A program made the position numbers and the translations under genes. A stretch of 63,137 nucleotides of DNA, filler included, from Atractiella rhizophila (Eukaryota), in assembly GCA_021432655.1 (NCBI GenBank). It is 8 parts of 7 records of this genome, joined end to end, with 100 filler letters (N's around TTAATTAATTAA, not from the genome) between each part and the next. Parts side by side here need not be neighbours in the genome. Positions count along the whole stretch, not along the records: positions 25,118 to 37,239 come from MU272012.1; 7 more parts are not named here. The stretch is one strand, 5' to 3'. Below the pieces are notes generated by a model. That model saw only the letters and a list, made by a program, of their open reading frames with translations. It was not told where the DNA came from and searched no databases. How positions within the stretch are numbered: the stretch's first letter is position 1; each line of letters begins with the position of its first letter. Positions 1 to 63,137 of the stretch are shown in pieces.

Positions 1-1214
1 ATGAAGAGGGTTTATCAGGCCACAACCGAAGAAGATTTGAAGGATTGGATTGCGGCAATTTCGAACTCGATAGAATCTTTGTTGAACGGGTAAAGTTCTT
101 CACCTTAGACTACCATGAGGGGCTGAATCATTGACAGAACAAGTACCGTCTCTCCTGGTCGAACACCTAACTTCCTAGGCGATGCTGGAGGACTAAATAT
201 ATCTGGTCGACAGTCGGAGTTGGGGATTCTCCCCTCTTCTACCAGCTTGGGTCATGTCTTTTCCAATTTCAACAAACCACTCTCTCGGAAAGGATCCAAC
301 ACAAAAGCAGCCAGGAAGCGCGAATCTCTTCCCGCTAGATCGCCACCGACCGTTCTTAATCCCACTTTCGAGGAAAGCGACGACGCTTCGTCTATGATTG
401 GCCCATCTAAACGTCCTAATCATGTTATGACACTTTCTGAGGGCTCAAAGTCCCTCACTTCCTTCTTCCCCCTTCTTAATGGAGCGATCGAACCAACAAC
501 TCCCCTCGATCTGTCTGGCCCTAAATCTCCCAAAGAATCTTCTCCTCGGAGAGTATCCACAGGAAGCATGGTGGTAATCTCAAAGAACTCACATTATCCA
601 AACGAGGAGGACATGTACAATCACCATGACCAGCGCATCGAAATGGCAGTACAGTCTCTGGCGGGTTCCAAAGAGAACAAAGAGAGGAACGCGGCGAGAC
701 TGAAAAACTTGAAAGACTTGAACGGGAATACCGTTTGTGCTGATTGCCAACGACCGGATCCGCGTTGGGCTTCATGGAAGCGAGTACCCTTCCTTATTTT
801 GTGTATCACGTGCTCAACCTGGGTGAACAGTTTGGGCGTTTTCATTTGCATTTCCTGCTCTGGGGTCCACCGTTCGCTTGGGACGCATATTAGCAAGGTT
901 AGGAGTGTTGATTTGGATGGTTCGTATTTGAACTGCCTCTTTAGCTTGGAGACTGATGATGTTACAGATTGGAGCGACGATCATTTAAAAAACATGGAAA
1001 GCATCGGAAACAACGCGTCAAATTTATACTGGGAGGCGAAACTTCCTCCTGCTGAGAAGCCGGGACCTGAGTACGTCTCCTCATCGTTCCAGTCCATTTT
1101 GCAGAAATTGAATCTCTGTGCAGGTCAAAAAATCTCACTGAATTTATCAAGGCCAAATATGCGGAAAAGAAATGGGTAAAGAGCGGATCGTCTCTGAGCA
1201 GTTCGAAAACTTGA
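1..1214 (+). CDS. PH + ArfGAP domain protein (centaurin/ACAP-like), 5'-partial, spliced
   Basis: PH tail (YQATTEEDLKDWIAAI); ArfGAP zinc finger CADC..[36 protein letters not shown]; C-terminal FIKAKYAEKKW; introns ~90-138, 780-830, 920-968, 1071-1123; TGA 1212-1214. Confidence 0.9.
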
Positions 1215-1527
1215 AGGTTCATGACGAATTATCATACCCAATGTGACATCTGGCTGTATTAAGTATTTCGGTCAGCGATTTGAGCTCATCGCTCTTTGTA
1301 TTTATGTCTCATGTCTTCCCTACCATTTACAGTAGGATGTAGAATACGCATTTGATTTGGTTCCTGTTGTCACAATATCATATTAATGTATTTCTTGCTC
1401 AATCAGGGAATGATGCGTTGAGTTTGGTCTAAAGAGAAAACGCTTGATCTCCCTGGACGGCTCCTCCTTCAACCTTCTGCATTGTTCCTCACATTCAGTC
1501 CTGTGAGCTATACGCTCGCTTCTGACC

Positions 1528-2030
1528 GTGCAAGCAGACGAGAAGGCTAGCAACGGCTACGTTCTCTCCCTCCAAACCTTCCTTCGCCGCAAACGGCTTC
1601 GCCTCCTCGGCTCAGTCGAGCTCATTGGTGGCTTAGGTTCCCTTGTCTCACCGGCTCAGAGGACGGCGTCCTTGGTTGACAGTGTCCTCCTCATCCCCGA
1701 CATCAATCTACGACGTTTGGCCATCAAGTGGCGCGCTGGCCGCTTCGGATTCAGCCGAACCTGCTCCTGTGGTCTCCCTTTCTCTCGCGGCCATGTTCAA
1801 TGTTTGATTGCATCCCTCGGTTTCTTCTCTTCTGTTGACTGCCCTTTCACGGATCTCTCACGGTTCTCCTCAGTTCCTCTACCTTCTTTCCCCAATTCTT
1901 CAATCTTAGATTCTCTCACTGCTCATAGAGATAACTCATTTCTTCCATTGCTTATCAAACCCTCCTTGTCTGGTTCAACTTCCTTAGTTCATAACTGATC
2001 CGTAGTCATTCCTGCAAATTCACTCTTAAC
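1528..2030 (+). mobile_element. Probable 3' relic of a non-LTR retrotransposon ORF
   Basis: Intronless ORF with VDSVLLIPD..RRLAIKWRAG..CSCG..SRGHVQC, resembling from memory the Cys/His C-terminus of fungal non-LTR RT proteins; no RT core present. Confidence 0.4.
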
Positions 2031-2521
2031 CCCCCCTTGAAGCAACCCTAAGCTTCTCAAGAGAGTTTACGCGTAGTCTCGCTTGCGTGTCCTGTTTAGA
2101 AATGCCAGGAGATAAACCCAAAACAAAGGATAATAACCTTTCGAACCTTATCTGCATCTGATCTAGCCCTAACCCTATAGTGAACCCTACGTCGGAACAC
2201 CTCCTCTTGAGGCAAACATTTCATTTCCAACACGTATACGAGTCTCAATCACTGCCTTAGGCTGCAAGCGAAAGGATCACTGATTGTGGAAAGTGTGATC
2301 GAGGTATATTGTCAAAAATTGTGAGTTTTTTTCACCCTCCAAACACTATGATTTATTTGTCACTCCCCTTGTCCTGCAGAACATCCCTCGCATCTAATCC
2401 CAGACAAAGAATTATCTTCCGCTGCAGATATTCTGTGGAATTTATTTTACAACCCTAAGCAACATCTTGAGTTGACTATTTCCTCTTTTTCACCCACTCC
2501 TACTCAAACCGAACCTCCAAC

Positions 2522-5322
2522 ATGTCAACTCCTCGACAGCCTTCCGAACAGCCTTCCGACCCACCAAGCAACGGCTCGTCCAAATCAAATATGACATCGA
2601 AGGAGCCCGTAACTCGACCCCAAGCTGCTGTTCGAAGAGAGTTGAAGAATTTACACTCCACCTATCGAAATTCAGCAAATCGATCGAATCTCCATTCTAT
2701 AGAAGTGGACGTAGATTTGGACCGCTCATCCCGCGCTGGTAGAAAAAGTATCTCCCAGAATCCAAACATTTACAGTCAAAGATTGAACAGGAAGCGAAAG
2801 ATCGATACGCCTGTTGGGGATGCGGTCGAGGACGATGACGAACCGTACGATACGAGCCAGGTTAAACCACTCCTTCGTACTTCTGTTTCATCCAGCTCCT
2901 TCTACGGAGCTTCCCGAAAATCCTTCTTCAACGCAGATATAGGGCAAAACTCTGCAATATTTGAACCAGGAGAAGACGGAGGTGGCGCAACATCTTCTAC
3001 CTCACAGCTTCTAGGTACAACTGACGCTAATCGAGAAGAAGTCGACATTTCTCGGGGTTTCTTTCATGTTGATCCCACTCGCAAGCAGCAAAGCATCAGC
3101 ATTCCCGAGGGGACACCTCCTTCCGAGTCTTCTTCATCGAAAGGTAAAGATAGGCAGCTGCCTATCCTTGACCTTCCGGTTCCTCCACCCGATTCTACGA
3201 CTTCCCATTTTACTCCCGAAATCACGATCGCGGCAAACAAGAGGAGTCCCATAAAGAAAACCGCTACAATACAGAAATCCAAGCGGAGGAGTGAATTATC
3301 CCCGAGCGGAGACGGTCTGCCTCTGGCCATTCCCACTCTGACAGTCATTCCGCCGCCTGAAGAAATCGAGAAATCTGGAACAGGATCGGACCTGTCTTCC
3401 CCCTTATCGCACGTCAGCGATAGTCCGGAAGGTGTTCCGAGAGGAATAGAGGATGACGCCGACGTATTTGCAGAAGAGTCTAAAAGTGTCTCTAATGATG
3501 CACATTCAGAGATCGGAACGGGAACTTCCACTCCTAAAACGACGGCAGTTCGTGGCCGCGGACGTGGTAGGGGGAGGGGTAGACCGAGGGGACGCGCTGG
3601 GATGGTGAGGGACGGAGCTACATCGCGGGCAAACAGTAGCAGCAGAGCAGGAAGCGCACGTTTAGAGGCTGGTTCTACGAGAGGGAGAAAAAGAAAGCGC
3701 AGTGGGACACCTGCTGTGGAGGAGCGGAGAAGTTTGCCGAAGCGGAGTGGGTGATCTCCAAGCCCCATCTTTACGTAGCTAAGGAGTACATCTAGCCGTC
3801 CAACTGAGCAAAGTCGATATTGGACAGAGAATCGAAGAAAAAAAGCTGTAAAGTTTCTTTCTGTCTGAACCAACGCAACTTCAACCGAGTTTAGGGAACT
3901 TACCTCCGTTGAGCATGAACTTCAACTCCTCGACAACGGAACCCATCCTGCTCTGTCCCAAATTTTTGCCATTATGGACAATGACTGGCAATTTAAGAAG
4001 CGTGGAATGATCAGGACTCAGGAAGTGCAAGAAGTTTGGTTGGCAGATCAGCTGAGGCACAAGGAGAACGCTATTTGGGCTGGTTGGAGGGTTTGTCATC
4101 TCCTTCTTGATGGGAGCGGATAAGTCATCTCATTACCTGTAGGGTAACGTGCGGTCCCTGTTGGAGGCTGCTCGGAATGACGCGGACATGGACAAAAGTG
4201 GTCTCAAAATCGAGATGGAAACCATTGACGGTATTATCATAAATTTCGCCAACCATTTTCCTTTTCTGAAAAATGACTCTAGAATTCGACGCGAAAAACG
4301 AGGTTCGTGGCGTGGAAGGAGTGCAGAAGATATTTCCATCGCCTGTCGCCGTCCCAGTCACGCTCGACTGGCACAAACGGCTTAGACCCGATCAGAATGG
4401 ATGGCAACTCACGCCTACTGAGATTGAAAACGACATGATCCTCTTTCAAGCAGCAAGGGAGAGTGCAGCGGTCGAAGCGCGAAGGAACGAGGGGCGATTT
4501 GATCAAGTTATGCATGCGCAAGATATTGCCAATTCGCGACCGAGGCGCGTGCCAAAAGACGAAGCAGTGGTGAAGGAGAGTACAAAGGATAGACCCTTGC
4601 CCAAGTTGCAACCGAAGACACCTATGCCTCAACCGAACCTCCACATCCAGCCTCAATACCAATCGATGCTCAGACCGATCCAGACCAAGCCTGTCGTGCC
4701 GCGCTATTCCCACGCTGAGCTCAGGACCCATGTCCGCTCTCAGCTTGCTGCTCCTTCTGCTACTTTCCTTCATCAACCTCACAACGGACCACCTCCGACG
4801 TCAATGGAAGAACACCCGGAATCCCAACTTCATGGACTTCATCCACCTGAACCTTTTCCCCACCCTCACACTCAAATCGCGCACCACTTTCAACCACAGC
4901 TTCCAACTGAATTGTTAACTCAACCACAAACAGGCATCCATCCTCAACCACAGCCTAGCGTACATCTAGCGCAGCCGCAACCACCACCCATCTCTCCATC
5001 AGTACATTCCGTCAACCCAATATTCAACTTTCGTGACGATCGCAGCGGGGATCTCCCAATTTCCAACAGGTTAGATTCTGATACCAAACTACCGCCTCTA
5101 GTCGAATTATCGACGGCCACATCTGTGCTCGTGTCTTCCCAAAGCATGAAAGAGCAGGATGAGAGAACGAGGAGTGAAAGCGATACCAGCGGCGATTCCG
5201 GTGTGCTGAGGATCACAAAGGTGCAGCTTCCAGCCATAGGGCAGGAAACTCACAGTGGAAAGGATAAGGAGAAAGAGAACTCGGACGATGACGGAATCCT
5301 GACTATTACCAGGTTGACATAA
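2522..5322 (+). CDS. Sds3-like family protein (Sin3/Rpd3L-associated), largely disordered, spliced
   Basis: Internal exon ~3895-4090 reads ELTSVEHELQLLDNGTHPALSQ.. (Sds3-type GTHP motif then a coiled segment); long S/R-rich first exon and P/Q/H-rich last exon. Confidence 0.6.
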
Positions 5323-6052
5323 TAGGAGATTTGTGAGCTTTCCTGAGCTTTTGTTCTTGTTAAAATGGTAACGGAATCCGTAGAGAGAGGATCCAAATCG
5401 GTTCAGTGCTATGATAAGTATTTAGTTGGAGTGTTTAGCATTTTACATCCGAAATATTTCTTTAGGTTCAGTTACGTTTCACAGCAGTTTCCGTTTATAT
5501 ACTTGTTTACCACATAAACCCGCAGGTTAGTGATACATGTCGAAATTGACGAAAGACTCACATGCCTCAATACCGCTTCCCGTTTCCTCCTTGTGGAAGA
5601 ACAACCATACCTTCTTCTTCCGGCGTCGGCGCGTAAGCTTTGGAAGCCGCCATAAACCTATGTGACCACAAATGAACGAAAGAAAGGAAACTACAGGTGG
5701 AACACGCACCAACTGGCCTGTAAAACACCTAAATTGCGAATCGCGTCTGACTGCTCCACTGTCACCGTCATAAGTTCTGAAAAGGTATCAAGCCTCTTTT
5801 CTAGCTCTTGTAGTTGATTTGAAAGGTGGGCTACCTGCTTTTGCTTCTGCGAAGACATTGATGGTAGTCGTTCTGAGGGTAATTGTTCTTGATCTTGTCG
5901 ATATTGGAAAATGCCGCCACTTTATTGTAGCTTCGGGCAGATTTTTCCGTGTAAGTTCGGACTGTATTGATAATTTCGATGATGTCACTTGTTCATTCCC
6001 AGACCAGAAAGAACACGACGATCTCCTCGCATCAATCCCAAGAATCGTAAAG

Positions 6053-9000
6053 ATGCCAAAAGGAAAAGGAACAGGAACATCTAAAACTTCAGCTACCCCA
6101 GCAACGCCAGGGAGCGTACCCACTACCACGAAATCTCATGACGCGGTGAAGCCAGGTGAAAACGACGCGGGTAGGGCATCGGTAAAAGAAGCAACAGTGG
6201 TGGGATTCGAGGAGCTCAAGAGATTGGAAAGTGTGACAATTTATGATTTACAATTGGAAGACGATGGTTCTCCATCTAAGGAACGAGCTGTACGTTCTTT
6301 TCTGCCTCAGAATGCGATGGGAGAAGTTTATGGGCATTGTTAGTACATTCGTCTGCCTGCTCCCTTTGAACCCTACATTTTGAGATTTACAATTGACGCT
6401 GGTTCCACGGCGTCGAAAGGAGGCATTTTGTACACCAACTTCCCCTTGGATGGAAGCCCGTTTGAGAGAACCAAGTTTCATGAGCAACCGTATGTCTACC
6501 TCCCGAAAGAAGGGGTTTGAGTTAAGACAATCACATTGGGTAGATTGCCCCAAGATTTTTCTCAACCTATCCAAATCTCCCTCCCTATCACCCGTTCCGG
6601 TGCCTACGAGTTCTACATCTCCTACCTTACCAATGGCTCTCACGAGTCCTCGGCTGTCCGGGTTCGATCCACCTCTGGATACTTCAACGTCGAACCATGT
6701 CTTCGCGTGCCAGGTAGAAATCCAATCCTTGGTCCTGACGGGGGCAAGATCTTGAAGGAGGATGTAAACCTACCAATGGATGGACTCGTCATTCAATCCG
6801 TTATCGCGAAATGGATGGGTTCGATTGACCAGTGGACGCCACACCTGGAGAATATCACGTATCGTGGCTATAATATGCTTCATTTCACCCCCTTGCAAGT
6901 CAGAGGTGTGAGCAACTCGCCATACAGCATCTTCGATCAGTTGGCTTTTTCGAAGGATCTTTTTAAGGATGGAAAAGTGGGTGGAGACGGTACTGGAGTA
7001 GAAGAAATGCGCGAGTTCTTGAAGAAGGTTAAAGCTACCTATGGGCTCTTGAGCCTTACAGACGTAGTGTGGAATCATACAGCCAACAGTTCCAAGTGGC
7101 TGCAGGATCATCCCGAGAGTGGTACGTCTTCCAGTTGCTTCTCACTCTGGGAAACGCAAGTTAATAAGAAATGAAGGATATAACGTCGTCAATTCTCCTC
7201 ATCTCCTGTCAGCTCTTGAATTGGATGATGCGCTTGTGGACATGTCAGATTCACTCGCCACATTAGGCCTTCCTGATGAGCTGAAAACCCCCGATGATCT
7301 GGATAAAATCATGTCCCACATTGAAAACGTCATTATCCCTCGCCTCAAGCTGTGGGAATACTACACAATTGATGTCGCCTCGGAAAAGGACAAGTTCCTG
7401 AAAGGCTGGAGAGACGGAGGAAAGGTTGTTTTCGAGGTTGCGAGTGAGGGAGAGACCAAAGGAACGCTTGGAGAAGGGCAGAAGGAGATCCCTGAACTCA
7501 TCATGGAAAACGTGGACAGTCTCACCCGGCTGGAAATCGTGCAAGCATTTGCCAAACTTTGTCTTCCAAAGAATTGGGACAAGTTCCTTGGAGCGCGATA
7601 TAATGCACGAGTAGATCTAGCCAGTGCTTTAGCATTTACGAGGACGATATTGAAAAAGGATGGGTACAGGAAGGAGGAGGCAGAAGAGGCCGCGGCATGG
7701 CTAGCTAAGGTTTTGGACGATTTAAATGTGAAGCGATATGAGATGTGGGACGACGATAAGAAGGCTATTCTTCATAATATTCGTGGCAGAATTCAGTACA
7801 CGCGCCTGGCGGAACATGGACCAAAGCTGGGAAAGGTGACGAAGAAGTGCGCTCTTTCTTACCTGTCAGTCATAAGGTTCCTAAAGTGCGCATTAGGTCC
7901 TGCCTCTTTGAAGATTACTTCACTCGCCTCCCGAAGAACAGCACGACTGCGAAACACGACCCCCTGTCGCTCTCACTCGCCAACAACGGCTGGATCTGGA
8001 ATGCGGATCCGCTTGTCGACTTTGCAGGTCCGTCATCGCGCGCATATCTTCGTCGAGATGTGATCGCATGGGGAGACTGCGTCAAGCTTCGCTACGGTTC
8101 ATCACCTTCCGATAATCCCTGGCTTTGGGAACATATGATCAAGTACACGGAAGTTAGCGCAGAGCTCTTTGATGGCTTCAGACTCGACAATTGCCATTCG
8201 ACCCCCCTTCATGTTGGGGAGAAGCTACTAGATGCCGCTAGGAGAAAAAATGGGGACCTTTATGTTTGCGCGGAGCTGTTCACTGGAAGTCAGGAAATGG
8301 ATATGATTTTCGTGAAGAGGTTAGGAGTCAATAGCTTGATTAGAGAAGCCATGAGTGAATGATTCATTTATTATCTAGCGATTGCTGATATCTTGCAGAT
8401 GGTGGTGATCCAAAGAATCAGAGCTCATTGTTGTACAATTACGGTGTTGGCAAGCCTGTTGGTACGTCCCTCATCCGTTAACGAGTTACGTTGACTCGAG
8501 GATAGGTTCGATGGATGCCAATTGTCTCACAGAAGAATCCTCTATCTCGATGGCAGGAACATCCAAGTCTGCTGCCGTCATTCCTCTCCAAGGTCATACG
8601 CCTCATGCATTCATGATGGACTGCACGCATGACAATGAAGCGCCGGCCCAAAAGCGTACAGCTCGCGACGCTCTTCCTACTGGAGCGTTAGTTTCGTTCT
8701 GCTGGTCTGCAATTGGTAGCAATAAAGGTTTCGATGATCTCTACCCCAAATACCTCAACCTCGTGACTGATCCTAGGATGTACGAGGCTTATGATCATCA
8801 GAAGAAGGTTGGTGGTGATAACGGAATTGGAGAAGTCAAGAGGATCTTGAATCACTTGCACACGCAGATGGCTATTCAAGGATTTGTGGAGGGACATTTA
8901 CATCAGGAGAACGATGTGAGTTTCTGCGAAATCTCACTCAGTTCGCTCAAGACAGGACAGTATATCGTTTTCCACCGAGTGCATCCCATTACGCATGAGG

Positions 9001-11565
9001 GTTTTGTTCTCATTACCCACTGTGCTTTCAAAGGCACCGAGAATCAAACTGATAGAGGATACAGTGAGTCGCCACTCTGCTCCTCTAACACAATATTGAG
9101 CTTATGGATAGCACCGGACATCACCCTTCGAGGGTCGGAAGCATCGCTTATATTTGCATACGAACTGGATATCACGTCCCAAGTTGATGTCAACGACCCG
9201 AAGTGGCTGAAAGGCCTTCCAGCTCAACTGAAAAAAATTGAAGTTGTCACTCCGGACCTCAGGCACGATAATGCTGGACCGTATACACACATTGAGATTC
9301 CTCAAAAATTTCCTCCTGGAAGCGCCATGCTCTTTTCTACCAAAGTCTGCGGTCTACCCCCCGATTTCGACAGCTTCTGCCTTGCTGGTTTAAAGGATGC
9401 GCTGAGTGAATTAGACCTAGTAGATTTGAACATCCTGCTTTATCGCTGTGATGCCGAAGAAAAGGATTATACCAATGGTAGGTTTGCGTTGCTGATTATG
9501 GATCCATGGTTGACGTTGCCATTGGGCAGGACAAGATGGGACATACAACATTCCTGGACACGGAAGTTTGGTGTATTGCGGTTTGCAGGGCTGGGTAGGA
9601 CCACTGAGGAGAGTGATGCAGTACAACGATCTAGGTCACCCTATATGCGACCACTTACGAAAAGGTTCTTGGGCTTTGGATTATATCGTTGGGCGTTTAG
9701 AGAAGTGAGGGATTCTTCCGGTTGGACTCTGATTGACCCCGAGCAGGTATTCCAAAACGTTTCCACGGCTCACAAATCCTGCAGGCTGGTTCAGGCAGAA
9801 GTTTGATCGCGTCAAACAACTCGTTCCAGACTTTATGCGGCCAAAGTATTTCGCCATGATAGTCCACGCAGCTTTCAAGGCTGCCAGAAAACGAGCTCTC
9901 GAGCAGATGTCTCCCTTCGTTCGTGATGGACATTCGTTCACTCACGCCCTTGCGCTCACGTCCCTACAAATGCACGGGTGTGTGACAAGTGCATCTATTC
10001 ATCCGACACAGCAGCTTCCATCACTGGCTGCCGGACTACCTCACTTTACCACCGAATGGGCTCGCTGTTGGGGTCGAGATATTGGGATCAGTATGGGTGG
10101 ACTGTTTCTGATGACTGGTCAGTTCGAGGCAGCGAAACGGCACATCGAAGCTTTCTGCTCTACCCTCAAACATGGTCTCATGCCAAACCTTCTCGATTCG
10201 AATAAGCAACCTCGCTACAATTCTCGAGATTCTCCTTGGTGGATCTTACAGAACATTCAGGACTACGCGAGATACGCGAGTGAGGGGACAGACATTCTCA
10301 AAATGTCGGTAAAGAGACGATTTCCAAAAGACGATACGTGGATCTCGTGGGATGATCCGAAATGTTTTTCTTATTCATCTACGGTAGAAGAAGTCATCCA
10401 AGAGGTTTTCCAACGTCATGCTTCTGGAATCCACTTTATCGAATATAACGCAGGACCAAATCTCGACATGCAAATGAGTTCTGATGGTTTCAAGATTGAC
10501 ATTGAGGTAGATTGGGAGACTGGTTTCATCAAAGGTGGTAATGAGAGGAATTGCGGTACTTGGATGGACAAGATGGGGGAATCAGAGAAATCTGGTAGCA
10601 AAGGTTGGCCAGCTACACCAAGAGATGGGGCTCCAGTTGAGATTACGGGGCTGGTGAAGAGCTGTCTCAACTGGATAGTAGAGTTACATCAAAATGGCTT
10701 ATTCCGAGAAAGGGGGGTGACTACCATTGGTAAGTCTGCTTACAGTGCTCAGAGAAAGAACTGATTACTCTCACAGTACATGGGAAAGAGAAATTTGTCT
10801 CCTATCAGGAATGGCGGGATTTGATCCAGCAAAATTTCGAAAGATGTTATTTCATCCCTTTAGGTGGGTCTAATACTTCTGCGACGATTGGAGAGTAATG
10901 CCGAGAGCAGAGGAAACCGAGGATGCGAAATATTCTATCGATTCCTCCATCGTTCGCAGTCGTGGCATCTACAAAGACGTCTACGGCACCCCGGCACCTC
11001 GCACCTTCTCTGATTACCAGTTCCGTTGTAACTTTCCAATTGCAATGGCGCTTGCACCAGAACTCTTCACCCCCAATCATGCACTTCTTGCGCTTAGAAA
11101 TGTGGAAGATAGTCTTTGGGGAGAGAGTCAGTTGGGGATGAAAACGCTCGCAAAAGGTGATGAAATGTTCCGAGGGACATACGACCAACAGAACGATAGT
11201 TTGGATCGCAGCATTGCGAAAGGTTGGAACTATCATCAAGGGCCGGTCAGTAATCTTTATAGGTTAAGGGTGAATCTCAGCAGTTCTTTCAGGAATGGGT
11301 CTGGCCACTGGGCTACTTTCTTCGGGCTTACCTTCACTTTGACACTCAAGCGGGACAAGGCCAAAAAGATCCTAACGATACATTCCACAAACTTTATTCT
11401 TTCCTCATCCATCACCGAGCACATATAAGGGATGATTATTGGGCTGGTCTCCCGGAGTTGACGAATGAAGATGGAGTTTTTTGCAGAGACAGCTGCAGAA
11501 CACAGGCGTGGTCTGGCAGCACCATTTTGGAGGCTTTGGAGAAAGTCTGGAAAATGCAGCAGTGA
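6053..11565 (+). CDS. GDB1: Glycogen debranching enzyme (4-alpha-glucanotransferase/amylo-1,6-glucosidase), multi-exon
   Basis: [94 protein letters not shown] 11563-11565. Confidence 0.97.
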
Positions 11566-12069
11566 ACTTAAGGATCATTTTGTCCCTTTTCCTTGATTGT
11601 ATTTCTTCCAAGTCCTTGGTAGATCGCATTTTCAGAAGCAAGAACGAGAAGTAAACCGTAATGTGATTGAACGTATCTATTGTCACAAAAGTTTTCTTCT
11701 GTGCAGCCTTCCCTCGCTCGCCTGTCGTCGTTCCCCTCATTTTCTGTTGCCCACATCAGGATGTTTACCTTCCGAGTCTAGAACCGAGATTTCAGTGGGT
11801 ATTATTGAATTTAGACCAGACTCGGACTACTCAAGTACGAGACTGCAGGCACCTTGCTGCCACTATTGACTGCATGGAGCGCCATGGTGCCATCATGCAT
11901 GGTTGTCTTCGAGTTGGAGCAGCGCAGCGCTGAAGAACCCGCTGCCACTCGCACCAAAGAATATCCGGATCTGGCTGTTGAGAGGGACACATAAAACCTT
12001 CCTGTCTACTCACGCTCCACTCAAATCTGCTTTGCAATTGGTTTTTTTCGGTTCCTCCTTGAGTAAAGT

Positions 12070-12462
12070 ATGTCGCAATCTTATCACGCCCATCTCCCAG
12101 ACCTTTCAACACCTCGCTTCCAAGCTCTCGCAAAATCGGATTGCTTCTCCCACGCAGCTGCTTTCAAGGAAAGGAAACAGCCGCCATGGCTCCATGCATT
12201 GTGGGAGCATTGGAAGACGCTCTATCAGGAGCCACTCGTTGGTGTTACGAGCGACGGTGTGACATCCTCTTTGAATCAAGACCACAGCTCATAGTTTAGT
12301 AGGAACGGTGAAGGATGGTCTTTACGATGTTGGGGACGAAGAGTTCAACGTCCGACCCGTTGTCGAGGCTGCAAAGGTTGTTCTCAGCAAACTTAACGAT
12401 GAGGAGCGTTCCAAATCAAGTTCTCACATCGACTCGCCGGATTGGAGGACATGGTCAAACCC
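12070..12462 (+). CDS. DUF3500 family protein, 3'-truncated at contig end
   Basis: LPDLSTPRFQ, WKTLYQEPLVGVTSDG|TVKDGLY, DSPDWRTWSNP; intron ~12257-12302. Confidence 0.7.
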
Positions 12463-12562
12463 NNNNNNNNNNNNNNNNNNNNNNNNNNNNNNNNNNNNNN
12501 NNNNNNTTAATTAATTAANNNNNNNNNNNNNNNNNNNNNNNNNNNNNNNNNNNNNNNNNNNN
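12463..12562. other. Artificial contig spacer N44-TTAATTAATTAA-N44 (also 25018-25117, 37240-37339, 43410-43509, 52499-52598, 58783-58882, 61213-61312)
   Basis: Seven identical 100-nt blocks whose core has stops in all six frames; genes are cut at these junctions. Confidence 0.98.
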
Positions 12563-15138
12563 AGCTGATAGAAAACCCCATCGTAAGCAACGCACCAAGC
12601 CCTCGAAAGTATTATCGTCCATGTTCCCCTCTGCTCGACGGCCATCAGAAACACGATATATTCCTTCTGCTCTGGACGGATTATCTGGATCTAACGACCG
12701 AACTTCGACTTCTTCACCGTTCTTTCGCTCAATGATGACCTGAAAGCACCGTCAGATATACTTCACAGTCAGGGTCGTAAAACTCACCGTATTCCCCTCT
12801 ATCCAAGTCCTCTCGTTGTTAGCGGTGCAATCGACTCGCTCCTTCCTCAAGGCCCTGTCCTTCGCTGCCGCTACAGGATCTTTCTCCAGATCCGACGTCG
12901 AAGTTCGGCGAAGCAAGAACGGTCTCAACAGCGTCGCAGCCCTTCCCCTTCCTGGGGTGAGTCCTGGGGTGAGTCCTGCGGCCACTTCTGGATGGACTGG
13001 AGGCGGCGTTGGGATACGGTCCTTCTGATAAGCGGGTTCAGGCTCTTGAATGACTGGTTTCTCCTTTTCCGAAATGTCAGCCTCAGGGGCAGGTGTATTT
13101 GAATCCTCGGATTCCTCTTCGATAATATCTGAAATGCGTCGCTTTCCTTTCTCCAGATCTGAGTCGTCGCGATTGACCACGATGTCGTCTGGTCGATCGA
13201 CCTTTCGGGCGTGAGACAACCAAGCTGGACCACCGGAGGCCTGTGTCCAGGTACGGGATATGGAGTGAACTCGGGAGTGCAGACGCTTGCCAACCGAAAA
13301 GAAAGGGATCGTTAAACCTGTTTGATCGTCAATACTCGTTACACTTCGCAATCTAAGATGAAGGGACGCACCGTGGACCAAGACTGAGGACAGGACCAAG
13401 AAATACACAATAGGTTGGATCGTCAAAGCGAGGACATCCAGGCTTGTTTCGGGAGGGTATAGCTGTACGCTTATCAGTAACGGTATCCTTGTTCTGGGGG
13501 AAGGAACTGTACCGGAGTGGGGAGACGTTCAGTTGCAAGTGTAGCGATAAAGATGGCTCCGACTCCCTGCGAACACCATCATCGGTCTGAATGGCTGACA
13601 TAGAACCTCGCACTCACCATGGGTCCAAAATGTCCCGAGAAGACGGCCTCTCTGAAAGTCTTGATATCGGGCATGAAATTATAGAACAAGAGGATGAATG
13701 GCAGCCTTCGAAGGACCAAGATAGCGATGGCGAGAAGGACAAGTCTCCATGGTGTCAGGCTGAGGAGCGGGTCATCCCAAGCCGGAAATGGCATCGTTGC
13801 TCCGATATAGACGAAGGTGGCGCAATTGACGAGCAGATCGATAATCTATCATTTCCCCCCGTTTACCATTTGATTGCTAAGACAAGGAGGAGGAACTCAC
13901 GTTGGCGAAGTTACTATCTTCGATAGACTCCGAGAACCAATCGTCCCAAGCTATCAGGCTCGTCAATCTACCTTGCGAGGAGCAAACAAAAACAACGCAC
14001 CGAATGCAACTCCACAAGCAAAGGATGCCAACAGATCGTCACTCCCCGCTAAGGTGGTGACGCCAGTTGTGAAGAGCGCCAAAGCGACATACATCGCTAC
14101 CATAGACTCCCTATCGATGAGCCCTCTCCTCTTTGAAAACTTCATGATCTTCCTCGCCATAACGCCAATGAAGGCTCCAATGAACGTTCCAAGGATGATC
14201 TGATAGAGTAAAACGAGCAAGATCCACTGGCCGATCGTATCGCCCACCGAGACGTCTTCTCGTAAGAGGAGGAAGAGCGCGAGGAAGAGAAAAGGGAACG
14301 CTGCGCCGTCGTTCGAGCCCGATTCACATTGCAGCAAATGTCGAAGATGGGAAGGTACGTGTTCCTGTGCGAATTTTCCTCTACCTACGACGGAGGCGGC
14401 GAGCACGGGATCGGTGGGAGTAACGGCGGCGGCGACGACGAGGGATTCGAGGAAGGTCAATTTGGGGATGATGACATAGATGAGCGCGCCAGAGACCATC
14501 CATCCGAACAACATGCTGCTCTCATCAGCATCAACAAACCATGTCTTCAGCTCGGGGAGGGGAGGGACGGCGCACTTTGGGCCTAAGAGGATGGACAAGC
14601 TCTTCCAATGCTTAAGGACATAACTTTTTGGCAGTTCCACTCCGACAGCAAACACAGATAGGGCGATAACGATGCGCATGATTTCTAAAGTGACTTCGTT
14701 GAAGTCGCCCCCTCCGTTCCATGTTCTTGGTGCAAAGATGTCGGCTACAGTTTCTGAGAATACTATTCCAAGGCCGGTGGCGATGATCGGCTCTCCAAAG
14801 AAGAGTCGTTCCTTCACTAACGCGCTAAAGTCCGTATCAGTAAAAGAATACTGGAGATAGGGGAATATATGTACCTGAACATGCCGAAGAAGACGGTGAA
14901 AGCACTGAGCAGTGTGTAAGCAAGATGAGCGACTGAGACTTCGGGTACGACTTTGAAGAGCTGTGCAAGCAAAATAACATTAGCAGTCGTATGGCATGAA
15001 CGATTCAGAAAGACATACCTCCTCATGCGCATGATCGAGACCCTCCTCGACCCCTCCATGCACTTCGTACAATCCTGTGACATTACCAAGCCGGAGCTTT
15101 GGGAGATAAAGGCTGAGATATCTGGTATTAATCGACAT
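12563..15138 (-). CDS. NHA1: Plasma-membrane Na+(K+)/H+ antiporter (Nha1/Sod2 family), 3'-truncated
   Basis: KERLFFGEP, FAVGVELPKSY, TPTDPVLAASVVG, ESGSNDGAAFPF, SDDLLASFACG, LRRLP, REAVFSGHFGPM; start ATG 15138 inferred. Confidence 0.92.
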
Positions 15139-16860
15139 GTTGGGAAGGCGTCAGCGTTATTGGGAGATATTGTCCCGACTTTTAGCTGTTTCCAACGATC
15201 AGATCAGTGCTGTTCTTCTTTGCTCATAAACGCTGAAAAATTCAATCTGCGGAGTGCGGAGAGTATGATGATGATAGGCTAAAGAGGCCATCGGTCCCTA
15301 GGACGGCACACCTCCCGACCTTACTGTTCATTTATTTGTTGTCTGAGTTACTGAGCATCATTCACTCCATAATTCAACATTTTGACAGTGGCTTGCAATG
15401 ATGACATGATGCCAATGGATCGGGATGCTTGCGCCAAAATCAGCGTCACCCAATTATGGGAGAACCAAGAGGGTCCCCAATCTTGGTTTCAAGAGGGCTG
15501 AGAAGACGCCAAACCCTCCAACGTGTCTTATAAACGCCACAAGCAAATTTTACTCCCAAAGCCCCTGAATGGTCTCCAAGCCTGGACAAGCAAGTTAACG
15601 CACCTAATTTCTGCTGCCACTGCGCCAAAACAATGCGCGCCTTGTGTCAGAATCCAACAAAACAACCCGAGAGGTTCACTTCCTCCTCGGCAGCTGTGAC
15701 TGTGGGAAATAACAAGTCTGGGGATAGGAGGGAGGAAAGAGGGAAGGGGGCGCTGATGAGATGGACGAGAACTGAGCTCCTCGATGCAAGAGAGTCTTGG
15801 AGCCGTTGTCTCGGCGGACGTAATCGAGCCGCTACCAGTCCTCCGGGTCCTGTGTCCGGTCTGCTCGGCCAACTTCGGGGACGAAACTATAGTCTTCAAA
15901 CGCAAACTAGCACACCCAACACACTGCTGGATTGGATTGGATTTCGAAGGAGATGATTATTTGTCCTGAAATGGTGTCGCTCTTATGGATGGTGTGCTGG
16001 CACGTTCCTGGCTGCTCTCTTGCAAGTTGCAACGATCGCCCCTCTTTGCGAAACATGGATTGATGCACGATTTGGCGCAAATAAAATGAGCGTGCATAAT
16101 TATGTAAGATGAGAAGCAGGAGGCGGCGTAGAGAGACGTGGAGACAGCTTCTAAATCGATGGGCCATTTTTGTTGTATCCTGGCAATGTTGATTGGGAAC
16201 TTGATCGATCGAACTTGAAGTACGCCAACTAGCAGAGAAAGGGGGGATGACGCTGGGCAACGAGTGATGTCTACGAGATGAGATGAAGTGCATGAGTTGT
16301 TTATGCAAATATGCGCTTCTCATTCCCAGCTCTCATCTATGAAAAATGAGTTATCAAGAAAGTTTGCTTCAACGTAGAAAATATCGGTTCTGAAAACGGC
16401 AACAAATTACAGTAACGCTTACGCTTATGTGGTGGACAGTTTGTGGTTGGGAAACGAGATCAGGTTGACCTGTTTGTTGGTTTGGGAAATAAAAAGAATG
16501 GTGAAAAAGTGAGGTTTATGTGGATTGAACACATGACCTTCAGATTACTAACTGTTACTTCAGTCTGACGCTCTCCCAACTGAGCTAAAACCTCTTTGAT
16601 GCTAATCCTTTTGACTTGCATGCCTATACTCTGATGGCAGTTCAGCCACTTTTCTGATCGGGGATCGGGAACTGGGAAGAGAACAAAGGGCATATTTTTT
16701 CATCATACCCACACAGACAGAAGTCACTGATCTCCTCTCCTACCTTTCCTCCCCTTACTCCTTCCATCCTTCCTTCAGGCTGCCTCGACTTCCCAAAGTT
16801 TGTCAGTCCTTTGTCTGTTCATTCAGCACACGACTTGAATGCGCTAACTCCTGCTCACAG

Positions 16861-18351
16861 GCCCTCTCCACCTTGTCCATTCTCCAAAGTGTGCCCAACC
16901 TCCTACAAAAGCGTATGAGCTCACGCACACACTCCCTCGTGCAGCGCGCCTCCTTTACGTTGGTTTCGAATATACCCATGAACAATGATTTCCTGCTCAA
17001 GACGCTCGATACCTTCTCCAACGATCCTCATCTCACCTACACTTATGGTGAGAAGAAGTATGGTCCTTTTTCGGTGAGACGGATGAAGGAGAGGGCGGAT
17101 GTGGTTTGGGAGAAGATGGTGGAGTTGGATGATGAGGGAAAGACGGGGTGGAGTTGGGATCAGGCTCGTTTGAGGATCAAGTTGGAGGACGAGAGTAGGA
17201 GAGAAGATCCCAGTCCGTTTTCATTCTTTTTCATTCTTTCGTTGACTGATCTCATACATAGGGAAGGCCACAGAATGGGATTTTCAACCCGCAAACCTCT
17301 TGATCGAAGGCCGAGACGGAAGCTTTCCCGCTTCTGTTCCCCCTTCAGCTGAAGCCCTGGACGAAGCTTTGGCAACGCTCTATCTGCCGTGGAAGAGACA
17401 GCACTGGCACGACGTGCGCGTGTACCCGGAAACTGTCACTCTCCGGAACCTACAGATTCGAAAGGGCCGAGACCTCACTCGGTTCTTCAGCCGGACGCTC
17501 CTTAAATCCTCCATCAGACATCTTCGGATCGAACAGACCTCTCAACCCCATCCTCATCCTCAGCGTCACCCTCATAACGGTCTTCAGAACGCCACAGAAA
17601 AGGCAGGAACCCTGACCGTAGACGCGGTCCCCCTCGTTCTCTCCAAACTCAAATCCCTCACCCTAATCGGAGACTGTTACACTCCCATCCTCTACACCAA
17701 CCTCAACACCCTCCCACCCATCCTCCTCTCCATCCATCCCTCCACCCCCATCCCATTCCTCCCCCGTCCCCCGCCTCCTCCACCCCACCTCGAACCCGCC
17801 GTCCTGCACAGGTCGTGGGCGAAACAGCAGAAGAAGGAGGCGGAAGCGCTCCGGAGGAGCGGGAGGAGGTTGAAGCCGCATGAAGTCGGGTTTTGCGTCT
17901 CGGTTCTTGGGACATCGTTTCGGGTGAGGGAGAACGAGCTGTTTCTCAGTCTGGAGGAGTTCAAGTTTCCGCTAAGTTTCCGCTTCCACCTTCGATTCCA
18001 CAGAGCAAGATTGATCGAGCCGGAATGGACGTGGCGGTGACGCCGCGAAGGAGGAAGAGGAGAGCGGAGGAGGGGGGTGAGGAGGACGAGGATGGGGGGA
18101 GAGGGAAGGAGGGGAAGAGGAGACGGTGGATGAGCGAGGAGGTGTTTTCGGACGTGACGGAGCCGGAGGTGGGGAGTGAGGAGTGGCTCGATAAGGAGAA
18201 CTTGTCCAGTCCGCCGCCACCACATCTTCAAACTCGGAGGGAGAGGGAGAAAGAGGGGAGGAAGCCGATGTTGAGGAAGAAGAGTAGGTTGGAGGGCGTG
18301 AAGGAGGACGTTGGTGAGGAGATGGGAAAGATGATTGGTAGGTTGCCGTGA
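16861..18351 (+). CDS. Hypothetical protein (spliced; start unresolved; probable frameshift near 17890)
   Basis: Acceptor GCTAAC..CAG at 16860; intron ~17213-17261 joins the 16873 and 17300 ORFs; charged C-terminus lies in another frame. No family recognised. Confidence 0.4.
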
Positions 18352-18851
18352 CCTTCTCTCAAGACTTTTGTACAAACGTTTATGACGGATGCATTGTTTT
18401 CTTCGTTTCAAGTTTCAGCTTTCGCTTCACTTTCGTTCCTTCATTCTTTCATCTCTGCTCTCGTAACCCGTCGCATTCATCGCTCTTCAAATTCTCGTCC
18501 CGTCGCAGATACAATCTTGCACTCTGATACTGCACTCTCTTCCAAGTTTGTTTCGTGTCGTTCTCAAGTTATCATTGACCACAGCTCGTTTCTAGTCGCA
18601 ATTCCGCTGGCAATTCTGTATTGTAGAGCCCCATAATTCTTCCACTTTTTAATAAATTTACCACAGGTTGGCACAATATGAAGCGGCATAGTCTGAAGAC
18701 TGGAACCAGCGAAACCAGCGAATCCATCCTGTATTGATCTGACTCGATTAGCCGATAGGATGTTTGTTAAGTAGACATTCGCGTCATCGACTTCAACATC
18801 TTGTGCACAATAACAGTTTACAGTTGGAATAAGAGGTAACAGGTGATAAGG

Positions 18852-21812
18852 ATGTCCTCGCCTCCCACCTCGCCACTCGTCTACACGCCGTATCAGCCGC
18901 GCTCTCTCTCCCGGCGCACGGCATCCAACACCTCCTCCATCCACGGCATCAACGGCCTCCTCTCCACCTCTCCCACCGCACCCGCCTTCTCCTTCCCTGC
19001 CCCCAACACGTCCTCCCCGGCACACACCGAAGCCTTCACGCCGGCGCTCTTCGTCCGTCCCGCGTCCGCACTCTCCTCCCACACCCCCTCCCTCGATCTC
19101 TTCACCCCTCCACTCGCCCACTCTAACGCCAGCTCCCATCCCCACTCCCACTCTCACTCCCATCCCGTGTCCGCCACAGCCACGCCCCCCAACCTCGCCT
19201 CGCTTTCCCGCCGCCCCTCCGACCTCTCTCATCTCGCTTTCCAGCCCCCGACCTCCCCGCCTTCGTCGGGTACCCCGCTGGAAAGCGAGAGGGAGAAGAA
19301 GAGGACGCCGTATCATCCGAGGTTTCAGCCGAAGGGTGTGAGGAGGGAGAGGTGGGAAGATTTCCTTGCGGTGAGGGAGAAGGAGGCAGGGAGGAGGAGG
19401 CTGGATGACCAGAGGGTCGAGAGGAGGGCTCAGAAGGTGAACTTCTTTCCTTCCTTCCTTCCTTCCTTTCTTTCTTTGGGTGGTCAGATGGCATAATTTC
19501 AGTCTTTCTGTGGTGTGGTATGGCGTGGATGGCGAGCAAAAGTTCAGAGGGCTGTTCATCTTGCGTACTGTCCATGTCTACTCCTGGTTGGAGAGCTCGT
19601 CTGCTCATATAGAGTGAGCCACCACCATTTCGCAACTCTGTTGCCAATCTTCTCTTTCCTCACCAATCCTACTTCCCTCAGGAGAATTTCCTCAACCTGC
19701 TGAGTTCGTGTACCGTTTGAACGACCTGAGCTGACGGCCGTCTCCTCCTTCCATGGTTAAAATTGACCGATAGTGCAAGTTTTGTGCCTTCTGTAATTAT
19801 ATTCCGGTGGGATCTCATGAATTGGTGCCCCAGAGAGGATAGGAGGAAAACCGAAGAGGGTTTACCTTTACGTATTAGATCGTGAATCAATGACGAGGGG
19901 GTCCGAAACTGAACGAAATGTATATTCCCCTTTGTTTTATTCTTCCTGTGCCTTTTAAAAAGGGAGGATATGCTGCACCATGTCTTGATTGAAAGAAATC
20001 AGGGAGGCAGCGTGTGACTAGAAATATATTTCAAAGAGATAGTGGATTCGAGTTTCGAAATCACGGTGCAAGTACGGAGCAGCTGACCTGTCAATTTTGC
20101 AGTTGATCGCATTACATTTTCCCGCATCCACCCCAACACCTTTAAAGCGCACCTCCACCAATTCATCACTATCCTCCATCTCGTCAAGCATATCCAGATC
20201 CTCCTCCGACGTCTGGTCAAAAACACTCAAGAACCTCACATTAGGAAGAGGTGGAGAGGGAGGGGAGTGGGAGATCCGAAGTGAGTTTTGCCCCCCTTCT
20301 CTTTATGCCAACTGCCGATACCCGACCTAGATGCAGAACAAGCAATAGTCAAATGGGAAGACGACGCGTCGGTGTCACGCTGCCCCATTTGCATGTGAGT
20401 CCACGTTCAAGATGGAAGGGATTGGTCTCACGTTGAATGGCTAGGGCAGCCTTCGGCCTCAAGACCCGTAAACACCATTGTCGTCTCTGTGGTCGAATAG
20501 TCTGTTTTCTCCCTCCCAATGCCTCCCCTCTTTCGAAGCAGAATCCGCCGCCATCGGTTGTGGACGAGAAGGATAAGGAAGGGGAAACAGCCCAGCCCAT
20601 TCATGTTATCACACGGACGGTTCGTTGTTCGACATTCATAACTTACGAATTGAACGATTTTGGAGATGGGAGCGGGAGGATTGTTGAGATAGATGTCGAT
20701 GAGGAAGCGAGGGAGAGGGATAAGTTGAACATGAATGGAAAGACGAAGGTGGAGCCTGCGAAGGAGGAGAAGCGGAAAGAGATTCGCGTCTGCCGAGACT
20801 GTGTACAGTCTGTTTTGTATGGCGGTCCTAGCTTTGAAGAGGGAGAAACTGAACAGAGGCTTAGACGACGACAGACGATGACCCTGAACGCGCCCATACC
20901 CAATTATGTCAAGTTGCACAAAGTTCGTCGGATTCCCTAGAGGCATACTTTCATCCTTCTGAGAGCGGTTTAGGTGCTCATACAAGTGGAAGAGGAAGTG
21001 GAAGCTTTGATACCCGACCTACAAGAGCTCGTAATCAACATGAAGTTAGTAGTTCCATATTCATCCCTCGCCCCTAACCAACGAATATACCAGTTCAGTT
21101 TCGACATCAAATCCCAATTCGACTGCGCTCCTAAACATCCAGGCGCAGGCCCTGACAGTGCGGAAGAAGATATTATCGTCCTTGACCTCGTACGATACAC
21201 TGTCACGACGAATCCGCGACCTGCCTCTTCAAAAGTCGGAGGGGCAGAAGCCCGGCGGAAGTCAACAGCGGTTAACGAAGGCGATCTCGACGAGAGCTGC
21301 ATTATGGCTTGGAGAAAAGATGGCCGCTCTTCGTGGTGAGTCGCTCACTCACTCGCTCACATCCCCCGTCCTTACTTGGTCTTGGTCGACAGGCCTCGGC
21401 GCACTGGACAGCAGCTTTGCTGGAGGCGATAAAACGATCACCTCAAAACGGAAGAGACCTGGCAACAGGACGGCGAGTAGTAGCTTCAGCACGAATGGGT
21501 CGGATGATGGGAAAGATGTTCGAGATAAGATCAAGTCTCCGGATCCTCAGAACGGTGCTCTTGCAATTCTCATGGAGTATGCCATCAACCTCTTTACTCC
21601 ACTGTGCGCTGAGATCAATGTTGGCAGGCAAGAGCAACTCGTTGCTGGGTACCTGGAAGAAGCTAACAAACGACGGCAATTTGAAGATGCAGCCGCTTTG
21701 CAAACCTCTCTGGATGAGTTGTGAGCAGGAACCATCCTTCTCCATTCGAAACCTCCTGATCCTTGTGCATCGTAGGCGTGCTGAAATAGCCAAACTCAGG
21801 GCAGCTAGTTGA
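18852..21812 (+). CDS. PEP7: FYVE-domain vacuolar segregation protein (Pep7/Vac1/rabenosyn-5-like), multi-exon
   Basis: FQPKGV..ERRAQK|LIALHFP; AEQAIVKWEDDA..CPIC..FGLKTRKHHCRLCGRIVC..RVCRDC; C-terminal Rab-binding motif GYLEEANKRRQFEDAAALQTSLDEL..EIAKL. Confidence 0.88.
19443..19477 (+). repeat. (TTCC)n/(TTTC)n microsatellite
   Basis: ttctttccttccttccttccttcctttctttcttt just inside the first PEP7 intron. Confidence 0.85.
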
Positions 21813-22308
21813 CCGTCTTCCAATCACAATCCCGCTCTTGCGTTTTTATCCGTTTTCTTCGGTTCAAGTTCAAATGGGGACATGGATGGAGAGGGAACGA
21901 TTTTTATCGGTTAGGTTCTGTACCGTTGGGATCCATTTATCGAGAAAGTGCAGATGGGCGAGCTAGGGATTGGTTCATTGGTGTAGAAAACCTAGTTGCA
22001 CAAGCGTAGACAAGAGGCACGTGTTGGTTCGACCAAGAACAAGAACTGATCGTAATACGATGCATCACGATCTTCACGCTGCCAGGGTACATTTAACTTT
22101 CTGGTTCCTCCCCATGATATTATGAAAAGAGTGCGAATTAAGCAGCTATAGGGTATTCATCCGGGTCATCAAGGTCGTTACAGTCGTTATCATCCGGGTC
22201 ATAAAAGGAACCAAAACCAATCTCTCTCCAAAAGCGCAATCAAGAAACACAAACGAGTATAGTCCTTCGGCCCATGTAAACACAGATACGAGAAGTGATA
22301 GACCAGGC

Positions 22309-23373
22309 TCAAGCGGCAGCAGTGACAGCAGGAGCAGCTTCAGTTGATGCCTTCTTGGAGCTTATCCGCCTCCATAAACCTTCCTTCTTCTCAACGGCGG
22401 GACTCGGAGCAGGAGTAGGGGTAGGTGTTGCACTCGAGAAGCTGAACCAGCCCTTCTTCTCCTCCTTAGGTGAAGCCGTCTCTTTCTTCTCCTCGACCTT
22501 CTTCTCGCCCGAATTAGAACTAGAGCGGAACCAGCCCTTCTTCTCTCCCTCCTTTACCTCTTCCTTCTTCTCCGCCGTCTTGTCAGCAGATGAGGTCGAG
22601 CGGCCGAACCAGCCTTTCTTTTCCTCGATAGCGACAGCTGGTGTTGCGGCAGGTGTGGCAGGAGCCTTCTCGGATACGGAAGTAGGAGAAGCCTGGGGGA
22701 CGGCGAGAAGGTTGGTGGTCTCTTCTTGCTTCTTGACGAGTTCTGGATCATCTGCTTCTGGTTTAGGACGGCAGCAACAAGCATACCCTGAAATAGTTGT
22801 TCATGTGAATATCAACAACGTTCGCGGAGTATAAAAAGGGAGGACGGACCTGCCAGACATCTCAATAATCCGGTGATGATAGAAGATAGCCCGTCGAGAG
22901 TGATATTTATCAATTGAGCGGCGCCAACGATTAGCCAGTCCACTATCTTGACAAGACCGGAAAGGAGCCAGGTGATTGCATCAGCGAGGAAGGTGACGAG
23001 CTCTGTACCGTTCCAAAACAAGTCAGTCATTGCGAGAATGGGACTACAATGTATAGGGGTAAATGCTGCCAAGTTTGGTAGAAGCAGAAGGGACAAGGGA
23101 CCGCATGAGCAGGTTCTCGAAGACCAAAATAGCAAGCTGACAACAATGGCTGTGGAGCCTGAATTGTAGTCATATTATACAGATACATTAATGGCTCAGC
23201 TTCAATCCATGTCTTCTGCGATGCATATGATTCGAGCAGAGCTTCGTGTAGAAACCTGGAGTGATTCGTGTCTCACAACACCACGGCCAATGCAACCAAA
23301 TGAAGAACTTACTCTTAGTACCACTGACGATAGCGCCAACAAGCCAAGCAAGGGAAGAACAGACGATGCCCAT
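22309..23373 (-). CDS. Hypothetical membrane-associated protein with CCC motif and EKKGWF repeats
   Basis: Last exon 22787-22309 is open (YACCCRPKP..EKKGWF x3..AAA*); hydrophobic exon ~23010-22850 with GT donor; start MGIVCSSLAW at 23373 is tentative. Confidence 0.65.
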
Positions 23374-24498
23374 GTTTGATGTTCGATAATCTGGTTATGT
23401 TCTGTAAGAGTGTGTTGTACGTAAATGGCTGGATAAGCTGAGGTCGTTAGATGTTTCGTTCAAATCGTTATCGGTTGTTTGGGTGGTGGCTGGGAAACTG
23501 GAGAGGAATGGAAAAGGTGGTGGTCGTTCCTGAGAGAAGAAGGAAAGGCAATCGAAGAATAGGGGCTTGTTGACTTGCTGCGCCAGGAGCCCCAACTTTA
23601 GCTCGCATTCTGTCAGGATTCTGTGTTGATTTCGAAGCTCTGATTCGGTTGGAGTATTGATACCTGGGTAGAAGGACGTAGAATTCTTTACTATGGGGTG
23701 CGACTGTAAGCTTGTCTTTCAGTTCAATGATTTGGAAACCAAAACTGTAACATTGTGGAAGTAAGGATACTCCAATGTGCTTGCGATAACACAGTAGAGT
23801 CTACGAGTTTGACAAGATCTAGTCGCACGGGCTATGTAGGATGAGGAATGCTTTGTCTATTGAAATATTCGTTCATGACGAGCACATATAAACCGGAGTG
23901 AACAATGCAGCTCAGCGCATGGTTATCGTTATCCTAAAACATACCCTTGATCCTGAAGACTTGATGGAGCAAGCCCTTTGGCACTTGTTGTGTGTTGCAG
24001 ATGCATCCGTCAGCTTCGCATCACAATGGATTTGTCGCGCTGAGCAAAATGTTCAAACTCAGCATTTGCAGAGTCGCGATGGAGTGATGGAGTGCAGCCT
24101 TGAAGCTTGAGACCTTGAGGGCTAACCTCCAGACTTGATCAGAGTCGCACATGAGCCTCAGACTAATCCATTGATGCAGGGCAGCAAGAAGGTCAGAGGT
24201 TCTGTCAGACATGCCACCATCACTCCGGATAGGCGCTCAGTTCAGAGGGACCTCGATGCAATAAGGTGATGGAGAACCCGTCGTCCATAATTGATACTGC
24301 GTATGTCTGGACGCGTTGGTGAACTGCGTCGATGCGTTGATGCGCAACAGACCAATTCAACACCAATGTCAGCGGGGATGAACGCGTTGAGCATCGACAG
24401 CGACATAAACTGAGTTTCTGATTCGTCGCTTGCGACTGTTGGTAGGAATACATAAAACATGGTACTCTTACCCTGCTAGATGTCAAGTGCCAATCATC

Positions 24499-25017
24499 AT
24501 GTCTTGGAGTACCAGAGGTTCAGGTTACGGCGGTGGAAGTCGTGGAAGAGGACGAGGACGAGGAAGAGGAGGGACCCAATTCGGAGACGCCGTCACAATC
24601 AATCCGGTGGCGTCCGCAAGTTTACTGTCAGGGTTTGAGAAAGCAAAGCAGATAGAAGTACATACCCCAGGTCTTTACGACGGAACACCATGTAAACCGC
24701 GTAACGTGCGAGCCATTTCTTCATTTGATTGGGTTGACGGGCGAACAATTCGCGTGCCTGGTAAGAGATGATGTTGTGGCGCAGAGTAAGCCAATTTGAC
24801 AGCGATGCATAGGACTCCCTCCAGTGTGGAAAGAACCAAATTTGCCTCTAAAAATTGAACACGACTCCGGAGATGCCTTTGTGGACCAACAAGCAGAATT
24901 AACCTCCAGAATGGGCATCCATCGCTCGTCAGGGCTTTTTGCCGCTATCGACGCAGTCGATCCTAATTTTGCGTACGAGCAAGTCGATGTCATTACAGAT
25001 CGAAACAATGTCAAGAA
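24499..25017 (+). CDS. Fungal protein with N-terminal RG/RGG box, possibly Rai1/DXO-like; 3'-truncated
   Basis: MSWSTRGSGYGGGSRGRGRGRGRGG; ISSFDWVD..IRVPG|..PPVW..DSG..FVDQ..DVITDRNN; intron ~24761-24812. Confidence 0.6.
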
Positions 25018-25117
25018 NNNNNNNNNNNNNNNNNNNNNNNNNNNNNNNNNNNNNNNNNNNNTTAATTAATTAANNNNNNNNNNNNNNNNNNNNNNNNNNN
25101 NNNNNNNNNNNNNNNNN

Positions 25118-28100
25118 TTTTCAATGGTGCGCAAGGAACTATACGTATCTCTATGGCAAGGATAAGACGTCCGGCTCCCTGACCAAGTACATGAGCAAGG
25201 CCATTCCTGAGAACGTGGAGGAGTAAGTCTTATCAGATTCCTCCCATATAAGCTGATATCAGTCGAAGGATCATCCTTGATGGGGAAATGCTTGTGTACT
25301 TGCCCGAACAGGATAAGTATCTGCCATTCGGTCACCTCAAGACTGCAGCAAAAAGTGAAAATGCAGACCTCTGGGTGTGCTGTACGTTTTCAAACTGAGA
25401 GCTATGCGTCGAAGCTCAACATACCACATCGATTAGTCAAGATATTCGACCTTCTTTGGCTCAAGTCAAAGTCAGGACCTGCTCAAAATCTGCTAACGAA
25501 AAGTCTTCATCAGCGAAAGGCAGCACTCAAAAAATTGATTAAGCCGATGCGTGGAAGGGTAGAGTTCGCTCGCGAAACTCGAGGACGGACCTCAAAAGAC
25601 ATCAAGGAGGAGTTGCAGAGAATTTTAGAGGAATGGTAAGGGGCTCTGACTCGTGCTTGTCACTAATCATATCGGTTTTAGTGGCGAAGGACTTGTTATC
25701 AAGAATCCGAATTCAGCCTATGAGTTAAATGGTCGAAATGAAGATTGGGTTAAGTTAAAGCCTGGTATGTACGATATTCAACTTGATTACGGAAGAAGTG
25801 AATATCAGGGTAGACTATATGGAAGGTTTTGGGGAAACTTTGGATGGGATGGTAGTAGGTGTGTGCAGCAAGGTTCTCGATGCACCCGAATTACGGACTA
25901 AACAAGAGTTGCAGGAGCCTACCACGGAGAAGGCAGACGGGGAGGAATGTATGGATCGTTTTTGGTGGCAATTCTCAAAGACGAAGAAACTGCGACGACG
26001 GAGGATCCTGAGTTAGTCTATCACTTCTTTTTTGGGATAGGCCTAAACGAGGAAAAGATTAGTGACTGTATGCAAAGTTGGAAGCGGTTTTAGTCTAGGC
26101 GATTTTGAGACCATCATGTAAGTGTCTATAGACGTAACATGGTTTACCAATGAGCGTAACAGGGACAAAACTGCCGGCAAATGGAAAGATTACAAGAAAT
26201 CTAAACCTGACTGGCTTATCGCAAAGGATGAAGTGCCTGATGTTTGGATCCATCCTCGCGAGTGTGTTGTATCCTTACATTGTTTCTTCTACTCATGCCA
26301 CTACCCAGTTCCTTTGCAGTTACTGTGAAAGCTGCCGAGATTATCGATAATCGTACGTCAATATTCGCCGAATAGACCTCGTATTTCTTAGGCTAAAGAT
26401 GGAGGCAGTCGATGGATACGGGGCTGGAAAGTGCCTTCGATTTCCGCGTGAGTTTCATTGTGGTTTAAATACATGGGCTCAATGGAAACTCAACGGAAAC
26501 CGTTAGGCTGCACTAATGTTCGATTTGACCCAGACATTCAAGAAATCGACAAACTGCATGGTTCGTGATCCCAAAACAAGTTCGAAACCATTCATTGTCC
26601 TGCAGACTTCTGGGATGTGGCGAACAAAAACCAAAATACCAAACGTGCACTCGGTGATGGCCTAGAGTAAGTTTCTGAGATGACCGCTATCTCGCTTATT
26701 TTGGTTGTTTCTAGTGGTCACAAGGTCAAGAAAAGGAGGCTTAACACGGGAAAGGCTGTGCGAGCAATTTAACTCAATTGATGATACCTCATTCTTGCGA
26801 TAGAAACCTACACTGGCGGCAGCCTTTCGTGGAGCAACAGGTGATGTAACGGCCAAATCCCAATTGTTTACTGGGATGCATTTTTGTAAGTGGGCATATC
26901 AAATGCTTACACCCGTCGGACTCACTGTTTGGTGTCAGGGGTCATTCGAGGTACCAAAGAACACAACAAAGCGGCTCTGGAGACTATGATCTTGGAGAAT
27001 GGAGGAGAAGTTATACAAACGTCAAAATCAGGAGGCAAGCTTGTCAGACTAGTTTGTGACAGCTCCGGATGTGAGCGCCTTGAGACACGATGCTTTTGGA
27101 TACTGACTGTATACAAGTCGCGTTGATCGACGCTCAGATCAGGAAGAATGCGAATGATATTATTCGGCCTGCTTGGATTCTCGATTCCTTGTCCGAAGGG
27201 AAAAGGCAACCCTTTGAAGAGTAGTATAGCTGCTTCCTCTTCTCCAAAGGGAATAAGGATATACTAACCTTGCTTCTAGTTATATGCTTCATTCTGTTGA
27301 CGAAGTGAAGGCGGCATCAGAAGAGGAAGTCGAGGAAGAGACGGAAGACGACGTTCGGCTGGGCAAAAGGGTCGCCATCCAGCAGAACGACGAGGACGAA
27401 AAGGCTCCCACCGATATTAGCGAGCTGAGGCAAAGTCTTCAGGATAATGATCCTTTTGGTATCAATTCCATTGCACTCGACGATCTGGACGACCCCAACA
27501 ACCTGTCGGACGATGAAGCTCCACCTGGCGAATCGGATGAAGAGTCCGATAGTGAGATGAAATGGGTAATGCGAAGAGCAGCCGTAGACAGCGACACTGA
27601 CGACGAAGACGGCATCCAAGTTCAACGAAAGGTATGGCCTCTTCTTCCCTTTGTTTGAAATGGCCTGAGCCATGCACAGCGACATTCAGCTACGGCAGTG
27701 AATGAAGATGAATCCACATCTCCCTCGTCTTCCAAACAAACATCACATGCTGTAGCCCCCGCTGTTGTCGAAGAACAACCTCTGTCGCAAACGTTGCCAG
27801 TATCTTCCAGCGATACTGCGGCGCGTGAGCCTGAAGGCGAAAGTGAAGATGAAGATGAAGACATATTTTCTCGATTTGTGGTCTACTTCGATACGAAGGA
27901 GAACGCCACAAAGAACGGTCTCGAGTCCGCAGCCACGGCTGAGAGCGAAACCTCAACTCGGTGAGCATTGTTGGGGAACGCATTCGTTGCTGAGAGATAT
28001 TGGTAGCTTCAAACGAGCGAAGAAGTGTGTGGAGGAGAAAGGAGGTGTCGTCGTCACGGATCTGAATGCAGAAGGGCTGACTCACGTCGTTCTCTCTCCA

Positions 28101-28386
28101 GACGACAGCTCGCGGTTCGTTTCATTCTTGCATTCTTCCATTGTCTGAATGTGTGCGTACAGGAGAGCAGAATTAGTCAGAAAAACAATGAAGTGGGTTA
28201 ACTGTTATTTCTTCACGAGGCACGACCAGTTTAAACTATTCAACAGGCCAAAACCAAAGCGACTAGTAGTGGTCAAGTGGGTTCTAGATTGTTATAATGA
28301 AGATACCATCTTGTCAGAAACTAGTAAGTCCTGGCATTTTTTCAGGCGTCCGTCTAATGTTTTATTCAGAATACACCCCTCTGTAA
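25118..28386 (+). CDS. LIG4: DNA ligase IV (ATP-dependent, BRCT tail), 5'-partial, many exons
   Basis: NYTYLYG, ILDGEMLVY, VKIFDLL, EGLVIKNP.S.Y..NGRNEDWVKLKPDY, CKVGSGFS, PDVWIHP, LRFPR, two BRCT-like regions; TAA 28384-28386. Confidence 0.93.
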
Positions 28387-28426
28387 TTCTTGAAAGCCAA
28401 TTTATGTCTGATTCCGGTCTCCTAAA

Positions 28427-29284
28427 TTACTTCTCTGGTTCCCATATCATTTCGTCCGCATCCAAAACCTCCTTCCTAGCCTCCGGATCCGCATCACTCC
28501 TCCTCAAAACATCGACTGTTCTAAATCCAAGACTGCTATATAGCTTTTTACCTTCGGGTGTGCAGTGCAAACGAACGGATATCTCTTCACTTTTGGCGCG
28601 ATCCATCCCCCAAGCCATCATCTTGCTACCAAGGCCCTTCCGCTGGTGAGAAGGAGAAATGCAAAGAAGGTTGCAGTACCAGTGAGCTGGTTGTGGTGCT
28701 GGAGGGTTTTGCGCGTTCACCCATGACCATTTCGCCAAAAGGCTCAGGCGATGCTGGGACAGAGAGCGGTCTTCGAACGTCGGTCTTGATTCAAGGTAAG
28801 TTAGTCTTGCGTTCTCTAAATTACGACGATNNNNNNNNNNNNNNNNNNNNNNNNNNNNNNNNNNNNNNNNNNNNNNNNNNNNNNNNNNNNNNNNNNNNNN
28901 NNNNNNNNNNNNNNNNNNNNNNNNNNNNNNNNNNNNNNNNNNNNNNNNNNNNNNNNNNNNNNNNNNNNNNNNNNNNNNNNNNNNNNNNNNNNNNNNNNNN
29001 NNNNNNNNNNNNNNNNNNNNNNNNNNNNNNNNNNNNNNNNNNNNNNNNNNNNNNNNNNNNNNNNNNNNNNNNNNNNNTAGACAGACCATCATTTTCGCTC
29101 TTTTGTCCCGTAAGTATCCATCAAGCTTCAACTCCCAGCTCTTCCGATAATCGTCTGGAAATTCAGCCAGATGAGGATGGAGGTAGAGTTGGAAAGGGTC
29201 GCTGTGAGCATAGCTTGAAGAAGTTAGCTCAGCAAGAGCTTGCAGATCTGATAAAGAACAATCTCGTATTCTGATGTTCCTCAT
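28427..29284 (-). CDS. GNAT N-acetyltransferase (interrupted by gap 28831-29077)
   Basis: HWYCNLLCISPSHQRKGLGSKMMAWG, LHCTPEGKKLYSSLGF. Confidence 0.85.
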   Translation of the reverse strand: MRNIRIRDCSLSDLQALAELTSSSYAHSDPFQLYLHPHLAEFPDDYRKSWELKLDGYLRDKRAKMMVCLXXXXXXXXXXXXXXXXXXXXXXXXXXXXXXXXXXXXXXXXXXXXXXXXXXXXXXXXXXXXXXXXXXXXXXXXXXXXXXXXXXXRRNLENARLTYLESRPTFEDRSLSQHRLSLLAKWSWVNAQNPPAPQPAHWYCNLLCISPSHQRKGLGSKMMAWGMDRAKSEEISVRLHCTPEGKKLYSSLGFRTVDVLRRSDADPEARKEVLDADEMIWEPEK

Positions 29285-29612
29285 TCTACTTCTCCCGTGG
29301 TGAGAGAATATCGATGAAATGGTGGCATTTATTCTTACGTGTCGGAGGGCGATCAAGGTGACTCTTGCTCGCGGCCATCAACGTGTTCAACTTCAAATTT
29401 TCAGATTGATAGACGATTTTAGACAACTAGGGAGCTTCACTTCATTACCATCAGGCTATGAGTCGTTGTTTATCTAACAGTCTTTAGGTCGAATTGAACT
29501 CTAAATTTTCCAGGAAAGGGAATTGCCAACTATTGATCGAAGCGAGCAAATCCTCCACCAAGGTCCAATACTTCATCGAGCGTACACGTGCTCGGATCAT
29601 CTTTCTGGATTC

Positions 29613-31321
29613 ATGGCCTCCCCAAAACCGGTTTACTCTCAAGCGACCATCTACGCGGATGCCAATGATCGCGCAGGGAGGGCATATTGGGACTACGACA
29701 ACCTTTGTGAGTGCGGCGTATAGGCATTGGTATGTAGCTCATGACGGCTTGGAACGAAAGTAATATCATGGGGCGTGATGGAGAACTATGAAATTGTGAA
29801 GAAGGTGGGGGAGAGGGAAGTATTCGGAGGTTTTTCAGGGTGTGGACTTGGAGCATGGAAATACTTGTGTTATAAAGGTGCGCTCTCTCTTTCTCTGACT
29901 GGAAAGCGATCTGGGAGCTTGCACATGAGGCATGCGATGAATTGCAATCCTTTCAACCCCCCTATGTCATCACCACATCACCTTCTGTGGCTGTGACGAA
30001 GTGGAGGCGTGTGGCAGGAGCGAGAGGATCTGACGCTTGATCATATGCAGGTCCTGAAACCCGTAAAAAAGAAAAAGATCAAACGAGAAATTAAAGTGTT
30101 GCAAAACTTACACGGCGGTCCAAACATTATCACTCTCCTGGACGTAGTCCGCGATCCCCAAGTACGTCCCTCATGTTCATTCATTTACGACTCAACAGCT
30201 AAGTGGATCGCTAGTCGAAAACGCCTTCTATTATCTTCGAATATGTGGATAACACAGATTTCAAAGTTCTCTACCCCAAATTTACCGATTATGACGTGAA
30301 TTCTCCTCTTGTTCTCGAACGGACACCTTATCAGTTGCTGCAGGTCCGGTTTTACATGTTTGAGATTCTGAAAGCTCTGGATTATGCTCACTCCAAAGGC
30401 ATAATGCATCGAGATGTAAAGCCCTACAACATCATGATCGATCACAAGAAGCGGAAGGTGGAGTTTCGTTCACTTTAATCATACGTGATTGATGACCTCG
30501 TACAGTTACGTTTGATTGATTGGGGATTGGCTGAATTTTACCATCCCAACACGGAGTATAACGTTCGCGTCTCATCACGACACTATAAGGGCCCTGAGCT
30601 GCTGGTGGATTATCAACTTTATGATTACAGTTTGGACATGTGGTCATTAGGTTGTACCTTTGCAGGAATGGTGTGTCACACTCAGTTCTTTCAGTCCATA
30701 ATTTGAGGCTCTCAATCTACAGATCTTCAGGAAAGATCCTTTCTTCCATGGGCACGACAACTATGACCAATTAGCCAAAATTACGAAGGTGTTAGGGACG
30801 GATGAGCTCTACTCATACCTCGAAAAGTATGAGGTTGAACTCGATCCGCAATTCGATGACATCCTCACTCGGTTCGTACTATTCGTATTGGCGATTTGTT
30901 TTACGAGTCTCGTCATCGCATTACAGATACCAGCGAAAGCCATGGTCACGATTCATCACAACTGAAAATCAGCGCTACATCTCCAATGAAGCCATCGACC
31001 TACTCGATAAACTGTTGAGATACGACCACCAAGAGAGGATCACCGCCAAGGACGCAATGGAGCATCCATTTTTTGGTTTGTGTTTGTGTCGCTGAGACTC
31101 ACTCACTTAGGATTCTTTCTGTTGTATATTAGAGCCAATCAGGCAGCCGGAAAAGCGAGGTCGGCGACCTGCAGCAAAAGAGAATGACAGCTTTTCAGCT
31201 CAGTCGACGACTTCGGAAACCAGCGAGAAGGTGGAGTTGAATAATGGAGGCAACGGTAGGTCTCCCCTTCATTTAGCTACAAGCGGAAGAGAACTGACTT
31301 TGGTATGTGACTGTAGTGTGA
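29613..31321 (+). CDS. CKA1: Casein kinase II catalytic (alpha) subunit, divergent; +1 frameshift at 29807-29811; 3' end approximate
   Basis: [80 protein letters not shown]. Confidence 0.93.
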
Positions 31322-33161
31322 AAGATACGCGCGGTAGAGAGTGTAGCGGTGTTGTGATTGTGAAAGGATAGTACGACGTTGCTCCGCGCTAGAGCAAGAG
31401 GCATTACCATTGTTCCTTTCTCATTCCCCCTCGTTCAAATATGTAGCTGTCATTCTGCAGAGTTTAGGCACATGCGCCATTGAAGTTATGTGACTTATGT
31501 CAGATGAATCGTTTTCTTCGTGAGTTGTTTCATAGCATAGAATAATTGGAACAGACGATTCAATCCACAATCCACCATTCGCACTTCGCGCTGACACCTC
31601 ACAGCCAAAAGTGGTGTCGTAAATAATCTCAACAACCTCTAAGGGTGAGGGAATGGGCGACGATTCGACTTAATTGTGACCACTCCTTGTTAAGTTGCTT
31701 TACCTGGGGCTAATAGTTGCAAATAGGGAACAAGGCAGAGTCAAAGACAAAGGGTTTGTTCAACACCTCACGTGACTGTGCTGGACTTCCAGGATACCTC
31801 CACGCTCTGCACTTGTACTTGTTTATACACAGGTCTGAAATTTCTGAAAGCTCTCCACGTAGTCCATAAATCAAAGATCGAAACGGGGTGAACAGCTGCG
31901 GCGCTGGAGGAAGGATAGCTTCCTCCACGATCCTACGTGACACCAACTTTAGATACGTTTCCTAACTTTCTGCTTTGCCTGTTGCTCTTGTGGAGGTCTT
32001 CAGCTTTGATCTTCGAAAACCGACGCTTGTGCCGGCTTGTGCGGACTCGTGGGATGGACAGTGAAGCTGTAGGGATCTAGGGATCTACGGGTGATCTACC
32101 GCGTATTTGAATATTCGAATATTCGTGCACTGGTCCTCGCTCTTGCAGATCATTTCAAAGCCCTGAACTGGACGAAGCTTTCGTCAGGCCAAGGCTTTGC
32201 AAGGGTGACGCAGTAACGGGAAGGACGGAATTTACACCTGCTTTCACAATGGAAATATATTCCTGCGAGTATTTGAAGCACGAAACAGTATTCCTTATTT
32301 GTTTGCACCGACTTCGTCACCGCAGTTAACTTCGCTATTTTCGATGGCTCTTCTTCCATGTTCCAGCGGGGCTCAAAGGGCGAAACAGCAATGGTGGGCC
32401 AGAACAAACCCCCGTCTTGTCTGTGACGGTGTGCGGTGCTTTAGCTTCCAAGTTGCTCCCCACCAATTTAGTCTGTTTCTTGCACGCCGGGCAAATCCTT
32501 ACATGTGCATCCGCTTGCCTACCACTCCGATATTACTTGCTCTTCAATGNNNNNNNNNNNNNNNNNNNNNNNNNNNNNNNNNNNNNNNNNNNNNNNNNNN
32601 NNNNNNNNNNNNNNNNNNNNNNNNNNNNNNNNNNNNNNNNNNNNNNNNNNNNNNNNNNNNNNNNNNNNNNNNNNNNNNNNNNNNNNNNNNNNNNNNNNNN
32701 NNNNNNNNNNNNNNNNNNNNNNNNNNNNNNNNNNNNNNNNNNNNNNNNNNNNNNNNNNNNNNNNNNNNNNNNNNNNNNNNNNNNNNNNNNNNNNNNNNNN
32801 NNNNNNNNNNNNNNNNNNNNNNNNNNNNNNNNNNNNNNNNNNNNNNNNNNNNNNNNNNNNNNNNNNNNNNNNNNNNNNNNNNNNNNNNNNNNNNNNNNNN
32901 NNNNNNNNNNNNNNNNNNNNNNNNNNNNNNNNNNNNNNNNNNNNNNNNNNNNNNNNNNNNNNNNNNNNNNNNNNNNNNNNNNNNNNNNNNNNNNNNNNNN
33001 NNNNNNNNNNNNNNNNNNNNNNNNNNNNNNNNNNNNNNNNNNNNNNNNNNNNNNNNNNNNNNNNNNNNNNNNNNNNNNNNNNNNNNNNNNNNNNNNNNNN
33101 NNNNNNNNNNNNNNNNNNNNNNNNNNNNNNNNNNNNNNNNNNNNNNNNNNNNNNNNNNNNN

Positions 33162-34529
33162 AGAGTTGTCAAATAGCTCATCCAGCTACCGAAGTAACCT
33201 CTACATCGCGACTAAAAGTCAACACTACTTAGCACTGGTACCGAAAGCGACCATAGACATTACGCTACTGCTCTGAGCATTTTGTTTAGCGGTTATGCTT
33301 ATCATGCTTGGCTCACTCCTACAGTAGCTTAACGCCTAGCTCAAGTTGGAGTATGAAAAGCTCCATACTCATCTCGAGTAGGCAGGGATTGTGGAAGCAT
33401 TAAAACCGATTAACCAGTATCAACAGCACGGGTACCTTCTTTCCTAGAAAGGACTTCTAGACATCTAACTCTCGGAGTTTAATACCTGACTTTCTTGACT
33501 CACACTGTGTGGTAAGGACGTTTCCATGTTGGATTACTGGTGTACAGGTTTGACATTAGTATTTCAACTATTAGGTGGTCGTCGAGTCCCGGGAATATCA
33601 CAGCACTACTCTGCGCTTGCAATATGAGGCACAACCCTACCATTTTAAGTCGGTTAGGGGTTAGTTAGTTTGCATTGACATGCTCCAGTAGTTAGTGCAT
33701 ACTAATTTCACTTGCTTTGAGGTGGAAGGCGAAGAACACTAGCTAGTACTACAACATCCCGAAATGTAGAGCTACGTAATACGGAAACCTCACTCGTATT
33801 AGGTCTCGAAAGTCTTAGAGTTTGTACATTTTGGCCTGGACGTCGTTGACTATTCCACAGGCAAGCTCTTGTTCTCCTCTTAAGTGCAGTATTAGCCATT
33901 TAAACCCCATCTCTTGAAACTTTAGACACAATAGGTGTATAAGCTTCTATTATCTTCCGCAAAAGCTGATCGCTAGGTGAATTGACAACTCAGCATTTAC
34001 TTACTTGTACTCCCTGCATGAACCCCTAGCGCCTGATGCAGGTCCTCTCACTATTACAAACCTGGCGGCACATTCAAAACGTTGTGAAATTAAAGAGCAA
34101 ACTAGAAAAAGAAAAAATGCCCAAAGTCCTGGACGTATACTAGTTCGCAGTCTAGGAGAGCGAGGACGGTGTGCGGAGGTGAAGCAGTGTCGGTGTCTTC
34201 CACTACACCACTACTGTATCCCCCCAACTTTCCTAACGTTAAGTAGCGTACGGAGTACACGTTCGAGGGTCTAGCGAAAGGTCAGTCTCTTTCTCTCTCG
34301 CGTGGAAATATTGTGTTCATAAAGGTACGAGGTTCAGGTGTGGGACTTTTTGGAGGCTTATGAAGGGAGAGGGGGTGGAAGAAGTGTTAAAGTATCAAGA
34401 GGTAGTGCGGGGTACTATAATGAAAGCAAGGTTCGGCAGTACTCGATGTATGGTTACGGATATGCGGCGTGAGTGTTTCCAACAGCATCAGGGTTATACG
34501 GGAGGGACGCGCTAGTAACCGTAGGCGCA
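33162..34529. repeat. Mirror (reversed, uncomplemented) copy of 29653-31020
   Basis: Starts agagttgtcaaatagctc, the backwards reading of ctcgataaactgttgaga (ends 31020); ends ccgtaggcgca, the backwards reading of acgcggatgcc (starts 29653); both 1368 nt. Confidence 0.98.
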
Positions 34530-36064
34530 TACGACCACCAAGAGAGGATCACCGCCAAGGACGCAATGGAGCATCCATTTTTTGGTTTGTGTTTGTGTCG
34601 CTGAGACTCACTCACTTAGGATTCTTTCCGTTGTATATTAGAGCCAATCAGGCAGCCGGAAAAGCGAGGTCGGCGACCTGCAGCAAAAGAGAATGACAGC
34701 TTTTCAGCTCAGTCGACGACTTCGGAAACCAGCGAGAAGGTGGAGTTGAATAATGGAGGCAACGGTAGGTTTCCCCTTCATTTAGCTACAAGCGGAAGAG
34801 AACTGACTTTGGTATGTGACTGCAGTGTGAAAGATACGCGCGGTAGAGAGTGTAGCGGTGTTGTGATTGTGAAAGGATAGTACGACGTTGCTCCGCGCTA
34901 GAGCAAGAGGCATTACCATTGTTCCTTTCTCATTCCCCCTCGTTCAAATATGTAGCTGTCATTCTGCAGAGTTTAGGCACATGCGCCATTGAAGTTATGT
35001 GACTTATGTCAGATGAATCGTTTTCTTCGTGAGTTGTTTCATAGCATAGAATAATTGGAACAGACGATTCAATCCACAATCCACCATTCGCACTTCGCGC
35101 TGACACCTCACAGCCAAAAGTGGTGTCGTAAATAATCTCAACAACCTCTAAGGGTGAGGGAATGGGCGACGATTCGACTTAATTGTGACCACTCCTTGTT
35201 AAGTTGCTTTACCTGGGGCTAATAGTTGCAAATAGGGAACAAGGCAGAGTCAAAGACAAAGGGTTTGTTCAACACCTCACGTGACTGTGCTGGACTTCCA
35301 GGATACCTCCACGCTCTGCACTTGTACTTGTTTATACACAGGTCTGAAATTTCTGAAAGCTCTCCACGTAGTCCATAAATCAAAGATCGAAACGGGGTGA
35401 ACAGCTGCGGCGCTGGAGGAAGGATAGCTTCCTCCACGATCCTACGTGACACCAACTTTAGATACGTTTCCTAACTTTCTGCTTTGCCTGTTGCTCTTGT
35501 GGAGGTTTTCAGCTTTGATCTTCGAAAACCGACGCTTGTGCAGGCTTGTGCGGACTCGTGGGATGGACAGTGAAGCTGGAGGGATCTATATAGGGATCTA
35601 CGGGTGATCCCTGGGTGATCTACCGCGTATTCGAATATTCGTGCACTGGTCCTCGCTCTTGCAGATCATTCAAAGCCCTGGACTGGACGAACCTTTCGTC
35701 AGGCCGAGGCTTTGCAAGGGTGACGCAGTAACGGGAAGGACGGAATTTACACCTGCTTGCACAAGGGAAATATATTCCTGCGAGTATTTGAAGCACGAAA
35801 CAGTATTCCTTATTTGTTTGCACCGACTTCGTCACCGCAGTTGACTTCGCTATTTTCGATGGCTCTTCTTCCATGTTCCAGCGGGGCTCAAAGGGCGAAA
35901 CAGCAATGGTGGGCCAGAACAAACCCCCGTCTTGTCTGTGACGGTGTGCGGTGCTTTAGCTTCCAAGTTGCTCCCCACCAATTTAGTCTGTTTCTTGCAC
36001 GCCGGGCAAATCCTTACATGTGCATCCGCTTGCCTACCACTCCGATATTACTTGCTCTTCAATG
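34530..36064 (+). repeat. Near-identical direct copy of 31021-32549 (CK2 3' end plus intergenic DNA)
   Basis: Both start tacgaccaccaagagagg and end cttgctcttcaatg; scattered SNPs and small indels (32070-32125 vs 35579-35640). Confidence 0.97.
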
Positions 36065-36136
36065 GTATAAAAGACACTGCTAGCGGCCTTCTTCCCTATT
36101 TACGACCTTTCGTCTTATCGTCATCACGTCAACGAG

Positions 36137-37239
36137 ATGGTCTCTTTCAAGTCCATCGCACTCTCTGCTTCCTTCGCTGCAGCAGTCTCTGCTGAATCTC
36201 TTGCCGACTGTTTGACAGCGGATTCCAATCTCGAGGTATTCACTCCATCCTCTGCAGATTGGGAGACCGTTATCACTCCCTTCAACAAGCGTCTCCTCAG
36301 TACGTATCCGAACCTTTCGCGTCGAGCGTGAGCTCATGCAGCGAACAGACACCTTCATTCCTGCCGCATTAGTGAAGCCTGCCAACGCTGAGGGTGTCTC
36401 CACCGCGGTCAAGTGTGCTGCCGCCGCTGGGGTGCATGTTTCTCCTCGTTCGGGAGGACACAGCTACGCTGGTTTGTATCCTAGCTCGTGAGAGGGGTCA
36501 TATGGATCTAAAGAAATATCGCCTTGTCTACAGCTGCTGGTCTCGGAATGAGGAATGGATCCCTTGTCGTCGATACTTCGAGGATGAACCACGTTTCCGT
36601 CGACTCTAACGGCGTCGCCACTGCTGGAACTGGTACCCTTTTGGGTGATTATGCCCTCACTATCGGGCTTGAGGGATGGGCCATGGCTCATGGCACTTGG
36701 TATGTTATTCTGCCACAGTGACATCAGCTTCCTGATGAGCGAGGTCAGCCCAACAGTTGGTATTGGAGGTCACGTCGGATATGGTGGATATGGCTTGGAC
36801 AGCCGCCTGTGGGGCTTGGCTCTCGACCACGTTATTGAGGTGAAGCGGCTCCTCCATACTCTAGTCCCAAGCTGATGCAGAATCGAAGGCTGAGACTGTT
36901 CTCGCTTCTGGAGAGATCGTCACAGTCAACAAGGACACGAACCCCGACCTCTTCTGGGTTAGTAGTTCCGTTTGCGTTATGCTCGAGGTTAGGTTGACTG
37001 TACACATAGGCTATTCGTGGTTCTGCCGTCTCTTTCGGTATCACCACTCAGTACAAGTTCCAGACTCATCCTGCTCCGGAGGTAACCATCTGCTTTTGTC
37101 CTTTCAGAAGTAGAAGTAACTCGATGGTGTTCAGACTTCCATTGAGTTTATCTACGCATACACGTGGGTCTGTCCCTTCGATCATTCATCTTACCATCTG
37201 ACACTTTCGTCCGCGCTGCAGTCCTGATAACGTTGATCA
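36137..37239 (+). CDS. Secreted FAD-linked oxidase (berberine-bridge-like/AA7), 3'-truncated
   Basis: Signal peptide MVSFKSIALSASFAAAVSA; PFNKRL; RSGGHSY; AHGT|CPTVGIGGHVGYGGYG; DLFW|AIRG; His and Cys expected for bicovalent FAD. Confidence 0.9.
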
Positions 37240-37339
37240 NNNNNNNNNNNNNNNNNNNNNNNNNNNNNNNNNNNNNNNNNNNNTTAATTAATTAANNNNN
37301 NNNNNNNNNNNNNNNNNNNNNNNNNNNNNNNNNNNNNNN

Positions 37340-40300
37340 GACAGGAGCTGTCGACAGGTCAGAACGCTTCAAAAGGGTAACGCGAACTTACGAGGCGGTG
37401 GAGTGTTCACTATTTCCCAGATGTCAGCGCGGCAGAGAAAGAATCAAGCATTATCGCACCAATGGCAGATGATACAATCTGCAGGACCATCAGCTTTTTA
37501 AATGCATTTGGCCTTGACACGTACATTGAGCATGTATTTGGGATCGTGAATCGGTTCCAGCGATTTAAGGCTAAAAAATCTCCCGCATGCAGCAGCGTGA
37601 ACGCTTGCCGTATCGGTCAACTTCACATTTTTTTTACATCTAACAGTTCAGAAACTCACTCTCCACTTAGGAAAGTAACTCGAACATGCCTCTCAAGGGC
37701 AACTTTCTGAAATTGCTCAATAAGCCAATTACGCTCCTTCTTATGATTCGATGCTGTCCAACTAGAGAGAAAGCATCAGAGTTCAGCTGGATATTCCGAT
37801 AGTCACATACTGATCATTCAGATCGTCCAGTAACTCGGCCTAAGCTTTCTGGATTGAGCGCCAACACAATGGCACGAAAACACAGACCTCTTTATTGAAT
37901 TTGTTGACAAAGCCGCCCAGCCCCAACGTTCCAGTTTTGGCGAGCATCGTAATGGGATTGTACTTGTTTTCGAGTGCTGACCTACAAGAGCAACGTTAGG
38001 GATCCTTTAGGTTGTGAAAACGAGTCCATACTCCAGAAAGTTCATTCGAGGATAAGCTATTGGGACTCCCAGTTGAACAACTAGGTGCTTGGTGGAAGGG
38101 GGTAAGCTCTGGTGTAGGGTATTGAAGACTCGGTCATAGGTTTCCTCCGAACAGATCTTCTCTTTCTTCCTGCAGATTCAAACTTGTCAGAGACTTGTAA
38201 ATTGGAAAGAAATTTACCTCTCGGAGCGGCAGTCCAGCATCAACAATTGGACATTGGGTCCTAGTGGGGCGAGCCACGAGTAGCTGCGGAATGGAACATA
38301 ACCGCTTTCTACAAAGTAAACGTGTTCAGTTCCTGTTCTTCTGTCATATGGGAAAGAAGAGACNNNNNNNNNNNNNNNNNNNNNNNNNNNNNNNNNNNNN
38401 NNNNNNNNNNNNNNNNNNNNNNNNNNNNNNNNNNNNNNNNNNNNNNNNNNNNNNNNNNNNNNNNNNNNNNNNNNNNNNNNNNNNNNNNNNNNNNNNNNNN
38501 NNNNNNNNNNNNNNNNNNNNNNNNNNNNNNNNNNNNNNNNNNNNNNNNNNNNNNNNNNNNNNNNNNNNNNNNNNNNNNNNNNNNNNNNNNNNNNNNNNNN
38601 NNNNNNNNNNNNNNNNNNNNNNNNNNNNNNNNNNNNNNNNNNNNNNNNNNNNNNNNNNNNNNNNNNNNNNNNNNNNNNNNNNNNNNNNNNNNNNNNNNNN
38701 NNNNNNNNNNNNNNNNNNNNNNNNNNNNNNNNNNNNNNNNNNNNNNNNNNNNNNNNNNNNNNNNNNNNNNNNNNNNNNNNNNNNNNNNNNNNNNNNNNNN
38801 NNNNNNNNNNNNNNNNNNNNNNNNNNNNNNNNNNNNNNNNNNNNNNNNNNNNNNNNNNNNNNNNNNNNNNNNNNNNNNNNNNNNNNNNNNNNNNNNNNNN
38901 NNNNNNNNNNNNNNNNNNNNNNNNNNNNNNNNNNNNNNNNNNNNNNNNNNNNNNNNNNNNNNNNNNNNNNNNNNNNNNNNNNNNNNNNNNNNNNNNNNNN
39001 NNNNNNNNNNNNNNNNNNNNNNNNNNNNNNNNNNNNNNNNNNNNNNNNNNNNNNNNNNNNNGGTCTTGCCAGTGTCCGACTGAAAGACCCATGGACCACG
39101 ATTAGTTTTATACGCGACAGTCAGAAAAGAAAAACTGATGTTACAGGACTGTCACACTGTGTCCCCAACGGGTGTCGACGTTACCGAAAAGTCGCCCCTC
39201 AGCTGTGACGAAGAAAGTTAACAGGCTAGGTGAAACCTTACTGGAAGAATTCTCCGTAACCCCCGAAATTAGCGTTCCTCTTTGTGGTCTGTCAAAGCGG
39301 ACGTTGCCCCTCTGGCGTAAGTTCGCTAAGCACCATTCAAATTCCTCGTCCTTCAACACATACGTCCTCTTTGCTCAGACGTATCATCACGTGCGGATGG
39401 CACGAAGCGCGATCGCAATTCTTGGCACGGGAAGGATTGCATGAACTAATTGTCGAAAACAACTCTTGATACGACGTTTTGAAATGATCGACCGCGTCAA
39501 TCCATCGAACCGACGAAGAAAACTCACGTTAATCCGATAATTCCACATCCTCTCCTCTTGTACAAGTGGAATCTCCATCCTGAATCTCCAGAAAGAGTTC
39601 GAACCGCTGGTGGACCTGAATTCTTTGATTTTTTGCCCCGTTATATCTACGGCAGATTCTGGCCTTTGCGAGTCGAAAAGAGTGAGGTAGGGATGACGCG
39701 AGTAGTCTGAGTGGTTGTCGGAGGTGACTATCATGGCGTAGCCGATCCAGATCGGTCTTTCTGAGTAAACTATCGAGTCGTACCTGCCAACCAAGAGTTC
39801 AAGCGTTCAAACATTATAGTTGTTCAAGAGATGTAACGCACTTCAACATCGGTCCACACCTGCACACCAAAAAATAATTAAGTCAGTACGCATTCTAGAG
39901 CAATTTTGAAGGTGGTTGCGACTACAACTCGCCCATAGCTCACAGCAAGACTGTGATGAGCGACAACAAAGACAACGCCTTCCCAATTCCGGAAATTTGT
40001 ATCAGGACTCACATGAATTGCAGTCGAGGCTGAGTTGTCCCCCTCTTAACCCCACCACCAGCTCCAGGAATTTGACCTTCATCAACTGTAGCTGGAGGTC
40101 TATAATTTGGCACTTCATAGCCAGTAGTTCCGTCAATTGTTTTAGGGATCTGATCTGTTGGCAATCGAGGAAGTTCTGGTCTGGTAGGAGATGTGGGAGA
40201 TTGTCCGTAATCTTCATCATCGTAGGGCAAGACCTAAAGTAATTCAGGTTGCGGAATATTGATGTCAGTTAAAGAGAAATTACTTCGGCCTGAGGACGAC

Positions 40301-40422
40301 CAGCTGGGAATTCATGATCCTCTCTCTCAGCGCGACGGCGTGCGTGATATCCTGAAAACGGGTAGCGCGCTAGCTCAGCAGGAGCAAGTAACTAAGGAGA
40401 GCAACTTACCGGGTTCATCCAT
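37340..40422 (-). CDS. PhoD-like metallophosphatase-family protein; gapped, part of it mirror-reversed
   Basis: CGPMLK|YD, WIGYAMIVTSD, FWRFRMEIPL..YRIN, (mirror) FWVPGANQNMRWVAHSCNGFS, LDCRSER, VPIAYPRMNFLE, LLDDLND. Confidence 0.8.
39062..39484. other. Mirror-reversed segment containing PhoD-like exons
   Basis: Left-to-right complement reads ccag|AACGGTCACAGGCTGACTTTCTGGGTACCTGGTGCTAATCAAAATATGCGCT|gtcagt..ctgac..acag|GGGTTGCCCACAGCTGCAATGGCTTT. Confidence 0.93.
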
Positions 40423-40645
40423 CTACACAAAGGAACGTTGCACGACGCTTTATCTGTGAAAAAGCAACAGAGGTCTTTGCTAGGGAGCTTCGTCGATTGA
40501 GATGGATGTTGTTTCCATCTGGCCGCTTTTACGTCCCGGGCCTAATCCGGTCCCCGGACATGGCGCTACACTAGGGTTTGCTAGATCCTTACTCACGCTT
40601 CAACTTCGACCACGACCACCATAGGACATTGACATTTATCCAAGA

Positions 40646-42022
40646 ATGCCTCCAAAATGTAAGCTCTTTGCCTGAAATGTTGCCGAGGTACTGACATTAC
40701 CATTCGTGGAATAGTCGACTTGAACAGTGAGCCTTAATTCACCTTCTCGTCACCTCACCTGCAGCCTTCTTATTATCATCTGCAGAGGCTGGATTCGAAG
40801 AATCTGAGTTCCCTATCCTTTGCGAGACATGTCTCGGAGACAATCCATACGTTCGAATGGTTCGTCCTTTCTTCGTATATGACGAGAAAATGCGTGCTTA
40901 TTTTCCAACAGTCAAAGCAAAACTATGGTGGCGAGTGCAAGATTTGCACACGTCCTTTCACCGTCTTCCGTTGGCTTCCTGGTTCAGGAATGCGTTACAA
41001 GAAGACTGAGATTTGCCAGACGTGTTCAAAGACCAAAAATGTTTGCCAGACTTGCCTGTTGGACCTCCAGTTCGGACTTCCAGTTCAAGTTCGAGATACT
41101 GCGTTGGGTTTGAAAAATCAAGCGCCAACGAGCGACATCAACAGAGAGTACTTTGCGCAGAATATGGATGGCAAGGTTCGCCTTTTCTCCTCCCTTCTAC
41201 ACAGGGAGTACTGATGTCTGTGTGCAGGTGGAGGCGAACACAAGTCAGGGAGCTGTTAGCTTTGGAAAGGCAGATTCTGCAGGAAAGGAGCTCTTAAAAA
41301 AACTTGCGCGCACCGATCCTTATTACAAGCGCAATCGGTATGTTACATCTCTTCCTTTGTGCATCGTTGCTTCAGTTCTAATATATAATACTCTGAAGGC
41401 CACATCTTTGTTCTTTCTACGCGAAGGGGGCTTGCATGCGTGGAGACGAGTGTCCATACCGTCACGAGCTGCCAATTGAAAGTGAGTTATCAGTCTCCAT
41501 CCTCAAGAAGTGCTCATCCACTTGTAGATGAACTCTCGAAGCAGAACATCAAAGATCGCTGTGAGTTCTTTCCTCTCGACTAGCCATGTCCTAACGTCCT
41601 CGAGCGAATCAGACTACGGTACGAACGATCCCGTTGCACGCAAAATCCTCTCCTCCGTCACGGCCTCCAAGTCGCTTACCCCACCTGACGACAAGAGCAT
41701 CACCTCCCTCTTCCTTTCCTCCCTCCCTCCAGACGTAACAGAATCCGAGATTCGGACCCATTACGTCCAGAACGTGCCGGACCTCCAACCACATAACATC
41801 AAGTCCATCGTCCTCGTTCCTGCTTCGAATTGCGCATTCGTCAATTTTTCGGATAGGAAGGCTGCTGAGAGTGCGGCTACAAGGAGCGCGGTGGAAGTTG
41901 TGTTGGGTGGCAAAGCTGTGAAGGTGTCTTGGGGCAGGTCGAGGAAGGGTCCTGTCGCTGGCGTCACCAAGCCTGTGGAGGAAAGTGCACTGGCGGCAAC
42001 CGAGGAGGCTGAAGCAGCTTAA
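40646..42022 (+). CDS. SLT11: Pre-mRNA splicing factor Slt11/Ecm2/RBM22
   Basis: [69 protein letters not shown]-terminal RRM. Confidence 0.95.
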
Positions 42023-42320
42023 GTTCAAGTTGAATGTCATTTTTGATACTTAGTTATCGATTGTAAAGTTTGATGTTTCGTTCAATTCTTTCACTGGTGG
42101 GACCTGGAAGGGTAAAAGCGAAAAGGGACCAGTCGACAAGTGCCAGGTTAACCACGAAGCCCATTGCGATTGCATGCCAGATCACAAACGAGAAACAGAT
42201 CACTTCATCTCATCATAGAATTGAAGGATACGAAAAGAAGAGTAAAGACATTGAATCAAGCCAACGCCTGATTCACTCCGACCAGCCCTTCGTCTAAGAG
42301 TTAAACGATGTAAACGAAGT

Positions 42321-43134
42321 TTAGAGCAGGAGGACGGCGGCGGCGATGGACAAGATCGAACCAGCAACTCCGACTTTCAACGAACCAGCAGATGAGTTGT
42401 CGGAGGTTGGCGTGTTGGTCTGGGCCGCACCGCTGGTGCCACCAGTGACGGATCCTCCGGCTGTTCCCAGAACATCAGTCTGGAATTTATAAAAATGGAT
42501 AAAGAGACGCACTGGCTCCGATTCCATCACCGTTGGCGCTTGTGGCAGCAGTTCCACCAGTGGTGGTGCCAGTTGAGTTCTGTCCCATGGCAAGTGCCTT
42601 GAAAGCAGCGAAGGTCTTGGCTCCGGTGGTGGCGGCATTGATAGCTCCGACCATACCAGAAGCACAGTGGTTTGCTTGAGCGCAGCTACATTAAGAGCAC
42701 ATCGTCAGGACATGGAAAGCGAAGAAAAATGTGAGAAGACGCACAAGAACCAGATAGGCGTGGCAACGGTGACCTCGAGTGTCCAGGCGGGGAAGGCGGT
42801 GGCGTTAGCGGCGACTGGGACAAAACCAGAGTTGAAACCGACAGCGTTGGTTGTCGTGTTGGTCAGGAGGTTGCAAGGGGTCGCGAACGCTGACTGGGTA
42901 ACGGTGTGGTTCCTTTATAGGAAAAAAAATTGATTAAATCTTCTTTCCCGAAATCCAGGGAGGAAATACGCACTTGGTCTGGAATTCGAAGGTAACAGTG
43001 TCACCGACAGCGGCAGTGATGGACTCGGGAGTGAAGACAAGTCCAGCAGAACCACCGACAACGATCTTGTGATCTTCGGCCTTGACGAGGGCGAGGGAAG
43101 CGATGAGGAGGGAGGTTGCGAAAGAGAACAACAT
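42321..43134 (-). CDS. Secreted/GPI-anchored cupredoxin-like Ser/Thr-rich protein
   Basis: Signal peptide; LVFTPESITAAVGDTVTFEF, NHTVTQSAFATPC, PIWF, HCASGMVGAINA; hydrophobic tail. Confidence 0.88.
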
Positions 43135-43509
43135 CTTGAATCTTTACTTTCTTTAAAAGTTGAAGAAATGAAGGATCGTTTCTTGTGATGAGAGTTGAGT
43201 AGTGAAAGTGATCTGATTCCCCTGGGATGAAAAAGTCTCCTGGACGATGCTGGACTAGAAACGAGGGTGGCTCTGCCGAGGGCTTGGAAGGACGAGTGCT
43301 ACCTGGCTCTGTCTCACGACTCGTCAATTTTGTCCACAGCGCCGCAAAGAAAACTCACAAAAGTTGAGAACAAAGTGGGCTCTGGGAGAAGCACAAGGGC
43401 GACAGGCTTNNNNNNNNNNNNNNNNNNNNNNNNNNNNNNNNNNNNNNNNNNNNTTAATTAATTAANNNNNNNNNNNNNNNNNNNNNNNNNNNNNNNNNNN
43501 NNNNNNNNN

Positions 43510-44151
43510 TCGGTTTCTACAGGTACGATACCGAGAGGAAATTCTCAGCAGCTACCAATGAGGAAAAGGTTATACAGGCACAGTATCTCTTCTTCCAAGG
43601 TACACCTTCTATTCGCATCATAATGAGCAAGAACTGACGAAATCGAGTTTTAGCTAGTGGCCAAGGACCATAGTGCGTGCTCGCTTTTCCTTGTCGAGAA
43701 ATTGTCTCACGTTTCATCCAGCTATGGTCAATATGCCTGGTTCGCAGGTGGATATCACGGAGAACAGCTTCCCACAGTTACCTCACGTTACGAAGCCGAG
43801 ATCAACCGAGTTCTAAGCGTCCTTGAAGACATTTTGTCTAAGCAAGAGTGGCTCGTGGGTTCCAAGTGCACTATCGCCGACCTTTCTTTCATCATGTACA
43901 ACCTCATCGTACGTCCTGCTCTAGACGAATTTGTCTGATCTGATGAAATTCGACTGTGGCTATGACCTCAGCCGTTCGGACCGTATACTGGTGCTCCTGG
44001 TTTGAAGTTTACCCCATCCGGGGAATATCCTAATGTAAAGGCGTGGCATGAGAGAATGGTGAAGATGGAACCGGTCAAGAAAGTCTTGGATCAGAGAGAA
44101 GCCATTGTTCAAGAGTTCATGAAGAAGAAGTTTGGAGGCAGCGAAGCTTGA
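43510..44151 (+). CDS. Glutathione S-transferase (Ure2p-like), 5'-partial
   Basis: QYLFFQ|ASGQGPY|YGQYAWF, RYEAEINRVLSVLE..EWLVGSKCTIADLSFI, YPNVKAWHERM; TGA 44149-44151. Confidence 0.9.
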
Positions 44152-44612
44152 ATGTTGTCGTCCTTTGTGGAGAATTATCTATCAATTTTTACAGCCCAGC
44201 CCCAGCTGAAATCCCCCAGCAATTAACTGTCACGTAGCGTGTCAGCAGCTCGAGGCTCTGTTTCAAGGGAAAAGGTGTCCCGACGAACAGCAATTGCGTA
44301 TCTCAGGAATCGAGAAAGAAGTGGGTCTGCAATGGAGACTGATAAAGCGGCGAAAAGAACGTCTCACCTTGGATTCAAGTGTGGACATGAACCAAACGTG
44401 CTGCATGATCCATGATGTTCTATTTCACATCACAACCCTATCGATTCTATTATTATTGTTCCCCGTTCGCGCTGAGGTGCCTGCGGGAAGTAGGAAGGAA
44501 GGAGGCTTTGAGTCACAGCGTAAAATGGCATGACCAATTTCGGCTTGGTAGGATCTACTGTATCAATTCTGTCTGTCCTGTCATTCCNNNNNNNNNNNNN
44601 NNNNNNNNNNNN

Positions 44613-45010
44613 CGTGAACGAGTCCATCCATTGTGCGCCAAGAAGCAGCATTGCAGCAGAAGCACAACGACCTGTGACACATGTAATGGCGTCCTGATGC
44701 GCTCGACGATTCTCAAAGTACTAGTTCACATATGACGACCTATGTTACCTTGAACGCACTGTTGAAATTGAAGCTCCATTAAAGAGAGCTGACCAGTCTT
44801 GGCGCTAACTCGCCATAATAACTATCCATATCTGTATCCATATCGAACTCTCCAGCACACTCAGTTCTCAGCCAAATTTAATCTCCAGATGGTTCAGTCA
44901 TGAGTAACGGGAAGTTCACTAAGGTTCAACGAGTTAGCCGTAGTTTTGCAACTACGGGTTTACGGAGTCATCTTGGAAGGCAAGCAAGGACGGAAAGGGT
45001 GATGGTACTG
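44613..45010 (-). mobile_element. Older fragment (LTR part plus gag start) of a related copia element
   Basis: Diverged direct similarity to 46321-46720 (cattgcagcagaagcacaac, cacactcagttctcagccaa, cgagttagccgta). Confidence 0.7.
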
Positions 45011-45103
45011 GAGACGTCATATATCGACGAAGGAGAACATACGTCGCGTAGAAGAGTTGGCCCCTTCTCTGTTCCCCGAGGATCTCTAACTTCAGCACCT
45101 AAT

Positions 45104-46823
45104 TGTTGGAAATCGACGGGGCTGAGGAGCGGAGCTAAGTACGACTTGGTTACGTTTGGCTGAGCTCTTGCAAACGCATGAGCACCAGGAAATGGAATTC
45201 TATGTGTTTATATAGCTTACAGCAGTGGCAACTAGAAAATAGTAGAACATTCCAGAAAACTAAAGAACTTTGCCACTGAGTGGCACGAAACTAGACTGCA
45301 AAATCCAACACTTCCGCCCAGGCTTGTGGAGTGCCACGAGGTAATCAATAGAAAGTAGAGTTAATCGATAAGGTCATTTAAAGGTAAACAAGAGTCAATT
45401 CAATTCTCAACAAGGGGATCTCAAACTTTAATACTCATCAAAACCTTCCGCCGATTTCTTGCTTCTGCCAGCTTCAAGGCACATCAATACGAGGTCATAG
45501 CTGTCCCATGATGCTTCACCAACGATGAAAGATCGTCTTCCTACGCCTGAAGATGATACACGGCCTCCATTCGCCAAATTTCACCGGATCTTGAGACCAT
45601 TCAACTATTACTCCCCTCAATCTTCTTTTCTTCTTTTAAAAAAGCTGCATCTATCAAGGCTTCATTGATAGCTAGGTGTGTACTCTCCTGTGGCTTCGCT
45701 TTTCTGTCGCAATCTCGAGCAATGTGAGTGGGATTACCACATATCCAACAGGCTCGTGAGGTACCGTTATTCTGGGATTCTGAATATCGTTCAAATCTTC
45801 GACTATTCTCCCTCTGTTGTTCCTTCCTTCCCCATTTAGGCGCTGCTCTAGCCATTGCAGCTATCTCTATCTCTCCTGGTATTCCACCTCTTCTCCTCTC
45901 TTCATCCCTGAGTGCTGAAACGACTTCATCAATTGTCTGCTCCCCTTTCATGGCCATGAGCGTGCTGACGAAACTTCAACATGCCCCACCAAGAATGTGA
46001 AGAGCAGGACATCACGCTAATATCTGGGTTTCCAACAAGCTGCAAACCAAACGGATACTCATGTGAAAAGGACAGCCAGGCAAGGTACCCGTCCTCCGAG
46101 ACTGAATTGAGCCAAACAACAAACACCTCAATATCAATACTATGACGGGTAAAATCCCCGATTCAAGCCATCATTCTGTCCAGAAACAAAAGAGCTGAAT
46201 TCGTCAGACTTCTCAGACACGACTCTCCATGCTTCTGGACCAGAAACGCGGCCTTCGAACAAACATGCAACTCCTGAAAGATCGAGGCTGGAGGAAACAC
46301 AAGTAATGTAAGATGAAGTTCGTCAAACGAGCCATCCATCGTTGCACCAAGAACCAGTCATTGCAGCAGAAGCACAACCACCTGTCACACATGTAAGGAC
46401 ATCCTCATGCAATCGACAATTCTTCAGGAAGAGAGTGACAGCAAATGACCAGCCTGCATAGTTACCTTCAAGCGAGCTGTGGAAATTCGAAGATCCAGTA
46501 AACAGAACTCCAACAGTATGGGTCGACATAACTGGCGCGCACAACGAACAGATCCGATCATCTGGACTCCAGACCGAACTCTCAACCACACTCAGTTCTC
46601 AGCCAAGGAAATCGACGAGATGAGTCAGCGGAGCTAAGTACGACTAAGGTTAAGCGAGTTAGCCGTACCTCTTGCAACTACGGCATGACGCAGCCAGAAG
46701 AAAGGAACGCAAAGTGGTGATGATAGCTTACAGAAGTCACAAATAGAAAATAGGAGAACATTACAGAAAACTAGAAGAACTTGGCCACTTCACTGGCACC
46801 AAACGAGACTGCAAAATCCAACA
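45104..46823 (-). mobile_element. Internally deleted Ty1/copia LTR retrotransposon
   Basis: LTR 45104-45310 (TGTTGGA..TCCAACA), second LTR ~46607-46823; PPT-like GGGCGGAAG; gag N-terminus LEGNYAGW; zinc knuckle CWICGNPTHIARDC; CCTAAT on both flanks. Confidence 0.85.
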
Positions 46824-47703
46824 CCTAATCCACGCTCCCGTCATGCATTGTTGGGACTTTGTTTTTCTCAGCTTCTTCGCCAAATCATGCAGATACACGA
46901 ACAATCGACGGCAGCAGCTACCGACTGCTAACTGTTACCCGTATCAAGCCACAAATCTGGCACCGCAGTGCAATTTCCCACGAAAACTTCTACACTGCCG
47001 TTGCTTCAAGTTGCCATCCTTCACCGAATCACTTGTCGGTTCTACATGACTATAAAATATATAATATCCACCAAATATGACTCCTCAGACGGGTGGTGCT
47101 CATGAGAGATTCTGGCAGGAATGGAGGTGATGTAGGATGACGGCGGAGTAAGCAGGCGGGATGATGGGAATTTTCCCATACTGGGCTCCAGCAGCGGGAG
47201 CGCAGGGAAGGGCACAAAAAGGGGCTAACGACTGCTTACGATTCCTCCAATTACGACCACCATCAAAAAACTACGACGACGAATAGCTGTTCTCACTTTC
47301 ATCATTTCGGGCAAAAGCAAGCAGAGCATTTCGTTTCGCAATTAGCACTCGCATATTATTCGCTTTTCTCCAGTTTTTTGACGTCTATTCCTCTCAAAAC
47401 ACGTATTCGTCGCCGTCTCCCTCTCCTCACATCCACAGCTCTCAATTTTAACGCTCAAGATGGCCACCAAATCGTCGCGCTTCTCCTCTCCCGCTGCAAG
47501 GCTCCTCTCCCCCGCTCGAACCTGCGTAGCAACAAGCGTTGTCGACTCCATCCAAAGCGAGGGCTTCGGCCCCTATCCCTCTCATCCCACGCGAGAATGA
47601 ACAACCCGAAGTCATCATCCTCCACAATCGATGCCGCGCTGCTCCAGCGAGCAACAGCGTGGTTCGTCTTGCAATGTAACTTCTCTTCTCCTTGCAGTGA
47701 CTG

Positions 47704-48624
47704 ATGCGTTCTTCTGTGAAGAACCCTTCTCCTATATTGACCTCTCCCGCTCCTGCCTTAAGATGTTCGCGAGATCGTATCGCCTCCAAGTTCTCTGCAA
47801 CGGTCAAGACGATCTCGTCGCTGTTCTCTCCCCGTCCCATAACCTCGAATCCTCCTTCCGCTTCGAAGACTGAGTTGATTGTCGATCCTCTTCCTCTCAA
47901 TGACACCGTCTCGTCGATCGAGTCCCAGTCTTGCCTCGTTTCGGAGCAGCGATGCGTCGCAGTACCCTCTAAGGTCCTCAATTGCGAGGCCGCTTCCAGT
48001 AAGGGAGAAGAAGTGGACGTCCAACTTTGGAAAGAGTTGGCGGACCTTCTATGGGTTAACTCCACCCTTTTCGAGATTGTTGTTGTGGCCCTGCGATCTT
48101 GCAGAAGCCTTCCTCAGACAGCGTTGGGATTCGAGCTTAAGCTGATCCTGGCACGGTTAGAGGAGGGCATGATGGCTACCAAAGGGTTTTTAAAGAGCTG
48201 GTTTACGAATGTTTACCCTGTTCTCAGAAATCTGTCCAACAGGGTAATACCCCTGTTGATGGCGCTGTACGAGCAAACGTTCCCATTCCTTGTTTTGGTG
48301 GAAGCTTGCTCCGAGCGATTTGAAGAAGCACGAGAGATGTGGACCGTCTCCCTCACCCTCCTTTTGAGGGGACGACGGTTAGCTACGTTCGAGATATTCA
48401 AGACTGAGAAGCCGGTCTTTCGTTTCGTCAAGAAGATCTCGAGCATATTAAGACGATCCGCGTTACCCCTGCAAAACCTGAAGATCCTGACGGCAGAAGC
48501 TTCAGGTCTCGATGTGTCCATCGAAGGAGTGGACCGCACCACCGTGAAGATTATCCAAACCCTCGTACCTTGTGGTGTGACGAGTTTTCGATTCGGCGTT
48601 TCGATTTCTTTTGACGAAGATTAG
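47704..48624 (+). CDS. Hypothetical intronless 306-aa protein
   Basis: Long ORF with helical-looking C-terminal half, followed by a T-rich 3' region; no family recognised. Confidence 0.4.
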   Translation: MRSSVKNPSPILTSPAPALRCSRDRIASKFSATVKTISSLFSPRPITSNPPSASKTELIVDPLPLNDTVSSIESQSCLVSEQRCVAVPSKVLNCEAASSKGEEVDVQLWKELADLLWVNSTLFEIVVVALRSCRSLPQTALGFELKLILARLEEGMMATKGFLKSWFTNVYPVLRNLSNRVIPLLMALYEQTFPFLVLVEACSERFEEAREMWTVSLTLLLRGRRLATFEIFKTEKPVFRFVKKISSILRRSALPLQNLKILTAEASGLDVSIEGVDRTTVKIIQTLVPCGVTSFRFGVSISFDED

Positions 48625-50757
48625 TTTCTGTTTATATCTTTGTTTACGGTCGCTGTATTGTTTCCTTCGTATTTCTCTGGTGAATTCGTTTCTTGGTTTC
48701 AATCTCTTTCTTGGTTTCCGGTTTCTGGTTTCAGTTTTTTCTTGTTTCAATTTCAAGAAGCAACCTGTTGTTGTTGTAGCAAGGCGTGTCAGTCGTATTT
48801 CATATTCTGGTGATTGGTTTCAATAGAATGTGTCTGTGATCTCTGTTTCTTCTCTCAAAAGCGTCGCGTGAAGCGAACAGGATTGTGTGCAGCCAAGTTC
48901 ATTTGCATTGTTTTAGGTTCTGTCTGAGCCCCAAGGTTGTTCAAGATCGGTTCTGAACGCGCTCAAATATTATATTTTAGGAGTAAGTTTGATCGTCCGT
49001 GATATCACTGCTCCATTTATTGTCGGCTTGACCGTTTGTTGTTTTGGTGCATGGATGAGAGCTTCCTTTTCACCACACAAAATTAGGATGGCCCACACTT
49101 CTGACTTTCGTCAGGTATTAAACATATCGACTGGTGACAGACGAATTTCTTGTTTATGCAGGGGCAGAACTCGCTTAAATTTATAATATTCGAAGATGGT
49201 CATGAATGTTTTAGTTTTAGTTGGACAACGAGAACTGCAAAGCATACCCTGTTTATACTCTTACAACACAACAAGACAGTACGTCTTCCCAGGGCAGAGC
49301 GACCGGGTTATGGGAGACCAAATCGCCCCTGTCTTCATCATGTCACGACTCCTCGAACACTTCTGGTATAGTGAATTATCATCAAACCAGTCTCAATCTC
49401 AATCTCGTACACGTCCTCTTCTCAACCCTCGTGCTTCCATCCATCAAGACGTGCCTTTGATAAAGATACCACCTTCCTTATGCTTCCCTCGAGATGGATA
49501 TCGTTTACATCTCTACATCTCTCCGGCCACTCGTCCATCTCTTCCACTGGTTTTGACACGCAGATGGAAGGTGGGCATAGCTCCTTCCGTTTCCATGCAC
49601 TCATTGCGTCATATCGTCGATTGCGTATTGCGAGTAAAGGAAGGCGGCATTAAGAGGATTGAAGTATGGAATTTGAAGCAAATGGTTTCGTCCTGTCACT
49701 GGATTCAGTTCTCAAGATCGTTGACGTTTCAGAAATAAAGACTCACTTCTGTCGCTTCATCCCTCAACTGATTCCTCTCAGAAGTCCACATATAATCCCC
49801 TCGTCTTCGACCTTCTCCCATCCGTCGGTCCACAAATGTTCTCGCCAGCGCAGCGAGTACTTGAGACTCGCTGAGAAATCCAGCTGGAGACACATTTGTC
49901 CCAGTTTGCTCTCCAGCCTTATTTCTCAACTATGCATCAATCCACATGTCCGAGCGGTTTCTCCTAGAGTTGAGGGCTTCGAAGGCGGTCAAAAACGTGT
50001 CGAAAGCCTGACTGAGCGCAGAAAGGCGATCCATGCAGAGGTCTAAATGAAGTGTATTTGGTGCCGACTATGAATAGACTGAAAATCTATATCTAGTCGT
50101 CGTTTCGTCGTCCTCAAGTTGTCGCATGCAGAGGAATAGATATGCTGTTAACGCGATGACTATGCCAGGAAGAAATGCTTCAGGTGCTGTCAGGCTCGTT
50201 GACAGTTCTGGCTGCGCTCCAGACAAAGTTGCTGAGCTCTGCAGGAGCCACTCGGAACTGTATGGACGTGAATAAGACTTTGAATCCTTATGCTACTTTC
50301 CTGACAATGAGGAGTCAAAAAGTTCGACTCCAGTGTTCGTTTTCAATGTCGTTTTTGCCCACTGCACTGTACAGAGATAGTTCGTCGTTCTGTAAACGTC
50401 ACGGTTCGCTATCTACTCGGCCATTATCAATTTTTGGTCGTTCCGTGCGACCAAGTTCAGTTGGAAACGACTGGCGGTTCCTTTGGTCGCCATCCACGTT
50501 TACGGCCAACTTTCCGGCTTTCGCAAGTCAACGCACATCGGTTTTCAAAGATCATCTGCAACATTCGAATGCTGCCTCCTACGTCCATCGATCCCTGACG
50601 GCATGCAGCTGCGTAGTCAAACAATTAGCCAAACTGATAGCCACGGGATAAGGTATCCTGGGTGCCTCGTTCAAGTATTTAAAGGCATCCAGCATCTACT
50701 CATCCGTCAATACATTCAGTTTCAACTCACTCCACAAGAAATTCAAACCAGAACATC

Positions 50758-51472
50758 ATGTCCACCCCTACTTATGTCAATGATCTCCCTGGTATTCGTA
50801 GGATCGTCACTGGCCACAACGCAGAGGGCAAAGCCATTTTCGTGGGTGATGAAGCATTCAGGGCAGAGTCCTTGAATGGATCAACCGCTTTTGGGCTGAA
50901 GGTGCACTCCTTTCGTCTGCTAGCTGCTCTTTGACTGCAAAGAAAAGATTCTTTATGAAACGGAAAAGACGCCTGCCAACATCGACGAGCCTTTCCACGA
51001 CCCCATGTTTAACGATGTTGCCGACATCGCAAATAAACAGGGAACCATCGTTAGGGTTCTCGACTTCGCGCCAAACCAACGCTTTGTTCTTGGGGAGGGT
51101 TTCATGCATCGAACGGAAAGCCTGGATTATGGAATTATCGTGAAAGGAGAAGTAGCATGCTACCTCGACTCGGGGGAGAAGAAAACGCTGAAAACCGGCG
51201 ATTTGATCGTCCAAAGAGGTATATCCCTTTTTTCAAAGAGAAAGATTAAGGATCGTGGGGTTAGGAACCATGCATGAATGGGTCAATGAGACATCAGAAT
51301 GGTGTCGTTTGATCGCGATTGTTGTGGGTATGCCGTTCTTCTATCACCAGACCAGGAAAGGTGCTGACAAATTTGAGCAGCAAGCCATCCTGCCACAGTA
51401 GGAGACAAAGTTTTGGGTAGAGAAGGTTATGAATCTGAATGGGTCGCCACGAAAGGGCATGTCAAGGCATAG
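50758..51472 (+). CDS. Cupin domain protein
   Basis: RRIVTGHNAEGKAIF; MHRTESLDYGIIVKGE..LDSGE..GDLIVQR|GTMHEWVN; TAG 51470-51472. Confidence 0.9.
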
Positions 51473-52185
51473 GTAGATGACATTTGTACGTTACACGTTA
51501 CTACATGAACTAGCGAGCCAGGCAAAATGAGAGCGGCGCCATTCAAGGATAGTCTGGAGGAACTCGGATTACTGAAATCTCGCGAGCGTCGTCTTTCCGC
51601 CTTCTCCCAACTTCCACCATCTAAATCGAGACGAAAACCACCTTGATTAGAGTGGCAGCATCAAATTTACTCAAAGAACAGCTTGATAATCCAGTTTACT
51701 TTGAATGTAGAAGGGATTATATGTAAAATGCAAACTGAGGACTCGGAGGAGGAAGGCAGAATACACACCTCGGGGTCAGTGTCAAGAAAATGCCTAATCT
51801 ACGCAGACATAGCCTTCATTTAAGATAATGCCACCATATATACATGAAGTAGAGGGGTATCGTCGTGCTAATCACGTGTAAATATGACACGAACCTACTT
51901 CCACATGCAGCGTGACTTGAAATGTCCAGGTTGCAAGGCAGACTATCAGAAAGCATTAACTCAAGCTCAACTTCCTCAACTGGGTTGCATAATGGATGGG
52001 TGAACGTTGTCTCTGCCAAGTAGCGGAAGAATGACAGAAGAATCGAATACAGGGACAAGTCAACATGCTCTAGCCTCATGGTTTCAGGAGAAAGCCTTGC
52101 CTACTAGCAGAGCAAACACATGATCTCCCTTGATCTTATATATCCTTTCATCGATCCAATCAGCCTGTTCTTACTCAGTTAAGAA

Positions 52186-52498
52186 ATGAAGACGCTGTTT
52201 TCTGTCCTTACCATTGCTGCATTGGCAGCTGCCAACACCCCAATCTCTCGATCTACACTCGAAAGTGAGGGTGTTTATCGTTTTGTGCTGGCGTCGCGCC
52301 CGAAATGGTGGTTTGGCATACCTTCTGTTGGTTCGTCTCCCCCTGTATCCCTCCTTGCAATTGACAGAGTTACGCAGGTCTCTGCCCATCCCGCACTGCT
52401 CCCTGTTACCCTGAACCCGCTGTGAACCATACGACTGGTGAACAGAACCCAGGAGCAGGTCTGTGCGCGTGGCCAAACGCAAATTGTGGTTGCTTATA
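52186..52498 (+). CDS. Putative secreted protein, 3'-truncated
   Basis: Signal peptide MKTLFSVLTIAALAAA, GTGAG donor ~52265, TATA-like ttatatat ~52136. Confidence 0.45.
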
Positions 52499-52598
52499 NN
52501 NNNNNNNNNNNNNNNNNNNNNNNNNNNNNNNNNNNNNNNNNNTTAATTAATTAANNNNNNNNNNNNNNNNNNNNNNNNNNNNNNNNNNNNNNNNNNNN

Positions 52599-54452
52599 CA
52601 ACGTCCATCTACGCATACGAGACCTTCCTCTTCCTCGGCATCCTCGTAAACTTCAGAAAATACGAAGCGCGCAACCCATACCTCGTCCGTATCGAAGACC
52701 TAGTTGAAGAAGACATCTTCAAGAAGCTCGCCATTGTCACGAGCAACGCGTGCTTACGGACGACGCAGGAGTATTTCGCAATCGCAGACGATTCGCCAAG
52801 AACCTATGTGCCAAAGTTTGGAGAGGTGTTGGGCATGTTGAGTGGCGGCTTTGGCCTCAGGTCGACAAGTCCCGTACCCGGCTATCGGGGCACTTCGAGC
52901 AAAGTCGATATTGATAAAAAAGGAAAGGATGATATCAGGGTGAAGGAAGATAGCCCTTTCCGGTTTATGTAAGCACTCACCTCTCCTTTTGTTTTATGGA
53001 ATTGAAGGTTAGGACAGGCCATCAGAAGCTTCTATCATCCTCTTTCCTTTCTATGACCTCCTCAATTCAAACAAGGCACTCGCCAGCCTCATGATTGCTG
53101 AAGTACAACTAGGATTGGATGAGGATGAAGAAGGGGTCTTAAACAAATCGTGGAGTATGTCATGTCTTGCTCTTCTTGTATGTCTACGGGATAGTTTTGC
53201 TCTAACTATATTAATGTGCCAGCTCGTCATTCTCCAATCGCAACCCTCATCTCATTCTCGTCTTATGTCCTCTGCCACGGTTCGGTGTCACCGAGAAGTC
53301 GAGCCTACTCCAGGTTGTGCCTCATCGTCCTTACGCTATTTTGTGAGGAAGGTGGGAAGGTTCTGGCGGCTCAGGAGTACGCGCGGACTGTCCGGCTTTG
53401 TCGACAGGTCTTTTTTCATGCCAGCTCTCAACTCTCAATTGGCACTAATGAAATAATTAGAGATTGCCTACGCTCCCTTACTCGAATGATCGAAAGCGAC
53501 CGCCAATTTGCGCCATCCTGGGTGAGTTATTTTCATTGTGTTAAGTAGCTACTAAAGTTCACTAACAGACTGCTGCACACTATATCTGAGGCACAACCTT
53601 CAAAAGAAGCTGGACGTTCACTCTTAGTAAGTTACCCTTCTACAGCTTCTGCTTGAGCCTCATCAGGTACTCAGCATCGTCGCTTTGCGGTTAATACATC
53701 GGATAATGCATCTTTTGAAGACAGACAGGATCCGATTAGGTACGCAATACCTCTGCAAAATAATTTTGTCTCACCAATGTTTGAGATCATGACTGGAACG
53801 ACTTATGGCGAGCCATCCTAACCCTTGGCGGCTTCGTTGTGGGTCAAATCGATAACCTGCGACTAATGTACAATACCACAGATGATCTGATATCTTTGGT
53901 ATTTCTCTCTTTTTATCGAAAGTTCTTGTTCCCCATTTGAATGTAGATATTTGTAGTTCTGGGATGTGCCTTGTGCTGGGGAGAAGCTTTCCTGGTGGAC
54001 GCAAGCAGCCTCGCAGCGCTCTACTTCGAGATTTTACGCTCGGAACAGTCCCTTAATTCATTGAGCGACTTTTTGGGAATCGCATCGACGGCTCCGAGGC
54101 CGACTTCAGCAGGAGCCACAGGCTCGAGTTCCAACTTTTCATCGATAGAGAGCGTGCGCAACGTGAAAGCGGTGTGCGCTCATTTCAACGAGAAACTTGA
54201 GCAGGCAAGGAAGGGGAAGGGGAAACTGAAGGGGAGAGATGCAAACGAAGTCTTGGAGATTATCAAATTGAATTTGGAAGGGCTTGACCTCATCGATCAC
54301 GTAGCCATGGAGGACGTCCGGTGAGTGATTTTTCTCGACAACCTGCCTAAACACTTAGGAAGAGCAGGATGTATGCTGAAAGTGCACACGAAGGCTTCTT
54401 CCGAGACTTTACACGCATAATGGCGCAGGACGCTTTGCAGTTGGTCTCGTAG
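52599..54452 (+). CDS. ARMH3/UPF0668 (DUF1741)-like protein, 5'-partial
   Basis: LGILVNFRKYEARNPYL, ILFPFYDLL, SFSSYVLCHG..RSRAYSRLCL, VRLCRQ, HNLQKKLDV, LYFEILR; TAG 54450-54452. Confidence 0.75.
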
Positions 54453-55135
54453 GGTCAAACATTTGTTCAAAACCTGTTCTGCTATCTGATCCAAAAGAAC
54501 ATTTTGTTTGCTGAGATGATTGGGTCATATTTCGCTTATAGAGGATGCTTCGTTATGGCAAGAGGCTGCATGAGTAGAATGATAACCAGTGTCTGCCATC
54601 ATTGTCACATGCAGAGATGTGACTGTCGATCAATACTGTCCCATGAACCTTGTCAAAGGACGAGGTCATTGAGCAATAGATATCGAATATCGGTGTCGAC
54701 AAGGGAATTTTCTATTATTGCCCAGCCAGGAACAGATGGAAAGAGGTTGGTCACTTCACCCCACATTCATGCTGCCTGGACCACAATCCCTCTGTTTATC
54801 AATAAAATGTAGGACTTGCCCAGGAGTTCGTGATATTTTCCGCAACCTGTCAGAGCTGCCGGTGTCGCTTTCGATCTTGGATTCCCCCGGCATTGATATC
54901 TGAGTCGTGACCGTCGATGCCATTAACATCGTTAAAAGGATCTGAGCTTAATCCGTCAACAGCTCTTTTGGGATCGTTTACTCCGAAACAACCTTGGACC
55001 GTTGCTCCCGTTGGAAGTCCAACGAACTATGCCAAGACCTAGTCAACAATAAAGAATACGACATGCACCTTCAGGGTTATGAAGTCAAGTATGGCCTTTA
55101 TTGCAAGATGGTGTCAAAGGTAGAAAGGCAGAGCC

Positions 55136-56487
55136 GAACGAGTTGCATTCCAACAGTACTTTTATGGATAAGAAACAAGGGACTACTAGTATTCTGTGAT
55201 GGTGCCTTCTCGTCAAGAAGGCATGTCTTATGTCGTGACGGCAATCGAAATGCTACGGCATAACATTTGTTCCCGCTTGCCGTTGTTGTTGTTGGACAAC
55301 AAGACATCATTTCTTTGTTATTTTTCGGCTCCTGATAAATAACTTCTTTCGCCATCTTTGTGACAACAAGAGTAGATTTTTCGAAGCTCGATGGCACCTC
55401 CAGCACCCCCGCCGACGCCAGCATCTCCTTTATTCAGGGACGTCCCTCAGCGCAACACCAACCGACAGCCCCTTCCAACGCAGTTCTCGACTCGACAAGC
55501 TCGCAAAATCTCATTGTCGAAGGCTCCTCTTCGTGTATTCAGTTACTGCGGGGCAACATGCTTCAACAGCGACCCGGTCGAAGATGACTGGAGCATGGTT
55601 AGCCGATCTGATCAACAGGAACAAAATGCCCAGACGACCGTTCCTCATACGAAGCTGCCATCCTCGGAGTCTCAAGCGGACATTCAACAAGCTACGTCTA
55701 ATTCTCACTCAGATCTGCCTGAAACGATTGTTGCCTTGCCTTCCCCGTCAACGTCTCCTCATACCAACTCAACCTCCGCTCAAACAAAGAGGTCTCCAGA
55801 TCCAACGGCGAGAACGAGTTGCATTCCAACAGTACTTTTATGGATAAGAAACAAGGGACTACTAGTATTCTGTGATGGTGCCTTCTCGTCAAGAAGGCAT
55901 GTCTTATGTCGTGACGGCAATCGAAATGCTACGGCATAACATTTGTTCCCGCTTGCCGTTGTTGTTGTTGGACAACAAGACATCATTTCTTTGTTATTTT
56001 TCGGCTCCTGATAAATAACTTCTTTCGCCATCTTTGTGACAACAAGAGTAGATTTTTCGAAGCTCGATGGCACCTCCAGCACCCCCGCCGACGCCTGCAT
56101 CTCCTTTGTTCAGGAACGTCCCTCAACGCAACACCAACCGACAGCCCCTTCCAACGCAGTTCTCGATTCGACAAGCTCGCAAAATCTCATTGTCGAAGGC
56201 TCCTCTTCGTGTATTCAGTTACTGCGCGGCAACATGCTTCAACAGCGACCCGGTCGAAGATGACTGGAGCATGGTTAGCCGATCTGATCAACAGGAACAA
56301 AATGCCCAGACGACCGTTCCTCATACGAAGCTGCCATCCTCGGAGTCTCAAGCGGACATTCAACAAGCTACGTCTAATTCTCACTCAGATCTGCCTGAAA
56401 CGATTGTTGCCTTGCCTTCCCCGTCAACGTCTCCTCATACCAACTCAACCTCCGCTCAAACAAAGAGGTCTCCAGATCCAACGGCGA
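55136..56487 (+). repeat. Head-to-tail tandem duplication, 2 x 676 nt (55136-55811, 55812-56487)
   Basis: Both units start gaacgagttgcattcc and end tccagatccaacggcga; about six substitutions seen. Confidence 0.96.
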
Positions 56488-57997
56488 CCCGTCCCGCCAA
56501 AAGAGAAGCATTAGTCCCCCCAACAGATGCGAGCTTCTCTGAGAGAACATTGATCCATGCTCACGACGATGAAACATCTCCTCGAGCGACCAGAAACAGC
56601 CGCAAGTCATCAGGACGGCGTCAGAAACGCGTTTCTGCACACACAGCGGATGGGCTCGCTCGGAGGTTATCAGGACGTCAAAAGTCTGAACCAGAAATCG
56701 GCCCACCTCAGAGCTACGAGAATTTCGACGAATTCGATAAAAAGGTCAGCATTGTTTTGGACAACAGAGAGGGAGGGGGAATGAAGGACAGTGATAATCC
56801 ACAGCGGCCGTTTTTGATCAATCGCACAGCATCGGGAAAGGTGATTTCCCTCTCTTCTCCAGCACAGAAGTCTCTCACATCCGCAAACAGCTTCAAGAGT
56901 TAGTCCTGGCTGGAGACAAAGGAACTCCTCAGACGGTTCATGATTTGCAGTATAACGAACCTTCAACTCTCATCCCAGCGAACGATATTTTGCATTTCAG
57001 GTCGAATTCAGTCCCGCAACGTCAGCAGAGCACAAAATCGACCCGTAGCTTGAAGACGGACTGGCAACGAAGGTTGGGAAGCAATTTAAGACGAAACAAT
57101 AGCGCTAGAGTTTAGTCAACGATGGATTCACGGATTGAAGAAATAGTCATGGCGGTAATATGGATAATAGATATTCGTTGTTTCTTCTTTTATCTTTTTC
57201 GTTCTTTTTAGTATCAATGACATCTTCGTTTCTAGTTACTGAATATAACCACGCATAAGTTATGTTGTAATCTTATAGCCTAATATTGATAATGATGCCA
57301 TATCTTGGACAGAATGTGGTTGAAGCGCATTCAGCGCTCATCGATGTCATTGAGGTCAAATTGAAAGGTTACGAAGGCTTGGAAGCACTGCCGATAAATA
57401 AGGCATTCCTAAGTTGCTTCTTCAAAGCTCCTTCACCATTCATGCAAAAACTCGGTCACAGGTCGCAGGGACGTATGAGCTACAGAGTGGCCGGATCATG
57501 ATAAGGTGACATTCAGCTTTAATGAGCAGCATACAGCTGGCAGGAAGGGGTGGGTAAGAACATCCAATGGCACTGCACTAAATCCGAGCACATTGAAACT
57601 GGTATGGAAATTGATGGAGAGATGTTTCCAAAGACAGCATTATATCTGGGTTGAATTGTAGAGCGCTGATAAAATGCTTCGTCAATTGTACAAAACGCAC
57701 CTCTACGTCACTGACAACGGCACTTGGCGCCAGGTACCCTCTGCAACAGTGGCACGCCCGCTAGGACTCCATTCCGACACATCCTTTTGCCTTGCCTCTT
57801 CTTTTATGCTTCTCCCCTTGCTGGTCTTTCTTGAACCTCCTGGAGGACGCAATACTGGAAGAGTTGAGGGGCTTCAAGCCAGGGAACAAGGGGCCAGCCA
57901 GTACAAGGACTTTCATTTCGATTCCATTGACCCTGACAGAGAGACCTAGAAAGGAGATCTTCAAAGTAGCAGAACCGAAAATTTTCAAGCTAGAGAT

Positions 57998-58782
57998 ATG
58001 GGGAATAAACGAAAGCGATCCCACTCAATCTCATCCAACGAAGGAGCTCCAACACGAGCTACTTTGCAAGGGAAGGGGAGCTCTATGTTCCTGCCGTCTC
58101 TGATGGCAGGATATACAAGTGGAGATGGTAGAGATGGGGATTATGAGTTTTCAGGAGAAGAGGACTTTGAGGATGATGATAAGCCAGAACGGAAGAACAG
58201 GCGTGGTCAGCGAGCTAGACGTGCGTGAGTACTTGTGTTTATGCTTAAAGCAAAGGTTGTTGAGATATTGGTTGCAAGCATATGGGAAAAGAAGTATGGA
58301 CGGGGTGCGAAACACCTGAAAACCTCGCAGGAAGCAGAAGTAGAAGCGCAGGATGATGCTAGACCTGCGAAGAAGAAGAAAGGGGATGAGCGAAGAGAAA
58401 AAGAGAAGAAGATCAAGCCCAGTGACGCTCGTCGTAAGGAGAAACGCGCTGCGAAGCTAGGTCGTCCTTTACCGTCACTAGCAGGGAAAGTTGAGCAACG
58501 CCAAGTTCCTGATCGTGGGGAGCCCAAAAATTCGTCCTCTTCCCGCCTTTCTCATTTCTCTCATCCTGACCGGCAATCGAGGTCAACAACTGAAGATAGG
58601 AAACCACAGCAAACTAGGAAGGAGGAAGTACCATTGCTTCAGAAGGGGAAGATCTCCCAAGAGGAACATTCGAAAGAAAAACCGAAACCAGTAACAGCCC
58701 CAGCACTCCACCCTTCTTGGGACGCGAAGAGGAAACAATCGGATGTAGTGGCAAATGCTTTGGCTGGAAAATCTGGAGGAGC
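57998..58782 (+). CDS. BUD22: Bud22/SRFBP1-domain ribosome biogenesis protein, 3'-truncated
   Basis: FLPSLMAGY, RKNRRGQRARRA|IWEKKYG, LHPSWDAKRKQ. Confidence 0.88.
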
Positions 58783-58882
58783 NNNNNNNNNNNNNNNNNN
58801 NNNNNNNNNNNNNNNNNNNNNNNNNNTTAATTAATTAANNNNNNNNNNNNNNNNNNNNNNNNNNNNNNNNNNNNNNNNNNNN

Positions 58883-59003
58883 ACATTTTCAACTCTTCGT
58901 GGCGCACAAACAGTTTATACCCAATCGGCGCAAGAGCTTCGAGGTAGAACTTCTCGGAAGCCCTGAGATCTTTGACGTATATCAAAATGTGATCAAGTGG
59001 CAT
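58883..59003 (-). CDS. Glyoxalase/VOC family protein, copy 1 (5' part only)
   Basis: MPLDHILIYVKDLRASEKFYLEALAPIGY. Confidence 0.8.
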
Positions 59004-60722
59004 GGCTAGCTTTGTGTGCAAGTTTTGCGCGGTTTGGCGTTTGTTGGAGTGAAGTTGTTGACTTTGTCTGACGATAGAATGTTGCCATGAAGGCGACTTT
59101 TATACTTGCCGCTTAGGGAACGCATTATGGTCATAACAGGAATGTTCACCTGGTACATCAAGGGACAATAATTTTCAAGCTTCTTTCCGGATAGTCATGA
59201 GGGGATCGAGCGAGATTCCGAAAGGAAGGAGACAAGGTTGACTGATCAGTGGCCTGAGATGACTGAGATGACTGATTGATCCCCTTAATGACTTGGATCT
59301 TGGTTGGATATTGCGCTCCAAGTCAAGCAATCAACTTTCAAATATTTGACAACTGTTGATCTTTCGCTTGTCCGGGAATGAAGCCTTGAAACGGCCCCTT
59401 ATGTTCCCATTAAGCTGAATATTTTCCTGTACTGTGAATGAGCAAGACCTTGCGGGTAGCAGCGGTACGGCGGAACAGATGCTTCCAAATGCTTACAACG
59501 CTCACTTTTGATATGCAAGCATGTCAATGACGAAAGGAGCCGAATAACATTTATGGCTTGATGTTTCTCACCAAAGGGAGATGATATGGCTGCGCTCGCT
59601 CAGGCTGTACATTCTTCTTCCCCGTAAGTGTGAGCAGAAGCATGACCAGCAGCCATATATTCTGCTTTGAGCATCGTTCCATCTCAGAAAGGCCAGATAC
59701 GTGTTCTTTCCTTGAAGGATCATTCTGAGAGCTCTTTCATTTCTGGAAACTGCTGGGAAAAGGCGGCGGAAAAACCCTACATGCTGCAGTCGACCTACAT
59801 ATACTTCTATGATGAAGTCGTGAGAAAGATGTATTTCATGTGTTTGGATGTGGTCTCCTTTCCTTGCCTCTTCCACTTCAGGTAAACGAAAAATGATTCC
59901 CTTCGATCAGATATCCGAAGCACGTTCATCATGGTTCGTGGTTTGTCGTTGTGAGCCATGCGTCAAACCAAACCATTTGAAGATGGCACATGTGAAAACA
60001 GATAGATTTGACCCTCGTTAGACAAACCTCGCCGATGGATGGTCGGATAATCAGACGGAGGACATTTCAAGATATTTTGCTCATTTGGTGCTTTCATTAT
60101 TTTCCATTTCCCTCCTCTGCCGAGGATCACTACTTACCCAAGCTGGCTTGGTGATGGCCTCACCAACTCCAACATCGGAAATGAGTCGACCCTATTGACC
60201 ACACTTATCAAGGAAACTCAAATGGTATTCTGTAGGAAATGGAGATACCAACTTGGAGAGAGATTTTCATAGAGACGCTTTCGGCTATCTGCTGTTTCTT
60301 TCGGTTTCCTTCAACCTTTAATAATAGAGTCGGTGATCCTTCCTATGGCTAGAGACCGTGTGCTTGCCCTTGATAAAACTTTTCATCCCTTTTCGCTGAC
60401 GAACCGTGAGAAGAAGAATGCTATCATTTAATCCTCCTCCTGGTGAAATTGGAATCCGCGTCAAAGCTGCTTGCAAGTTTGTAACCCAAATTTCTTAAGG
60501 ATACAACAGGGCCGTGCATTTATAGTCCACGGCTCTAGTACCTTGCGGCGCCGCGAGGATGATGCAGAACCGTTTCTTCTCACCGGTATCGCAGACAGAA
60601 TGTGGAAACCAACCACAAGATAATGGGCATCCGGACAATGACATTGCATCACATTTACGTGCGACAAAACAAAATTTCAAGACACTCCCCTTTTCTTCAC
60701 ATTGAGCATGGTCCTTTATGAC

Positions 60723-61212
60723 TTAAGCAGGTGGAGCGTCCCTGATGGCAACCTCGACATTGTGACCTAACCCTGCTCAGCTTGATGGAACCGAAAGCAA
60801 AATACACACCATCGGGGTCCTTGACGAAAGCGCCGTAGTAACCAGGCCCATAGGCACGAGGACCAGGTTTTCCTTGTTGATCTTTGAGCGTGCGCAATCC
60901 TGTTTTAGACCAATGAGCCAGGAACTAACCGTTATCCTCTCCCCCAGCCTTCAGAGCCGCGCTGTGAAACGCATCAACGGCGCTCTTGTCCTGCCCTCTG
61001 AAAGCGTAGTGAGCTCCAGCGGATACCTTGGATGCATCTTCAGCGAGCCAGAAGTCGGCTACGCCATGTGCAGCTGTTCCTGGCTCAGTTGCTGTGCACG
61101 TCAAGGCAAAGAGTCGCGGACCTAATCCAACCCTTTTCATCTCATCAAGGCGCAGATATAGTTTGTATCCAATGGGTGCGAGAGCTTCGAGGTAGAACTT
61201 CTCGGAAGCAGC
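60723..61212 (-). CDS. Glyoxalase/VOC family protein, copy 2 (5'-partial)
   Basis: ASEKFYLEALAPIGY, ADFWL, HYAF..VDAFHSAALKAGGEDNG, PGPR.YGPGYYGAFVKDPDG|HNVEV. Confidence 0.9.
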
Positions 61213-61312
61213 NNNNNNNNNNNNNNNNNNNNNNNNNNNNNNNNNNNNNNNNNNNNTTAATTAATTAANNNNNNNNNNNNNNNNNNNNNNNNNNNNNNNN
61301 NNNNNNNNNNNN

Positions 61313-63137
61313 AAACACGGGAAGATGATGTGGTTCGTCCAATCATCCCGCTACAACATGAAACCTGTTCTGAAGGTTTTTGCATTGGTGCAGCGAACTG
61401 TGCACGCGAAACAAGAAGATTTTTGCTCACGAACACACCCTCTTCACGGCTCAACAACTCTCATCGCACAATCGAATCGGCGATTCACCTTCCAACTCAC
61501 AAGGTTTTCGTGGCCATCCCCCCTGCGAATTTTGCCAAATCGACTTCTATGACAACGATGCACTCTTCGCACACTGTCGGGACATGCATGAACAATGCTT
61601 TATCTGCGTCAAGAATGGGACTGGGACATGGAAGTATTTTCTTGACTATAATATGCTTGAAGAACATTTCAGAGAAGAGCATCACCCTTGCCCCAACCCA
61701 GATTGTAGGGATAAGAAATTCGTCGTCTTTGAAAACGAGCTTGATCTTAAAGGCCATATCCTGGACGTCCATGGAATTGGAGATAAAAAGGAAATGAAGG
61801 ATCTTAGACGAGTCGAAGTCGCATTCACATATGGAAGGGAGGGTGAAGCCAGCGGAAGTGGCAATGGTGCTTCCGGATCAGGAACTGGCGGAAGGAGAGG
61901 AAGGGGCAGGGCAGACAGAAGGGAGGAAATTCAGGTCCCAGCTGAACCGCTGGGGAGAGAGGGCAGGCATGTCCCCGGTCTTGGGAACAGGCAGAAGAGC
62001 TTCAGAGGCAACTTGTCGCAGGAGAATCCCGAAGCTTCTACTGGCAACTCTGCAGACCCCCTGGCTGGAGATGTTTTAGAGTGAGCGTTGTCCGCTCCAT
62101 CGCGCGAACGACACATAGCTAAATGTTGGGCGGTAGGCAACATGGTGCATTTCTCAGAAGATTTTCAGAAATAACAGGAAATTCAGAAACAAAATTGAGT
62201 GCCTTCAAATCTGCCGGTTCGTCAGTCTCCTCCTTTTGTCGATATTAACTCACAAATGTGTTCCAGTCCGGTCGTTTCGGAACAGCGAGATCCCCGCGTC
62301 TGACTTAGTAGACACAGTTTTCAACCTGTTGGACCGTCAACATGAAGCCGCCGAGTCGACGATTTTTGGCTTAGCAGATTTGTTAGACAACGATGAAAAG
62401 AGAGTGGACGTACGAAATGCTTGGAGGGAGTTTCGGAATGTTGTATGCTCACTCACTTTTTCCATATCCAGGAAGCAGGCGTCTAACCTCTGTCACTAGC
62501 ATTACTCCTTCCCTGCCTTACCGGGGTCTTCTTCAGCTGGCCCAGTGCCTCCTCCATCGTCTTCAGCTCAAAGGACCGACTTCCCAGCCTTGACAGCCAT
62601 CGCTCCTGTCGCAAATGGACAGCCAGCCAATGTCGCCTCTTTGCGCAACATGAGTTTACCTCGATATTCTCGTTCAGGAGCACAATCTTCTGTCCTAGCA
62701 CGAGTGGAGCAAGCCGCAAAATCTTCTCGCGCGGTCCCAGGCATGTCAGGGTTTAAGAGCAACTTTCCCTCCCTATCTGGTACCTCTACGCCCATCCCTT
62801 CAACCTCGAAAGCACCAATATGGAAGACGACACCGGTGAACGCTGTGCCGACGTCTCTACCATCCTCGTCCCGTCCACAACCAACCAGGGAACCGCATGT
62901 CACACCAGCGAGCGGGAAAGGGCCACAGTTCTCGCTGAAAACCAAAGACGCGTTCCCCAGTTTACCGAGTAGCAATAACGATCGCCAAGCGAGGTTGAAG
63001 GCAGCACTGGGTCCCCCAGACGCAGACATCACTACACCTTTCCCTCCAGATAAGCCTTCCGGACTTAGTAGTTGGGGTGCCTCAACTGCGAAGGCGACGC
63101 CTAGAGATCCTCCTCCTCTTCCTCAGCCGCCACCGCC
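61313..63137 (+). CDS. HEL2: E3 ubiquitin ligase Hel2/ZNF598, partial at both ends
   Basis: LCTRNKKIFAHEH, GFRGHPPCEFC..FYDNDALFAHCRDMHEQCFIC, HFREEHHPC..CRDKKFVVFENELDLKGH, repeated FPSL/FPAL motifs. Confidence 0.9.

Follow-up and report, generated by a model that had tools for sequence, protein, structure and literature searches.

The question that this locus raises is how 1368 nt lying directly to the right of an assembly gap come to spell part of a protein kinase gene backwards on the same strand, and whether such a segment could belong to the genome at all. It lies in a window (the whole stretch of DNA that was analysed) of 63,137 nucleotides from Atractiella rhizophila. A preliminary description of the window had matched the segment, read in reverse, to an upstream one at both ends and at several internal blocks. 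The two segments are as follows.

33162..34529, no strand assigned: the mirror, a CK2 segment running backwards and not complemented (reversed identity, k-mer direction, no protein signal)
29653..31020, plus strand: the forward twin of the mirror (1367/1368 identity to reversed 33162-34529)

When 33162-34529 was reversed without complementing and aligned along its full length with 29653-31020, 1367 of the 1368 positions were equal, and the match therefore extends over the whole segment. There is exactly one substitution, where at least one had been noted: a C at 30199 faces a T at 33983. The same two strings gave control identities of 24.6% when compared directly, 26.6% when only complemented and 0% as reverse complements, and the probability of the mirror match arising by chance at one offset is about 1e-820. 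An inverted repeat or an inversion was ruled out by the 0% identity of the arms as reverse complements. A mirror repeat of the H-DNA type was also considered. Such triplex-forming repeats are short homopurine-homopyrimidine tracts with adjacent arms; the segment shares with them the reversed symmetry on the same strand, but unlike them it is 1368 nt long, mixes coding with intron sequence and is separated from its other arm by 2141 nt, the gap included, and this type was ruled out on those grounds.

The window carries 18 N runs, 14 of which belong to seven 100-nt linkers, each made up of 44 N, the 12-nt motif TTAATTAATTAA and a further 44 N; the motif stops all six frames. The remaining four N runs are sized gaps of 247, 612, 698 and 25 N. 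The window is a chain of at least eight small unplaced scaffolds joined into one record, and because these were concatenated via linkers, gene order across the linkers is meaningless. A related but different all-frame stop spacer is documented in the available part of the aweMAGs preprint. The elements that delimit the mirror are listed here.

12463-12562, 25018-25117, 37240-37339, 43410-43509, 52499-52598, 58783-58882 and 61213-61312: the seven identical linkers
25118..37239, no strand assigned: the small scaffold holding the mirror, bounded by 100-nt linkers
32550..33161, no strand assigned: 612 N, a sized gap that separates the left contig of the scaffold from the right one (N-run table)

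Scaffold 25118-37239 is gapped at 28831-29077 as well as at 32550-33161; its left contig is 29078-32549 and ends at a polymorphic site. A minor observation concerns the first of these gaps.

28427-29377, minus strand: GNAT acetyltransferase frame (Pfam Acetyltransf_7, Acetyltransf_1, Acetyltransf_10)

This frame spans the 247-N gap and stays in one frame throughout, so that the size estimate of that gap is at least frame-compatible.

The forward twin lies inside a recognisable gene: it begins about 40 nt past the ATG and reaches as far as the last large coding exon.

29613..31321, plus strand: casein kinase 2 alpha (CK2 alpha) gene, forward copy, with several short introns (tblastn, PDB, Pfam)

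The earlier assignment to CK2 was borne out, as the best solved-structure (PDB) matches of the exon frame are CK2 alpha chains (E 1.3e-30) and Pfam Pkinase is found in the gene (E 5e-16). The closest named protein found, P0007, whose source label is Atractiella rhizophila, aligned by tblastn in four blocks at 29613-30188, 30215-30673, 30723-30875 and 30925-31092, the final two being 98% and 100% identical. This match points to a basidiomycete close to Atractiella. The forward copy of the CK2 alpha gene is the real one. Its final two introns (31076-31132 and 31256-31316) and its stop, which ends at 31321, were located by fitting spliced contigs of two public sequencing runs, X5 and X3, to the right-hand copy and shifting the positions by the 3509-nt offset; since the X5 and X3 contigs skip GT..AG introns they were taken as RNA-derived. 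It was further observed that P0007 stays 100% identical through 31092, which is 17 nt inside the intron 31076-31132; these 17 nt, 31076-31092, correspond to 34585-34601 in the right copy. The public gene model of P0007 probably lacks the final two introns as well as the true C-terminal tail, which ends at 31321.

The preliminary description had also held that the mirror would be missed by standard BLAST and by six-frame translation, and this proved to be the case. The pair was not reported by a self-megablast of the window on both strands, and tblastn with P0007 gave no match at E<=1e-3 in the mirror as written, as against four blocks in the forward copy; after reversing the mirror the four CK2 blocks returned. 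Likewise, the four longest frames of the mirror as written matched 0 Pfam families, in contrast to two forward exon frames of the CK2 gene, which matched Pkinase. When the reversed window was compared with the window by megablast, the mirror pair was the only match in 63 kb, and at word size 11 the reversed-window search otherwise returned only local mirror palindromes of 16-28 nt with E>=0.02.

The direction in which the segment reads could also be scored independently of its twin. For each stretch of 400 nt we took the difference between forward and backward readings under a strand-symmetrised Markov model, which was trained on the window leaving out the tested stretch, its twin and its duplicates. 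All five stretches from the mirror scored between -9 and -15, while the forward twin scored +8 to +14 and the other 271 stretches had a mean of +8.1 to +9.0 (SD 4.3-5.0) with a lowest value of -3.8 to -5.0, depending on K. The mirror is thus the only strongly negative stretch in the window by this leave-one-out score. Its negative score is due to its dinucleotides, the TA/AT ratio being 1.64 in the mirror as against 0.61 in the twin and 0.64 in the rest of the window. A scan of the right-hand edges of gaps, which had been proposed as a check for further cases, was made at the 11 gap and linker edges of this window: 33162 was flagged (-7.7 for 150 nt, -12.4 for 300 nt), whereas none of the remaining ten was, so that the error is not recurrent within the window.

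Two other low-scoring places were examined as candidates for a further mirror and rejected. The flanks of the 698-N gap at 38364-39061, that is 38064-38363 and 39062-39361, scored -3.2 and -3.3 (300-nt), which is within background; no reversed twin of these flanks was found and the lengths of their stop-free frames do not favour a reversed reading. The stretch 36940-37239 scored -3.4, likewise within background, and is covered with 0 differences by contigs of X1 and X2, two further public runs.

The borders of the mirror point to the kind of event that produced it. As first described, the mirror follows the 612-N run 32550-33161 without a base in between, its first base being 33162, and its end at 34529 directly abuts a direct copy of the sequence that follows the twin in the left contig.

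34530..36064, plus strand: direct copy of 31021-32549, 98.2% (megablast, difference count)
36065..37239, plus strand: unique continuation of the right contig, with a spliced FAD_binding_4 gene (Pfam, spliced contig)

Megablast aligned 31020-32549 with 34529-36064 at 98.2% over 1538 columns. The seamless continuation into 34530 that had been claimed for the reversed segment was recovered, as the sequence from 34530 onward equals that from 31021 onward in the same direction at 50/50, 199/200 and 996/1000 positions. The border between mirror and direct copy is ambiguous by one base because the base at 34529/34530 fits both readings. Since the mirror ends where the direct copy begins, reversing it in place gives about 2.9 kb that are colinear with the left contig: the right contig then follows 29653-32549 and is unique from there to 37239. 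Restored in this way it is an ordinary contig that covers the CK2 alpha gene a second time, together with about 1.5 kb downstream. The direct copy contains the 3' end of CK2 (stop ending at 34830), the intergenic sequence and the first part of the following gene, and differs from the left copy at 16 sites (12 substitutions and 4 indels), 13 of which cluster in 31998-32328. The next gene runs from about 35591 onward; Pfam PF01565 (FAD_binding_4) was found at 36216-36491 (E 4e-7), and a spliced X5 contig spans 35591-36956 with five GT..AG joints within 36299-36956.

We compared 33162-37239 with the contig sets of four of the five matching public runs. The run sequences are Logan contigs, which drop variants; X1 and X2 come from one sample, which may be the very sample behind the assembly. 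In all four runs, the contig that fits from 34529 rightwards carries a loose left end, the 30-letter consensus of which equals window positions 30990-31019, that is the forward gene and not the mirror. In X1 this can be seen over a long distance, a contig of 3830 nt extending leftwards from 34740 unbroken, with only its final 212 nt matching the window as written. The sequence to the left of the 34529 point in these contigs is the forward one. However, at 34629 the contigs that cross 34529 have a T, as the left copy does, so that their origin may be the forward locus at 31020/31021; on their own, then, they leave room for a second, mirrored copy. Depth was 0 in all ten bins over 33162-34521 in each of the four runs, although absence from contig sets proves nothing, while X1 and X2 cover all 20 bins over 34522-37239. 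The word-index shares (0.56 for X1 and 0.53 for X2, the non-mirror part being 0.66 of the stretch) would fit a complete absence of the mirror's words, but are no test of it.

These observations bear on whether the mirror could be real DNA, in other words a kilobase-scale reversed copy of a gene on the same strand, generated by a copying process of unknown chemistry. To our knowledge, every polymerase copies its template into an antiparallel complementary strand, so no templated process that we know of would yield a reversed copy on the same strand. Moreover, the border of the mirror coincides to the base with the edge of an assembly gap, its reversal in place restores colinearity with the neighbouring contig, and a second example was not found in the window. 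Nothing speaks positively for real mirror DNA; all that could be said in its defence is that the forward copy may be the source of the contigs that cross 34529, and that missing cover in contig sets proves nothing. We regard a real mirror as vanishingly improbable, and it is practically certain that the segment is an artefact of one kind or another and no real feature of the genome. This agrees with the preliminary description, which had favoured an orientation bug over biology: the gap-edge start, the restored colinearity, the backwards k-mers and the lack of coding signal all fit such a bug, as does the leftward continuation of the run contigs in forward letters, with the proviso that these may come from the forward locus itself.

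If the mirror is an artefact, the right contig could still represent either a second allele of the CK2 region or a second genomic copy of it. False duplication, or haplotig redundancy, occurs at the gap edges of heterozygous short-read assemblies. The present arrangement resembles it in that two contigs of one locus, 98-99.9% identical, stand in tandem around a gap, and in that the end of the left contig falls on a polymorphic indel at which the run contigs break as well. Ordinary false duplications are in the right orientation, however, whereas here a portion of the redundant contig has been reversed in addition. At the 16 differing sites, the X1 and X2 contigs are a mosaic of the letters of the two copies, with left-copy letters at 34629, 34771, 34823, 35668, 35692 and 35765 and right-copy letters at the rest; at 34771 in X1 the left-copy letter stands beside a right-copy contig. 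X1 and X2, although from one sample, differ at the 11-nt indel 35602-35612. The contigs of both break at 36064/36065, which corresponds to the left contig's end, beside a 6-nt indel at 36093.

Over the repeated part the word depth was 240 in X1 and 328 in X2, depth being no copy number, and over the unique part 36531-37239 it was 193-220 in X1 and 267-382 in X2. The repeated part is thus not at doubled depth (240 versus about 390 expected if doubled), which is only a hint. It was also observed that at 36445-36560 X1 and X2 each hold two 116-nt contigs that differ at 8 positions. The depths of this two-allele bubble, 76.9 and 112.4, sum to a value close to the flanking 193; 36445-36560 is a heterozygous two-haplotype site and fits a dikaryotic or diploid source.

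A true tandem duplication of the CK2 region, in which the first 1368 bases of the second copy would still have been mis-written, would account for the positive sized gap of 612 N that the scaffold keeps between the copies and for the 16 differences in the direct part, and the 3509-nt offset would place the start of the unit inside or near the previous gap at 28831-29077. Against it stand the undoubled contig depth over the repeated part (again a hint, as depth is no copy number), the bubble at 36445-36560 that sums to the flanking depth, the unbroken run of the 3830-nt X1 contig leftwards from 34740, and the mosaic letters together with the X1 versus X2 difference at the 11-nt indel, which behave as alleles would. 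We therefore consider a true duplication unlikely and a single heterozygous locus that was assembled twice probable; the two contigs are probably alleles, and 34530-36064 is probably the other allele of the same locus and hence redundant. The 612-N gap sits oddly with one locus because contigs that overlapped by 1.5 kb before extension imply a negative scaffolder distance. This positive gap, which a single locus leaves unexplained, reflects either a poor gap estimate or a real tandem duplication. Even with a true duplication, the orientation error remains an error.

If one heterozygous locus was indeed assembled twice, the mirror could have arisen as follows. The locus would have given two overlapping contigs, the left one 29078-32549 and the right one continuing to 37239, which would have been left unmerged by the scaffolder and set in tandem with a sized gap; in the right contig, the leftmost 1368 bases would then have been written in the wrong order. 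By one route, the contig would have been extended leftwards, the extension being stored in the order of growth, with the contig-adjacent base first, and prepended unreversed. By another, a piece from the opposite strand would have been complemented where reverse-complementing was needed. Both routes give the identical string. In the written order, the base matching 31020 adjoins the gap and the base matching 29653 adjoins 34530; this is the order in which bases would be added by a leftward walk from 34530, and the observed text would result if they were prepended unreversed. The single mismatch at 30199/33983, taken with the 16 differences in the direct part, suggests that the right contig, the mirror piece included, was assembled from reads in its own right instead of being copied over from the left contig. 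The step and the tool behind the error are inferred.

The reversal might alternatively have been introduced after assembly, through manual finishing, through editing or submission of the record, or through data handling. The record has clearly been post-processed, its scaffolds being joined by stop-codon linkers, and the string alone cannot date the reversal. However, one border of the block is exactly the left end of a contig, next to a sized gap, and the other lies inside the contig where there is no further landmark. This fits end extension better than a random edit, and everything else in the window, the remainder of the right contig included, reads forwards. A post-assembly reversal seems quite unlikely to us, and we favour an origin during extension or merging of contig ends, which is rather probable.

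A literature search returned no report of reversed but not complemented blocks in assemblies or of a bug that produces them, which is not proof of absence. Going by the parts of the papers available, those on reversal without complementation, among the matches listed, concern designed controls, and in a search that combined mirror repeats, assembly error and gaps none was relevant by title or abstract among the matches listed. The accessible text of the Dfam benchmark (PMC3531169) describes reversal without complementation as the source of a non-biological decoy. As far as that text goes, the mirror resembles such decoys in being the product of the same string operation, in which composition is kept and each dinucleotide XY becomes YX, and in that homology is destroyed for BLAST and for translation; unlike these decoys, which are deliberate and labelled, the mirror bears no label and directly adjoins real sequence within a genome record.

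The mirror has no biological significance and matters for data quality alone. Neither BLAST nor read mappers nor gene finders can see a block that is reversed but not complemented. In the present case such a block conceals a false second copy of CK2 alpha, and a public record contains 1.4 kb of nonsense as a result. Should a gap-extension tool be to blame, other right-hand gap edges, in this assembly and in others produced by that tool, may share the defect. The leave-one-out k-mer direction score detects reversed blocks without needing a forward twin.

One other duplication was seen in the window. A 676-nt unit is present as a head-to-tail tandem copy at 55136-55811 and 55812-56487, with 6 substitutions and no indel between the copies. 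It lies in long Ser/Pro-rich frames, and 676 is not divisible by 3. This tandem may be a second false duplication, made from butt-joined ends of heterozygous contigs, or a real recent duplication.

Follow-up and report, generated by a model that had tools for sequence, protein, structure and literature searches.

The closest described counterparts of the segment analysed here are the flank extensions of the long-read gap filler PBJelly and the ordinary inversion misassembly. PBJelly adds flank extensions to gaps that are left unclosed (English et al. 2012, PMC3504050) and expands short gaps to exactly 25 bp (PMC6733440), and its fills reach a mean identity of 88.6-95.2% (PMC8848313). A reversed, uncomplemented extension is not described in the available text of any of the three; the words 'reverse', 'complement' and 'extension' are absent from that of PMC8848313, and the available parts of PMC7220310 and PMC5959919 held nothing relevant to a reversal fault. 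No published description of such a fault was found in the literature searched, outside which most subscription papers and bug trackers lie. An ordinary inversion misassembly likewise places a misordered block beside a gap, but its sequence is a reverse complement and is detectable by any six-frame search, whereas the blocks described below, which are reversed without being complemented (hereafter mirrors), cannot be seen by BLAST, by read mapping or by polishing on either strand.

One of these blocks lies within a gene of Atractiella rhizophila (Table 1). The window is the whole stretch of DNA that was analysed, 63,137 nucleotides with filler included. It contains seven linkers of identical sequence, each 100 nt long (a 12-nt word with stops in all frames between two runs of 44 N), at positions 12463, 25018, 37240, 43410, 52499, 58783 and 61213; they join pieces of different scaffolds and are absent from the compared stretches of the assembly itself (G000), and thus neighbourhood across a linker is meaningless. 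A diverged direct duplication, 72-80% identical, is also present in the window at 44617-45311 and 46326-46824.

Table 1. Features of the window considered in this study (positions along the window)
Feature	Position and length	Strand	Remarks
PhoD_2 gene, copy on this scaffold	37340..40422	-	3' end (final 88 residues or so) falls outside the scaffold, which starts at 37340
Gap	38364..39061, 698 N	.	C24 copy has 630 nt there, encoding approximately residues 231-373
Mirror segment	39062..39258, 197 nt	.	True sequence reversed in place, uncomplemented; complement aligns to L002:1727-1924
Intron end with AG acceptor	39062..39065	.	Last 4 nt of a 273-nt intron, complement read left to right; X3 spliced contig
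Hidden exon	39066..39117	.	P0001 residues 182-198 plus first base of the next codon; tblastn 17/17 identical, complement-only
Hidden GT-AG intron	39118..39163	.	46 nt here, 47 nt in the C24 copy
Next hidden exon, first part	39164..39258	.	Residues 199-230, where the PhoD_2 domain begins; the C24 exon matches Pfam PF19050 with E 3.7e-06
Ordinary intron sequence, outside the mirror	39259..39527, 269 nt	-	Gap-free alignment to L002; covered by X1, X2 and X3 contigs
Exon ending YRIN	39528..39783	-	P0001 match; both exon ends are joints in X3
First mirror of the window (C833:8045-9413)	33162..34530, 1369 nt	.	At the right edge of a gap; reverse of 29652-31020, 99.93%, complement-only BLAST

The PhoD_2 gene and its two copies

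The gene is predicted to encode an ordinary PhoD-type phosphatase, with the Pfam domain PhoD_2 (PF19050). A second copy of the locus, approximately 98% identical, is present in the same genome (G000:C24, here locus L002), and its annotated product, P0001, is a protein of 653 aa that is listed at NCBI as a 'hypothetical protein' of A. rhizophila, is encoded on a contig of 170,130 nt and carries precomputed matches to PF09423 and PF19050. When exon fragments of the C24 copy were compared with PF19050, two of the nine exceeded the cut-off of 22 (25.8 and 24.2 bits), a third reached 20.4 and the other six gave no match. Compared with P0001, the copy on the present scaffold is incomplete because of the gap and the scaffold end, and its DNA is about 2% different; the exon upstream of the mirror is 100% identical to P0001 over 85 aa.

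A tblastn search with P0001 placed residues 4-181 and those from 374 onward on the minus strand of the window, and residues 182-230 on the complement-only reading alone (the complement read left to right), while approximately residues 231-373 (about 143 residues) fall within the N gap. P0001 includes the hidden exons in the order predicted. In the preliminary description, the mirror was held to hide the missing exons of the gene and such exons were thought to be lost from annotation. The former holds for residues 182-230, as the mirror conceals about 49 of the approximately 192 residues missing from this copy and the remainder lies in the N gap; the latter does not hold, since these exons are part of the annotation of the C24 copy. 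When the exon preceding the mirror was used as a protein query, one protein (P0001) was returned among five candidates and none for the copy on this scaffold, which is weak evidence.

The two copies also differ further upstream. A stretch of 81 nt at 40210-40290, consisting of a 50-nt intron and 31 coding nucleotides, is missing from the C24 copy at L002 773-776. Translation from the first ATG (40422) stays open in the window copy, while in the C24 copy it is frameshifted and runs into a stop; the annotated start of P0001 is an overlapping ATG 4 nt downstream, which has the correct frame only in the copy that carries the deletion. Contigs of the sequencing runs X1 and X2 contain the form with the 81-nt deletion, and in X3 and X4 the intron is spliced out. 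We read this difference as an imprecise intron loss, possibly rescued by the second start.

Extent of the mirror and its continuation in sequencing contigs

The first base of the mirror, 39062, directly follows the 698-N gap, in agreement with the preliminary description. Read as complement only, the sequence from this base provides a CAG acceptor, the exon NGHRLTFWVPGANQNMR, a 46-nt GT-AG intron and then WVAHSCNGFSAG..DPLWNDLLKRH, as had been reported and as we reproduced here; the exon reading is absent from both ordinary strands. A self-comparison of the window likewise bore out that it holds no forward copy of the mirror. When the complement was aligned by BLAST to the second locus copy, all 197 nt matched at 97.5% identity with an E value of 1e-88, and thus chance is ruled out; the alignment contains two substitutions and three indels. 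Two of these indels, a +1 and a -1, are separated by 26 nt in the exon part 39164-39258 and alter a few residues relative to the C24 copy. By composition alone the mirror scored -6.8 bits under a Markov model, and with 43 of 1050 controls below -7 this is weak for so short a segment.

On the other side of the junction, the reverse complement of 39259-39560 aligned to L002:1425-1726 (302 nt) with five substitutions and no gaps. The matches of the mirror and of its normal flank therefore meet at L002 1726|1727, without gap or overlap, with 39062 carrying the base that should adjoin 39259. Because the two matches meet seamlessly, the mirror is confined to 39062-39258 (G000:C834:1723-1919 in scaffold coordinates) and 39259-39484 is ordinary intron. 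The mirror had originally been drawn from 39062 to 39484, with the intron after YRIN cut short at about 39485. A mirror of that length now has practically no probability: the minus strand of 39259-39484 indeed lacks coding sense, as is expected of an intron, but the stretch aligns to the C24 copy in normal orientation at 98%, is covered by contigs and scores +14 bits in favour of the normal reading. The intron in fact runs normally from 39527 to 39259 and, with the first four bases of the mirror, amounts to 273 nt. Reversing 39062-39484, as was proposed as a correction, would add a new error of 226 nt.

Sequencing data were consulted as contigs rather than raw reads, and those of X1 to X4 were compared with 39062-40261 as written. 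Among the 24 runs listed, X1 and X2, which come from one sample, hold at least half of the words and X3 holds 0.48. X1 and X2 may represent the assembly's own sample, which for the present question makes them the relevant test and is no weakness. Each of the two yielded one 391-nt contig that is exact over 39259-39446 and then continues with 203 loose letters, and the displayed 30 of these letters nearest 39259 are the reverse of 39062-39091. An X3 contig departs at 39528 and goes on as the reverse of 39066-39095, as expected if splicing joins it directly to the hidden exon; a 58-nt intron upstream is likewise absent from X3, which has joints at both ends of the exon 39528-39783. As its contigs are spliced, X3 presumably derives from RNA. 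The contigs of all three runs thus follow the un-mirrored form, and the in-place reversal suggested earlier is supported. Depth was zero over 39062-39221 in all four runs, but contigs show presence and not absence, so this carries no weight; the X4 contigs reach only 40105-40233 and are uninformative on the mirror.

The depth of the 391-nt contig, 231 in X1 and 335 in X2, is close to the sums of the adjoining alleles (146+76 and 231+130, respectively), and accordingly no allelic split is seen inside this contig. We infer that consensus errors account for the differences of the mirror from the C24 copy, the +1/-1 pair in the exon among them. Elsewhere in the locus, three alleles of similar depth were observed at 39881-40030 (108, 104 and 119 in X1; 141, 143 and 130 in X2), and an allele pair at a ratio of 2:1 occurs in the contigs at 39417-39541. 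These data hint at three haplotypes of the locus, two of which are found in the assembly.

Mirrors at other gap edges

To describe the wider distribution of mirrors, we sampled 792 kb of the 51.5-Mb G000, comprising the small scaffolds C827-C858, ten scaffolds of approximately 25 kb, C24 and parts of C200 and C300. This sample holds 42 gaps, of which 79 edges were scored (five edges cut by the end of a region were left unscored); being rich in small scaffolds, it provides rates that are not to be extended to the whole 51.5 Mb. Complement-only BLAST identified mirrors at C834:1723-1919, C834:7946-9485, C833:8045-9413, C830:5632-5785, C830:9449-9525 and C609:5487-5805. At C609, the inner 319 nt were aligned and the extension to the gap rests on composition.

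In a separate composition test, a leave-one-contig-out Markov score for the forward against the complement-only reading was walked from each gap edge. Scores below -30 bits were obtained at seven of the 79 edges, compared with none of 1050 control walks below even -20 (Fisher p 6e-9, an approximate value as the control walks overlap); the signal thus recurs at gap edges and not elsewhere. Four edges were predicted from composition only, and all three of those tested were confirmed by alignment to second copies: a 903-nt mirror at a right edge in C836, a 941-nt mirror at a left edge in C853 and a mirror of at least 1489 nt at a right edge in C607, each joining its normal flank within 0-9 nt. 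The fourth, a right edge in C829, a scaffold with a 25-N gap, scored -35.7 bits and is indicated by composition alone. Six further edges at -7 to -14 bits (in C200, C854, C858, C841, C24 and C852) are not included in the confirmed count, and short mirrors are below the power of this test and hence under-counted.

In total, alignment confirmed mirrors at nine of the 79 sampled edges, with one more (C829) by composition only. Their lengths range from approximately 0.1 to 2.1 kb, and every confirmed mirror ends at a gap or within 19 nt of one and adjoins normal sequence. The earlier view of a systematic fault is thus supported; a restriction of the mirrors to right edges was ruled out by those at left edges (four left, five right).

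Several observations concern individual scaffolds. The scaffold of the PhoD_2 gene carries a second mirror of 1540 nt outside the window (C834:7946-9485, L003), also at a right edge; both mirrors of C830 are at left edges, and the affected side is uniform within C834 and within C830. The first mirror of the window duplicates sequence already present to the left of its gap. In the same part of the window, 31020-32549 and 34529-36064 are tandem copies, 98% alike, that flank a 612-N gap, and these are probably two haplotypes scaffolded side by side.

Origin and implications of the mirrors

Taken together, the mirror in the PhoD_2 gene is almost certainly an assembly artefact and no biological feature, most likely an unflipped flank extension from gap filling. 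Since no confirmed case ends more than 19 nt from a gap and each adjoins normal sequence, we infer that the mirror arose during gap filling. A gap-filling step would have started at the contig end at 39259 and built outward into the gap, which would have stayed unclosed, and the extension would have been output with its order unflipped, that is, complemented and unreversed relative to the minus-strand build, which equals the true plus strand reversed in place.

On balance, we lean towards a PBJelly-type long-read tool with one faulty orientation branch as the filler. The mirror lies inside an unclosed gap and is joined to a contig end, and sequence added at a contig end, a shortened gap, gaps of 25 N and, in some of the mirrors, an accuracy below that of contigs are features in common with PBJelly flank extensions. 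Among the 42 gaps, the smallest size is exactly 25 N, seen in four of them, although a 25-N minimum may not be unique to one tool. The two C834 mirrors (1737 nt) contain 11 indel events and their normal neighbours (7728 nt) likewise 11 (p 7.5e-4), with no difference in substitutions (p 0.44), and all eight indels of the 1540-nt mirror are in the half distal to the anchor. Similarly, the C607 mirror has ten indels in 1489 nt versus two in 2474 nt of normal sequence, and C836 shows a slight excess (eight in 903 nt versus three in 433 nt). In C853 there was no indel excess (three in 941 nt of mirror versus 11 in 2950 nt), and the 1369-nt first mirror has no indels.

That some mirrors are nearly error-free (1369 nt at 99.93%, and C853) would fit another source of the same artefact, such as a short-read gap closer, a contig extender or an in-house script. 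The mirror of the PhoD_2 gene moreover stops 6 nt before the end of the short-read contig in X1 and X2 (197 versus 203 letters), like an extension halted at a haplotype branch. Against such a source are the surplus of indels in the mirrors of C834 and C607, its distal position in the 1540-nt mirror and the 25-N minimum gap; we consider it possible, at less than an even chance. A reversal introduced after assembly, by file handling or by the cutting of the window, is very unlikely. The window was indeed re-cut, its seven linkers standing for scaffold ends and long gaps and being absent from G000, but G000:C834 has the identical mirror in every letter, and the handler of a finished file could not know the seamless intra-scaffold junctions at which mirrors of such varied length end. 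Reversed DNA truly present in the organism would have the written sequence itself in its favour and nothing further, and its probability is negligible: the contigs of three runs proceed in un-mirrored letters, and the confirmed mirrors are all located at assembly gaps. No polymerase or recombinase is known to produce copies that are reversed and uncomplemented. An error in colour-space decoding was set aside as well, since it would be expected to yield several different letter permutations and every aligned case is a plain reversal.

With an unflipped gap-filling extension as the preferred explanation, the significance of these findings is in data quality. Mirrored blocks evade BLAST, mapping and polishing, make genes seem broken and yield false orphan sequence, and in the present sample they affect at least nine of 79 gap edges with blocks of up to approximately 2.1 kb. 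Should a common tool be responsible, further assemblies would have to be screened, for which the composition test is cheap and was correct in each of the three predictions checked. A much broader generalization, which we regard as rather doubtful, is that a long-read gap filler in wide use has an orientation fault, so far unreported, which left reversed, uncomplemented DNA at about one in eight gap edges, so that many contemporaneous public drafts would hold coding sequence hidden from aligners, polishers and gene finders and recoverable by the composition test. For the biology of A. rhizophila, the mirror has no consequence, as the gene is an ordinary one and its second copy is annotated.
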